Shown piece after piece: positions 1 through 32,000 of a stretch of 32,000 bases of DNA. The DNA is from Vulcanisaeta distributa DSM 14429 (GTDB taxonomy: Archaea > Thermoproteota > Thermoprotei > Thermoproteales > Thermocladiaceae). The translations under genes were made by a program, and so were the position numbers. Under the pieces are notes generated by a model. That model ran no database searches, had not been told where the DNA came from, and worked only from the letters and a program-made list of their open reading frames with translations. Each line of letters begins with the position of its first letter. Positions within the stretch are counted from its first letter, which is position 1. The stretch is taken from NCBI RefSeq assembly GCF_000148385.1, contig NC_014537.1:180001-212000 (forward strand), in the 5' to 3' direction.

Positions 1-57
1 TACACAATTAAGAGCTCCGATATAAAGACGCCTAGAGATAATACCAGCTCTACTTCA

Positions 58-1965
58 ATGTATTGTATAAGCACTAAAAATGGCTGTAGATATAGTAACT
101 ATTTCGTTAAGATTTTTGTAGACGGTGATCATAACAATTGGAATCCTGTAATACTTGGATACGAGATTAAAAACACGAGAATGCTCACGCTAGACATTAA
201 GGATTTAATAAGAAAAATAGCCTCATCAATAGTCAATATCGGTGAAGTAGAGCAAGGACAGGACTTAAAGCTTGATTATGAATATAAAACCCTCAGCACA
301 AATACTGCAGTAGTTAATCTACTAAGGCATTACCTATCTCATGACTTGGTAATAACGTATTACTTAACAAGGCTTGGCTTCACAAAGATCGATAAATACG
401 TTAATCTTTCAATACTAATAAATGATTTATTCCTCGGTAATAAACTAACCGTGAAGTTGGAAAAGGACGATGTTAAGGATCTTGCTAGTGATATTATTAA
501 TGATTTCATTAAATCATTTGATAAGGAAATAAGGCAGTCCTGGATATCATTATTACGATATGTATTATCCACGGTCAAAGGTGAGAGGTTAGAAACATAC
601 CGTATATTTCGTGAATGTAAGAATAATAAAAATACTCAAAGATACTGTATTCCTCACGAGGAAGCGGAGAATATTTGGAATAACATAGAAAAGCGAATAG
701 AAGGTATCTTAAAGAACTATAGTGAAATACCGAGTTACTTTGGGGTTAGGACTACTTATTGGTACGTTGGCGCTATTATTGATATCATAAAGCATACATT
801 AAGTCATCATTTAATAAGAACTATTAGCACAAGATATAGTGTTAACCCAAGTAAACTTATTGAGTATTATTACGAAATGAGAGGAGACGCTAAGGTTTCC
901 ATCATGGAAAGGGACTCTGGGGGTATTGGTGTATTAAATGTGGCCTTTGAGTCATGGGAAAAATCTGATAAGGAATTGAGGGAGAGACAAGTCGCTATTG
1001 AGGACCTCATACTATCCTTAGGTAAGTGCCTTGTCGGTACTCCTGAAGACTTACTGCACTTCGCGTTGCTGAATGATGATATTCGTGAAAGGTTATGTAG
1101 CGGTAAAGATAATGATGTAAGAGAGGGTATAAGGGAGATTATTAGGAGATTGAACATAATAGTTACCCCAGATGAGTTTGAGGAGACTATTAAGTTATGG
1201 AAATCAATATACGAGGAGGCTGATAGACTTACACGAATATTACGCAATGGGAATAATTACTTAGGTAATGAACCATGTAAATTATTAAGGGCTGTTCATG
1301 AGTTAAGACATGAACTGGAGAAGAAAATGAGGAGGTTTCCGGACATGGACGAATTGATGGCTTATATGCTCGAGAATATTGATGAATACTCCATACTTAA
1401 TGATTTGCTAACTAAGATGCTAGAGAGGGGGCTTAGGACCTCTGGCAGGTTTAGGGAATTTCTTCATGAGTTGTATGGAACGAATGATTATGTTAAGAGG
1501 TTCATAGGGGGTGTTAATTTTATCCTGAGAAGCAGAATACAGGACATCGATCATTTAAAGGAACTGGTGAGAAACAGTAATGATATCGTGTCAAAGTACG
1601 GCACTAAGGCGCTTGAGAAAATAACTGAATGTGTAGGTAAGCGAAGGGATGGTGATGATACGTGTAAAGCAGTTATACATGCATTGAAGCTTTTGGGTAG
1701 GGCACTCCGTGCGGTGTTAATGAGGATCTCGCTACTTAGTTGTAATGGTGCATGCGGTATGTGCTATGTGAATACTAAGTCATGCAGTAGGTTTGGCGCA
1801 CCCTTCATTCAGGCCAGGACACTTGATAGGAGGGTCCTTAAGGTACTTGCCTCCGAACTCGTTAGGCACATGAGCGATATCGTTAGGGATTACTACGGCG
1901 TTAATAAGGATGTTGATGTTATTGTGGAGCTTGGCGGTGAGCCCCGTACATTGAGGTGTGAATAA
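58..1965 (+). CDS. DUF1998 / MrfA-type zinc-ribbon domain protein (DISARM DrmB-like); may begin left of the window
   Basis: 635-codon ORF. 'HTLSHHL' (aa 246-252), then 'ERDSGGIG' (aa 284-291), then a C-terminal 4-Cys cluster C562-x3-C566-x2-C569-x6-C576 (nt 1741-1785) fit my recollection of the DUF1998 pattern. TAATG stop/start overlap with the next gene. ATATAAA at 20-26 lies about 35 nt upstream of the ATG. The frame has no stop back to nt 1, so an upstream start outside the window is possible. Confidence 0.55.
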   Translation: MYCISTKNGCRYSNYFVKIFVDGDHNNWNPVILGYEIKNTRMLTLDIKDLIRKIASSIVNIGEVEQGQDLKLDYEYKTLSTNTAVVNLLRHYLSHDLVITYYLTRLGFTKIDKYVNLSILINDLFLGNKLTVKLEKDDVKDLASDIINDFIKSFDKEIRQSWISLLRYVLSTVKGERLETYRIFRECKNNKNTQRYCIPHEEAENIWNNIEKRIEGILKNYSEIPSYFGVRTTYWYVGAIIDIIKHTLSHHLIRTISTRYSVNPSKLIEYYYEMRGDAKVSIMERDSGGIGVLNVAFESWEKSDKELRERQVAIEDLILSLGKCLVGTPEDLLHFALLNDDIRERLCSGKDNDVREGIREIIRRLNIIVTPDEFEETIKLWKSIYEEADRLTRILRNGNNYLGNEPCKLLRAVHELRHELEKKMRRFPDMDELMAYMLENIDEYSILNDLLTKMLERGLRTSGRFREFLHELYGTNDYVKRFIGGVNFILRSRIQDIDHLKELVRNSNDIVSKYGTKALEKITECVGKRRDGDDTCKAVIHALKLLGRALRAVLMRISLLSCNGACGMCYVNTKSCSRFGAPFIQARTLDRRVLKVLASELVRHMSDIVRDYYGVNKDVDVIVELGGEPRTLRCE

Positions 1966-2732
1966 TGCTATGGATATGTAAGGACTCTAGTAGAAGCCTT
2001 TCATCAATGTCCATCGAGGAGTTAATGAGGCGGTTTCTTCACGAATCATTTGGGAGTAAGTACATTTACATTATTTCTCCCTGGATCACGCCGTTTACGT
2101 TAAGTTCACGCTTTATTCATTATCCTTATGTATCATCTAATAACGTTATTGATGTACTTAAAGCACTGAGTAATTCGGGCGTTGGTGTTAAGGTCTTAAT
2201 GAGGTGTATCGATGATTCCATGGATATTCAACTCATAAGGGTATTGACTAACTTAGTTCGGGAGAGGCAGATTATACTCAACAACGAGGTTAAGTCATTC
2301 TTTAGAGATAGAATTGATGACTTCCTTAATCGTGCTAATGCAATGATAGACTTAGCTAGGGACCTAAAGGATGCGGTTAGATTTGACTTAGGCGCTGATG
2401 ATAAGCTTCTCACATGGTATAGACTTCATACTAAGCTTTACATTAATGACCACTCTGTTATTATGGGTTCAGCCAACTTTACGAGAGGGGGCATTCTCGA
2501 TGATGGTAATTGGGAGTGTGTGAGTCACTTCACTAAGGAGGAGAATACGGAGATCTACAACTACGCATTGAGAGTTGCCCAACATTACTTCAGTATTAGT
2601 AAAGGTTTTAGTGATTGTGAACGTAGGGTTGTGAGAATTGTCAATGAGTTCGGCGGCGTGGTTAACGAGCCAATTTACAGTATTGAGGACCTAATTGAGT
2701 ACCTGGAGCGGGTTAGGGATAGCCTATATTGA
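1965..2732 (+). CDS. PLD-superfamily (HKD) nuclease, DrmC/Nuc-like
   Basis: 255-codon ORF with a single HKD motif H155-T-K-LYIN-D-HSVIM-GSAN (nt 2427-2477), i.e. HxKxxxxD...GSxN. The ATG overlaps the upstream stop by 1 nt, suggesting translational coupling. Confidence 0.75.
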   Translation: MLWICKDSSRSLSSMSIEELMRRFLHESFGSKYIYIISPWITPFTLSSRFIHYPYVSSNNVIDVLKALSNSGVGVKVLMRCIDDSMDIQLIRVLTNLVRERQIILNNEVKSFFRDRIDDFLNRANAMIDLARDLKDAVRFDLGADDKLLTWYRLHTKLYINDHSVIMGSANFTRGGILDDGNWECVSHFTKEENTEIYNYALRVAQHYFSISKGFSDCERRVVRIVNEFGGVVNEPIYSIEDLIEYLERVRDSLY

Positions 2733-3464
2733 TCTTCGTCTTTGTTCTATCAGGCCGTACCTCAGGGCGTGCCTGTTTATCCAGACCGCTGTCATTGTTA
2801 GGGGTGTCAGCATTACTTTCCCCAGGGCTTGGTAGAGCGCCGTCAGTACTAATTGGTTGTTTGGTATTGTTCCGTAGAATGCCAGTGGCACGAATACGAG
2901 GGAGTCAATGAGCATGCTCACGGGGTCTGAGTAGCCAACCCTCCTAAGCACGCCACCCCTTAACCTACTCACTAGGTAAACGTCGTAGGTTTGCTATGTC
3001 GTGAATGCCACCACTGAGGCTATTACAACCCTAATATTCACTGTCATGACCTCAGCAAATGCACCCTGCATTTTCCAGATTGGGGCTGGTGGGAATTCAA
3101 TTACGAGGTAATTAAGCAATGCTATTAGGAGTTGTGTTATTATGGCTATCCTGACCACGGCATAGCCATAGCCCCTGCCGTACCTGAGGGTTACGTAGTC
3201 GAGTATAGCCACTGAGGCTGAGTATGTGATTAACCCCATTGGGAACATTATTGGTCCAATGGCCCCAATCTTACTCGCCAGGTATTGACTAGTGGTTAGT
3301 AATAGCATGTATAGCATGAAGGATATTGGGAGTAGGTAATCATGCCTACCCAGCCTATACAATGCCCAGAGTATTGATGATGTGACGAAGTAAGTCACAA
3401 CAGAGCTCAGGTAGAACAGGCCCAACGCCGTTAATACCGCGCCCATGGTGATCACACCAACCAC
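2724..3464 (-). pseudogene. yhhQ: YhhQ/DUF165-family queuosine-precursor (preQ0/preQ1) transporter interrupted by one in-frame TAG
   Basis: Track ORFs 2994-3464 (156 aa) and 2724-2972 (82 aa) are in the same frame (3464-2972=492). They are separated only by TAG at 2994-2996 plus 7 sense codons. The joined reading '...TTSQYLASKIG...ASVVAFTT*QTYDVYLVSRLRGG..RRVGYSDPVSMLIDSLVFVPLAFYG' is collinear with the YhhQ pattern as I recall it (A-S-x-x-A-Y-x-x-G-Q-x-x-D-V...R-L-R...S-x-x-x-D-x-x-x-F-x-x-x-A-F). The hydrophobic profile is polytopic. Confidence 0.7.
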
Positions 3465-5299
3465 TGATCGAGGGTTGACTTGGCGAGTGACTCCACAATT
3501 TCACGCAACTCCCTAATCTTCCTAAGCCTGGCGCTTAGACTTCCGGCGATGATAATCGCGGCCCTAACACCATTGACCTTACCCACGGCGCTCTTCGGCA
3601 GTATTAAGACCGCGTTCTCCTCATGCACGAGCCTATTAAGCACGCCCTCAATGGCGTGGGCATACTCACGGGGTAACGCAACAATTACTAAGTCGTAGCC
3701 ATTACCAACAACGCGCATTAGCTTGTCCTCGACCCCCATCCTCCTCGACCAATTCCTAATCCACTCCTTATCCCTGCCCTTGAGGGATGCCTCATACGGT
3801 ATTATTGGGTAATCCTCCCTAATGAGTCCATACCTCGCACTGATTATGTATAGGTCAACCACCTTACCAAGCCTCCTCAACTCATCTGCCAGGTTCTTGA
3901 TAGCCCTGAAGGAGCCCCCATACATCTCGCCGGCAGGCTTTATGAAGCCCCTGAGTACCTCCCTATACCTATCCTCAAGCTCAATGTCGAAGGAGGGCAT
4001 CCTCAATGAGTGCTTCATTAATGCTTTCTGGACCTCATTAATATTGACGGTCTTACTCGAGGTGCAGTTCGTGATTATTAAAACCCTCCTCGCACCCCTC
4101 AGCTTAACCGCCAAGTCACTGCTCAATGCGGTGGCGCCTTCACCGTTGGTGCTGACCTCAAGTTTGGGTATTGTGAATTTCGTGATTAACTCATCACGAT
4201 TAAGCAGCTTGCTAAATACGTACACGTTGTGGAATCCCCTCCTCCTATTCCTGTTGTTTCCCCTGAATATAACTACGTCAATACCTATTGACCTACAGAC
4301 ACCACAGTCACACTTTTTCCAGGGCATGTCCCTAAGGAGCGCGGCGTAGTACGGTAGGTAGTGCGTATGGCCGATGCGAGCTACGTAACTCCTCAGGGCA
4401 CTCATTACCTCGTCATACGTTATCCTGCCCTCATCATAGAGCCTGAGCTTCCTCATTAATTCATCATCCCTCTCAACAATCCTAATAGCCGTGTACGCCT
4501 TACCATCGGTGGTTAGGTAATTGCCTAACTCCCTGGTCCAGGCAATCCTCAGCACAGTGGAGCTGTCAAAGGAGACCTCACCAACGTAATTGCTCAACTT
4601 CCTCAGCTTGGGTATTACCGAGAGCCTTGTTATTCCCAAGAAGTGAACCTTCTCGACATCACCCAGCTTACTAACGACCTCCCTGATCCTGGTCACCAAC
4701 TCATCTATGAACTTCGTATCCCTCCTGGCGAGGCCCCCAATGGCGAAGTGCCTATAACCAACCTTATACAGTCTCTCCAGGTTATTTACGTAATCGTCGA
4801 TTGTCAAACCCTGCACCGAGGCCATGAGCCTAAAGCCGTAATTACCGCCCCTCCAGGCCTCCAGCATCTTAATGGCGTTGTTTATCGTGATCTCAATCCT
4901 CCTCTGTGAGTCGCCGAAGAGGGGTATGTGGTCGAGGGTTACTCCATAGTCTACGCCGAGCGCCTCGTAGTACTGTAGCACCTCACTTATCGTGTACGGC
5001 GGGACATCCATGTACCTATACTGCCACGCACCGCAATCACCAATTACCTGCATGCTACTGGGTAGCCTCATAAAGCCACGCACACCACCGGCACTCCTTA
5101 TCCCGTTTAGCTTTGTTTTGGTAATCACGGATATCGAGACCAGGACACCATCAATGACATTGCCGACCAACTCCCAAAGTCTTGCACCGTTCACGTACTT
5201 ATCCCTCTTAAAGCCCTCCGAGGGTTTCTCGCTTATGAAGTCGTAACCTGAATCGACAATGTCATCCCAATCAGGCAATATGAACTTTAGCCTCCTCAT
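3452..5299 (-). CDS. TGT-fold transglycosylase, DpdA-like, fused to a C-terminal YaaA/DUF328-like domain
   Basis: 615 codons. TGT hallmarks are retained: 'GVDYGVTLDHIP' (D123), 'FAIGGLA', 'VHFLGI', 'EVSFDSS' (D245), and the Zn site C330-x-C332-x2-C335...H357-N (nt 4229-4312). The N-terminus 'FILPDWDDIVDSGYDF' is unlike tRNA ArcTGT, and no PUA-like tail is recognisable. Residues about 404-615 carry 'VLIITNCTSSKT', 'IISARYGLIREDYPIIPYEASL' and 'LVIVALPREY'. Confidence 0.7.
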   Translation of the reverse strand: MRRLKFILPDWDDIVDSGYDFISEKPSEGFKRDKYVNGARLWELVGNVIDGVLVSISVITKTKLNGIRSAGGVRGFMRLPSSMQVIGDCGAWQYRYMDVPPYTISEVLQYYEALGVDYGVTLDHIPLFGDSQRRIEITINNAIKMLEAWRGGNYGFRLMASVQGLTIDDYVNNLERLYKVGYRHFAIGGLARRDTKFIDELVTRIREVVSKLGDVEKVHFLGITRLSVIPKLRKLSNYVGEVSFDSSTVLRIAWTRELGNYLTTDGKAYTAIRIVERDDELMRKLRLYDEGRITYDEVMSALRSYVARIGHTHYLPYYAALLRDMPWKKCDCGVCRSIGIDVVIFRGNNRNRRRGFHNVYVFSKLLNRDELITKFTIPKLEVSTNGEGATALSSDLAVKLRGARRVLIITNCTSSKTVNINEVQKALMKHSLRMPSFDIELEDRYREVLRGFIKPAGEMYGGSFRAIKNLADELRRLGKVVDLYIISARYGLIREDYPIIPYEASLKGRDKEWIRNWSRRMGVEDKLMRVVGNGYDLVIVALPREYAHAIEGVLNRLVHEENAVLILPKSAVGKVNGVRAAIIIAGSLSARLRKIRELREIVESLAKSTLDQWLV

Positions 5300-5468
5300 T
5301 ACCTACACCTAGTTATTACCGGCGCAATAAATTAAGCCAGTAATTGAGGGCTCATGTATTGACAGGAGTATCATGCGAGTATTCCCTTAAATTGTCGTGT
5401 TTCATTGTGTTCCACTCAATTACATAGTATTTAATCAATTTACCTGGTTAAAAGATATTGCGATAAGA

Positions 5469-5476
5469 TTTATTAA
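5469..5476 (+). promoter_or_regulatory. TATA-like box (TTTATTAA) for the 5508-8034 operon
   Basis: AT-rich octamer centred about 35 nt upstream of ATG 5508. Similar TATA-like element to ATG spacings are seen at 20-26/58 (about 35 nt) and 8043-8049/8080 (about 34 nt), consistent with short or no leaders. It sits in a 208-bp divergent intergenic region. Confidence 0.35.
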
Positions 5477-5507
5477 GTACAGCTTTGGCCAGGTCTAGTG
5501 GGTCTTC

Positions 5508-6164
5508 ATGAGGCCCTTCACGCTGAGGGGTATTTACGAATTCCTAAACCTGCTTAGGTCCGGTGGTTCCATAGGCGGTGATAGGAGGTTGAGGGAATTC
5601 CTCAGGGCATCCCTCGACCTGGGCTTCGTGAGTGAGGTGAATGGTACATACGTAATCACCGAGAGGGGGTCACGCTTCATGAGTGCGATGGAGGTCGGCG
5701 ATGCCACCACGATCCACGCACTGCTTATGGATAGCCTTGAGAGTTATAGGAGGGTTTACGAATTAGTGAGCAGGGGCGTTACTAAGCCGAGTGAATTGAT
5801 TAGGTTGACAGGTTATAATGCCGTGGTCATTGATATAGTGATGAGGCTCATAAGGGAGGTTGAGGCATTGAGCCCGGGCTCGCCACTTAGTAAGGACTTA
5901 TACGCCAGGTTTGAGGAGGTATTACTGAGTAAGTATAGGGAGTTGAGTAGGAGGAGATGGAGCAGATACGTACCAATCACGGAGTTAGTTAGGGAGGTTA
6001 GGAATGAACTCAATATACCCAATAGGGTCGTTAATGCATTCCTTGAGGAGTTCATCAGAAGGATGGGTAGTAAGGTCGTACTCACCGGAGCACCTGGTAA
6101 GGGTGGTAGGGGGTCAATGGAGATCAATGGTAGGAGGTTCACGTACATAATGATCGGTGATTAG
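5508..6164 (+). CDS. Winged-helix (wHTH)-like protein of unknown function
   Basis: 218-codon ORF. 'LGFVSEVNGTYVITERGSRF' looks like a recognition-helix-plus-wing segment, and a second helical repeat follows. The stop lies 2 nt before the next ATG. Confidence 0.45.
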   Translation: MRPFTLRGIYEFLNLLRSGGSIGGDRRLREFLRASLDLGFVSEVNGTYVITERGSRFMSAMEVGDATTIHALLMDSLESYRRVYELVSRGVTKPSELIRLTGYNAVVIDIVMRLIREVEALSPGSPLSKDLYARFEEVLLSKYRELSRRRWSRYVPITELVREVRNELNIPNRVVNAFLEEFIRRMGSKVVLTGAPGKGGRGSMEINGRRFTYIMIGD

Positions 6165-6166
6165 TC

Positions 6167-7117
6167 ATGAGGACCCTACTACCGATACCGTCAATTGAGG
6201 ATGCCGAGCACATATTTGACCCTCACGGCATTACCGAAGAACTCACGAAATACGTAAACCTAGTGGCCAGCGGCCCCTCGGGTGCAGGCGTGATAATTGG
6301 CAACTACGGCTTTGGGAAGACCCACGTAATGCTCCACTTAATGAGCATTGTCAGGAAGAGGTTCACTAATTCAGTAATTATTTATGTAAACACGCCGGGA
6401 CAAAGCATACTCAATGTCTATAGGGCGCTAATGGTGGGCGTGCTCGATGGTGGGCTCCTCGACAGGGCTGTGAATGGGTTGGGCACGCCCATTAGGGACT
6501 TGGTGCTTTTGTTGAGGGAGGGTGGTGATGAGGCTAGGTACGCGAGGCAGTGGTTGCTCGGTGACCCAGCACCGCAGGGGTTTAGGGCTAAGTATGGGCT
6601 TCCATCAACTAGGGTTAATGATGAACTGGCGGTTAAGTTCATGGTGGAGGTGATAAATGCCCTCACCGGCGTTGGTTACGGCCCCGTACTCATAATGCTC
6701 GATGAGTTTGAGGACGTGATAACCATTGGGCCCACCAGGAAGCTCCAGTACCTGAGTCAATTGAGGGTTTTCATCGATAACCTACCTAGTAAGACCTTAT
6801 TCATGGTGTCATCAACACCCGCCGGTTGGGATGAGATTGTCAATACTTACCCAGCCCTCGCCAGGAGGCTATCATCATTCATAATTTACCTAAGGCCCTT
6901 CAACATTGACGAGACCAGGCAATTCATAAATGAATTCACGAGGTGGAGGGGAATTAAGATACCGTTAAGTGATGAGTTGGTTAGGACGATATACGAATTC
7001 ACCGAGGGTAACCCAGGGGAGGTGGTTAAGGCCGTTAACTTAATACTCATGGAATTTGGCGGTGTGGGGTCTCTGGACATTGCGAGGGTTAAGGAGTTGT
7101 TATCGAGGCATGTCTAG
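6167..7117 (+). CDS. P-loop NTPase (AAA/ORC-Cdc6-like or DUF2791-like)
   Basis: 316 codons. Walker A 'GNYGFGKT' (aa 45-52, nt 6299-6322), Walker B 'LIMLDEFED' (aa 175-183), and a C-terminal 'FTEGNPGEVVKAV' lid-like helix. Only 2-nt gaps separate it from both neighbours. Confidence 0.75.
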   Translation: MRTLLPIPSIEDAEHIFDPHGITEELTKYVNLVASGPSGAGVIIGNYGFGKTHVMLHLMSIVRKRFTNSVIIYVNTPGQSILNVYRALMVGVLDGGLLDRAVNGLGTPIRDLVLLLREGGDEARYARQWLLGDPAPQGFRAKYGLPSTRVNDELAVKFMVEVINALTGVGYGPVLIMLDEFEDVITIGPTRKLQYLSQLRVFIDNLPSKTLFMVSSTPAGWDEIVNTYPALARRLSSFIIYLRPFNIDETRQFINEFTRWRGIKIPLSDELVRTIYEFTEGNPGEVVKAVNLILMEFGGVGSLDIARVKELLSRHV

Positions 7118-7119
7118 GC

Positions 7120-8034
7120 ATGCCGAGGCTATACATAACCTGGTACGCAGAGCCTGAGGACCCACACTACTGGAGGTTCTTTAGGGTCGGTGGTATCACG
7201 GTCTCACTAAAGTCCTTACTTAAAATGCCTAGGTGGAAATTCACGAGGGTTTTAAGCCAGGGGTTCAGGAGGTTCTTTAATTACGATGGGCCGCTACTCG
7301 TGGACTCCATGCTCACTGAGGTCCATGCACCACGAAGTAACATGCATGGTGATATACCCCAATCACACGTATTATACCTGCAGTACCTACTTGGCTCCGA
7401 CATACTGATTCAGAGGGATTACCCACTGATCCACGTTGACGACCCAGGACTAAGGACTAAACTCTTCAATAGGAACTTGGCAATGGCTGAGGCAGCGCTT
7501 AGGTTTGGTGACTTGGTTGGTAAGGACGTGATGCTCGTGGTTCACGGCTGGAACTTAAACACATACATCAAATGCGCCGAGTACTATAGGGACTTAGGCG
7601 TGAAGTACGTCGGTATTGGATCCCTGGTGCCCCATAGGAGCAACACAAAGTTCTTAATCAATGTGGTTAAGGGTGTTCGCGAAGTCCTCGGTAGTCACGT
7701 CCACATGCACCTCTTCGGCATTAGTACGATAGAGTTAATAACGCAGTTGGGTAACTACGTCGATAGCGTTGACGTGAGTACACCCGCCATTGCCGGTGCT
7801 AAGAAGGAGTTAATTGTTTGGGATGGCAGTAGGTTAATTAGGGTTAAAACAACCACCGTGACCGGGATAAAGATAATGAGCGAGTTAATCGAGAGGTCAA
7901 GTGATGAGTTGGAGAGAAAACTCTTACTCGGCATACTCAATGCCAGGAGTTTGAGGGATAAGAACCTTCATACGATGATTTACAATGCGTACATAATTAC
8001 GAAGTACTGGAATTCAGTCATTGATAAACAATAG
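7120..8034 (+). CDS. Second TGT-fold (DpdA-like) paralog, short, lacking the CxCxxC zinc site
   Basis: 304 codons. 'GSDILIQRDYP' (D100), 'YVGIGSLVPHRSNTKF', 'HMHLFGIS' and 'YVDSVDVSTPAIAG' (D218) parallel the motifs of the 615-aa protein. No Cys triad occurs at the equivalent C-terminal position. Confidence 0.6.
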   Translation: MPRLYITWYAEPEDPHYWRFFRVGGITVSLKSLLKMPRWKFTRVLSQGFRRFFNYDGPLLVDSMLTEVHAPRSNMHGDIPQSHVLYLQYLLGSDILIQRDYPLIHVDDPGLRTKLFNRNLAMAEAALRFGDLVGKDVMLVVHGWNLNTYIKCAEYYRDLGVKYVGIGSLVPHRSNTKFLINVVKGVREVLGSHVHMHLFGISTIELITQLGNYVDSVDVSTPAIAGAKKELIVWDGSRLIRVKTTTVTGIKIMSELIERSSDELERKLLLGILNARSLRDKNLHTMIYNAYIITKYWNSVIDKQ

Positions 8035-8079
8035 GCATAAACATTATAACTCCTAGCTAGACCCCATAAATAATGGGCA

Positions 8080-8481
8080 ATGGGGGGAATTGAGGATAAG
8101 GTAGAGAAGTGCCTGCAAGGTCTCTGCGGTGAGTTCATTATCAGGAGGGTTAATTGCAAGGACCTGGGCGACATTGACCATGGGGTCTACATAGTGATTT
8201 CTGGAAGTGATTACGTAATTGGCTACTCAAGGGATTTGAAACGTAGGTTGAGGATGTACTGCCTAGGTCAACTTGACTTAAGGGGTGTGATCAGGCTATT
8301 AATGGGCAGGCTGGACAACCTGCCGCCGGGCATGTTGGGCAAGGGCGACGTGATTGGTCGGCGTAGCAACCTCTCGAAGTTAATCAATGATATGATGAGT
8401 AATGCCCAGGTATTGACGGTTAAGTGCGCTTCCATGGTTGATAAGGAGCTTTACATAAAGCTTAGGGACTGCCTCAAGTGA
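8080..8481 (+). CDS. Small GIY-YIG-like nuclease-domain candidate
   Basis: 133 codons. 'GVYIVISGSDYVIGYSRDLKRRLRMY' resembles the UvrC-type GIY...YIG...R core ('GVY...VIYVGKAKDLKKRLSSY' as I recall it). ATTATAA at 8043-8049 suggests its own promoter. Confidence 0.4.
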   Translation: MGGIEDKVEKCLQGLCGEFIIRRVNCKDLGDIDHGVYIVISGSDYVIGYSRDLKRRLRMYCLGQLDLRGVIRLLMGRLDNLPPGMLGKGDVIGRRSNLSKLINDMMSNAQVLTVKCASMVDKELYIKLRDCLK

Positions 8482-8492
8482 GTGTTGGGGAC

Positions 8493-8912
8493 CTACGGCC
8501 CCCTCACCTCGCATGGTAATCTCCAAAGCGCCTTTACGTAATCCTCACCGAACTCCTCATCAGGCGCCCCAGCGCCTAGGTAAGGCTGCTTACCGCATAG
8601 CATGCCGATCACCGAGGCGAGGAACCTCCAACCACTCCACCAATAATCATGTGGGTCCGGGTCCGTTATCATGCCGGAATCCTCAATTAACATGTCCAGC
8701 GCATCATTAACAATGTTAATTCTGTCATCACTAACACCGAGCTTTCTCAATAACTCATCAACAACCTCCTTATACCTACTGAGTGGTTCCTCAAAGACCT
8801 TCCTAAGCTCATCCTCACTGAGACTTGAGGTCTCATACTCACTAAACAACCCATCAATCTTCTCCTCAAGCTTAGAAATCTTCTCGCACAAGTCCTTAAC
8901 CTCAGACGGCAT
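8493..8912 (-). CDS. Hypothetical acidic, helical protein
   Basis: 139-codon ORF with an ATG start. An AT-rich TATA-like tract (8934-8948) lies about 25-35 nt upstream on the minus strand. No family recognised. Confidence 0.5.
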   Translation of the reverse strand: MPSEVKDLCEKISKLEEKIDGLFSEYETSSLSEDELRKVFEEPLSRYKEVVDELLRKLGVSDDRINIVNDALDMLIEDSGMITDPDPHDYWWSGWRFLASVIGMLCGKQPYLGAGAPDEEFGEDYVKALWRLPCEVRGP

Positions 8913-9182
8913 AGATAAACCCAGACTAGAAGCTATATAAATTTATTTATCTAATCAACCCTCCTCCTTAAGTAATGATGTAGCCGCCACTCAATGACTA
9001 ATAAGGCAAGAAATGATGAATGCCTAATATATAGAGCTCACTCTCCCTCTCAAGATAATATGCCATGGCTGTCGATTTAATGCGAGCTCCTCGGCTTCGT
9101 TGATTGCCATGCTTATTAGCTTATTTATTGTGTGGTTGAGGTCGTAGTTGTTGATTAACTTAAGCTCATTGAGGGTTTATGT

Positions 9183-9653
9183 CTAAGTGGGTAAGGCATA
9201 TGCTATTTTTGTTAAATCGTTTTGGTCTGTTACCAGTACTGTCCAGTATCCTGGGTTGACTTTATCCAGCAGTATTGTGTCTCCCTGTATCGGTATCTTT
9301 ACTACTCCTGTTGAGTTTCCTATGACTACCTCGTAGCTTAATGGTATGAAGTTTTGTCCATTAATCATTGTTCCAGCATTTTGTTGGTTGAATGAGTTGA
9401 TTTCATTAACTGCTTCACTCAGCACTGTGCTGGATACGTTGTATGTTCCTAAGTCGTGTAAATTGCCTTGTTGATCGTAGTAGAATAGTTCGTACTGCCC
9501 ACTCCCCAAAGGTCTCAAGAATGCGTATGGGGCGTTAACGGTTAGGTAAGCCACCGACGGCTTCGAGGCGAATGGATGCATCAGTAGGATCAAGGCAATG
9601 GCTATAACAACAACGGCAACCACAACACCAACAACCAAAACCTTACCAGGCAC
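9183..9653 (-). CDS. Small membrane-anchored/secreted protein (start re-assigned)
   Basis: The track ORF runs to 9908, but its first 85 codons translate an A/C-rich low-complexity tract and overlap thiC. The in-frame GTG at 9653 gives 'MPGKVLVVGVVVAVVVIAIALILL...', a classic N-terminal signal-anchor, followed by a non-repetitive domain. Confidence 0.5.
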   Translation of the reverse strand: MPGKVLVVGVVVAVVVIAIALILLMHPFASKPSVAYLTVNAPYAFLRPLGSGQYELFYYDQQGNLHDLGTYNVSSTVLSEAVNEINSFNQQNAGTMINGQNFIPLSYEVVIGNSTGVVKIPIQGDTILLDKVNPGYWTVLVTDQNDLTKIAYALPT

Positions 9654-9896
9654 AAAACAACAAACCAAAAAACAAATTAAAACATTACCCCAAAGCCCAG
9701 GCAATGAAAAGGCAACACCCAATAAATAATCACAGTAATTAAAAAGATTGTGAAAAAATTGAGGTTCAGGAAGAAACACAACGCATACACACAAACAACG
9801 AAACAAACATAGAACAAAATTCTCCCAAACCCAGGCGCAACGAAACAATGTTCGATTAATAATTACAACATTAGGGTTGGGCTTAAGGTTAAGGCC

Positions 9897-11141
9897 GTGG
9901 CTAAGCATGAGGGTGTTGAGGAGGTTAAATTGGCCAGGAGAATAGCCAGTGGTAAGGTGATACTCATTAGAAACGTTAAGTTGCCCGATAAGGTTAGCGC
10001 AGTTGGTCTTGGGTTAACCACTAAGGTTAACGTTAACATAGGCACGTCGAGCGAGGTCGTGAACCTGGAAGCGGAGCTTGAGAAGGTTAAGATCGCTAAT
10101 AAGTGGGGCGATACATTGATGGACCTATCAACGGGCGGTGACCTTGACGAGATACGTAGGGCGATAATCAGGGAGTCGAAGTTGCCCGTCGGTACTGTAC
10201 CGACATATCAAGCGTTCATAGACTCATTTAAGAAAAAGGGCGGTGGGGCCTACTTCACCGAGGATGAACTCTTCGATGTCATCGAGAGGCACCTAAGGGA
10301 TGGGGTTGCCTTCATGACGATACACGCGGCCGTGACCAGGGAATTGGCAATTAAGGCCTTGAGGAGTGACAGGGTCATACCGATCGTCTCCAGGGGTGGT
10401 GATATGCTCATTGGGTGGATGCTCCATAACGATGCCGAGAACCCACTCTACGCTAGGTGGGATTACGTGCTCGAGCTCTTCAGGGAGTACGATGCCACCA
10501 TCTCAATAGGCGATGCCCTACGCCCAGGCGCCACGGCGGATAGTCACGACGAGTTTCACGTGGCTGAGTTGATCGAGGCGGCGAGACTGGTGAAGAGGAC
10601 AAGGAAGGCTGGGGTTCAGGTGATGGTTGAGGGGCCTGGGCACGTCCCATTAAATGAAATTATATGGGATGTTAAGTTAATGAAGAAGTTAACCGATGGT
10701 GCGCCGTACTACGTCCTAGGTCCACTACCTACTGACGTGGCTGCCCCATACGACCACATCGCTGGCGCTATTGGCGCGGCGATCGCTGGAGCCGCGGGCG
10801 CGGACTTACTATGTTATATAACGCCCGCTGAGCACCTGGGTTTGCCAACACCGAGGCAGGTTGAGGAGGGTGTGATAGCCTTCAAAATAGCGGCTCACGT
10901 GGCCGACACAATAAAGCTTGGCAGGAGGGCCAGGGCCTGGGATGACGAGGTTAGTAGGTTCAGGGGCAAGCTGATGTGGAGGGAGATGATAAATAGATTG
11001 ATAGATCCGGAAAAGGCCTGGGCCGTGTATACACAGTACGGGGAACCCAAGGTTAGAGGTTGCACAATGTGCGGTGGTTACTGCCCAATGCTCATGGTGA
11101 TGCAACAGATCAAGAAGGTTAAGGGTGAAGTCAATGGGTGA
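9897..11141 (+). CDS. thiC: Phosphomethylpyrimidine synthase ThiC
   Basis: 414 codons. 'GTVPTYQA', 'SRGG', 'DALRPG', 'EGPGHVP', '[17 protein letters not shown]' and the C-terminal radical-SAM-type cluster '[10 protein letters not shown]' are all present. Confidence 0.9.
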
Positions 11142-11640
11142 GGCTTGGCTCTGGAGCACTTGGGTTAAGGCTGGCAGGTTGAGGAATGCCGACGTCGCCA
11201 TAGTCGCCGCCTGCCTACCCTTCGTAAACCCTAAACTTTACCAAGAGATTACGAGGAATAAGGTAGTATTACTCGCCTGTCCTGAGCGCGAGCACTCGGC
11301 GCTTTACGGTAAGATAGCGAGTATGATTCGATCATCAAGGCCGAGGTCTATAACGGTGGTCTCAATAGATGGGAGCCCACACTGCGCACTGCTTCATGCA
11401 TCGGTCAATGAGGCTGAGTACATACTTGACGAGGACATACCCAGGAGGCACTACGTGGTCGTTGACGGCGAAGAACTTAGGGAAATATCACCAAATGCCG
11501 TGAGGGTTGCCAGGTACTTATCAATTGTTGAGGAGTTGATTAGGAAAAATCCCGAGGCACTCGAGGAGCTGGCTAAGCACAGCCTTGAATATAGAAATAG
11601 CCTTGCCAGGGCTAGTAAGGGCGATGCGCCAAGGGCCTAG
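11125..11640 (+). CDS. Hypothetical Cys-containing protein overlapping the thiC 3' end
   Basis: 171-codon ORF whose start overlaps the thiC stop by 17 nt (alternative ATG at 11134). Contains 'AACLPF', 'LLACPERE' and 'GSPHCALL'. No family recognised. Confidence 0.5.
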
Positions 11641-11717
11641 TGATGTCATAAATCATAAAATATATTTTTATTAAAATGAATGAATAATGATATTATTAGT
11701 TTTCTACCATCACATGC

Positions 11718-12191
11718 CTATTTCACAATGCTCCTTGCGAGTTTCACTATATCCTCCACGTACTCCACATCCTCCCTGACCTGCCTCGGCCTTAGCCTAG
11801 CCTCATGGAATCCCTCCACATGCAGAAACCAGGCGGCCCTCCACCAAAGCCTAATCTCCCTATTATTGAGCCTACTACTTATTGAGTCTACGGCGTCGAA
11901 TAGTAGCGTTGCTGCCCACCTCCCCTGGGCCTCGGCCGTCCTTGCCTCGTCTAGGCCTAGGGCTACTGCCATGGCTTTAATGGCTTCCTCAGCGGCCTTG
12001 TAGAGCTTCTCGCTGGCCTGCACGGGGTCCCTATCAATTAATTCCATGCCATCCCTCAGGAACCTCTCGGCAAGTTCAAGGTGGGCCTTAGACCGCTCAC
12101 TCGGGTCTAGGTTTAATGCCTTTGATATTAGGTCAATTATGTCGATGCCCCTCTTCATGGCTTCATTAATTAGACTCTCAGGTATTGACAC
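11718..12191 (-). CDS. PaREP1-family (HEPN-like helical) protein
   Basis: 157 codons. 'AHLELAERFLRDGMELIDRDPVQASEKLYKAAEEAIKAMA' and 'WWRAAWFLHVEGFHE' match the PaREP1 pattern I recall from Thermoproteales/Sulfolobales. Confidence 0.6.
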   Translation of the reverse strand: MSIPESLINEAMKRGIDIIDLISKALNLDPSERSKAHLELAERFLRDGMELIDRDPVQASEKLYKAAEEAIKAMAVALGLDEARTAEAQGRWAATLLFDAVDSISSRLNNREIRLWWRAAWFLHVEGFHEARLRPRQVREDVEYVEDIVKLARSIVK

Positions 12192-12257
12192 GGGTTGAAA
12201 ATCACCCCACTGAGTATAAAGCTTTCTTGAAGGTGCATTGGTACCTTAATATTGATG

Positions 12258-13334
12258 CTAGACAGGGTAGAGTGGGACTTGGTCCAGCGCTGTTGTCTCG
12301 GGGAAGCCCAGGGCCACGTTCATTGCCTGCACCGCCTGTCCTGATGCGCCCTTCATTAGGTTGTCTATTGCGGCTAGGACCACAAGCCTATTCAGCCTAT
12401 TGTCTATTTCGAAGCCTACGTCAACTAGGTTCGACCCTATCACATACTTAACGTCTGGATACCTCTGAAAACCAGCCCTATCCTTGACGATTCTAATGAA
12501 CGGCTCATTACCGTACATAGCCCTAATGGCCCTCCACACGTCTGGCTCCTGCACGGGCTTTATTAACCACGTATGCGCCGTGGTTAGTATACCCCTGACC
12601 AGGTCCACGGCATGCGGCGTGAATGCTACGCGCACCTGCCTATTGATTAATAGGCTGAGCTCCTGCTCTATCTCCGCCGTGTGCCTGTGGTGAACAACCT
12701 CGTAGGGTCTAATCACGTATGTCCTGAAGGGGTGTAGGTCAAGCCTAGGTGCATGCGCACCGGCGCCTGAGCTCGATATCTTCGCATCAACCACAATCCT
12801 CTCGGTATCCACGAGGCCTGCCTTTACCACAGGTGCTAGGGAGATTATGGCTGCGGTGGCCATGCACCCCGGCACGGCTATTAACTTGGCACCTCTCAAC
12901 TCCTCCCTATGCAACTCGGGAAGCCCGTAAACGGCCCTCTTAAGTAGGTCTGGGTATGGGTGTGGCTTCTCCCAGCCGTACCACTCAACGTAGGCGTTTG
13001 GGTCCTTAAGCCTGAAATCCGCGGATAAGTCAATGACGGTCAACCCAGCCTCATAGAGCTTTGGAACCCACTCAATACTCTGCCCATGGGGTAGCGCCAG
13101 GAATACCACATCAACATCCCTCTTAAGTACATTATCGATTGTGGAGTCACTAAAGGTTAAGCTTGTCCTGCCCCTGAGGTTCGGGTGAACCCTAAACACA
13201 TACTCGCCCTTAAACTCCCTCGAGGTTGCGCAGGCAAGCTCAATACCCGGATGATTAAGTAATAGCCTAAGTAGTTCACCACCAGTGACCCCGCTGGCTC
13301 CAACGACGCACGCCTTATACCTACCACTCACCAT
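12258..13334 (-). CDS. argC: N-acetyl-gamma-glutamyl-phosphate / [LysW]-aminoadipyl-phosphate reductase (ArgC/LysY)
   Basis: 358 codons. N-terminal 'VGASGVTGGELLRLL' Rossmann motif and the active-site 'PGCMATAAI' Cys. Confidence 0.9.
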   Translation of the reverse strand: MVSGRYKACVVGASGVTGGELLRLLLNHPGIELACATSREFKGEYVFRVHPNLRGRTSLTFSDSTIDNVLKRDVDVVFLALPHGQSIEWVPKLYEAGLTVIDLSADFRLKDPNAYVEWYGWEKPHPYPDLLKRAVYGLPELHREELRGAKLIAVPGCMATAAIISLAPVVKAGLVDTERIVVDAKISSSGAGAHAPRLDLHPFRTYVIRPYEVVHHRHTAEIEQELSLLINRQVRVAFTPHAVDLVRGILTTAHTWLIKPVQEPDVWRAIRAMYGNEPFIRIVKDRAGFQRYPDVKYVIGSNLVDVGFEIDNRLNRLVVLAAIDNLMKGASGQAVQAMNVALGFPETTALDQVPLYPV

Positions 13335-13995
13335 TGTACCACCTCACAATCGTACTCATCACCTTATCCGTCAAATCCATTGTTAAATCAACCCTGGGCT
13401 CTATGCCGAGGACCAGGTACTCATTGCCGTAGGCACCTATTACGTACGTGCACAAAAGGCACTTAATATCCCTTGAGATCTTTAGGACCCAGGGCCTTAA
13501 ATCACCGCAGTTAAGGCACTCGTCACCAACGACCTGGGCATTAATGACTCTATCCGGCGCCTTAATAACCATGTTAATCCTAGCCAGTGGATTGGCCATG
13601 TACATCCTATGCTCAGCCACTGATTTGCCGCCTTCCCACGTAGTCACATTACCATCGAGGCCAAGCGACGGCGCTGGCGTCGCCAGGTATGCCCTGCCAA
13701 GGCCCTTAATCACCTTACCAACCACGTTAGGATTCAACGCAATAGTTAAGTCAGGGATTGGGTAACCCAACTCCGAGAGCTCCCTAAATAGGAGCGCCCT
13801 ATTGATTGCTAGTATGTATGTATCGCGTGGGTTTAATGTATCATCGAATAGCCCGGATATTACAAAGGCCTCAAAGACATCGTCGAGGAGTAAGACGGCC
13901 TTGCCATCCCTATGCCTTACCTCATCATCCCTAGTATTTATTATGGCTACCCTGAACCCCCTATTAACTAGTTCACTATGTATTTTCTGTTCCAC
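13321..13995 (-). CDS. Hypothetical protein, possibly a degenerate ATP-grasp-like paralog
   Basis: 224-codon ORF overlapping the argC start by 14 nt, so probably co-transcribed. There is loose collinearity with LysX ('NRALLFRELSELGYPIP', 'INAQVVGDE'), but the GSWG and ARGG motifs are absent. Confidence 0.45.
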   Translation of the reverse strand: MEQKIHSELVNRGFRVAIINTRDDEVRHRDGKAVLLLDDVFEAFVISGLFDDTLNPRDTYILAINRALLFRELSELGYPIPDLTIALNPNVVGKVIKGLGRAYLATPAPSLGLDGNVTTWEGGKSVAEHRMYMANPLARINMVIKAPDRVINAQVVGDECLNCGDLRPWVLKISRDIKCLLCTYVIGAYGNEYLVLGIEPRVDLTMDLTDKVMSTIVRWYNGEW

Positions 13996-14200
13996 TGGGC
14001 CGTATTTACTGAGTACGAGTACGAGGTCTTGATTAACCGTGGTTCCCGCTTCAATGACGACTCACCAGTGCTTACCGTAATAACGAGGCTTTTAAATATT
14101 TTCTTTATTATTTCGGGAGTTATAAGCATGTTATTGTTAATTAGGGAAATATTTATATAGTGTATTTAGGATTGTGGGTTGACAGTATGGAACGGTTTCC

Positions 14201-15019
14201 ATGCTATACGACACAATGAGAGTTGAGGAGAGGTTAATACTAAAGGAGCTTAAGGACCTCGGCGCCAACGTTGCTTTAATAAACATTGATAATATCTCCC
14301 TGAGCCTCAATAATAGTGGTGACTTCGGCATAGTCCTCGTTAGGCCCATGAGCCATTCAAAGGCAGGTTTGGTGGCTCGTATCCTGAATATACATGGTGT
14401 GAGGACCATAAATAAGGGGCTCGCCATTGAGAATTCGTGGAATAAGGCCATTGCAATATCAACGTTGGCTAGGGCAGGCATACCCACGGTACCCACCAGG
14501 CTCATACTCTCAATTAATGCCCAGGGTGATGGCGTTAGTTACCCAGCCATTGTTAAGCCCATCCATGGCTCCTGGGGTAGGCTCGTGAGTTTAGTGGGTA
14601 ATGCGGAGGACCTGGCAATGATAATGAGGCATAAGGCCGTGGGTGATTCCTACTCGAGGATTGCAATGATACAACCATTCATCGGTGATGGAACGGACTA
14701 TAGGGTGTTCGTCATTGGTGATGAGGTGGCTGCGTCAATGGTTAGGAAACCAGGTCCGGGTGATTGGAGGAGTAACGTTGCCAGGGGTGGGATTGCCCAT
14801 GCGGTTAAGCTTAGTGCTGACGCCTATGAAATCGCTATTAAGGCCGTGAAGGCCCTTGACCTTGATTATGCGGGTGTTGACCTGCTATACAGTGAGGAGG
14901 GTGGTTACATGGTTAATGAGGTCAATGCAATACCTGAGTTCAAGGGTCTCATGAGCGTCTCGGGCGTTAATATTGCGCGTAAAATAGCTGAGTATGTGAT
15001 AAATACTGCCAGGAGGTGA
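14201..15019 (+). CDS. RimK-type ATP-grasp ligase, LysX/ArgX family (paralog 1)
   Basis: 272 codons. 'YPAIVKPIHGSWGRLVSLV', 'DYRVFVIGDEV', 'DWRSNVARGG' and 'AGVDLLYSEEGGYMVNEVNAIPEFKG' are present. Confidence 0.85.
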   Translation: MLYDTMRVEERLILKELKDLGANVALINIDNISLSLNNSGDFGIVLVRPMSHSKAGLVARILNIHGVRTINKGLAIENSWNKAIAISTLARAGIPTVPTRLILSINAQGDGVSYPAIVKPIHGSWGRLVSLVGNAEDLAMIMRHKAVGDSYSRIAMIQPFIGDGTDYRVFVIGDEVAASMVRKPGPGDWRSNVARGGIAHAVKLSADAYEIAIKAVKALDLDYAGVDLLYSEEGGYMVNEVNAIPEFKGLMSVSGVNIARKIAEYVINTARR

Positions 15020-15026
15020 TCACTCA

Positions 15027-16205
15027 ATGAGTAATGACCTACTTAGGTTTGAGGATGAATACTTGGCGAGGTACTATAGCAAGAAGCCCATAAACGTCGT
15101 CAGGGGTTACATGCAGTATGTTTGGGACTCAAACAATAATAAATACCTAGACATGCACACGGGCTTTGGCGTTGCATTTCTCGGCCATAGAAATCCAAGG
15201 ATCATAAACGCCATTAAGGACCAACTGGACAGGATAATCACCGTACCACTGACCTTCTATAACGAGGCGAGGGCCGAGTTCATTAGGGAGTTCATGAGGA
15301 TTGTGCCGAGCAGCTTCGGTAAGGTATTCCTACAGAATAGTGGTACTGAGGCCGTGGAGGTTGCCCTTAAGATAGCGAGGAAGATAAGCAAGAAGGCGGA
15401 GTTCCTGGCATTCCTGAACTCATTCCACGGCAGGACAATGGGCTCCCTATCAGTGACTGGCAATGAGAAGTATAGGAAGGCCTTTGAGCCAATGCCGTAT
15501 AAGGTCAGGTTCGCGCCATTTAACGCAGTTGATCAGGTGGATAAATTGGTGACTGAGGATTTGGCGGCGGTCATTGTTGAGCCAATACAGGGTGAGGGCG
15601 GCGTTAACCCGGCAAAGCCCGAGTTCCTAAGGGCCCTTAGGCAGGTGACTAGGGAGAGAAATGTATTACTCATATTTGATGAGGTCCAGACTGGGTTTGG
15701 CAGGACTGGGCGTGTCTGGGCCTTTGAGAATTACGGTGTGGAGCCCGACATATTTACGGCAGGTAAGTCAATAGCCGGTGGGTTGCCAATCGGCGTAGCC
15801 GTTGTTAGGAGGGAGTTCGGTGACGTATTTGAACCTGGGGAGCATGGCAGTACCTTTGCGGGTAATCCGCTTGTCATGGCCGCGGCGAAGGCTGGTGTTG
15901 AGGTTTTGATTAATGATAATGTGCCGGAGAGGGTGAGGGCTGTGGGTGATAGGTTCATGAGGGTACTTGAGGATGAGCTTAATGGCTCAAAGACGGTCTT
16001 GAGGGTTAAGGGTATGGGGTTAATGCTTGGTGTTGAGCTTAGGAAGAGGGCTGATCCATATATTGATAGGTTAATAGGCATGGGGCTATTGACAAGCGTC
16101 GCTGGTGGGACCACCGTGAGGTTACTACCACCTTACTGCATAACCGATGAAGACCTAGACATGGCTGTTAGAGCGCTTAAGAATGCATTGTCTGACTCAT
16201 CATAA
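15027..16205 (+). CDS. argD: Acetylornithine / [LysW]-aminoadipate-semialdehyde aminotransferase (ArgD/LysJ)
   Basis: 392 codons. Class-III aminotransferase motifs 'NSGTEAVEVALKIAR', 'LIFDEVQTGFGRTG' and 'FTAGKSIAGGLP' (PLP Lys). Confidence 0.9.
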   Translation: MSNDLLRFEDEYLARYYSKKPINVVRGYMQYVWDSNNNKYLDMHTGFGVAFLGHRNPRIINAIKDQLDRIITVPLTFYNEARAEFIREFMRIVPSSFGKVFLQNSGTEAVEVALKIARKISKKAEFLAFLNSFHGRTMGSLSVTGNEKYRKAFEPMPYKVRFAPFNAVDQVDKLVTEDLAAVIVEPIQGEGGVNPAKPEFLRALRQVTRERNVLLIFDEVQTGFGRTGRVWAFENYGVEPDIFTAGKSIAGGLPIGVAVVRREFGDVFEPGEHGSTFAGNPLVMAAAKAGVEVLINDNVPERVRAVGDRFMRVLEDELNGSKTVLRVKGMGLMLGVELRKRADPYIDRLIGMGLLTSVAGGTTVRLLPPYCITDEDLDMAVRALKNALSDSS

Positions 16206-17556
16206 CTTCGCTGAGTATTTTGTTCAATTCATCATCACTTAACGGCTCCCTCCTCAAACCATCATCGTAAATGCGCATAACCCTCTCATAAACAGCATTA
16301 ATAAGCTCAGGCGTGGGCTCAACACCACGCCTCCTCAGCCAATAGGCTATTGATGACCTGCCCGAGTACGGCCCAATCAGTATCCTAGCCTCACGACCAA
16401 TTATGGATGGGTCCATTGATAGGTAAGTCATTGGATTCCTCAACTGCGCATCAACGTGTATACCAGCCGCTGTCGTAAAGGCATTCTCACCAACAAGTGG
16501 TTGATACCTGGGCACTTGATAATTAAGGCTCCTGAACTCCTCAACTATCTTACTAATTACCCGGGGATTCATACCATCGAAGGACCCCTTAATTCTGGCG
16601 TACCAAATCACCAAGGCCTCTATGGGCACATTACCAGCCCTCTCCCCAATCCCCAGCAACGTCCCATTGTTTATAGAAGCCCCGTAAAGCCAGGCGGCAA
16701 CCGCGTTGGGTACGGCCATGTAGTAGTCACCATGGCCGTGAAACTCCAGGAACTCGCTGGGTATACCCAACACCCTCCTGAAGACCCACACGAGCTTTGG
16801 TATGCTATAGGGTAGTGGTGCGAATGGGTAGGGTACGCCAATGCCTGTTGTGTCAGGTAGCTTTATCGTGATCTCAACGCCATACCTCTCACTAAGCTTA
16901 AGTAGTTTCTCCACGAAGGGTATTACGAAGCCGATCACGTCAGACCTGGTCACGTCCTCAAGGGAACACCTAAGCCTAATACCCTCCTTCAACGCATACT
17001 CCGCAGCCTCTAGATACTTAGCCACGACCCTGTCCCTCGTGGAATTAAACTTATACCTAATGTGTATGTCGGATATCGACATTAGCATTACCATTTCATC
17101 AAGACCAGCCTCCTTAACGAGCCTCACATCCTCAACCCTAGCCCTACCCCAACCAATAACCCTAGGCCACTCAAGGCCTAAGCCTCTAACTGTCCTTACA
17201 AGCTCCCTATCCCTACCCGTGTACAGGAAGAACTCGCTCCTAATTATCCTACCGCTCCCATTATCTAAATCAGCCAACAACCTAAACAACCTAACAGCAT
17301 CACCTATTGAGTAATAGATATAGAAGGCCTGCTGCCCATCCCTAAAGGTTGTATCCGTTATGAATAATTGACTGGGCGGTTCAGGATCAATATTAACACC
17401 GTCAGTTATTAACCTTGGCGGTAAGGGCCATTGCCTTAAGATGGAATTCTCCAACTCCTCATAGTCGATATTTTCACGCCTTAACAAACGCATTAGCGGT
17501 TCATCCCTACCCTGGAGCGGAGGGTTTTGACCAGTAGGTGCTTCAATGGGAACCAC
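16177..17556 (-). CDS. DRE-TIM metallolyase of the homocitrate / isopropylmalate / Re-citrate synthase family
   Basis: 459 codons. 'FITDTTFRDGQQA', 'MLMSISDIHIRYKF', 'LEDVTRSD' and 'EFHGHGDYYMAV' are present, preceded by an N-terminal extension of about 65 aa. The 3' end overlaps argD convergently by 29 nt. Confidence 0.7.
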   Translation of the reverse strand: MVPIEAPTGQNPPLQGRDEPLMRLLRRENIDYEELENSILRQWPLPPRLITDGVNIDPEPPSQLFITDTTFRDGQQAFYIYYSIGDAVRLFRLLADLDNGSGRIIRSEFFLYTGRDRELVRTVRGLGLEWPRVIGWGRARVEDVRLVKEAGLDEMVMLMSISDIHIRYKFNSTRDRVVAKYLEAAEYALKEGIRLRCSLEDVTRSDVIGFVIPFVEKLLKLSERYGVEITIKLPDTTGIGVPYPFAPLPYSIPKLVWVFRRVLGIPSEFLEFHGHGDYYMAVPNAVAAWLYGASINNGTLLGIGERAGNVPIEALVIWYARIKGSFDGMNPRVISKIVEEFRSLNYQVPRYQPLVGENAFTTAAGIHVDAQLRNPMTYLSMDPSIIGREARILIGPYSGRSSIAYWLRRRGVEPTPELINAVYERVMRIYDDGLRREPLSDDELNKILSEVMMSQTMHS

Positions 17557-17624
17557 CTAGGTCTTCGTGAAATAAATAATTTATAAATTTTACCCTTAAT
17601 AATAGATAATTATCTGATTATTAT

Positions 17625-18704
17625 CTATTTATAAATATTCATAAATTCGACTACCGCTTGCTTATATATATCTATGGCCCTGAGGTAATCATCAATGAGT
17701 ACGTACTCCTCAAGTGAGTGGGAAAATGCGCCATCGCCAGGGCCGTAGGCAACGATGTTTCTGGTTAATGAGGCTAGGTCGTTCATATCGCTTGTGCCCC
17801 ACTTCCTGGCTAGGGTGGGTCCCCTACCCAGCACCTTAATTATCGCCCTGGACACAGCCCTGGCGCTGGCGTTGTTTACAGGTACTTCGACGGGCTCAGT
17901 ACACCACCTCATATTAATGGCAACAAACTCGCCATACTTTGTCCGTAACTGATTAATTGCGTTTTCAACATCTTTACATGACCTGCCAGGGGGTATTCTT
18001 ACGTCAAGGATCAACCTGCAATTACTTGGTATCATGTTCTCTGCCTCACCGCAATTCATAATCGTTGGTGTTACCAGGAAGTTTTCATACGATGTTCCAG
18101 CCATCAATGCATTCCATAGGTCCCTATACACATTCATGGCAATGAGTATTGAGTTTGAGTCAAGGTCAGGATTTGACGCGTGCCCTCCCTTAGTCCTCAC
18201 ACTCACTTCAAGCTTTGTACCACCCCTATACTTAGTCACCACCTTATCAATCCCCGTTGGCTCACCGACAATTATGCCCGTCGGTCTCGGCACGTGATTA
18301 CTAACCATTAAATGCCTAGTGCCTAGGCTATCACCCTCCTCATGCACAACGGCTGTGAGTACGAGCGTTCCCCTACTTAATTCACTCTCCATGAAGGCAA
18401 TCACCATCGCCATCAATGGGCCCTTATCATCACTAGCCCCCCTACCAATCACCTTGCTACCCTCACGCCTAACCTCTATGAAGCCGGGCACCGTGTCCAT
18501 GTGGGCGTGAAGCCAAAGAACCGGTTCGCCGCTGCCTTTAACGGCGATTACATTGCCTACCTCGTCGATCTTAGCCTCAAAACCATTCATTGTCATTAAT
18601 TCCACTAGGAACTCCGCAAGCTCATGCTCACCACCCGTGGGTGAGTAGATGTTCAGGGCCTCCATGAGTAATTTTAACTTAGCCTCGTCACTGAACATCA
18701 TCAA
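17625..18704 (-). CDS. lysK: M20-family deacylase, [LysW]-lysine/ornithine hydrolase (LysK/ArgE)
   Basis: 359 codons. 'LWLHAHMDTVP', 'GRGASDDKG' and 'VHEEGDS' metal-ligand motifs. TTG start with a 4-nt overlap onto upstream lysX. Confidence 0.85.
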   Translation of the reverse strand: MMMFSDEAKLKLLMEALNIYSPTGGEHELAEFLVELMTMNGFEAKIDEVGNVIAVKGSGEPVLWLHAHMDTVPGFIEVRREGSKVIGRGASDDKGPLMAMVIAFMESELSRGTLVLTAVVHEEGDSLGTRHLMVSNHVPRPTGIIVGEPTGIDKVVTKYRGGTKLEVSVRTKGGHASNPDLDSNSILIAMNVYRDLWNALMAGTSYENFLVTPTIMNCGEAENMIPSNCRLILDVRIPPGRSCKDVENAINQLRTKYGEFVAINMRWCTEPVEVPVNNASARAVSRAIIKVLGRGPTLARKWGTSDMNDLASLTRNIVAYGPGDGAFSHSLEEYVLIDDYLRAIDIYKQAVVEFMNIYK

Positions 18705-19558
18705 CCCCTCTTAACAATACCCATTACCAACTCCGCTATTCGCCTAGCCACATTAACACCCGTCACCCTTTGCACATTCTTAAACTCAGGGACTGTGTTG
18801 ACCTCGAGCACCTTATAACCACCGTCAGACTCAACAACATCGACGCCTGCGTAGTAGGCACCAATGGCCTTGGTGGCCTTGACGCTGATATCCTCAAGCT
18901 CTGGGTCAATCCTTACGGCCTCGGCCTTACCACCCCTCGCAGTGTTCGTCCTCCAGTCATCACCAACGGCATACCTATATATGGCCGCCACAGCCTCGTC
19001 GCCTACGACAGTGACCCTGATATCCCTACCAGGCTTCCTAATGAATTCCTGAACCAGGTACGTCTCATACTGGGGATTCTCCATGGAACTCCTATGCCTA
19101 GCCAGTAGGGTTAAGTCCTCATTACTACCCACCAGACTCACCAACCTGCCCCATGAGCCATGCACCGGCTTAATAATGGCGGGATAACCAACAACGCCCA
19201 GGGCCTTAATTGCTGACTCGCTGGATAGGGCGACCACAGTGTTCGGTATTGGGATTCCAAGGCGATTGAGTATTGCCAGGGTAATAGCCTTATTATTACC
19301 AATCATTATTGACGCGTATGGATTTATCGACCTACCACCAATGACCTCATACATCTGAGCCAATAACTGAGTCCTGTGCTGGCTAACGGTCCTTATGAAT
19401 GCCGTGGCAACCTCATTAGTTCCAGGGAATTCAAAGGCCAAGTTCTCAGCATTCACAAGCCTATAATTAATGCCCAGGTTATCGAATTCTCTAATGAGTA
19501 GTTTTTCGTCAAGCCTTATGGCATCGTAGATGAAGTGTACGACTTCAATCAGAACCAC
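18701..19558 (-). CDS. lysX: RimK-type ATP-grasp ligase, LysX/ArgX family (paralog 2, adjacent to lysW)
   Basis: 285 codons. 'YPAIIKPVHGSWGRLVSLV', 'RDIRVTVVGDEA', 'DWRTNTARGG' and 'AGVDVVESDGGYKVLEVNTVPEFKN' are present. It starts 10 nt after the lysW stop. Confidence 0.85.
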   Translation of the reverse strand: MVLIEVVHFIYDAIRLDEKLLIREFDNLGINYRLVNAENLAFEFPGTNEVATAFIRTVSQHRTQLLAQMYEVIGGRSINPYASIMIGNNKAITLAILNRLGIPIPNTVVALSSESAIKALGVVGYPAIIKPVHGSWGRLVSLVGSNEDLTLLARHRSSMENPQYETYLVQEFIRKPGRDIRVTVVGDEAVAAIYRYAVGDDWRTNTARGGKAEAVRIDPELEDISVKATKAIGAYYAGVDVVESDGGYKVLEVNTVPEFKNVQRVTGVNVARRIAELVMGIVKRG

Positions 19559-19568
19559 CCCTCAGCAA

Positions 19569-19745
19569 TTATTCGCCCCAATCCTCCTCCTCCACCTTAA
19601 TCAGCTTCAGTTGTATTAAGCCATTCTGAATAACCACCTGATACTTCTGACCGCAACTTGGGCAACTGACTAATTCGCCATCGAGTACGTCATCCGGTAT
19701 TTCTATGTCTGCCCCACAGACCTGGCAGGAAATCTTTGTTGGCAT
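19569..19745 (-). CDS. lysW: Amino-group carrier protein LysW (not in the supplied ORF track)
   Basis: My own translation of the minus strand: MPTKISCQVCGADIEIPDDVLDGELVSCPSCGQKYQVVIQNGLIQLKLIKVEEEDWGE*. It has a CxxC...CxxC zinc ribbon plus the hallmark acidic C-terminal EDWGE tail. The position upstream of lysX is the conserved one. Confidence 0.85.
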   Translation of the reverse strand: MPTKISCQVCGADIEIPDDVLDGELVSCPSCGQKYQVVIQNGLIQLKLIKVEEEDWGE

Positions 19746-19836
19746 CGCGTTATTACGTAAATATAGCCTATTTAAGCATTGCGGCTAATAGCGGAGATTT
19801 TATAAATTAACGATTAAGGTATATATTTGATAAGCA

Positions 19837-20652
19837 TCATCTCTGCGGTAGCACGTGCGTACCAAAGCCATTAATTGCCGTTGTAATTGGTCTATTAATT
19901 ACCCCGTTAGAGATTATCGTATATATGCCCCTACCGGCCAACTGGGCTGCCGTGTAAACCTTCCTCTTCATACCACCCCTAACCTCCGGGCTCTTAAACA
20001 ACTCCTGAGCCTCAGCGGCACTTACCTTGTTAATGACCTTCCCATTTATGAGAACGCCATCAACGTCCGTGAGAATCACGGCATAGTTAGGCGTTAGGGA
20101 TGTTGATAAGACCTCGAGTGCTTGGTCACCATCAACATTTAGTGCCCCACCTGTCTTAATGTCCATGGCTATCGGCGCTATTACGGGCGTGAAACCATCA
20201 TTGAGCAATCTCATTATGAAGTCCTTATTGGCGCCCTCAATCTTACCCGTATAACCACCATCAACAACCCTCTCCCTACCCCTCTCATCAATTATGATCA
20301 TGGATTCCCTCCTCCTAGCCCTCAACAACCCACCGTCAACCCCAGAAAGCCCGATGGCATTAACCCCAACACCCTGCAATCTACTCACTAACTCCTTATT
20401 TAGGTACATCATACCCATGACGTAGACTCTCAGGGTCTCTAGGTCTGTGTACCTACTCGTAACGCCGCTGGGGCTGGTTACGAACTTGGGCTTGAGTCCC
20501 ATCCTCTCCATTAACTCATTTATGAAGTAGCCACCACCGTGTATTAACACCACCCTATGACCGTTATTGAGTAATTCGGGTATCTCCCTAATGAGGGTAT
20601 CAACCCCCTTCCTGATCACGGACCCGCCAACCTTCACTATTACGAGCATCAC
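19837..20652 (-). CDS. argB: Acetylglutamate / [LysW]-aminoadipate kinase (ArgB/LysZ)
   Basis: 271 codons. Amino-acid-kinase motifs 'IVKVGGSVI', 'VVLIHGGG', 'LNVDGDQA' and 'ILTDVDGV'. Confidence 0.9.
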   Translation of the reverse strand: MMLVIVKVGGSVIRKGVDTLIREIPELLNNGHRVVLIHGGGYFINELMERMGLKPKFVTSPSGVTSRYTDLETLRVYVMGMMYLNKELVSRLQGVGVNAIGLSGVDGGLLRARRRESMIIIDERGRERVVDGGYTGKIEGANKDFIMRLLNDGFTPVIAPIAMDIKTGGALNVDGDQALEVLSTSLTPNYAVILTDVDGVLINGKVINKVSAAEAQELFKSPEVRGGMKRKVYTAAQLAGRGIYTIISNGVINRPITTAINGFGTHVLPQR

Positions 20653-20730
20653 TGGAGGAACAGCATATCAATATTATAAATATTGCCATGCTGTAATGAA
20701 CATAATATAATTTTAACGCCAGGGACTGAG

Positions 20731-21927
20731 CTATAATGAACCCCTTAGGTCATTAATGGCATTGCTAATCCTCTCAATCCCCATGCGTATCCTCTCAATG
20801 CTCTCCACCACGAAGGATATCCTAATTGCCGACCTATAAATATCGCTGAAGTACGTACCTGGTATCACGGTCACGCCATACCTCTCAAGAAGCGCCTCAG
20901 CGAACCTCTCGGAATCCCTTATGTAGTGCGATAAGTCAACGAAGATGAACATTGAGCCCCTCGGAACAACAAACCTGGACTCAGGTAGGTACTCCCTTAA
21001 CGCCTTAACCGCCGCATCCCTTCTCGACCTATACTCCTCAATTATGTACTTAAGGTGTTTCAACCTTACCTCAGACCTTAGGTACGCAGCCACGAACTTC
21101 TGAGCAATAACAGGTGGGCAGTACGTCATCTCCTCAGCAGCGAGCTTTAACTTGGGTATTGCATCGCTTGGTCCATAGATAAAGCCCAACCTCCAACCTG
21201 GTATTCCCGGGTCCTTCGAGAACGTGTTTATTGAAATTACGTGGTCAGGCGCATACCTATAGATGTATGTGTGCTCCCCCTCGTAAATCAACGTCCTATA
21301 TGCCTCATCAGACACTATCCAGAAGTCCTTATCCACCGCTAGGTCAGCTATCGCCTTCGCAGTATCTCTATCGATTATATTACCCGTTGGGTTATCCGGG
21401 GACACCAAAACCAGCGCCTTGGTCTTATCCGTTATTAACTCCTTAAGCTTCTCAATGTCGATTTTAAACCCATTTTCCATGCTCAAGCCAAGTCTCTTTA
21501 TCTTACCGCCAAAGTACTCGATAATGGGCTTGTAACCAAAGTAGGTTGGGTCCAGTAGTATGACCTCATCACCAGGGTTTAATATTGTCATGAATGTTGC
21601 GAACATCCCCTCCTGACCACCCGTTATAATCACTATGTTGTCTGGGTTAACATCAATGCCACCAAGCCTCTTCAAGTCCTCGGAGACTGCTTCCCTCAAC
21701 TCAATAATCCCCTGGCTGGGTGTGTATCCATAGAGTTCCATACTATTATCCTCCACCAACTGCTTAGCCAATAATGACCTAACCTCGATTGGTGGTGGTA
21801 TCCCGGGTTGCCCAGCCGATAGGTTAATGATATCCCTCTTCTCACGCTTTAACCTCTCCCTTATCGCATCAATTCTCCTGGTCGGGCTTTCCCTAAGGAA
21901 GGCTATTGACTGGGAGAAGCCGCGCAT
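20731..21927 (-). CDS. Class I/II PLP aminotransferase (AspAT/LysN-like)
   Basis: 398 codons. 'NLSAGQPG', 'LVSPDNPTG' and 'SFSKDPGIPGWRLGF' (PLP Lys). Substrate cannot be assigned from sequence alone. Confidence 0.85.
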   Translation of the reverse strand: MRGFSQSIAFLRESPTRRIDAIRERLKREKRDIINLSAGQPGIPPPIEVRSLLAKQLVEDNSMELYGYTPSQGIIELREAVSEDLKRLGGIDVNPDNIVIITGGQEGMFATFMTILNPGDEVILLDPTYFGYKPIIEYFGGKIKRLGLSMENGFKIDIEKLKELITDKTKALVLVSPDNPTGNIIDRDTAKAIADLAVDKDFWIVSDEAYRTLIYEGEHTYIYRYAPDHVISINTFSKDPGIPGWRLGFIYGPSDAIPKLKLAAEEMTYCPPVIAQKFVAAYLRSEVRLKHLKYIIEEYRSRRDAAVKALREYLPESRFVVPRGSMFIFVDLSHYIRDSERFAEALLERYGVTVIPGTYFSDIYRSAIRISFVVESIERIRMGIERISNAINDLRGSL

Positions 21928-22079
21928 TGTTTGCTTTTATTTTAAACAAGTATATATACATTATGTATCCAGCATGGTAATGTAAGTGTCTTAAGGGCAA
22001 AGCTTATAAAATATTTATAACAAGCCCATGCGAATGATTCGGTTTAAGAAGGAGTTACCTGGTTCTTCAGGATGGGAGT

Positions 22080-23114
22080 GTGTATCGTGGCTACGCCTTT
22101 GGCGCTGATAATGAAACAGTTGGCGAGGTAGTCTTCACAACAGCCAATGTTGGCTATCCTGAGTCTCTAACGGACCCGTCATACAGGGGGCAAATACTGG
22201 TATTCACAAGCCCATTAATAGGTAATTATGGCACATCGCCGGATCAGTGGGAGAGTGATGCGATCCAGGTAAGTGGTGCGGTGATTTTCGACCTAACAAC
22301 ACCGAGCCACTACACATCGATTATGAGCCTTGACGAGTGGTTTAGGAGGGAGGGTGTCCCGGGTATTTACAGGGTTGATACTAGGGCATTAACGGTTAAG
22401 TTAAGGGAGGTTGGCGTAATGATGGGCGCCATGGCCAATGACGTGAACAGGGCAATGAAACTGCTCAGGGATGCGCCTAGGTATGATGACATTGACTTCA
22501 CAAGGCTTGTATCACCAAGTGCACCCATTTATTATGGTGATGATGATAAGCCCTGCATTGGAATTATTGATTGTGGCGTCAAGATGAGCATTGTGAGGAA
22601 TCTACTAAGCAGGGGCTTTAGGGTCGTTAGGTACCCATGCCATATGTGGAGGAACGCCTTAAATGATTGTGATGGGATCCTCCTCAGTAATGGTCCAGGC
22701 AATCCAAACCTACTAACGTACTTAAGTGATGTCGTTACCGATGTGATTAGGGATAGAAAACCAACCCTAGGGATATGCCTAGGACACCAGGTAATTGCCC
22801 TAGGCATTGGGGCTAGGATTTACAAGATGAGGTATGGGCACAGGGCAATCAATAAGCCAGTACTTGACCTAATTAGGAATAAGGTATACATAACCACCCA
22901 CAACCATGGTTATGCCGTTGATCCGCAGAGCATTAGGGGCAGTGGGTTTAAGGTGTGGGCGATACAGCCTGACGACAATACAGTGGAGGGTTTAATCCAC
23001 GAGAGGCTGCCAATACTAACGACGCAATTCCACCCAGAGTCTAAGCCTGGCCCCCTCGACGCTAATTGGGTCTTTGATGAGTTCGCGAGGATGGTGCTTA
23101 ACCATGGACGTTAG
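22080..23114 (+). CDS. carA: Carbamoyl-phosphate synthase small (glutaminase) subunit CarA; start codon uncertain
   Basis: 344 codons from GTG 22080. 'GEVVFTTANVGYPESLTDPSYRGQI', the catalytic 'GICLGHQ' Cys and 'FHPES' are present. CarA-like sequence 'YLVLQDGS' is encoded in frame upstream of the first canonical start (see finding). Confidence 0.9.
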   Translation: MYRGYAFGADNETVGEVVFTTANVGYPESLTDPSYRGQILVFTSPLIGNYGTSPDQWESDAIQVSGAVIFDLTTPSHYTSIMSLDEWFRREGVPGIYRVDTRALTVKLREVGVMMGAMANDVNRAMKLLRDAPRYDDIDFTRLVSPSAPIYYGDDDKPCIGIIDCGVKMSIVRNLLSRGFRVVRYPCHMWRNALNDCDGILLSNGPGNPNLLTYLSDVVTDVIRDRKPTLGICLGHQVIALGIGARIYKMRYGHRAINKPVLDLIRNKVYITTHNHGYAVDPQSIRGSGFKVWAIQPDDNTVEGLIHERLPILTTQFHPESKPGPLDANWVFDEFARMVLNHGR

Positions 23115-26100
23115 GAAGGTCCTAGTAATCGGTAGCGGACCCATTAAGATTGCGGAGGCTGCGGAGTTCGATTACTCGGGAATACAGGCGCTTAAGGCGT
23201 ATAAGGAGGAGGGCTTGACGACTGTCCTAGTCAACCCAAACGTGGCCACTGTACAAACTACGCGAGTGTTTGCGGATAGGGTTTACCTAGTGCCCATAAA
23301 GCCCGAGTTCCTGGAGATGGTCATTGAGAGGGAGAGACCCGACGCAATCGCCTGCGGCTTTGGAGGCCAGACCGCATTATCCGCGTGCATAAACCTCAAC
23401 GACCTGGGAATCCTCAGCAAGTATGGCATTAAGGTCCTTGGAACGCCAATAGAGGGTATTAGGTCAGCCCTGAGTAGGCAGTTGTTTAAGGACTTAATGA
23501 ATAAGCACGGTATCCCAGTACTACCGTCAAAGACCACGTACTCACTTAACGAAGCCTTATCGGCAGCCAGGGAATTGGGCTACCCAGTGCTTGCAAGGGT
23601 ATCCTTCAACCTCGGCGGTGCAGGCGCCTTTGTTGCCCATGATGATGATGAATTAATCAGTAAGTACCATAAGGCATTAGCCATGAGTGAGATTAAGGAG
23701 GTGCTCATCGAGAAGTACATCGGTGGTTGGAAGGAGATTGAGTTTGAGGTCATGAGGGATCAGTACGGGGAGTCCGTGGCCGTGGTCTGCATGGAGAACG
23801 TAGACCCCATGGGAGTGCATACTGGGGATTCCGTAGTCGTCGCACCCTGCCTAACACTAACAAATGATGAGTACCAGAGGGCTAGGTTAATCTCCATTGG
23901 CGTTGCAAATGCGATAAACCTAGTTGGTGAGTGTAATGTGCAGGTTGCGATTAATCCCAGGGGCCCCGAGATGTACGTCATAGAGACAAACCCAAGGATG
24001 AGTAGGTCAAGCGCCCTGGCCAGCAAGGCCTCTGGGTACCCACTGGCGTACATAGCGGCTAAGTTAACACTTGGCTATAGGTTGAGTGAGTTGATTAATA
24101 GGGTGACGGGTAAGACGGTGGCATCCTTCGAGCCAAGCCTCGACTACGTGGTGGTCAAGATACCGAGGTGGGAGAGCGATAGGTTTGGCGTTGATGAGCC
24201 CCTGGGCCCTGAGATGATGAGTATTGGCGAGGTCATGGGTATTGGGAGGACGCTTGAGGAGGCCTGGCAGAAGGCGGTGAGGATGCTCGACATCGGTGAA
24301 CCCGGTCTCGTGGGTGGTAGGATATACCATGAGGCGAGCATTGAGGAGGCCGTGAAGATGGTTAGGGAGAGGAAGCCCTACTGGTTCCTGTACGCGGCTG
24401 TTCTCCTTAGGGAGGGATTCTCAATTGATGAGATTAATGAGTGGACAGGCGTTGATAAGTTCTTCCTCTACGCGATTAAGAGGGTTGTGGACTTCTACGA
24501 GGGGTTAAGGAGGGGTGAGCAATTACCGCTTGAGGAGGCTTACGTGCTTGGATTCAGTGAGGAGCAATTAAGAAGAGCCACCGGCAATGACCCAGCGAGG
24601 AGACTACCCGTGGTTAAGCAGATCGACACGCTGGCCGGTGAGTGGCCGGCCGCCACGAATTACCTATACCTAACGCATGGTGGTGAGGTTGACGATTACA
24701 CAGGGCCTGGGGTTGATGCCGTGGTCACGGGTGCCGGGGTCTTTAGGATAGGCGTTAGTGTTGAGTTTGATTGGTCGGTGGTTAATACAGTCCTCATGCT
24801 CAAGAGACTTGGTTATAGGGTTGGTGTGTTGAATTACAACCCAGAGACCGTATCCACGGACTGGGACTTCGCGGATAAACTCTTCTTCGACCAATTAACC
24901 CCAGAAACCCTAAGGAACATACTAATTAAGGAGAGACCCAGGTTCGTGGTGTTATGGACAGGCGGCCAAATTGGGCAGAGGCTTTATGGTAAGGCTAGGT
25001 CCTGGTTAACTGAGAATGTCAAGATACTAGGCACGAGCCCCGAGTCCGTGGACCTGGCTGAGGATAGGTCCAAGTTCTCTAAACTACTTGATGAGTTGGG
25101 TCTCGATCAACCACCCTGGGCCTACGCATCGACCATTGAGGAGTTGATAGGGCTTGTGGAGAGGTGGCTTGATTACCCAGTCATTGTTAGGCCCAGCTAC
25201 GTACTTGGCGGTACGTACATGGGCATAGCCAGGAATAGGCAGGAACTACTAAATTACGTTAATAAGGCAACCAGGATAAGCCCTGAGCACCCTGTGGTCG
25301 TGTCGAAGTTCATCGGTGATGGCGTTGAGGCTGAGGTTGATGGAGTCAGTGATGGCAATTCCGTGATTGTGGTGCCTGTAGAGCACGTAGAACCACCTGG
25401 CGTGCACTCTGGCGATAGTACCATGGTGATACCGCCGAGGGGTGTTGATTATAGGTTAAATGATGGTTGGAGGATTAAGATGGCCGAGGCCTCATTGAGG
25501 ATTGCCAGGGCGCTAAGCATTGTTGGGCCATTTAACATACAGTTCATTGCCAGGGATAAGCTGTACGTAATAGAGGCTAACGTGAGGGCAAGCAGGTCAA
25601 TGCCCTTCACAAGCAAGGCCACTGGTGTTAACCTAATGAATTTATCCGTGAAGGCAGCACTAAGTGGCTTGGGCATGGATAGGGAATTCATGGTGCTTAG
25701 GCCGAGGCGCTGGTGGGTTAAGGCGAGCCAATTCTCCTGGAGCAGGGTTAGGGGTTCATACCCAAGGCTTGGGCCCGTGATGTACAGCACGGGTGAGGTT
25801 GCATCGAGTGGTAGGGCCTTTGAGGAGGCATTACTTAAGGCTTGGCTATCAACCACGCCATCGAGGATACCGAGGAGGAATGCCCTGGTTTACACATACG
25901 ATGAGCAGTACGTCAAGCCCATCGATGAAATAAGGAACCGCCTAGGTAGGTGGCTCGTGGTCCTCGACGACACTGAGGAGGTTAGGGCCATGCTTAAGCA
26001 GGGCTCCGTGGACATACTCATGACTGGAGGTGACACTATGGATAAGGACTACGTCACGCGTAGGTTAGCCGCGGATACTGCGACGCCGATAGTGCTACAC

Positions 26101-26196
26101 CCAAGCCTCGGGCTTGAACTAACAAGGGCCTTTGAGTGGTTGAGGGGTGGCGGTAAGTACATTATTGAGGAGTTGCTTGAGGCCGAACTTGGTTAG
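23104..26196 (+). CDS. carB: Carbamoyl-phosphate synthase large subunit CarB
   Basis: The track ORF starts at 23074. I prefer ATG 23104 ('[26 protein letters not shown]', the canonical CarB N-terminus), which overlaps the carA end by 11 nt. There are two ATP-grasp halves and a C-terminal MGS-like domain. Confidence 0.95.
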   Translation: [1030 protein letters not shown]

Positions 26197-27545
26197 GTAG
26201 TGAGTAGCTTATTCTCAACCTCATCAAGCTTACTCACCATTAAATTAACCTTAGTCATCAACTCACTAACCTCATTAAGCCTGGCCCTGGCATCATCAAT
26301 CACCTGGCGTGGGTTTGATGAGCCATGCACAGGCTTCATCAGTGACTCATTAACATCAAGGCCAACCTTAACGCCGCTCCTCAGTTCCCTGGCAACCTCA
26401 TTATATACATCCCTAAACGGCCTCCTCTCCCTCATTGCCACCGCCTCCGCATACTCAGCGGCTGTGACCACGTACTTGCCCAGCGACTCCTTAACGCCGT
26501 CCTCATTAACCTTAATGCCATTGATGAAGTCCATGAATATCAAGAGGCCCTCGAGGGCGATCTTAACGATTGACCACATGTGCCTAGTCAATTCCTGAAG
26601 GTCCAGCTGGTAACCGGACTCTACAGGTCTTAGTATTGAGTACATAGCCACTAAGTGGCCCACGGCCTCCCCAATCCTAGCCCTAAAAACCTCCAGAGTG
26701 GCTGGGTTCCTCTTATGCGGCATGATACTACTCGTGGCGAGGTGGCTCGGGTCTGCACTCACGTAATTTAGCTGGGGCATTAACCACATCTCCAGGTTGT
26801 TAATGAACCTACCAACCTCCACTAGGTAATTGACTATTGCCGATGCCGCCGATATTACGAAGTACCTAGAGCCGGTTGCGTATATCGTATTATCAACAAC
26901 ACCGTCAAAGCCCAACTCAACGGCCTCCCTAAACCTATCAATACCGACCATGGTACCGGCAAGTGGCCCAGAACCCAGTGGTGACTTATTGACTAACCCA
27001 TAGACGTGCATTAACTCGCTGAGGAAATCCCTGGATAGGTCATCTAGATAAAGCATGTAGTGGCCAAGCGTCGTTACCTGGGCTGGCTGCCTATGGGTGG
27101 AGCCTATGATCACCTTATCATACACCTCAACAGCCTTGTTTAGTGCGACCTCCCTAAGCCTAAGCGTAATGAGCATTAAATCAAGCAAGGCCCTCCTCAG
27201 CCTAAGCCTGATTGCCGTCGCCACATGGTCATTCCTGGACCTGCCAATGCCAATCCAACCACCAATACTGCCCAATCTCCTAATCAACTCCGCCTCGATG
27301 TACTCATGGACATCCTCATAACCAACCAATTTACCTGGGTCATAACCACCACGCCAAACATCCCTAAGGGCATCCCTAATCCTCCCAGCCACATCACCAC
27401 TAATAATGCCGCCCCTCTCAAGCTCGTTAACGTGGGCGATCAATGCAATGATCACGTACCTAAAGATCTCCGCATCATCAACAATTGATGACATGTAACT
27501 AACCTTATCAACACTCCCAGGGCCAAGCAACTCCCTACGATACAC
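26193..27545 (-). CDS. argH: Argininosuccinate lyase ArgH
   Basis: 450 codons. Fumarate-lyase signature 'TSSIMPHKRNPATLE' plus 'GRSRNDHVAT'. Its 3' end overlaps carB convergently by 4 nt. Confidence 0.9.
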   Translation of the reverse strand: MYRRELLGPGSVDKVSYMSSIVDDAEIFRYVIIALIAHVNELERGGIISGDVAGRIRDALRDVWRGGYDPGKLVGYEDVHEYIEAELIRRLGSIGGWIGIGRSRNDHVATAIRLRLRRALLDLMLITLRLREVALNKAVEVYDKVIIGSTHRQPAQVTTLGHYMLYLDDLSRDFLSELMHVYGLVNKSPLGSGPLAGTMVGIDRFREAVELGFDGVVDNTIYATGSRYFVISAASAIVNYLVEVGRFINNLEMWLMPQLNYVSADPSHLATSSIMPHKRNPATLEVFRARIGEAVGHLVAMYSILRPVESGYQLDLQELTRHMWSIVKIALEGLLIFMDFINGIKVNEDGVKESLGKYVVTAAEYAEAVAMRERRPFRDVYNEVARELRSGVKVGLDVNESLMKPVHGSSNPRQVIDDARARLNEVSELMTKVNLMVSKLDEVENKLLTT

Positions 27546-27671
27546 AGAGACATGGCCAAAGCCGCAATTTTAAGGATTAGCACGCACCCAAACAGGACCA
27601 ATGCACCAGGGCCGGTGCAAGGGACATGGCAATGATTGATTTTAAGGGGCATCTTACCGATAATCACTGAA

Positions 27672-27908
27672 CTAGTCCTTAACCTCGATTATCACGTGAG
27701 CCTCCTTACCAGCCAATGACTTATTACCACGCAGGGCCTTCGGAATCATTATATACTCGATCTCGTAACCCTCACGTATTTTTCGCCGTTTGATTACCGT
27801 ATCAAATTCAAGCCTGGTCGTCATTAAATTAACATACAAGGACCCACTTAAAAACCTAACCATATTAACCACTAAATATTCAATTAAAGAGAAAAGTTTA
27901 TTAACCAC
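27672..27908 (-). CDS. Small hypothetical protein
   Basis: 78-codon ORF with no recognisable motif. The real start may be an internal Met. It is retained only because it does not overlap a better ORF. Confidence 0.3.
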   Translation of the reverse strand: MVNKLFSLIEYLVVNMVRFLSGSLYVNLMTTRLEFDTVIKRRKIREGYEIEYIMIPKALRGNKSLAGKEAHVIIEVKD

Positions 27909-28512
27909 TAAATTATCTATTTAATCGGTAATAAATATGACAAATAAAGTAGGTATTAGTCCAGAAATGAGTGAAATGGACAGGGCAAGGCTTGAGCAGT
28001 TAAGGCAAGCATGAAGCCTCAGACCCACCCTATGTAGATACCCACGCGGGAGAGCGCATAAAGGCCTTCCTTAATAAATTGATACGTGGTATTCAGCCTT
28101 GGGGAGATTAAGGAGTACAGACATCTAACGTATTCGGCTCCTCCAATGCTATAAGAGGCTGGAGCAGCCGATACGCTTGAACCCGGCATTCATTACCCCA
28201 TTCTCCCTACACAACATATCTTTCTCAAGCCTCACAATAGACCTACCCGAGAGTTCTTGCGGTCGAACACCATCGTGAGTATTAAGTCCTTAATTAAATC
28301 ACTTGCCGCGACGCCATCACCCGCGTGAAATCAGCTCAATCTTACCACGGCATTCACGTTATGAGGATTCCAATAGAATATCGAGGTTTAGGAGCACACC
28401 TAAAGGAATGGCGAAAGGACTTCTTGAATACGTGGGAGGCACCGACTTGAAGGTAAGCTTAAGGGGTCACGGCTGAGTTACGATGATGAATATCGAGGTT
28501 TAATGGCTCCAC

Positions 28513-28664
28513 AAATTTGTGTGGGCAGCGAAAGTTTTAGCCTAGTGACCTTAAACCGTATGGCTCGTAGTGAGGGTTTTTCCTGGCTTATTTAGTATTG
28601 CTGGAGTGAGGTGTTGAAAACAAGCACCTAGGTTGGCTGAAACTTTCGCTGCCCACACAAATTT
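28513..28664. repeat. 30-bp inverted-repeat pair (29/30) flanking a 92-nt spacer; MITE-like element or long RNA hairpin
   Basis: 28513-28542 is AAATTTGTGTGGGCAGCGAAAGTTTTAGCC. The reverse complement of 28635-28664 is AAATTTGTGTGGGCAGCGAAAGTTTCAGCC. The single mismatch (T28538 opposite G28639) would be a G-U pair in a plus-strand RNA. Confidence 0.7.
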
Positions 28665-29107
28665 ACGGATCGTTGTGGATTCGGTAGTTAGTTATCGTGG
28701 CCCCTACCGTGGTTTTGTTGGGATTGGATCTATGTTCGTGTTTCATGCTTATTAATTGGGTGTGGTTATTAGGAGCATGAATTAGGGGTTTGGTTATGGG
28801 TAGGCTTGGTGGGATTGTGCCTGGTAGGGCGTTCTTTTGGGTCTGGGAGGTATTCATCTCATACCTGGTCCTTAGGAATGTGGAGATTCTCAAGGGAAAG
28901 TGCGGGATTATGCGCATTGGCTCCGTAATCATCCCTATGCATGGGTGGTTGCGACTACATCGCCAATAAGCAGGTTGATTGAATTGAGTATAGGGCTGTA
29001 GGTTCGTCCTAGGTGTGGTTAAGTTGACGAAGCATTAATTAGGAGGTTAATTGTGAGGGCTGGGAAATTAATGAGGAGGGTGGCAACGGATCTTAATGGG
29101 TTTACAT

Positions 29108-30211
29108 TTATTGCCCTTTCACAGCCAATACCATGTTCCTTAGTTTTCGCCTGGCCGACTCCAGGGTTTGCACTGGGTTTGTGGCGCTTGATGCGAACCC
29201 ACACCCTGGAGCCACAATTAATTTGTTTGGGTCTCCATTTACGACCTCCAGGGCCGCCTCATACCTCCTCCTAATCACCTCCACAGGTTCCACATTCCTC
29301 GACTTGACACTAACAATGCCAAGCGCCAACTTCTTGTCCCTGGGAACCGCGTACTGCTTGAAGTACTTCAATTCTTCGAAGTCCCTAATCCCATCAAAGA
29401 CCTCGAAGGGCCCCAACACGCCTACCTTTAAGTCGTAAAGCTCCGGCAACGCATCGTCATAGTGGCCGAGTGTGTTGAATTGTGAATTATTGAAGTTACC
29501 CCAGCATGAGTGTATTTCGAGGTGCTCGGTGGGTAGTTTCGAGAGCACCTCGTTATTTAATTCCACGGCCCTCCTAACCCTCTCCTTAGCCCTGCCCTTA
29601 TCTGGGTTGTACTCGCCGTAAACATCGAATTGAAGAATATCCGGTGCATCGAATTGAACAACGTCAGCACCAGCATCAAGCGCTGCCCTCACCTCATTAA
29701 TTATTATCTTCTTAACATCGTCCAGGTAATCATCAATTGTTGGGTAATACTGCCTGACTTGTTGACGGTACTTATCAATGAGCTCCCTGGGCTTCGCAGG
29801 CATCCAGTCGGGGTCTGGGTAAACCCTGGCCATGAAGCTTGGTGCGAGTATTGTGACCTTTATCCTCCTCCTGACGCCAATCTTCTCAAGGGCTCTCTTA
29901 ATTCCCTCAACCTCCCTGGCGAGTATTGGCTTGCTTGGGTCATAACCTATCGTCCTCAGTATAACTGGTATAAACCTCCTATCGCCGGCCGAATTCTCCC
30001 AGTAAAGCTCGGTAACCCCGAAGCCCGGCAGCTCCGTTAGGTCTGAGATGAATGATTGACGCCTATACTCGCCGTCATTAACCTCATCAAGCCCAATCTC
30101 CACCTGCATCTTAACCACATCCTCAATCGCCCTATCCAGGTTTTGAGGAGATAGATTAGGCGGTCTCGGCAGACTACCTACGTGCGTGGTCCTAACCTCC
30201 TCAAAACCCAT
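29108..30211 (-). CDS. Cobalamin-independent methionine synthase-like protein (short MetE C-terminal-domain type)
   Basis: 367 codons. N-terminal 'TTHVGSLPRP', 'DGEYRR', a 'HSCWGN'-type and a C-terminal 'PGCGF' zinc-ligand context typical of COG0620 short homologs. Confidence 0.8.
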   Translation of the reverse strand: MGFEEVRTTHVGSLPRPPNLSPQNLDRAIEDVVKMQVEIGLDEVNDGEYRRQSFISDLTELPGFGVTELYWENSAGDRRFIPVILRTIGYDPSKPILAREVEGIKRALEKIGVRRRIKVTILAPSFMARVYPDPDWMPAKPRELIDKYRQQVRQYYPTIDDYLDDVKKIIINEVRAALDAGADVVQFDAPDILQFDVYGEYNPDKGRAKERVRRAVELNNEVLSKLPTEHLEIHSCWGNFNNSQFNTLGHYDDALPELYDLKVGVLGPFEVFDGIRDFEELKYFKQYAVPRDKKLALGIVSVKSRNVEPVEVIRRRYEAALEVVNGDPNKLIVAPGCGFASSATNPVQTLESARRKLRNMVLAVKGQ

Positions 30212-30313
30212 ATTATTGCATTAATAGGCTAGGGCTTTTTAACAATAGCACCCATAACCTAATAATAGCATAAACTGCCCGTTCCACTAAGACCTAGGGC
30301 ATTCGCTTAATCA

Positions 30314-30688
30314 TTATTCATTAACACTCCTCAGGATTTCCTCCATCTCCCTTATAAACGTCTCAATGTCCTTCCTTGCTGACTCATCGTCCTTATATGG
30401 GCTAATGACCCTCTCTGGGTCAGGGCCATTGTACTGGTACTGATGAATCCAAAGTGCCTTATCCGTGAGTAGGTCAACCTTGCCGCCGATGATCATCGCC
30501 ACATCCTTTAAATAACTGGTTGGCATAACCGCTATTATCCAATCAACCCTATCAACACGCTCTTTCCTGCCCCTTAACCTGACCTTACCACTAAAGACCT
30601 TGCTCAACTCATCCCTCTTGTCAACCGCCAGCGCTGCCACGAGAGCTTTCCACGCTTGAAAAGCCTTGCCGGCGGCGTTATTGATCAA
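30314..30688 (-). CDS. PaREP1-family protein; N-terminal region appears cut off from its start codon
   Basis: 'NAAGKAFQAWKALVAALA', 'DWIIAVMPTSYLKDV' and 'LWIHQYQYNGPDPE' match the PaREP1 pattern. The track start is a TTG. The family-like sequence 'KPWYDPREYKRIRIDEAKNELELAKRFLNEG' continues in frame upstream to 30799 with no ATG/GTG/TTG. Confidence 0.6.
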   Translation of the reverse strand: MINNAAGKAFQAWKALVAALAVDKRDELSKVFSGKVRLRGRKERVDRVDWIIAVMPTSYLKDVAMIIGGKVDLLTDKALWIHQYQYNGPDPERVISPYKDDESARKDIETFIREMEEILRSVNE

Positions 30689-31029
30689 TCCCTCATTAAG
30701 GAACCTCTTGGCAAGTTCTAACTCGTTCTTGGCCTCATCAATTCTAATCCTTTTATACTCCCTAGGGTCGTACCACGGCTTCGTTAATTGCGTATGAGCT
30801 CACTCCTAATAACAAAACCTGGGCAGGTATTTAATGTTTATATGAATTTACGATCATACAATATGGAGCAGTGAAAATAATCAGCTCACGGAATAAACCA
30901 ACGAGAATTACGAACATGAATCGCGAAAACAAGACCGTGCAATGACTTGGTAAGTTACTCACGTGGGTTGTCTTACCTTTAAACCCATATGGTGCTTTTA
31001 ATTGAATGCCCTTCTTAACAATAGTATTT

Positions 31030-32000
31030 CTACGCCTTATGCCTGGCTCTATAGGCTGTTAGTGAGTGTAGTACGTGCATCCTTATGAAGCCTCTCGCCT
31101 CCTCCTCACTTGGGTACCAACCGCTCACGTAATCGACAAGGTCCTTATTATAGCTTGCGTATGGGCTCTCCCTACCAAGTATTGTTAATCCACCGAATAC
31201 CTTGACCTTAACAACACCGCTAACCCACCTATTCATTGACCTAATTAGGGTATCAAGCTCCTCACGTAGCGGCTCATGCCATAGGCCACCATAGACAAGG
31301 TCAGCCCAGGTCTGATCAACAAACCTCTTAAACCTATACTCAAGCGGTGTGTAGACCAGCTTCTCCAAGTCTTTGTGGGTCTCGATCAATGTCAATGCGG
31401 CTGGGGCCTCATAGACCTCCCTAGACTTAAACCCAACAACCCTATTCTCGACGTGGTCAACCCTACCAAAGCCATGGGCACCAACCACCTTATTGAGTAG
31501 CAGTATTAGGTTGACTAGGTCCATCTTCTCACCATTGATTGCGATGGGCAACCCCTCCCTGAACTCAATCTCCAGCATGAGTGGTTCACTAACCTTTTCA
31601 GGCGGGACTGTCCACTTGAAGGCATCCTCAGGAACCTCAACACCGGGGTCATCTATTTCACGGCCCTCTATACTCCTTGACCACAGGTTATCATCAATAC
31701 TAAACCTACTATGTACGCTGGGTATTGGTATACCGTGCTTCCTGGCATACTCAACCTCCTCAGCCCTATTCATACCCCAGATCTTCGCTGGTTCGATGAT
31801 CATGAGGTCAGGCGCCAACGCCATTAATGCCTCGTTAAACCTGACCTGGTCATTACCCTTGGAGGTTGATCCATGGGCAATTGCGTCGCAGCCCTCCCTC
31901 TTAGCCACCTCAACTACCTTCTCAGCAATTAACGGCCTGGCCAATGCAGTACCTAGTGGGTACCTATCCTCATAGAGTGCGTTGGCCATTATTGCCATTG
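31030..32000 (-). CDS. argG: Argininosuccinate synthase ArgG (partial; N-terminus lies beyond the right edge)
   Basis: 'YEDRYPLGTALARPLIA', 'AHGSTSKGNDQVRF' and 'SIDDNLWSRSIEG' are present. The frame is open to the window end, and the usual N-terminal 'AYSGGLDTS' ATP-binding motif is missing. Confidence 0.9.
   Translation of the reverse strand, partial: MAIMANALYEDRYPLGTALARPLIAEKVVEVAKREGCDAIAHGSTSKGNDQVRFNEALMALAPDLMIIEPAKIWGMNRAEEVEYARKHGIPIPSVHSRFSIDDNLWSRSIEGREIDDPGVEVPEDAFKWTVPPEKVSEPLMLEIEFREGLPIAINGEKMDLVNLILLLNKVVGAHGFGRVDHVENRVVGFKSREVYEAPAALTLIETHKDLEKLVYTPLEYRFKRFVDQTWADLVYGGLWHEPLREELDTLIRSMNRWVSGVVKVKVFGGLTILGRESPYASYNKDLVDYVSGWYPSEEEARGFIRMHVLHSLTAYRARHKA

What the first reader, a model, noticed from the sequence alone, without database searches (positions are those of the whole stretch)
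58..8481. Candidate novel archaeal defence island combining DISARM-like and Dpd-like (7-deazaguanine DNA modification) parts
Eight adjacent genes here look non-housekeeping. A DUF1998-type Zn-ribbon protein is followed by a PLD/HKD nuclease with a 1-nt stop/start overlap. Convergent to them are a YhhQ-type 7-deazapurine-precursor transporter and a long TGT-fold protein. Divergent from those is a wHTH, P-loop ATPase, second TGT-fold protein operon with 2-nt gaps, followed by a GIY-YIG-like ORF. DUF1998 followed by PLD is the DrmB-DrmC order of DISARM. A TGT paralog that needs an ATPase partner, with nuclease or helicase genes alongside, is the logic of the bacterial Dpd system, where DpdA inserts preQ0 into DNA in a DpdB-ATPase-dependent reaction. 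I see no DNA methyltransferase in the window. My hypothesis is that 7-deazaguanine insertion, rather than methylation, supplies the self-mark for a DISARM-like restriction module. Archaea already make preQ0 for tRNA archaeosine, so the substrate would be available. I do not know of this gene combination being described.
Basis: partly seen in the sequence, partly recalled or inferred. Interest (0 to 1): 0.88.

Follow-up and report, generated by a model that had tools for sequence, protein, structure and literature searches.

The report
Archaeal two-transglycosylase Dpd-type defence island
This stretch of the Vulcanisaeta distributa genome is most of an archaeal version of the bacterial Dpd system, which probably marks the cell's own DNA with 7-deazaguanine bases and cuts unmarked DNA, but it uses two transglycosylases and a different ATPase from the bacterial system.

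Summary
The eight genes are real and mostly as described. They are about two-thirds of a ~15-kb island of Vulcanisaeta distributa that runs ~6.3 kb past the left window edge.

The long TGT-fold protein is a bona fide DpdA (NCBIfam equivalog, 275.8 bits, cutoff 200) fused to a DpdC-type DUF6884 domain. The "DISARM-like" pair is better read as Dpd's own DpdJ/DpdK. An off-window helicase matches DpdJ (3e-40), gene 1 is the C-terminal part of a 927-aa DUF1998-like partner, and the PLD matches DpdK better than DrmC.

ParB-like DpdB and DpdD–I are absent. A tandem winged-helix protein, an ORC/BrxD-like AAA+ ATPase and a compact, zinc-less TGT paralog with all catalytic aspartates form an operon instead. 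It sits beside this cassette wherever contigs reach far enough (47 of 61 loci, Thermoproteota and one Bathyarchaeota MAG).

YhhQ carries an in-frame stop here. No methyltransferase is present.

Verdict: a Dpd-type 7-deazaguanine modification–restriction system, a new archaeal variant of a known kind rather than a DISARM/Dpd hybrid. I found no description of it in the searchable literature. DNA modification is inferred, not shown. Interest 0.62.

The parts
1..1965 (+). C-terminal 655 codons of a 927-aa gene ('JC'). It is the DUF1998/MZB-like, C-terminal-half equivalent of a split DpdJ. The gene starts 818 nt left of the window and follows a 975-aa DpdJ-like DEAD helicase with a 25-nt overlap.
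   Evidence: Frame 1 is open from base 1 and identical to L001/L002. The full ORF is at L002 3618-6401. Profile support is weak: PADLOC DpdJ E 0.0027 at profile positions 768-817, hhalign to bacterial DpdJ residues 758-810 at E 0.005 with only 7% probability, and Pfam MZB E 0.02-0.05. Conserved motifs are HT..HH, E...GG and C854/C858/C861/C868 in 927-aa numbering. Homologues lie next to the helicase and PLD in related loci.
1965..2732 (+). PLD/HKD nuclease of DpdK type, the predicted restriction effector. It overlaps the previous gene by 1 nt.
   Evidence: Pfam PLDc_2 39.1 bits, above the cutoff of 27. PADLOC DpdK 2.4e-10 against DrmC 2e-6. NCBIfam DpdK 33.1 bits, below the cutoff of 100. H155-x-K157...D162...G168-S169-x-N171 is conserved in 31 homologues.
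2724..3464 (-). yhhQ (preQ0/7-deazapurine precursor transporter) interrupted by an in-frame TAG at 2994-2996. It is probably a pseudogene in this strain.
   Evidence: The Vut_1 / TIGR00697 matches are split over two ORFs. The sequence reads VVAFTT*QTYDVYLVSRL, against the intact ITAFLASQTYDVYLVSRL in the Vulcanisaeta MAG L008. The same stop occurs in three independent assemblies, L001-L003.
3452..5299 (-). DpdA::DpdC fusion (615 aa). The N-terminal part (~1-380) is a DNA-guanine transglycosylase. The C-terminal part (~403-577) is a DUF6884 domain, the DpdC type that converts preQ0 to ADG.
   Evidence: NCBIfam DpdA equivalog 275.8 bits, above the cutoff of 200. PADLOC DpdA 6.7e-76 and DpdC 1.9e-9. 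PDB 7UI4 (S. Montevideo DpdA) at E 9.4e-51 over the full length. D88, D123, D245 and C330/C332/C335/H357 are conserved in at least 90% of 26 homologues, as are CxxxK (C412-K416) and ISAxxG (486-491). These are the motifs given for DUF6884 in PMC11701544. DUF6884 is the DpdC domain according to 10.1101/2025.02.24.639861.
5300..5507 (.). AT-rich (37% GC) divergent intergenic region between dpdA::dpdC and the three-gene operon. It is the presumed promoter and regulatory region.
   Evidence: Geometry and composition. It was not analysed further.
5508..6164 (+). 218-aa protein made of winged-helix modules. It is the predicted DNA-binding or adaptor subunit of the three-gene operon.
   Evidence: The AlphaFold model has a mean pLDDT of 85.6 and consists of helical and winged-helix modules. 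It has no significant PDB neighbour (best E 0.046). The weak hits are winged-helix proteins such as SelB-C, AlkX/YcaQ, ORC and MukF. Pfam HTH_45 E 0.006. It is always the first gene of the operon. The family HMM hits the Bathyarchaeota counterpart at 5e-13.
6167..7117 (+). 316-aa AAA+ P-loop ATPase of the ORC/Cdc6 and BrxC/BrxD-like type. It is the predicted energy source for base exchange, a functional stand-in for DpdB.
   Evidence: Pfam BrxC_BrxD 42.2 bits (cutoff 22.2) and ATPase_2 38 bits (cutoff 33.2). NCBIfam BrxD 35.6 bits against a cutoff of 350, so it is not a BrxD equivalog. Walker A (G.YG.GKTH) and Walker B (DE.E) are conserved in 45 homologues. It is homologous to the Bathyarchaeota cluster ATPase (BLASTP 8e-23; family HMM 9e-94).
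7120..8034 (+). TGT2, a 304-aa compact TGT-superfamily paralog. It has all three catalytic Asp residues and no zinc site. It is predicted to be a second nucleic-acid transglycosylase.
   Evidence: Pfam TGT 33.9 bits, above 26.3. NCBIfam DpdA 47.5 bits, against tgt_general 24.1 and arcTGT 18.1. The only PDB sequence hit is DpdA 7UI4, and D218 aligns to the nucleophile D256. Invariant residues are D62-S63, D94/D100, G143-W144, G167-S168-L169, H197 and D218, with no Cys motif. The model has pLDDT 89.2 and a TGT TIM barrel, with TM 0.77 to arcTGT 1IQ8; DpdA is also among the hits. The family is small, with 21 clusters at E<=1e-30 in 1.84 billion representatives.
8080..8481 (+). g8, a 133-aa accessory gene that is GIY-YIG-like and Cys-rich. 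It follows TGT2 in one sub-clade.
   Evidence: Pfam GIY-YIG E 0.052, below threshold. The pattern GVY...G.....GYS.....RL and five Cys are conserved in 12 homologues. Homologues lie directly after TGT2 in L008, L061, L062 and about 15 metagenome loci.
8493..8912 (-). g9, a 139-aa helical protein of unknown function, convergent on g8. It may be an island accessory gene.
   Evidence: No family hit. Homologues occupy the same position in L008, L062 and L099.

Best explanation
The finding is the right-hand part of a ~15-kb accessory island of Vulcanisaeta distributa. The island encodes an archaeal variant of the Dpd (7-deazaguanine) DNA modification-restriction system.

Shown by homology:
- g4 is a DpdA DNA-guanine transglycosylase fused to a DpdC-type DUF6884 domain.
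- g2 is a DpdK-like PLD nuclease.
- g1 plus the off-window 975-aa helicase correspond to a split DpdJ. This assignment is strong for the helicase and weak for g1.
- yhhQ is a preQ0 transporter gene, broken in this strain.

Shown by comparative genomics:
- These genes travel with an operon of a winged-helix protein, an AAA+ ATPase and a second, compact TGT (TGT2). TGT2 keeps the catalytic aspartates.
- They usually also travel with a ~1000-aa P-loop/coiled-coil protein and a ~400-aa protein upstream of the helicase.

Inferred mechanism:
1. preQ0 comes from the cell's archaeosine pathway.
2. It is swapped for guanine at specific DNA sites.
3. The DUF6884 domain hydrates it to dADG.
4. There is no ParB-like DpdB. 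I infer that the AAA+ ATPase and winged-helix protein supply the ATP-dependent DNA handling that DpdB gives DpdA in Salmonella.
5. TGT2 is either a second insertase, with its own site or base, or a partner subunit of DpdA.
6. DNA lacking the mark is unwound by the DpdJ-like helicase and cut by the PLD nuclease.
For: Organism: P0001 and P0019 are 100% identical V. distributa proteins on a 2,374,137-bp contig.

DpdA::DpdC:
- NCBIfam DpdA 275.8 bits, above the cutoff of 200. PADLOC DpdA 6.7e-76 and DpdC 1.9e-9. Pfam DUF6884.
- Full-length alignment to the DpdA crystal structure 7UI4 at E 9.4e-51.
- Catalytic Asp residues, the Zn ligands and the DUF6884 motifs are conserved.

Restriction half:
- Helicase matches DpdJ at 3.1e-40.
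- PLD matches DpdK at 2.4e-10.
- The order P-loop ~1000 aa / ~400 aa / helicase + JC / PLD parallels the canonical DpdH-x-DpdJ-DpdK order in Mycolicibacterium.

Linkage:
- Of 61 loci carrying TGT2, 51 show the whole three-gene operon. The other ten include nine cut within 800 nt upstream of TGT2, and L062, whose first gene my ORF caller missed.
- 47 of the 61 carry Hel, JC or PLD. The 14 without them are loci truncated by a contig end before the side where the cassette would lie.
- The clade that seemed to lack DpdA::DUF6884 has it on the far side of the cassette.
- A Bathyarchaeota MAG has homologous ATPase (HMM 9e-94), second TGT (hhalign 96.7%), winged-helix protein and DpdA::DUF6884. It also has an unsplit DEAD+MZB helicase, a PLD, and GCHY-1/QueD/QueC/QueE.
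- queC, yhhQ and queF occur in other loci.

Accessory nature:
- Among 185,579 species genomes only three archaeal relatives carry the helicase over its full length. They are a Vulcanisaeta MAG, Thermoproteus sp. CP80 and a Pyrodictiaceae MAG.
- Gene order varies between loci.
- The flanking genes are housekeeping.
- The restriction genes are 32-40% GC against 47-50% for the rest.

Not tRNA enzymes: arcTGT scores are 31.7 and 18.1 bits against a cutoff of 350.
Against: - No 7-deazaguanine has been measured in any archaeal chromosome. Function is inferred from homology and linkage only.
- DpdB, which is required for DpdA activity in Salmonella (PMC10164549), is absent. So are DpdD-I.
- The DpdJ C-terminal/DUF1998 assignment of g1 is below threshold.
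- DpdK is below NCBIfam's equivalog cutoff (33 against 100 bits).
- The ~1000-aa protein shows no demonstrable homology to DpdH beyond a P-loop.
- The purpose of a second TGT is unexplained. Structure search cannot say whether TGT2 is closer to DpdA or to arcTGT.
- yhhQ is disrupted here, which could signal decay of the system.
Confidence: 0.72

Rival explanations
1. One reading: a hybrid system in which a DISARM restriction module (DrmA/DrmB/DrmC) has swapped its methyltransferase for a Dpd-like 7-deazaguanine modification module.
For: DUF1998 followed by PLD is also the DrmB-DrmC order. The helicase has secondary DrmA hits (1.3e-12) and the PLD a secondary DrmC hit (2e-6). No methyltransferase is present.
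Against: Each component scores better against the Dpd counterpart: DpdJ 3.1e-40 against DrmA 1.3e-12, and DpdK 2.4e-10 against DrmC 2e-6. NCBIfam DrmC reaches 13.1 bits against a cutoff of 133. Canonical bacterial Dpd already contains helicase-DUF1998 (DpdJ) followed by PLD (DpdK) (PMC5699537), so no recombination with DISARM needs to be assumed.
Confidence: 0.08
2. The winged-helix / ATPase / TGT2 operon is not a writer. It is the reader arm of restriction. TGT2 flips out guanines to test whether they are modified, the AAA+ ATPase transduces the signal, and DpdA::DpdC alone writes the mark.
For: The operon is strictly co-inherited with the helicase/PLD cassette. BrxC/D-like and ORC-like ATPases act as sensors or scaffolds in BREX-type systems (PMC12839542). 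This would explain why two TGT paralogs coexist.
Against: All three catalytic Asp residues and the base-pocket residues are invariant in TGT2, which a pure reader would not need. In one clade a QueF-family gene follows TGT2 directly in the same operon, which suggests TGT2 handles a preQ0-derived substrate. DpdA would then lack any ATPase partner.
Confidence: 0.12
3. Housekeeping tRNA or RNA modification: both TGT-fold proteins are divergent arcTGT/ArcS paralogs acting on tRNA, and the neighbouring helicase and nuclease are unrelated.
For: Archaea use arcTGT, ArcS and QueF-L for archaeosine. The best structural neighbour of TGT2 is arcTGT 1IQ8 (TM 0.77). A Bathyarchaeota second TGT scores 184 bits on the arcTGT model.
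Against: g4 passes the DpdA equivalog cutoff and scores only 31.7 bits against 350 on arcTGT. TGT2 scores 18.1. Pfam, PADLOC and NCBIfam report nothing beyond the TGT and DUF6884 domains in either protein, so I saw no sign of arcTGT's C-terminal tRNA-binding domains. Linkage to helicase, PLD and DUF6884 is constant across 47 loci. Distribution is patchy and the restriction genes have atypical GC.
Confidence: 0.03
4. A decaying, non-functional remnant in this strain: the island was acquired but is being lost, as the yhhQ nonsense codon would suggest.
For: There is an in-frame TAG in yhhQ. The restriction genes have a foreign-looking composition.
Against: All other genes are intact full-length ORFs with conserved catalytic motifs. 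yhhQ is optional and absent from most related loci. An archaeon that makes archaeosine would not need to import preQ0.
Confidence: 0.05

Closest known systems
Bacterial Dpd system (dpdA-K) of Salmonella enterica serovar Montevideo (Thiaville 2016; Yuan 2018; Gedara 2023, PMC10164549)
   Same: A DpdA-type DNA-guanine transglycosylase with the same catalytic Asp residues and Zn site. A DpdC-type DUF6884 domain. A DpdJ-like DEAD helicase (+DUF1998) followed by a DpdK-like PLD. yhhQ and que genes embedded in some clusters. An island-like, patchy distribution.
   Different: No ParB/DndB-like DpdB, and no DpdD, E, F, G, H or I. DpdA and DpdC are fused. DpdJ is split into two ORFs. The island has an added operon of a winged-helix protein, an ORC/BrxD-like AAA+ ATPase and a second zinc-less TGT paralog. 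It also has two unrelated upstream proteins (P-loop/coiled-coil ~1000 aa and ~400 aa). The host is archaeal and hyperthermophilic.
DISARM (DrmA helicase, DrmB DUF1998, DrmC PLD, DrmMI/MII methyltransferase)
   Same: The helicase / DUF1998 / PLD restriction logic, with weak secondary profile hits to DrmA and DrmC.
   Different: No methyltransferase. All components score better as DpdJ/DpdK. The DrmC equivalog cutoff is far from met (13 against 133 bits).
BREX-related capture (BRC) system with a TGT homolog and STAND NTPase (PMC12839542, 2026)
   Same: A TGT-family enzyme without DpdB or DpdC. An alternative P-loop NTPase and a DNA-binding protein are proposed to drive 7-deazaguanine insertion. 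Some members are archaeal.
   Different: BRC is built around HerA/FtsK, PglZ, DUF6079 and DUF4007, with GNAT. None of these was detected here. The present system has DpdA::DpdC, DpdJ/K-like genes and an ORC/BrxD-like ATPase.
Viral DpdA subfamilies (DpdA1-4) of phages and archaeal viruses (PMC6884629, PMC10516641)
   Same: Compact TGT-fold enzymes of ~250-320 aa, some lacking Zn ligands, that insert 7-deazaguanines into DNA. TGT2 has structural matches to several, including a Sulfolobales rod-shaped virus TGT.
   Different: TGT2 has no sequence match in 50,697 phage records or in IMG/VR. It is chromosomal and linked to a restriction cassette. The viral enzymes serve anti-restriction and are not paired with this ATPase.

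Membership tests
Dpd system | DpdA: a TGT-paralog DNA-guanine transglycosylase with three catalytic/recognition Asp residues and a Zn site | tested here: met
   NCBIfam NF041059 275.8 bits, above the cutoff of 200. 7UI4 at E 9.4e-51. D88, D123, D245 and C330/C332/C335/H357 are conserved, matching D95, D130 and D256 in PMC10164549.
Dpd system | DpdB: a ParB/DndB-like ATPase required for DpdA activity | tested here: not met
   No ParB, DndB or DpdB hit for any protein of the window island or the left extension in Pfam, PADLOC or NCBIfam.
Dpd system | DpdC: a DUF6884/YaaA-like enzyme converting dPreQ0 to dADG | tested here: met
   Present as the C-terminal domain of g4. PF21818 scores 30.5 bits against a cutoff of 30. 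PADLOC DpdC 1.9e-9. The CxxxK and (L/I)SAxxG motifs are conserved. Its activity was not tested.
Dpd system | DpdJ: a DEAD/DEAH helicase with a C-terminal DUF1998 | tested here: inconclusive
   The off-window 975-aa helicase matches PADLOC DpdJ at 3.1e-40, covering profile positions 149-514 of 1487. The 927-aa partner has only weak DpdJ (0.0027), hhalign (E 0.005, 7% probability) and MZB (0.02-0.05) signals. The gene is split in two.
Dpd system | DpdK: a PLD-family nuclease after DpdJ | tested here: inconclusive
   PADLOC DpdK at 2.4e-10 is the best hit. NCBIfam DpdK scores 33.1 bits against a cutoff of 100. The HKD motif is conserved and the gene sits directly after the DpdJ-like genes.
Dpd system | DpdD, E, F, G, H and I restriction components | tested here: not met
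   No PADLOC hits to these families. The ~1000-aa P-loop protein aligns to DpdH only at the Walker A region (hhalign probability 2.7%).
Dpd system | dPreQ0/dADG present in genomic DNA and restriction of unmodified DNA | not testable with these tools
   Requires LC-MS/MS and transformation or infection assays.
DISARM | DrmA helicase, DrmB (DUF1998) and DrmC (PLD) as best matches | tested here: not met
   DrmA 1.3e-12 is weaker than DpdJ 3.1e-40. DrmC scores 13.1 bits against a cutoff of 133. There is no DrmB hit, and MZB is below threshold.
DISARM | An associated DNA methyltransferase (DrmMI or DrmMII) | tested here: not met
   No methyltransferase domain in any large ORF of the 32-kb window or the 6.3-kb left extension.
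arcTGT (TgtA) / ArcS tRNA enzymes | Score above the TgtA equivalog cutoff | tested here: not met
   TIGR00432 scores 31.7 bits for g4 and 18.1 bits for g7, against a cutoff of 350. Pfam, PADLOC and NCBIfam report no domains beyond TGT and DUF6884 in either protein.
BREX (BrxD) / BRC | A BrxD equivalog together with PglZ, PglX, BrxA/B/C, or HerA/DUF6079 | tested here: not met
   g6 scores 35.6 bits on BrxD against a cutoff of 350. No other BREX or BRC component was detected.

The most novel reading that the evidence does not exclude
The winged-helix / AAA+ ATPase / TGT2 operon is a previously unrecognised, DpdB-independent, ATP-driven DNA base-exchange machine. The system then writes two different 7-deazaguanine marks on archaeal chromosomes. 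One would be dADG, made by DpdA::DpdC. The other would be made by TGT2: preQ0, or G+/preQ1 where a QueF-family gene follows it. If so, V. distributa would give the first case of 7-deazaguanine in cellular archaeal DNA.
Probability: 0.3. Interest if true: 0.85.

Novelty: new variant of a known kind. Interest (0 to 1): 0.62.

Why it matters
- In the papers I could search, Dpd has been characterised only in bacteria. A genome-mining survey that required dpdA and dpdB found it in eight bacterial phyla and no archaea.
- This island shows that archaea carry a recognisable Dpd relative that dispenses with DpdB. That raises the question of how DpdA is powered and targeted here.
- It offers a conserved candidate answer: an ORC/BrxD-like AAA+ ATPase, a winged-helix protein and a second TGT.
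- V. distributa is a cultured type strain. Whether archaeal chromosomal DNA carries 7-deazaguanines can therefore be tested directly by mass spectrometry.
- The system is thermophilic, compact and modular, which suits biochemistry and sequence-specific DNA base-exchange tools.

Tried and rejected
- I first thought a QueF-containing clade (L006, L060) lacked DpdA::DUF6884, which would have made TGT2 self-sufficient. Fetching the rest of that contig showed YhhQ and DpdA::DUF6884 on the far side of the restriction cassette, so I rejected this.
- I tried to show that the 927-aa protein is the C-terminal half of DpdJ by profile-profile alignment to Mycolicibacterium and Amycolatopsis DpdJ. Only a 53-column N-terminal match appeared (E 0.005, probability 7%), so this stays weak.
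- I tried the same for the ~1000-aa P-loop protein against DpdH. Only the Walker A region aligned.
- Structure search of TGT2 could not separate DpdA from arcTGT or bacterial TGT.
- Structure search of g5 gave no significant neighbour.
- TGT2 has no relatives in IMG/VR or in phage GenBank records. PHROGs gave only generic TGT hits.
- The exact-sequence lookup of the truncated g1 failed because the real gene is longer.
- The genome-contig scan did not return V. distributa itself, so I could not compare synteny with sister Vulcanisaeta genomes directly.
- The Thiaville 2016 PNAS paper is not in the held library.

Full report
**What is in the sequence.**
- g1 is listed as 58-1965 (+) and overlaps g2 (1965-2732, +) by 1 nt.
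- Convergent on these are two ORFs of yhhQ (2724-2972 and 2994-3464, -) and a 615-aa gene, g4 (3452-5299, -).
- Across a 208-nt spacer lies g5 (5508-6164), g6 (6167-7117) and g7 (7120-8034). They are separated by 2-nt gaps.
- g8 (8080-8481) follows.

Exact-sequence lookups show the source is Vulcanisaeta distributa. The proteins are 100% identical to ones on a 2,374,137-bp contig.

Three corrections to the anatomy are needed.
1. Frame 1 is open from base 1 and matches two independent assemblies of the same locus. So g1 is the last 655 codons of a 927-aa gene that starts 818 nt left of the window.
2. yhhQ is split by an in-frame TAG at 2994-2996, not by a frameshift. The intact orthologue in a Vulcanisaeta MAG has Ser there.
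3. The left extension (contig L002) adds three more genes on the same strand as g1 and g2. They are a 975-aa DEAD helicase, a 423-aa protein, and the end of a P-loop/coiled-coil protein that is 1118 aa in the MAG.

**What the proteins are.**
- *g4* passes NCBI's equivalog model for DpdA (275.8 bits, cutoff 200). It matches PADLOC DpdA at 6.7e-76 and aligns end to end with the crystal structure of Salmonella DpdA, 7UI4, at E 9.4e-51.
  - The residues shown by mutagenesis or modelling to matter in DpdA are D95, D130, D256 and the zinc site (PMC10164549). They correspond to D88, D123, D245 and C330/C332/C335/H357.
  - These are conserved in at least 90% of 26 homologues.
- *The C-terminal third of g4* is a DUF6884 domain (Pfam 30.5 bits; PADLOC DpdC 1.9e-9).
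  - It keeps the family's CxxxK and (L/I)SAxxG motifs.
  - DUF6884 is the Pfam domain of DpdC.
- *g2* is a PLD/HKD nuclease (PLDc_2 39.1 bits). Its best defence-family match is DpdK (2.4e-10), ahead of DrmC (2e-6).
- *The off-window helicase* matches DpdJ at 3.1e-40, against DrmA at 1.3e-12.
- *The 927-aa protein (g1)* has only weak signals.
  - Its N-terminus aligns where DpdJ continues after the helicase (PADLOC E 0.0027; hhalign E 0.005).
  - It has a sub-threshold MZB/DUF1998 hit.
  - It has conserved HTxxHH, E...GG and four-Cys motifs separated by a long insertion.
- *g6* is an AAA+ ATPase with conserved Walker A and B motifs. It matches BrxC_BrxD and archaeal ATPase_2 families but is far below the BrxD equivalog cutoff.
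- *g5* gives a confident model (pLDDT 85.6) of winged-helix modules with no significant solved neighbour.
- *g7 (TGT2)* is a 304-aa TGT-superfamily protein (Pfam 33.9 bits, cutoff 26.3).
  - NCBIfam scores it 47.5 bits on DpdA, 24.1 on tgt_general and 18.1 on arcTGT. Its only PDB sequence hit is DpdA.
  - In 19 homologues D62-S63, D94/D100, G143-W144, G167-S168-L169, H197 and D218 are invariant. D218 aligns with the DpdA nucleophile. There is no zinc motif.
  - The model (pLDDT 89.2) is a TGT TIM barrel. Structure search cannot separate arcTGT, bacterial TGT and DpdA as neighbours.
- *g8* has only a sub-threshold GIY-YIG hit, plus a conserved GVY...GYS...RL pattern and five Cys.

**Is this one unit?**
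Yes. TGT2 is a small family, with 18 clusters in a 5.8-billion-protein search. It has 21 clusters at E<=1e-30 among 1.84 billion representatives.

I collected 61 loci that carry it, from genomes and hot-spring metagenomes.
- 51 show the complete winged-helix / ATPase / TGT2 operon. Nine of the other ten are cut off within 800 nt upstream of TGT2. The tenth is L062, whose first gene my ORF caller missed.
- 47 carry helicase, JC or PLD genes. The 14 that do not are loci truncated by a contig end before the side where the cassette would lie.
- DpdA::DUF6884 is adjacent in the main clade. In a second clade it sits, with yhhQ, beyond the restriction cassette. I found this only after fetching the rest of that contig.
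- That clade also has a QueF-family gene directly after TGT2, and sometimes queC and yhhQ.
- Gene order differs between lineages, which argues for selection on co-occurrence rather than frozen synteny.

The same architecture recurs at great distance in a Bathyarchaeota MAG.
- It has an ATPase (family HMM 9e-94), a second TGT (hhalign 96.7%), a winged-helix protein (5e-13) and DpdA::DUF6884.
- It also has a PLD, an unsplit 1847-aa DEAD+Helicase_C+MZB protein, and GCHY-1, QueD, QueC and QueE in one cluster.

**Accessory island.**
- Genes from 9.9 kb onward are housekeeping: thiC, the LysW pathway, carbamoyl-phosphate synthase, argG/H.
- A helicase-based scan of one genome per species (185,579 species) returned only a Vulcanisaeta MAG, Thermoproteus sp. 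CP80 and a Pyrodictiaceae MAG as full-length relatives.
- The restriction genes are 32-40% GC (GC3 0.41-0.44). The modification genes are 47-50% GC (GC3 0.60-0.64), like the housekeeping genes.
- The same asymmetry appears across 46 related loci, with a mean difference of 7.5 points. I cannot explain it.

**Most likely mechanism.**
Shown: the homologies and the linkage above.

Inferred:
1. preQ0 from the archaeosine pathway is exchanged for guanine in DNA. Import through YhhQ is presumably lost in this strain.
2. The DUF6884 domain converts it to dADG, as DpdC does (PMC10164549).
3. In Salmonella, DpdA needs the ATPase of ParB-like DpdB. No such protein is encoded here.
4. The always-linked AAA+ ATPase and winged-helix protein are therefore the best candidates for that role.
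5. TGT2 keeps its catalytic residues, so I take it to be a second insertase or a partner subunit.
6. Unmarked DNA would be engaged by the DpdJ-like helicase and cut by the PLD.

The main rival for the three-gene operon is a reader or sensor role in restriction. I rate this lower because of the invariant catalytic Asp residues and the QueF gene in the same operon.

**Comparison with known systems.**
- This is Dpd-like, not a DISARM/Dpd chimera. Helicase-DUF1998 followed by PLD is DpdJ-DpdK in canonical Dpd. A Mycolicibacterium locus retrieved here shows DpdH-x-DpdJ-DpdK in that order. Every component scores better on Dpd models than on DISARM models.
- It fails strict Dpd membership on DpdB and DpdD-I. 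It only weakly meets the DpdJ C-terminal and DpdK criteria.
- The nearest published idea is the BRC system. There a TGT homolog without DpdB or DpdC is proposed to use a STAND NTPase (PMC12839542). The other BRC components are absent here.
- DpdA::DUF6884 fusions are common, with 712 hits at E<=1e-10. NCBI already names those in Bathyarchaeia, Nitrososphaeria and Aenigmatarchaeota MAGs as DpdA. So archaeal DpdA is visible in databases.
- The papers I could search describe Dpd islands only in bacteria. None mentions this two-TGT / AAA+ architecture.

**Verdict.**
The system is a new archaeal variant of a known kind. Its function is inferred, and it can be tested directly in a cultured organism.

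Noticed in passing
window 1-2732 and the left extension (L002) compared with window 3452-8034: The restriction genes are much more AT-rich (GC 0.32-0.40, GC3 0.41-0.44) than the modification genes (GC 0.47-0.50, GC3 0.60-0.64), which match housekeeping genes. The same direction holds across 46 related loci, with a mean difference of 7.5 points and a maximum of 17. I have no explanation.
   Followed up: partly
window 2994-2996: An in-frame TAG in yhhQ lies at a position that is Ser in the intact orthologue of a Vulcanisaeta MAG. It is present in the window and in three independent assemblies.
   Followed up: yes
L012 5644-16631 (Archaeoglobus sp. UBA230 MAG): A different archaeal TGT-based island. 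It has a 424-aa TGT::DUF6884 protein next to a split DruE-like helicase whose C-terminus hits DrmB and DrmC. A mad8/HerA-like ATPase and a CARF-type HTH protein lie upstream.
   Followed up: no
proteins P0215, P0235, P0279, P0210, P0216, P0209 (remote TGT2-profile hits): The TGT domains occur in several fusions: ParB_N-HTH_ParB-TGT, DEAD-Helicase_C-HHH-SWIM-TGT, DUF6884-TGT in the reverse order, and TGT-ankyrin. The ParB-TGT fusion links a DpdB-like module to a TGT in one polypeptide.
   Followed up: no
L006 3750-4088; L060 5397-5747; L104-L109, L111, L112: A 112-116-aa QueF-family gene directly follows TGT2 in one clade. It scores below the QueF-II cutoff (46-56 bits against 86.9). It has ELLSFKRF where QueF has its NADPH motif, so reductase (preQ1) or QueF-L-type amidinotransferase (G+) is undecided.
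   Followed up: partly
L113 12046-12600; L114 121-1539 and 4034-6561: A Cas12f1-like TNB (TnpB-type) gene lies right after DpdA::DUF6884 in one metagenome contig. In the Bathyarchaeota locus a Terminase_6N gene lies ~8 kb upstream of DpdA::DUF6884, and a full preQ0 pathway is in the cluster. These hint at mobility.
   Followed up: no
window 8493-8912 (-) and 9183-9908 (-): g9 (139 aa) has no family hits but has homologues in the same position in three related loci (L008, L062, L099). A 241-aa ORF in a 41% GC stretch between the island and thiC has no Pfam hit and overlaps the thiC start. It may mark the island boundary.
   Followed up: partly
L001 10031-12509: The helicase is split into 149-aa and 694-aa ORFs in assembly L001 (SRR060023) but is intact in L002. 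This is most likely an assembly or sequencing frameshift, not biology.
   Followed up: partly
window 9897-32000: The rest of the window is ordinary metabolism: thiC, LysW-type lysine/arginine biosynthesis (two LysX-like ATP-grasp genes, semialdehyde dehydrogenase, amino-acid kinase, aminotransferases, M20 peptidase, homocitrate synthase), carbamoyl-phosphate synthase, argininosuccinate lyase and synthase, and a MetE-like gene. No tRNA genes were found.
   Followed up: yes

Follow-up and report, generated by a model that had tools for sequence, protein, structure and literature searches.

A DpdA–DpdC-like fusion protein encoded in a candidate Dpd-type gene island of Vulcanisaeta distributa

Organization of the locus

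The stretch of the Vulcanisaeta distributa DSM 14429 genome analysed here (32,000 nucleotides; contig NC_014537.1, positions 180,001–212,000, hereafter ‘the window') contains an intact open reading frame on the reverse strand (positions 3452..5299), which starts with ATG and encodes a 615-residue protein combining a DpdA domain with a DUF6884 (DpdC-like) domain. The protein is 100% identical to an NCBI entry named ‘hypothetical protein [Vulcanisaeta distributa]' and carries the UniRef label ‘Queuine/other tRNA-ribosyltransferase'. Its AlphaFold2 (AF2) model (pLDDT 92.7, pTM 0.79) comprises the DpdA domain (residues 1–366; 4202..5299, reverse strand), a linker (residues 367–402; 4094..4201, reverse strand) with one helix (residues 387–402), and the DUF6884/DpdC-like domain (residues 403–615; 3455..4093, reverse strand); the pLDDT value drops to 64 in the linker block of residues 381–390. 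All motifs quoted in a preliminary description of this DNA are present in the protein: FILPDWDDIVDSGYDF (residues 6–21), GVDYGVTLDHIP with D123, VSFDSS with D245, the zinc motif CDCGVC...FHN (C330, C332, C335 and H357), VLIITNCTSSKT with C412 and K416, IISARYGLIREDYPIIPYEASL with S487–G491 and Y502, and VIVALPREY with Y546.

The end of the fusion gene overlaps by 13 nucleotides the start of a gene for a YhhQ/Vut_1-type queuosine-precursor (preQ0) transporter (2724..3464, reverse strand), both halves of which match Pfam Vut_1 and TIGR00697. This transporter gene is interrupted by an in-frame TAG codon at 2994–2996 and is an apparent pseudogene. A DpdK-like nuclease of the PLD family lies on the forward strand (1965..2732; Pfam PLDc_2 39.1 bits, PADLOC DpdK E=2.4e-10); its NCBIfam DpdK score of 33.1 bits is under the cutoff of 100. 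The left edge of the window (1..1965, forward strand; ORF 58–1965, gene calls L008/L009) holds the C-terminal part of a 927-residue protein that runs off the window, shows a weak MZB-like region (Pfam MZB E=0.021) and is encoded directly downstream of a 975-residue DpdJ-like helicase located outside the window (PADLOC DpdJ 135.8 bits). BLASTP comparison of the window's 635-residue ORF with a Bathyarchaeota helicase and a 465-residue neighbour returned nothing significant.

On the other side of the fusion gene, a conserved set of three genes occupies the forward strand. The first (5508..6164) encodes a 218-residue protein with a weak winged helix-turn-helix (wHTH) match (Pfam HTH_45 E=0.0057) and weak similarity to its positional counterpart in the related locus L003, and the second (6167..7117) a BrxD-like/ATPase_2 P-loop ATPase (Pfam BrxC_BrxD 42.2 bits, ATPase_2 38 bits; PADLOC BrxD E=2.1e-9). 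The third (7120..8034) encodes a second, 304-residue TGT-fold paralogue, here named TGT2 (Pfam TGT 33.9 bits), which has no zinc motif, scores just 47.5 bits with the DpdA model and is a conserved neighbour in the related loci L003, L007 and L012.

The DpdK-like, DpdJ-like and YhhQ-like genes suggest a Dpd-type context. In contrast to the bacterial dpdA–K islands, DpdB, a DGQHR/ParB-like ATPase, is missing: profile searches of the island ORFs scanned gave no match to DpdB/DndB, and no ParB-like or DndB family occurs among the precomputed Pfam matches of genes next to the archaeal relatives. Likewise, none of DpdD, DpdE, DpdF, DpdG, DpdH and DpdI was identified in the island. Similar gene sets are found in Bathyarchaeota and on a Halobaculum plasmid, and in both the fusion gene adjoins the preQ0 genes FolE/FolE2-QueD-QueC-QueE. 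Read from its genes, the island would be the archaeal counterpart of the Dpd restriction–modification system known from bacteria.

The N-terminal DpdA domain

The fusion scores 275.8 bits (E=5.5e-82) with the NCBIfam DpdA model NF041059, above its equivalog cutoff of 200 bits, and 253.7 bits (E=6.7e-76) with the PADLOC DpdA model. It aligns end-to-end, over residues 1–364, with the sequence of the S. Montevideo DpdA crystal structure (7UI4; phmmer E=9.4e-51) at an identity of about 32%, and a Foldseek search with the AF2 model also matches the domain to 7UI4 (E=3.2e-32, TMt 0.79, r.m.s.d. value of 2.6 Å), with the same fold. The fusion differs from S. Montevideo DpdA in its extra 250-residue C-terminal extension and in having no DpdB partner gene.

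The phmmer alignment relates six active-site positions of the fusion to those of S. Montevideo DpdA, the roles of which have been described (PMC10164549): D88 corresponds to D95, W92 to F99, D123 to D130, Q163 to H181, L221 to L236 and D245 to D256. Two of the six are conservative replacements (F to W and H to Q), and the glutamine is the residue found in tRNA TGTs. The preliminary description had recognized two catalytic-aspartate contexts in the protein. That assignment stands for D245, whereas D123 is the base-recognizing aspartate; the second member of the catalytic pair is D88, in the motif GDCGAW, which it had not mentioned and which is conserved too. The zinc site C330-x-C332-x-x-C335...H357 (residues 330–358; 4226..4312, reverse strand) is intact as described, aligns with the same CxCxxC...H motif in 7UI4 and is invariant in 76 fusion homologues.

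A TGT fold with intact catalytic and zinc sites, a UniRef name that refers to tRNA, and weak matches to Pfam TGT (23.3 bits) and TIGR00432 (arcTGT; 31.7 bits) might also be expected of a tRNA-modifying paralogue of arcTGT or ArcS whose defence-type neighbours are coincidental. This reading is highly improbable. The arcTGT score is far below the NCBIfam tRNA-TGT/arcTGT cutoff of 350 bits, whereas the DpdA cutoff is passed; ArcS gave no match to the fusion in the profile search; and neither the Pfam search nor the AF2 model reveals a PUA, C1 or C2 domain, in line with the earlier remark that the protein lacks a PUA-like tail and is unlikely to be a tRNA enzyme. The fold comparison places DpdA ahead of any TGT by ∼20 orders of magnitude (Foldseek E∼1e-9 for bacterial TGT and 2.6e-7 for arcTGT 1iq8), and the DpdK/DpdJ-like neighbourhoods recur in distant lineages. 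Profile scores and domain content thus led us to reject a tRNA-TGT or ArcS identity. As judged by profiles and the predicted fold, the N-terminal domain belongs with DpdA rather than with the tRNA TGTs, and family membership suggests that it would exchange guanine for preQ0 in DNA.

The C-terminal DpdC-like domain

The C-terminal domain had been proposed to be YaaA/DUF328-like and to belong to the same family as DpdC, and both proposals hold, the first at superfamily level only. Its profile match is to Pfam DUF6884 (PF21818), at 30.5 bits for the whole protein and 33.1 bits for the domain alone, marginally above the gathering cutoff of 30 bits, and relatives of the domain reach DUF6884 scores as good as E=8.7e-21. 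According to the Pfam curators, DUF6884 is distantly related to YaaA/PF03883 (PMC11701544); canonical dpdC genes match DUF6884 according to a preprint (10.1101/2025.02.24.639861). Since NCBIfam yields no DpdC-type match even for a canonical DpdC, the PADLOC DpdC models were used. The match to PADLOC DpdC (E=1.9e-9 for the whole protein; PDLC02815, E=1.2e-10 for the domain alone) is modest, at 39 bits, and covers only positions ∼4–170 of ∼312 in the profile, for which reason the domain is named here DpdC-like and not DpdC. The domain is shorter than bacterial DpdC (about 213 against about 310 residues) and its alignment with a canonical DpdC shows no counterpart of the C-terminal part, the last ∼140 residues of DpdC being absent or unrelated in the fusion. 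Overall, the similarities of the two domains to the DpdA and DpdC sequence models are far above chance.

The Vulcanisaeta domain has no match to Pfam PF03883 (YaaA/DUF328), and the NCBIfam YaaA model gives the fusion 12.8 bits (E=0.064) against a cutoff of 204. All 25 aligned members of the C-terminal family match DUF6884, and 14 of them also match PF03883. The AF2 model of the domain alone (pLDDT 94.9) shows an α/β fold of the YaaA superfamily, and its best match in the protein data bank is E. coli YaaA (5CAJ; Foldseek E=2.2e-5, probability 1.0) with a globally poor superposition (TM 0.35–0.40). YaaA was found by the fold search alone and was not recovered when the C-terminal profile was searched against PDB sequences by HMM. 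The top seven matches of a BFVD fold search are phage proteins, four of them named DUF6884 and one YaaA, and a search of a 5.8-billion-protein index with the domain alone returned a single, uninformative match. YaaA, which reads LISPAKT at this place, is not known to have the cysteine of the CxxxK motif.

This motif (C412-T-S-S-K416; 4052..4066, reverse strand), a putative active site, and (L/I)SAxxG (S487-A-R-Y-G491; 3827..3841, reverse strand) correspond to the signature motifs CxxxK and LSAxxG of DUF6884 (PMC11701544). CxxxK is invariant in the 76 fusions, and both motifs are invariant in the family. CxxxK is also invariant in an alignment of archaeal C-terminal domains, the N-terminal domains of reverse-order Bacillota fusions and a canonical DpdC encoded in a dpd island of Enterobacter; this alignment contains 11 invariant columns (C412, K416, A456, Y460, G462, S487, A488, G491, Y502, D536 and Y546, in the numbering of the full-length fusion). 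The Enterobacter DpdC is the ‘hypothetical protein' annotated upstream of dpdA; its annotated form is 5′-truncated, and the CxxxK motif becomes visible only when the sequence is extended upstream. The Vulcanisaeta domain shares with bacterial DpdC the core motifs CxxxK, A..Y.G, (L/I)SAxxG, PY, D and Y as well as a genetic association with DpdA, and differs from it in being fused rather than free-standing, in a sequence identity of 23% with the Enterobacter protein, and in a ∼33-residue insertion after CxxxK in the Thermoproteota clade. DUF6884 is a large family (6,715 cluster representatives), and DpdC chemistry need not be common to all its members; for YfjM, for instance, abasic or RNA lesions have been suggested as the target (PMC11701544).

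The suggestion of a DpdA–DpdC fusion is thus borne out at the level of homology by profiles, motifs and fold, the N-terminal domain matching DpdA 7UI4 and the C-terminal domain having YaaA 5CAJ as its best solved match. The C-terminal domain appears to be a homologue of DpdC, and its activity may accordingly be conversion of preQ0 to ADG.

Distribution and proposed function of the fusion

The preliminary description held that such a fusion would be new. No paper in the searchable literature mentions a DpdA–DpdC or DpdA–DUF6884 fusion, and an earlier mention elsewhere is possible; public sequence data, on the other hand, contain it in abundance, across many archaeal and bacterial phyla and in both domain orders, and NCBI/PGAP annotates such fusions as DpdA. 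Among the 150 cluster representatives with the best matches to the C-terminal domain, 146 are newly returned proteins, and 25 of these carry a DpdA domain; only one of the 146 is longer than 500 residues without having one. The reverse order, with DUF6884 at the N terminus rather than at the C terminus as in Vulcanisaeta, occurs for example in Paenibacillus tyrfis, Tumebacillus sp. BK434 and on plasmid1 of Scytonema sp. NIES-4073. These bacterial proteins have the same two domains and the same invariant residues, and several are named DpdA by NCBI. Their islands also hold helicases and PLD nucleases, with a second TGT paralogue in that of Paenibacillus. That the two domains are found fused in either order is strong genomic evidence that this DUF6884 subfamily acts on the product of DpdA. 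No DUF6884 neighbour is present on the 8-kb contig of one stand-alone DpdA relative (P0040). A stand-alone DUF6884 relative (P0122) is known only from contigs too short to reveal a DpdA gene.

We consider it rather probable that the product of the gene is a DNA-modification enzyme with two domains, belonging to an archaeal Dpd-type restriction–modification island. In the bacterial prototypes, DpdA and DpdB insert preQ0 and DpdC alone converts preQ0-DNA to ADG-DNA (PMC10164549). By family membership, the DpdA domain would swap guanine in double-stranded DNA for preQ0 (7-cyano-7-deazaguanine) using the aspartate pair D88/D245, with D123/Q163 recognizing the base and W92/L221 stacking on it. The preQ0 would either be made by the archaeosine pathway of the host or be imported, the YhhQ-like importer being presumably co-transcribed with the fusion, though broken by its TAG codon. 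The tethered DUF6884/DpdC-like domain may then bind the same DNA, flip out the new base and convert its nitrile; the most likely product is the carboxamide (dADG), which bacterial DpdC also makes. We propose, by analogy with QueF and nitrilases, that C412 of CxxxK attacks the nitrile to give a thioimidate, with help from K416 and from D536 or the invariant tyrosines; no DpdC mechanism and no published support for this role of C412 were found in the searchable literature. From the gene context, the modified DNA would serve as a ‘self' mark for a restriction module comprising the DpdJ-like helicase (split over two genes), the DpdK-like PLD nuclease and a number of uncharacterized proteins.

Two other functions of the C-terminal domain have to be weighed against conversion to dADG. 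It could be a DNA-binding or base-flipping module that targets or activates DpdA in place of DpdB, the final product being dPreQ0 only. YaaA, its closest solved fold, has been described as binding DNA, and DNA binding with base flipping has been predicted for DUF6884 (PMC11701544). No DpdB or ParB-like gene was found in the window and the relatives, and the last ∼140 residues of canonical DpdC are missing from the domain. However, the invariance of C412 and K416 in the 76 fusions, shared with a canonical DpdC, suggests chemistry rather than binding alone, and the Scytonema plasmid fusion (DpdC-like–DpdA) adjoins a DGQHR/DndB-like (DpdB-like) protein, in contrast to the Vulcanisaeta island, so that the fusion is no simple substitute for DpdB. 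We therefore regard a pure binding role as improbable.

Equally, the domain might act on DNA-bound preQ0 and yield a base other than dADG. From QueF-L and nitrilases it is known that a thioimidate can end up as amidine, amide or acid. The invariant cysteine is compatible with thioimidate chemistry, and the product could be the carboxylate (dCDG) through full nitrilase-type hydrolysis or, if ammonia resolved the intermediate in the manner of QueF-L, the amidine (deoxyarchaeosine, dG+); dG+, dCDG and other derivatives occur in phage and virus DNA (PMC6884629, PMC10516641), and the archaeal domains have diverged from canonical DpdC to 23% identity. Against this, DpdC, the only characterized relative, makes ADG (PMC10164549), and the island shows no amidotransferase or ammonia-channelling partner, which makes another product an unlikely outcome, and dADG the preferred one.

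In Salmonella, DpdA is inactive without DpdB. Speculatively, the ATP-dependent help of DpdB may be replaced in Vulcanisaeta by the wHTH/BrxD-like ATPase/TGT2 set, and the fusion and zinc-less TGT2 could form a heteromeric transglycosylase that resembles QTRT1/QTRT2 of eukaryotes and is powered by another ATPase. That the island represents a distinct, DpdB-independent 7-deazaguanine system, widespread in archaea, in which the fusion, TGT2 and the BrxD-like ATPase cooperate and the putatively Cys-dependent C-terminal domain might make a base other than dADG, is a tentative and somewhat doubtful idea.

In the searchable papers, all biochemistry of 7-deazaguanine DNA in cells comes from Salmonella DpdA/B/C, and none of them shows a cellular archaeal genome with such DNA. 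The locus described here suggests that archaea have a compact variant, with insertion and tailoring residing on one polypeptide and DpdB absent. It makes several questions addressable: whether DpdA is able to function without DpdB, what role the invariant Cys and Lys play in the DpdC/DUF6884 family, and whether dPreQ0 or dADG occurs in the DNA of a hyperthermophile. It also provides an aid to the annotation of several hundred proteins labelled ‘hypothetical' or just ‘DpdA'. If a DpdB-independent class does exist, cellular archaeal genomes, those of hyperthermophiles included, would carry 7-deazaguanines in their DNA.

The N-terminal DpdA domain

The fusion gene is an uninterrupted ORF with an ATG start on the reverse strand (3452–5299), and encodes 615 residues, 100% identical to a Vulcanisaeta distributa protein that NCBI names 'hypothetical protein'. 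All motifs quoted in the preliminary description are found at the expected positions. The N-terminal domain (residues 1 to ~366) is a DpdA domain and not a tRNA transglycosylase. The protein scores 275.8 bits against the NCBIfam DpdA equivalog model (cutoff 200) and 253.7 bits against the PADLOC DpdA model; the archaeal tRNA TGT model gives 31.7 bits (cutoff 350), and ArcS models of the NCBIfam scan have no match. A phmmer search of all PDB sequences returned a single significant match, 7UI4, the Salmonella enterica serovar Montevideo 'DNA-guanine transglycosylase' (SmDpdA; E=9.4e-51), which aligns with residues 1 to 364. SmDpdA active-site residues of described role (D95, F99, D130, H181, L236 and D256; PMC10164549) correspond to D88, W92, D123, Q163, L221 and D245 and, as judged from this alignment, the active site is conserved in the fusion protein. 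The zinc ligands are C330, C332, C335 and H357, and active-site and zinc positions are invariant or nearly so among 76 aligned full-length homologues.

The AlphaFold2 model computed from this 76-homologue alignment (pLDDT 92.7, pTM 0.79) ranks 7UI4 first in Foldseek (E=3.2e-32, TM 0.79, r.m.s.d. 2.6 Å), with an E-value ~20 orders of magnitude better than those of bacterial TGTs and arcTGT 1IQ8. By these score and fold comparisons the domain does not nest within ArcTGT or ArcS. No PUA, C1 or C2 domain is present in the fusion protein. Given the profile scores and the missing PUA domain, it is highly improbable that the protein is a tRNA enzyme, a reading against which the preliminary description had already argued.

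The C-terminal DUF6884 domain

The C-terminal domain (residues ~403–615) is a DUF6884/DpdC-like domain that belongs to the YaaA superfamily. Its Pfam DUF6884 score is 30.5 bits within the whole protein and 33.1 bits when the domain is searched alone (cutoff 30). According to its curators, this family carries CxxxK and LSAxxG motifs and is distantly related to YaaA/PF03883 (PMC11701544); the two motifs read here C412-TSS-K416 and I-S487-ARY-G491. DpdC itself has been assigned to DUF328/PF03883 (PMC5699537, PMC12839542), and dpdC genes match DUF6884 according to a genome-mining preprint (10.1101/2025.02.24.639861). PADLOC DpdC profiles match residues 403–559 (E=1.9e-9; 1.2e-10 for the isolated domain), the match covering only the first ~170 of ~312 profile positions. 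Since coverage is partial and PF03883 of Pfam is not matched by the domain itself, we name it DpdC-like and not DpdC. The YaaA/DUF328-like assignment initially proposed thus stands at the level of the superfamily, through DUF6884 and the fold, but not at that of PF03883. The model of the domain alone (pLDDT 94.9, pTM 0.90) retrieves Escherichia coli YaaA (5CAJ) as the only solved structure at E≤1e-3 (E=2.2e-5, probability 1.0), with a global TM of only 0.35–0.40. A search of a viral structure library gave only phage proteins in the first seven places, and five of these bear the name DUF6884 or YaaA.

For comparison, we used the canonical dpdC of Enterobacter cloacae plasmid pPOL9A (L006:10986–11927), located directly upstream of dpdA-dpdB, which scores 470 bits with PADLOC DpdC, matches no DpdC-type model in NCBIfam and is annotated 'hypothetical protein'. 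Its annotated start lies ~30 codons too far downstream, so that the CxxxK motif is missing; the upstream extension restores it as LITTCTNGKH. Alignment of this protein with archaeal C-terminal and bacterial N-terminal DUF6884 domains yields 11 invariant columns (C412, K416, A456, Y460, G462, S487, A488, G491, Y502, D536 and Y546 in fusion numbering). DUF6884 is matched by all 25 aligned sequences (best E=8.7e-21) and PF03883 by 14 of them (best E=1.8e-6). That the domain acts only as a DNA-binding or base-flipping accessory is unlikely. These comparisons establish both domain identities and the conservation of catalytic residues; at the level of homology, the proposed DpdA–DpdC fusion is supported.

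Recurrence of the fusion

The fusion is recurrent and widespread. Among the matches returned, >100 are full-length homologues of 570–690 aa from Thermoproteota, Bathyarchaeia, Nitrososphaeria, Aenigmatarchaeota and Bacillota, several carrying the NCBI name 'tRNA-guanine transglycosylase DpdA'. Archaeal proteins have the order DpdA–DUF6884, and those of Paenibacillus, Tumebacillus and a Scytonema plasmid the order DUF6884–DpdA. When one genome per species was scanned, relatives were encoded at 513 loci, the best 80 of which include fusions from archaea (Vulcanisaeta, Caldivirga, Thermoproteus, Methanoregula, Methanosarcina) and bacteria (cyanobacteria, Bacillota, Chloroflexota, Myxococcota, Deinococcota). 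A profile of the C-terminal domain matched 6,715 cluster representatives; within the best 150, 146 proteins were newly returned, including 114 stand-alone proteins of ≤300 aa, 25 with a DpdA domain and a single protein >500 aa without one. DpdA is effectively the sole recurrent fusion partner, in both orders, which argues strongly, on genomic grounds, for a joint action of the two activities. The covalent fusion, which the preliminary description expected to be new, is therefore common in databases, but no description of it was found in the literature searched, some key papers lying outside that search.

Haloarchaeal homologues are larger (~968 aa): the Halobaculum marinum plasmid fusion (L007:12010–14916) is matched by tblastn in three separate pieces, which indicates large insertions inside the DpdA domain, and a LAGLIDADG homing endonuclease gene lies near it. 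A stand-alone 233-aa DUF6884 domain of the long Thermoproteota type (L015:222–923; 228 bits to the profile) has a Cas Csa5 gene as its neighbour, and the short contig on which it lies contains no DpdA.

Genomic island and proposed mechanism

A gene for a YhhQ/Vut_1 queuosine-precursor (preQ0) transporter (2724–3464, reverse strand) starts 13 nt inside the end of the fusion gene. It is co-transcribed with the fusion gene and interrupted in frame by one amber codon, TAG at 2994–2996 (..AFTT*QTYD..), both halves still matching the family; two genes are also called in independent Logan assemblies, and the stop marks a pseudogene or else is a sequencing error. Convergent with these genes is a DpdK-like PLD nuclease (PADLOC). 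On the same convergent side, a 635-aa ORF (1–1965, forward strand) is the C-terminal part (last 635 residues) of a 927-aa protein; just outside the window, upstream of its gene, lies a 975-aa DpdJ-like DEAD helicase (135.8 bits, PADLOC). Proteins of 423 and 443+ aa are likewise encoded upstream, outside the window (L009:3618–10580), and the gene order is kept in L011, another locus with relatives, and in a Culexmicrobium MAG. A weak MZB-like region occurs in the 927-aa protein, so that this protein and the helicase may together correspond to one larger DpdJ-type helicase, such as the 1,847-aa DEAD/Helicase_C/MZB protein of a Bathyarchaeota MAG. GC content is 0.34 at 1–1000 versus roughly 0.41–0.54 elsewhere in the window, and this part of the defence island may have been acquired horizontally.

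Divergent from the fusion gene are genes for a wHTH protein (weak match), a BrxD-like ATPase and TGT2, a second TGT-fold paralogue (5508–8034, forward strand). This set is conserved beside fusions in the Culexmicrobium MAG, the Bathyarchaeota MAG and the Halobaculum plasmid. The island gene sets are similar in both MAGs, with FolE2-QueD-QueC-QueE alongside in Bathyarchaeota; the plasmid combines preQ0 genes, the 968-aa fusion and the same TGT2 and ATPase genes. Both the fusion and its neighbourhood are thus recurrent. TGT2 keeps the Asp columns; the CxCxxC..H zinc motif is absent from Vulcanisaeta, Culexmicrobium and Paenibacillus TGT2 and present in Bathyarchaeota and haloarchaeal ones. Three small ORFs separate the island from ThiC (8080–9908): 133 aa with a weak GIY-YIG match (E=0.052), 139 aa with no significant match, and 241 aa, Cys-rich and hydrophobic. 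Housekeeping genes follow from ~9.9 kb (ThiC, LysW-type lysine/arginine biosynthesis, carbamoyl-phosphate synthase).

By analogy with bacterial prototypes (PMC10164549), the DpdA domain would insert preQ0 into dsDNA, after which the DpdC-like domain tethered to it would convert the nitrile, with the amide (dADG) as the most likely product. In the mechanism that we hypothesize, a thioimidate forms when C412 attacks the nitrile, as in QueF and nitrilases, with assistance from K416 and D536. Another product, such as dG+ or dCDG, is improbable. The archaeal islands examined revealed neither DpdB nor a DndB-like protein; in the Scytonema island one adjoins the fused gene. The three-gene set may stand in for DpdB, speculatively through the BrxD-like ATPase and TGT2, or TGT2 may be a heteromeric partner of DpdA. 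The fusion is a common architecture, undescribed in the literature searched, and belongs here to an archaeal variant of the Dpd system that lacks DpdB.

What the first reader, a model, noticed from the sequence alone, without database searches (positions are those of the whole stretch)
5508..8034. Tightly coupled wHTH / P-loop ATPase / zinc-less TGT paralog operon
Stop-to-start gaps are 2 nt at both junctions (TAG-tc-ATG at 6162-6169; TAG-gc-ATG at 7115-7122), implying stoichiometric co-expression. The TGT paralog keeps the two Asp contexts (D100 'IQRDYP', D218 'SVDVST'). It has no Cys triad where its 615-aa neighbour has CDCGVC, so the two TGT-fold proteins are not redundant copies. It could be a degenerate or regulatory subunit, or a heterodimer partner, since TGTs act as dimers. 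The ATPase (Walker A GNYGFGKT, Walker B LDEFED) could play the DpdB role with an unrelated fold. The wHTH protein could provide DNA targeting.
Basis: partly seen in the sequence, partly recalled or inferred. Interest (0 to 1): 0.7.

Follow-up and report, generated by a model that had tools for sequence, protein, structure and literature searches.

The report
Archaeal DNA deazaguanine-insertion module, second transglycosylase
Three tightly linked genes in Vulcanisaeta distributa (a DNA-binding protein, an ATPase and a small zinc-free guanine-exchange enzyme) form a conserved unit of a rare archaeal defence island that most likely writes 7-deazaguanine marks into the cell's own DNA, using an ATPase unrelated to the one bacteria use.

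Summary
Three ORFs (5508-6164, 6167-7117 and 7120-8034, + strand) are separated by 2 nt each and encode a tandem winged-helix-like protein, a BrxD-like ORC/Cdc6-type AAA+ ATPase, and a 304-aa TGT-fold protein with no zinc site.

The trio keeps the same order, with junctions of -8 to +19 nt, in 44 of 45 distinct sequences. It is always found inside a Dpd-like island.

The short TGT is not degenerate. All four DpdA active-site positions are kept: D62, D100, Q/H142 and D218. Close relatives still carry CxCxxC...H, so the zinc loss is derived.

The islands come in two forms:
- 27 loci, including this window, place the trio next to a canonical DpdA-DpdC fusion.
- 9 loci lack that fusion in the sequence available and instead carry an archaeosine-synthase-type QueF-L directly after the short TGT. 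There the short TGT is the only visible transglycosylase.

No DpdB was found in any island.

Best reading: an ATP-dependent DNA-guanine transglycosylase module in which the ATPase and wHTH protein replace DpdB. This is a new variant of a known kind. The biochemistry is untested.

The parts
5508..6164 (+). 218-aa protein with three helical, winged-helix-like modules; first gene of the trio
   Evidence: The ORF is confirmed. The family is conserved upstream of the ATPase in all loci, at 27-59% identity. The AF2 model has pLDDT 85.6. wHTH signals are sub-threshold only: HTH_45 and Sso10a at E = 0.078. Foldseek top hits are multi-winged-helix proteins but not significant.
6167..7117 (+). 316-aa AAA+ ATPase, BrxD-like (ORC/Cdc6 type); second gene of the trio
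   Evidence: Pfam BrxC_BrxD scores 42.2 bits (cutoff 22.2) and ATPase_2 scores 38 bits (cutoff 33.2). BrxD equivalog models match only part of the protein and far below cutoff. Invariant residues are Walker A, Walker B, T217/P218/A219, R233/R234 and GNPGE.
7120..8034 (+). 304-aa zinc-less TGT-fold protein (short DpdA-like transglycosylase); third gene of the trio
   Evidence: Pfam TGT scores 33.9 bits (cutoff 26.3). The best solved relative by profile is DpdA 7UI4, E = 9e-9. The AF2 model has pLDDT 89 and TM 0.77 to arcTGT. hhalign to the island's canonical DpdA gives 97.6% probability and aligns D62, D100, H142 and D218 with DpdA Asp95, Asp130, His181 and Asp256.
5300..5507 (.). 208-bp divergent intergenic region between dpdA-dpdC and the trio
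   Evidence: Read directly. An AT-rich TTTATTAA box at 5469-5476 lies about 36 nt before the ATG. That it acts as an archaeal TATA box is inference only.
3452..5299 (-). 615-aa canonical DpdA fused to a DpdC-type DUF6884 domain
   Evidence: NCBIfam DpdA scores 275.8 bits (cutoff 200). PADLOC DpdA and DpdC models match, and Pfam finds DUF6884. It aligns to 7UI4 at E = 9e-51 with the catalytic Asp residues and the zinc motif. It lies adjacent to the trio in 27 of 27 type I loci.
2724..3464 (-). YhhQ/Vut_1 preQ0 (queuosine-precursor) transporter gene, split into two frames
   Evidence: Pfam Vut_1 and TIGR00697 match. Two ORFs (2994-3464 and 2724-2972) both hit my Vut1 profile. Intact copies of 197-250 aa are in L005 and L008.
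1965..2732 (+). 255-aa PLD-family nuclease, DpdK-like (restriction side)
   Evidence: Pfam PLDc_2 matches; DpdK models match weakly. It is conserved in the islands.
1..1965 (+). C-terminal 654 aa of a conserved protein of about 870 aa with unknown function; the reading frame stays open to the window start
   Evidence: It is homologous to the 760-910-aa protein that sits between the DpdJ-like helicase and PLD in other loci. It has no library hits.
8080..8481 (+). 133-aa ORF conserved directly after the short TGT in Vulcanisaeta/Caldivirga-type islands only; a possible fourth operon gene
   Evidence: 19 ORF hits at E of about 1e-23 to 1e-25, all directly downstream of the short TGT. Alignment A7 shows invariant GVY...GYS...RL. 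There is no Pfam or PDB-profile support for any fold.

Best explanation
The trio is the ATP-dependent base-exchange unit of the modification half of a Thermoproteota Dpd-like restriction-modification island.

Proposed mechanism:
- The short TGT is an active DNA-guanine transglycosylase. It uses the double-displacement mechanism of DpdA, with D218 as nucleophile, D62 as general acid/base, and D100 plus Q/H142 reading the base. It swaps guanine for preQ0.
- The ORC/Cdc6-type AAA+ ATPase and the multi-winged-helix protein bind and remodel or select DNA so that the enzyme can reach a base in duplex DNA. In bacteria this job is done by the unrelated ParB-like ATPase DpdB.
- The inserted preQ0 is then tailored. 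In type I islands, such as this window, the DUF6884/DpdC domain of the neighbouring DpdA-DpdC fusion would convert it to dADG. In type II islands a QueF-L would convert it to deoxyarchaeosine.
- A DpdJ-like helicase, a PLD nuclease and large uncharacterised proteins would restrict unmarked DNA.

Shown here: conservation, linkage, fold, retained active-site residues, absence of DpdB, and the complementary distribution of DpdA-DpdC and QueF-L.

Inferred: the substrate, ATP coupling, physical interaction, the role of the wHTH protein, and why type I islands keep two transglycosylases.
For: 1. The trio is fixed. Order and tight junctions are kept in 44 of 45 distinct sequences. All 38 loci with enough sequence have the full trio. 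Four ATPase-anchored look-ups all found the trio.

2. The short TGT looks active. It has a confident TGT barrel. Its closest solved sequence relative is DpdA. The profile-profile alignment places invariant D62, D100, Q/H142 and D218 on the experimentally essential DpdA residues.

3. The ATPase motifs are invariant.

4. The context is 7-deazaguanine DNA modification. The islands carry a canonical DpdA-DpdC fusion, YhhQ, QueC, a DpdJ-like helicase (3.7e-53) and a DpdK-like PLD.

5. DpdA-DpdC and QueF-L are mutually exclusive. There are 27 loci with the trio and DpdA-DpdC but no QueF-L, and 9 with the trio and QueF-L but no other TGT by hmmsearch or tblastn. The QueF-like protein is of the archaeosine-synthase type (5JYX at 1.9e-24, against QueF at 5e-7). 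That enzyme acts on preQ0 already inserted in a polymer (PMC10516641).

6. The trio travels with dpdA, not with the restriction genes. DpdA-DpdC and the trio are 83-92% identical between L001 and L016/L033. The adjacent helicase is only 49% identical and the accessory genes differ. In the distant locus L071 the trio sits with a separate DpdA and a standalone DUF6884 but quite different neighbours.

7. No DpdB was detected in any island protein scanned, although bacterial DpdA needs DpdB's ATPase activity (PMC10164549).
Against: - No biochemistry exists for any member.
- Type I islands have two apparently active transglycosylases, and this model does not explain why.
- In type II loci the contigs run 6-13 kb beyond what I could read, so a distant dpdA cannot be excluded.
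- BrxC/BrxD-like ATPases sit on the sensing or restriction side in BREX, and DpdH/I is BrxC-like in canonical Dpd.
- Loss of the zinc subdomain could compromise folding or activity, although some phage DpdAs also lack two of the four zinc ligands (PMC5699537).
- The 27 versus 9 split follows two clades, so the loci are not independent observations.
Confidence: 0.55

Rival explanations
1. The short TGT is an obligate partner of the canonical DpdA, forming a hetero-oligomer as in eukaryotic QTRT1/QTRT2. The ATPase and wHTH protein load this complex on DNA. The short TGT contributes binding or a second active site rather than acting alone.
For: It is always directly adjacent to DpdA-DpdC in 27 of 27 type I loci and in L071 and L075. 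The four genes diverge in step, at 83-92% against 49% for the helicase. It is established knowledge that tRNA TGTs work as dimers.
Against: All catalytic residues are retained, whereas my recollection (not checked here) is that the non-catalytic QTRT2 has lost them. Nine type II islands have the trio without any DpdA in the available sequence. Bacterial DpdA works with DpdB and no second TGT. The zinc subdomain, which I recall forms part of the TGT dimer interface (my own knowledge, not tested here), is the part that is missing.
Confidence: 0.17
2. The trio is a reader rather than a writer. The TGT fold flips out guanine or deazaguanine to test modification status. The BrxD-like ATPase and wHTH protein act as a BREX-like sensor that licenses the helicase and PLD nuclease.
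For: BrxC/BrxD-type ORC/Cdc6 ATPases are assigned scaffolding, sensing or helicase-loading roles in BREX. Canonical Dpd contains a BrxC-like DpdH/I on the restriction side. This would explain why type I islands keep two TGT-fold proteins.
Against: Invariance of the nucleophile and acid/base Asp residues across the family is not needed for a pure reader. The trio is inherited with dpdA while the restriction genes are swapped. Type II islands carry QueC, YhhQ and QueF-L, and would then have no visible insertase.
Confidence: 0.13
3. The short TGT is a tRNA-modifying paralogue, or an accessory subunit of the archaeosine pathway, that merely sits beside a defence island.
For: It has the TGT fold, and its best structural match is arcTGT. 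QueF-L and YhhQ also serve tRNA archaeosine synthesis.
Against: It has no PUA or C-terminal tRNA-binding domains and is only 304 aa. By sequence it is closer to DpdA than to arcTGT. The family is very rare and patchy: 18 clusters in 5.8 billion proteins, and 21 representative clusters at E <= 1e-30. It is always embedded in the island with helicase and nuclease genes.
Confidence: 0.03

Closest known systems
Bacterial Dpd system (DpdA/DpdB/DpdC modification genes and DpdD-K restriction genes; Salmonella Montevideo)
   Same: The island has a canonical DpdA above the NCBIfam cutoff, a DpdC-type DUF6884 domain, a DpdJ-like YprA-family helicase, a DpdK-like PLD, and YhhQ/QueC supply genes. Its overall logic is the same: mark self DNA with 7-deazaguanine and restrict unmarked DNA.
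   Different: There is no DpdB. DpdA and DpdC are fused. A conserved trio (wHTH protein, ORC/Cdc6-type ATPase and a second, zinc-less TGT) is added. Most restriction proteins have no match to DpdD-I models. One variant replaces DpdA-DpdC with QueF-L.
Phage and virus DpdA subfamilies (DpdA1-4)
   Same: These are short (250-330 aa) TGT-fold DNA transglycosylases, some lacking zinc ligands. They match the short TGT structurally, with Foldseek TM 0.5-0.64.
   Different: There is no sequence-level hit in 50,697 phage records and no DUF6610 (DpdA4) hit. The short TGT is cellular, is encoded with a dedicated ATPase and wHTH partner, and is structurally closer to cellular TGTs (TM 0.74-0.77).
BREX-related capture (BRC) systems with TGT and a STAND NTPase (PMC12839542)
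   Same: The published proposal is that a P-loop NTPase unrelated to ParB may substitute for DpdB in driving TGT-mediated deazaguanine insertion.
   Different: BRC is built around HerA/FtsK, PglZ, DUF6079, DUF4007 and GNAT, and none of these was detected here. The ATPase here is a small BrxD-like AAA+ protein, and the system keeps Dpd-type genes.
BrxD of type 2 BREX
   Same: Both are standalone ORC/Cdc6-clade AAA+ ATPases; the Pfam BrxC_BrxD family is matched above its gathering score.
   Different: It scores 35.6 bits against the 350-bit BrxD equivalog cutoff. The match covers only residues 121-290. There is no BREX context (no PglX, PglZ or BrxHI). It is about 100 aa shorter than the 423-position BrxD model.
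BRIGADE (Dpd-like systems of haloarchaea; bioRxiv 10.1101/2025.09.15.676423)
   Same: Both are archaeal Dpd-like islands with deazaguanine genes, a YprA-family helicase and a PLD nuclease.
   Different: BRIGADE is reported only in halophilic archaea, with two YprA helicases, DpdG and DpdHI/BrxC. The trio is not mentioned in the main text searched (the terms 'TGT' and 'DpdA' do not occur there; supplementary tables were not checked).

Membership tests
TGT superfamily (Pfam PF01702) | Sequence match above the gathering score, and a TIM-barrel TGT fold | tested here: met
   The score is 33.9 bits against a 26.3 cutoff. The AF2 model has pLDDT 89, with Foldseek TM 0.77 to arcTGT 1IQ8 and 0.74 to Z. 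mobilis TGT.
DpdA (DNA preQ0 insertase; NCBIfam NF041059 equivalog) | Score above the equivalog cutoff (200 bits) | tested here: not met
   The short TGT scores 47.5 bits over residues 139-229 only. The 615-aa neighbour scores 275.8 bits.
DpdA | Catalytic and base-binding residues Asp95, Asp130, His181 (Gln in TGTs) and Asp256 | tested here: met
   D62, D100, H142 (Q in most members) and D218 align to these positions. The mapping goes through hhalign to the island's canonical DpdA and from that protein to 7UI4. The three Asp are invariant in 18 sequences; position 142 is Q or H. Residue roles are taken from PMC10164549.
DpdA | Zinc site CxCxxC...H in the large beta8/alpha8 insertion (Ins8) | tested here: not met
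   There is no conserved Cys, and the insertion is replaced by three helices. The His position is Tyr (YNAY). Close relatives P0068, P0071, P0074, P0075, P0076 and P0078 keep a compact CxCxxC...HNAY motif.
DpdA | Genomic linkage to dpd or 7-deazaguanine genes, and absence of tRNA-binding PUA domains | tested here: met
   At 304 aa the protein is a barrel plus a helical tail only.
DpdA | Exchanges guanine for preQ0 in DNA | not testable with these tools
   This needs an in vitro exchange assay or LC-MS of genomic DNA.
BrxD (NCBIfam NF033438 equivalog; type 2 BREX) | Score above the 350-bit cutoff, and a BREX gene context | tested here: not met
   The score is 35.6 bits over a partial match. No PglX, PglZ or BrxHI was found in any island.
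BrxC_BrxD / ORC-Cdc6-clade AAA+ (Pfam PF10923, PF01637) | Match above the gathering score; Walker A and B motifs and arginine residues after the sensor-1 region | tested here: met
   PF10923 scores 42.2 bits (cutoff 22.2) and PF01637 scores 38 bits (cutoff 33.2). Invariant residues are GxYGxGKTH, DE, TPA, RR and GNPGE. The ATPase fold itself was not modelled.
DpdB (ParB/DndB-like ATPase) | ParB-like fold with the DGQQR motif | tested here: not met
   No PADLOC, Pfam or NCBIfam DpdB/ParB hit was found for the trio or for any other island protein scanned. Any equivalence would be functional only.
Winged helix-turn-helix (Pfam HTH_45 / Sso10a type) | Match above the gathering score, or a significant structural match | tested here: inconclusive

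The most novel reading that the evidence does not exclude
The trio is a self-sufficient machine of a new type. An ORC/Cdc6-like AAA+ ATPase, with a separate multi-winged-helix subunit, places a minimal zinc-free transglycosylase on duplex DNA. With QueF-L, this machine writes deoxyarchaeosine into archaeal chromosomes; that base is so far known in DNA only from phages. In type I islands the two transglycosylases write two distinct marks or act on two different sequence contexts.
Probability: 0.35. Interest if true: 0.8.

Novelty: new variant of a known kind. Interest (0 to 1): 0.62.

Why it matters
How a TIM-barrel transglycosylase gains access to a base inside duplex DNA is unresolved. In bacteria it needs the ParB-like ATPase DpdB, by an unknown mechanism.

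This archaeal variant appears to have solved the same problem with an unrelated initiator-type AAA+ ATPase and a winged-helix partner. That gives an independent system in which to ask what ATP hydrolysis is for.

It also predicts that hyperthermophilic Thermoproteota carry 7-deazaguanines in their chromosomes: dADG-type marks in islands like this one, and deoxyarchaeosine in the QueF-L variant. It also defines a compact, thermostable, zinc-free DNA base-exchange enzyme that could be useful for site-directed DNA labelling. Finally, it adds four or five uncharacterised proteins to the restriction side of Dpd-like systems.

Tried and rejected
Searches that led nowhere:
- An exact-match metagenome scan, meant to extend the type II contig L003 past its end and see whether a dpdA lies beyond, found nothing. 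The question stays open.
- tblastn of the short TGT against 50,697 phage records gave no hit.
- The profile of the ATPase family against PDB sequences gave only marginal DnaC/DnaI and 2FNA hits.
- Full-text searches for DUF2791 plus transglycosylase, for Vulcanisaeta plus transglycosylase, and for DpdA plus ORC/AAA+ found no description of this trio.

Ideas considered and rejected:
- The 133-aa ORF after the short TGT looked like a GIY-YIG nuclease by eye. Neither Pfam nor a PDB profile search supports that.
- I considered filing the ATPase as BrxD and the short TGT as DpdA. Both fail the equivalog cutoffs and at least one defining feature.
- I considered the QueF-like gene as a nitrile reductase, which would make preQ1. 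It is far closer to the archaeosine synthase QueF-L.
- I considered that the island's ~870-aa protein gene (window 1-1965) is truncated in V. distributa. The frame simply runs off the window start.
Full report
**Source and observation.** The window comes from Vulcanisaeta distributa: the 304-aa protein is 100% identical to a protein of that species on a 2.37-Mb contig. Both junctions are TAG-NN-ATG with 2-nt gaps. The quoted motifs are present and invariant in the families: Walker A GNYGFGKT and Walker B LDEFED in the ATPase, and D100 and D218 in the TGT-fold protein. The short TGT has a single, non-conserved Cys. The divergent 615-aa neighbour keeps C330, C332, C335 and H357.

**What each protein is.**
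- The 316-aa protein matches Pfam BrxC_BrxD (42.2 bits, cutoff 22.2) and ATPase_2. It falls far below the BrxD equivalog cutoffs. It is therefore a small ORC/Cdc6-clade AAA+ ATPase related to, but not the same as, BREX BrxD. BrxD is described as a standalone ORC/Cdc6 ATPase and a possible helicase loader (PMC12839542).
- The 304-aa protein passes the Pfam TGT threshold. Its closest solved relative by profile search is the DNA preQ0 insertase DpdA, 7UI4 (E = 9e-9). It models confidently as a TGT barrel (pLDDT 89; TM 0.77 to arcTGT and 0.74 to bacterial TGT).
- The 218-aa protein has only sub-threshold winged-helix signals. Its confident model shows three helical/hairpin modules with no significant global match.
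- The 615-aa neighbour is a bona fide DpdA (275.8 bits against a cutoff of 200) fused to a DUF6884 domain. DUF6884 is the domain found in DpdC (PMC11888242). It is related to the YaaA/DUF328 fold (PMC11701544).
- Further left are a split YhhQ preQ0 transporter gene, a DpdK-like PLD nuclease, and the C-terminal part of a conserved protein of about 870 aa.
- From about 9.9 kb onward the window is housekeeping: ThiC, a LysX/ArgX cluster and carbamoyl-phosphate synthase.

**Is the short TGT degenerate?** No. A profile-profile alignment to the island's canonical DpdA family (97.6% probability, E = 2.8e-12), chained to the alignment of that DpdA with 7UI4, gives this mapping:
- D62 aligns with DpdA Asp95, the general acid/base.
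- D100 aligns with Asp130, which recognises the base.
- Q/H142 aligns with His181.
- D218 aligns with Asp256, the nucleophile.

Alanine substitution of Asp95 or Asp256 abolishes DpdA activity (PMC10164549). The three Asp residues are invariant in the 18 database homologues, and position 142 is always Q or H. What is missing is the large beta8/alpha8 insertion that carries the zinc site; three helices replace it.

A full scan of 1.84 billion representatives found 21 clusters at E <= 1e-30. Among the nearest relatives, several proteins of 281-316 aa keep a compact CxCPxC...HNAY motif exactly where the Thermoproteota proteins have ...YNAY. Zinc loss is therefore a derived feature within a family of short DpdA-like enzymes. 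Partial loss of zinc ligands is already known in phage DpdAs (PMC5699537).

**Conservation of the trio.** Homologues of each of the three proteins are rare: 18, 23 and 17 clusters among 5.8 billion proteins. Genome and metagenome scans gave 70 loci. They come from Vulcanisaeta, Caldivirga, Thermoproteus, Pyrodictiaceae and Desulfurococcaceae, and from hot-spring metagenomes. I annotated all of them with profiles built from my own alignments.
- Of 44 distinct short-TGT loci, 38 have the full trio in the same order. The other six are cut by a contig end within 800 nt.
- Junctions are -8 to +19 nt in 44 of 45 distinct trio sequences.
- All four look-ups that started from distant ATPase homologues found the wHTH gene upstream and the short TGT downstream.
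- The trio persists in a distant locus, L071, where the short TGT still has its zinc motif. There it sits beside a separate 394-aa DpdA, a standalone DUF6884 protein and a FokI-domain protein.
- A still more distant short TGT (P0083, E = 2e-21) lies in an ordinary methyltransferase/CfrBI operon without the trio. This marks the outer limit of the association.

**Two island types.**
- Type I has 27 distinct loci, including the window. The DpdA-DpdC fusion lies directly beside the trio, with either a DpdJ-like helicase, the ~870-aa protein and PLD, or a DpdJ-like helicase and a protein of about 1000 aa.
- Type II has 9 distinct loci. The trio is followed within about 20 nt by a 108-116-aa QueF-like gene, and then by PLD, the ~800-aa protein (homologue of the ~870-aa protein), the DpdJ-like helicase and further large genes.
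- No type II locus contains a second TGT, either by hmmsearch or by tblastn with the window's DpdA. Seven of the nine span 14-19 kb; L008 and L069 are about 7 kb.
- The flank upstream of the trio in type II loci holds unrelated variable genes or QueC plus YhhQ.
- The QueF-like protein matches the crenarchaeal archaeosine synthase QueF-L (5JYX, E = 1.9e-24) far better than nitrile reductase QueF (5e-7). QueF-L acts on preQ0 that is already in a polymer (PMC10516641).
- DpdA-DpdC and QueF-L are therefore mutually exclusive (27:0 and 0:9).

The simplest reading of type II islands is that the short TGT inserts preQ0 and QueF-L converts it to deoxyarchaeosine. There are two caveats. The two types are two clades, so the counts are not independent. 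The type II contigs also continue 6-13 kb beyond what I could retrieve, and one attempt to extend one of them failed.

**Which half of the system?** Between L001 and L016/L033, the DpdA-DpdC fusion, wHTH protein, ATPase and short TGT are all 83-92% identical. The neighbouring DpdJ-like helicase is only 49% identical and the accessory genes differ. L071 pairs the trio, DpdA and DUF6884 with an unrelated set of neighbours. The trio therefore travels with the modification genes, not with the restriction genes.

No DpdB/ParB-like protein was detected in any island protein scanned. Bacterial DpdA cannot insert preQ0 without DpdB's ATPase activity. The trio's ATPase is the only NTPase in the modification block.

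**Mechanism proposed (inference).** The AAA+ ATPase and the winged-helix protein recognise or remodel DNA so that the short TGT, and perhaps also the canonical DpdA in type I islands, can flip and exchange a guanine. Tailoring by the DpdC domain or by QueF-L follows. Unmarked DNA is attacked by the helicase/PLD module. I put this at 0.55.

**Rivals.**
- An obligate hetero-oligomer of the two TGTs (0.17). Strict adjacency and co-divergence favour it. Retained catalytic residues and the type II islands count against it.
- A reader or sensor role for the trio (0.13). The roles assigned to BrxC/BrxD-type ATPases elsewhere and the puzzle of two TGTs favour it. Catalytic invariance, linkage to dpdA and the type II islands count against it.
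- A tRNA role (0.03).

**Comparison with what is known.** The island is a Dpd-like system. The trio is not part of the canonical bacterial Dpd gene set. It is not in the phage DpdA1-4 scheme: there was no phage sequence hit, only structural similarity at TM 0.5-0.64. It is also absent from the haloarchaeal BRIGADE systems and the BRC systems described in the held literature. The BRC paper does propose that a non-ParB NTPase might replace DpdB, so the idea has a precedent in a different system. Full-text searches found no description of this trio. The library is incomplete, so this is not proof of novelty.

**Verdict.** I rate this a new variant of a known kind, with interest 0.62. The linkage is solid and the predictions are testable, but no biochemistry exists yet.

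Noticed in passing
window 8080-8481 (+): A 133-aa ORF starts 45 nt after the short TGT's stop codon. It is conserved in that position in Vulcanisaeta/Caldivirga-type islands (19 ORF hits, E about 1e-23 to 1e-25) but absent from Thermoproteus-type and type II islands. It has invariant GVY...GYS...RL and five invariant Cys. It looks GIY-YIG-like by eye, but Pfam and a PDB profile search give nothing.
   Followed up: partly
window 2724-3464 (-): The YhhQ/Vut_1 preQ0 transporter gene is split into two ORFs in different frames (2994-3464 and 2724-2972). This is either a frameshift or a sequencing error. Intact copies of 197-250 aa exist in related islands. If the frameshift is real, precursor import for the island may be impaired in this strain.
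   Followed up: partly
window 1-1965 (+); L009 5577-8165: The conserved protein of about 870 aa between the DpdJ-like helicase and PLD has no library hit. It ends in a Cys cluster (SCNGACGMCYVNTKSC) that resembles, by eye, the DUF1998 zinc cluster of YprA-family helicases. The helicase and this protein may be a split YprA-type helicase, as described for some systems in bioRxiv 10.1101/2025.09.15.676423.
   Followed up: no
L001 versus L016/L033 (whole loci): The modification block (DpdA-DpdC plus the trio) is 83-92% identical between these loci. The adjacent DpdJ-like helicase is only 49% identical. The accessory restriction genes are exchanged: a ~1000-aa protein in one, the ~870-aa protein plus PLD in the others. 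This is module shuffling within the island family.
   Followed up: yes
L003 3750-4088, L008 5397-5747, L062-L070 (gene directly after the short TGT): A QueF-L (archaeosine synthase type) gene is embedded in a defence island in nine loci. This predicts 2'-deoxyarchaeosine in archaeal chromosomal DNA.
   Followed up: partly
L071 2665-8891: A distant relative of the module has DpdA (394 aa) and DUF6884 (159 aa) as separate genes, a zinc-containing short TGT, and a 407-aa protein with a weak FokI cleavage-domain hit (precomputed Pfam) that also matches my wHTH profile at two separate segments. Its neighbours include a radical-SAM gene and a mad2-like protein.
   Followed up: partly
L073 5597-8966: A more distant short TGT with a zinc motif (P0083, 321 aa) is the third gene of an N6/N4 methyltransferase and CfrBI-type restriction enzyme operon. 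This suggests TGT-fold enzymes are also attached to classical R-M systems.
   Followed up: no
L040 3971-5580: In this metagenomic contig the wHTH and ATPase genes are each broken into two ORFs, while the short TGT and DpdA-DpdC are intact. This is either decay of the trio or an assembly error.
   Followed up: no
L063 1889-2428 (-): A fragment of a XerA-type tyrosine recombinase lies just upstream of a type II trio, consistent with the island being mobile.
   Followed up: no
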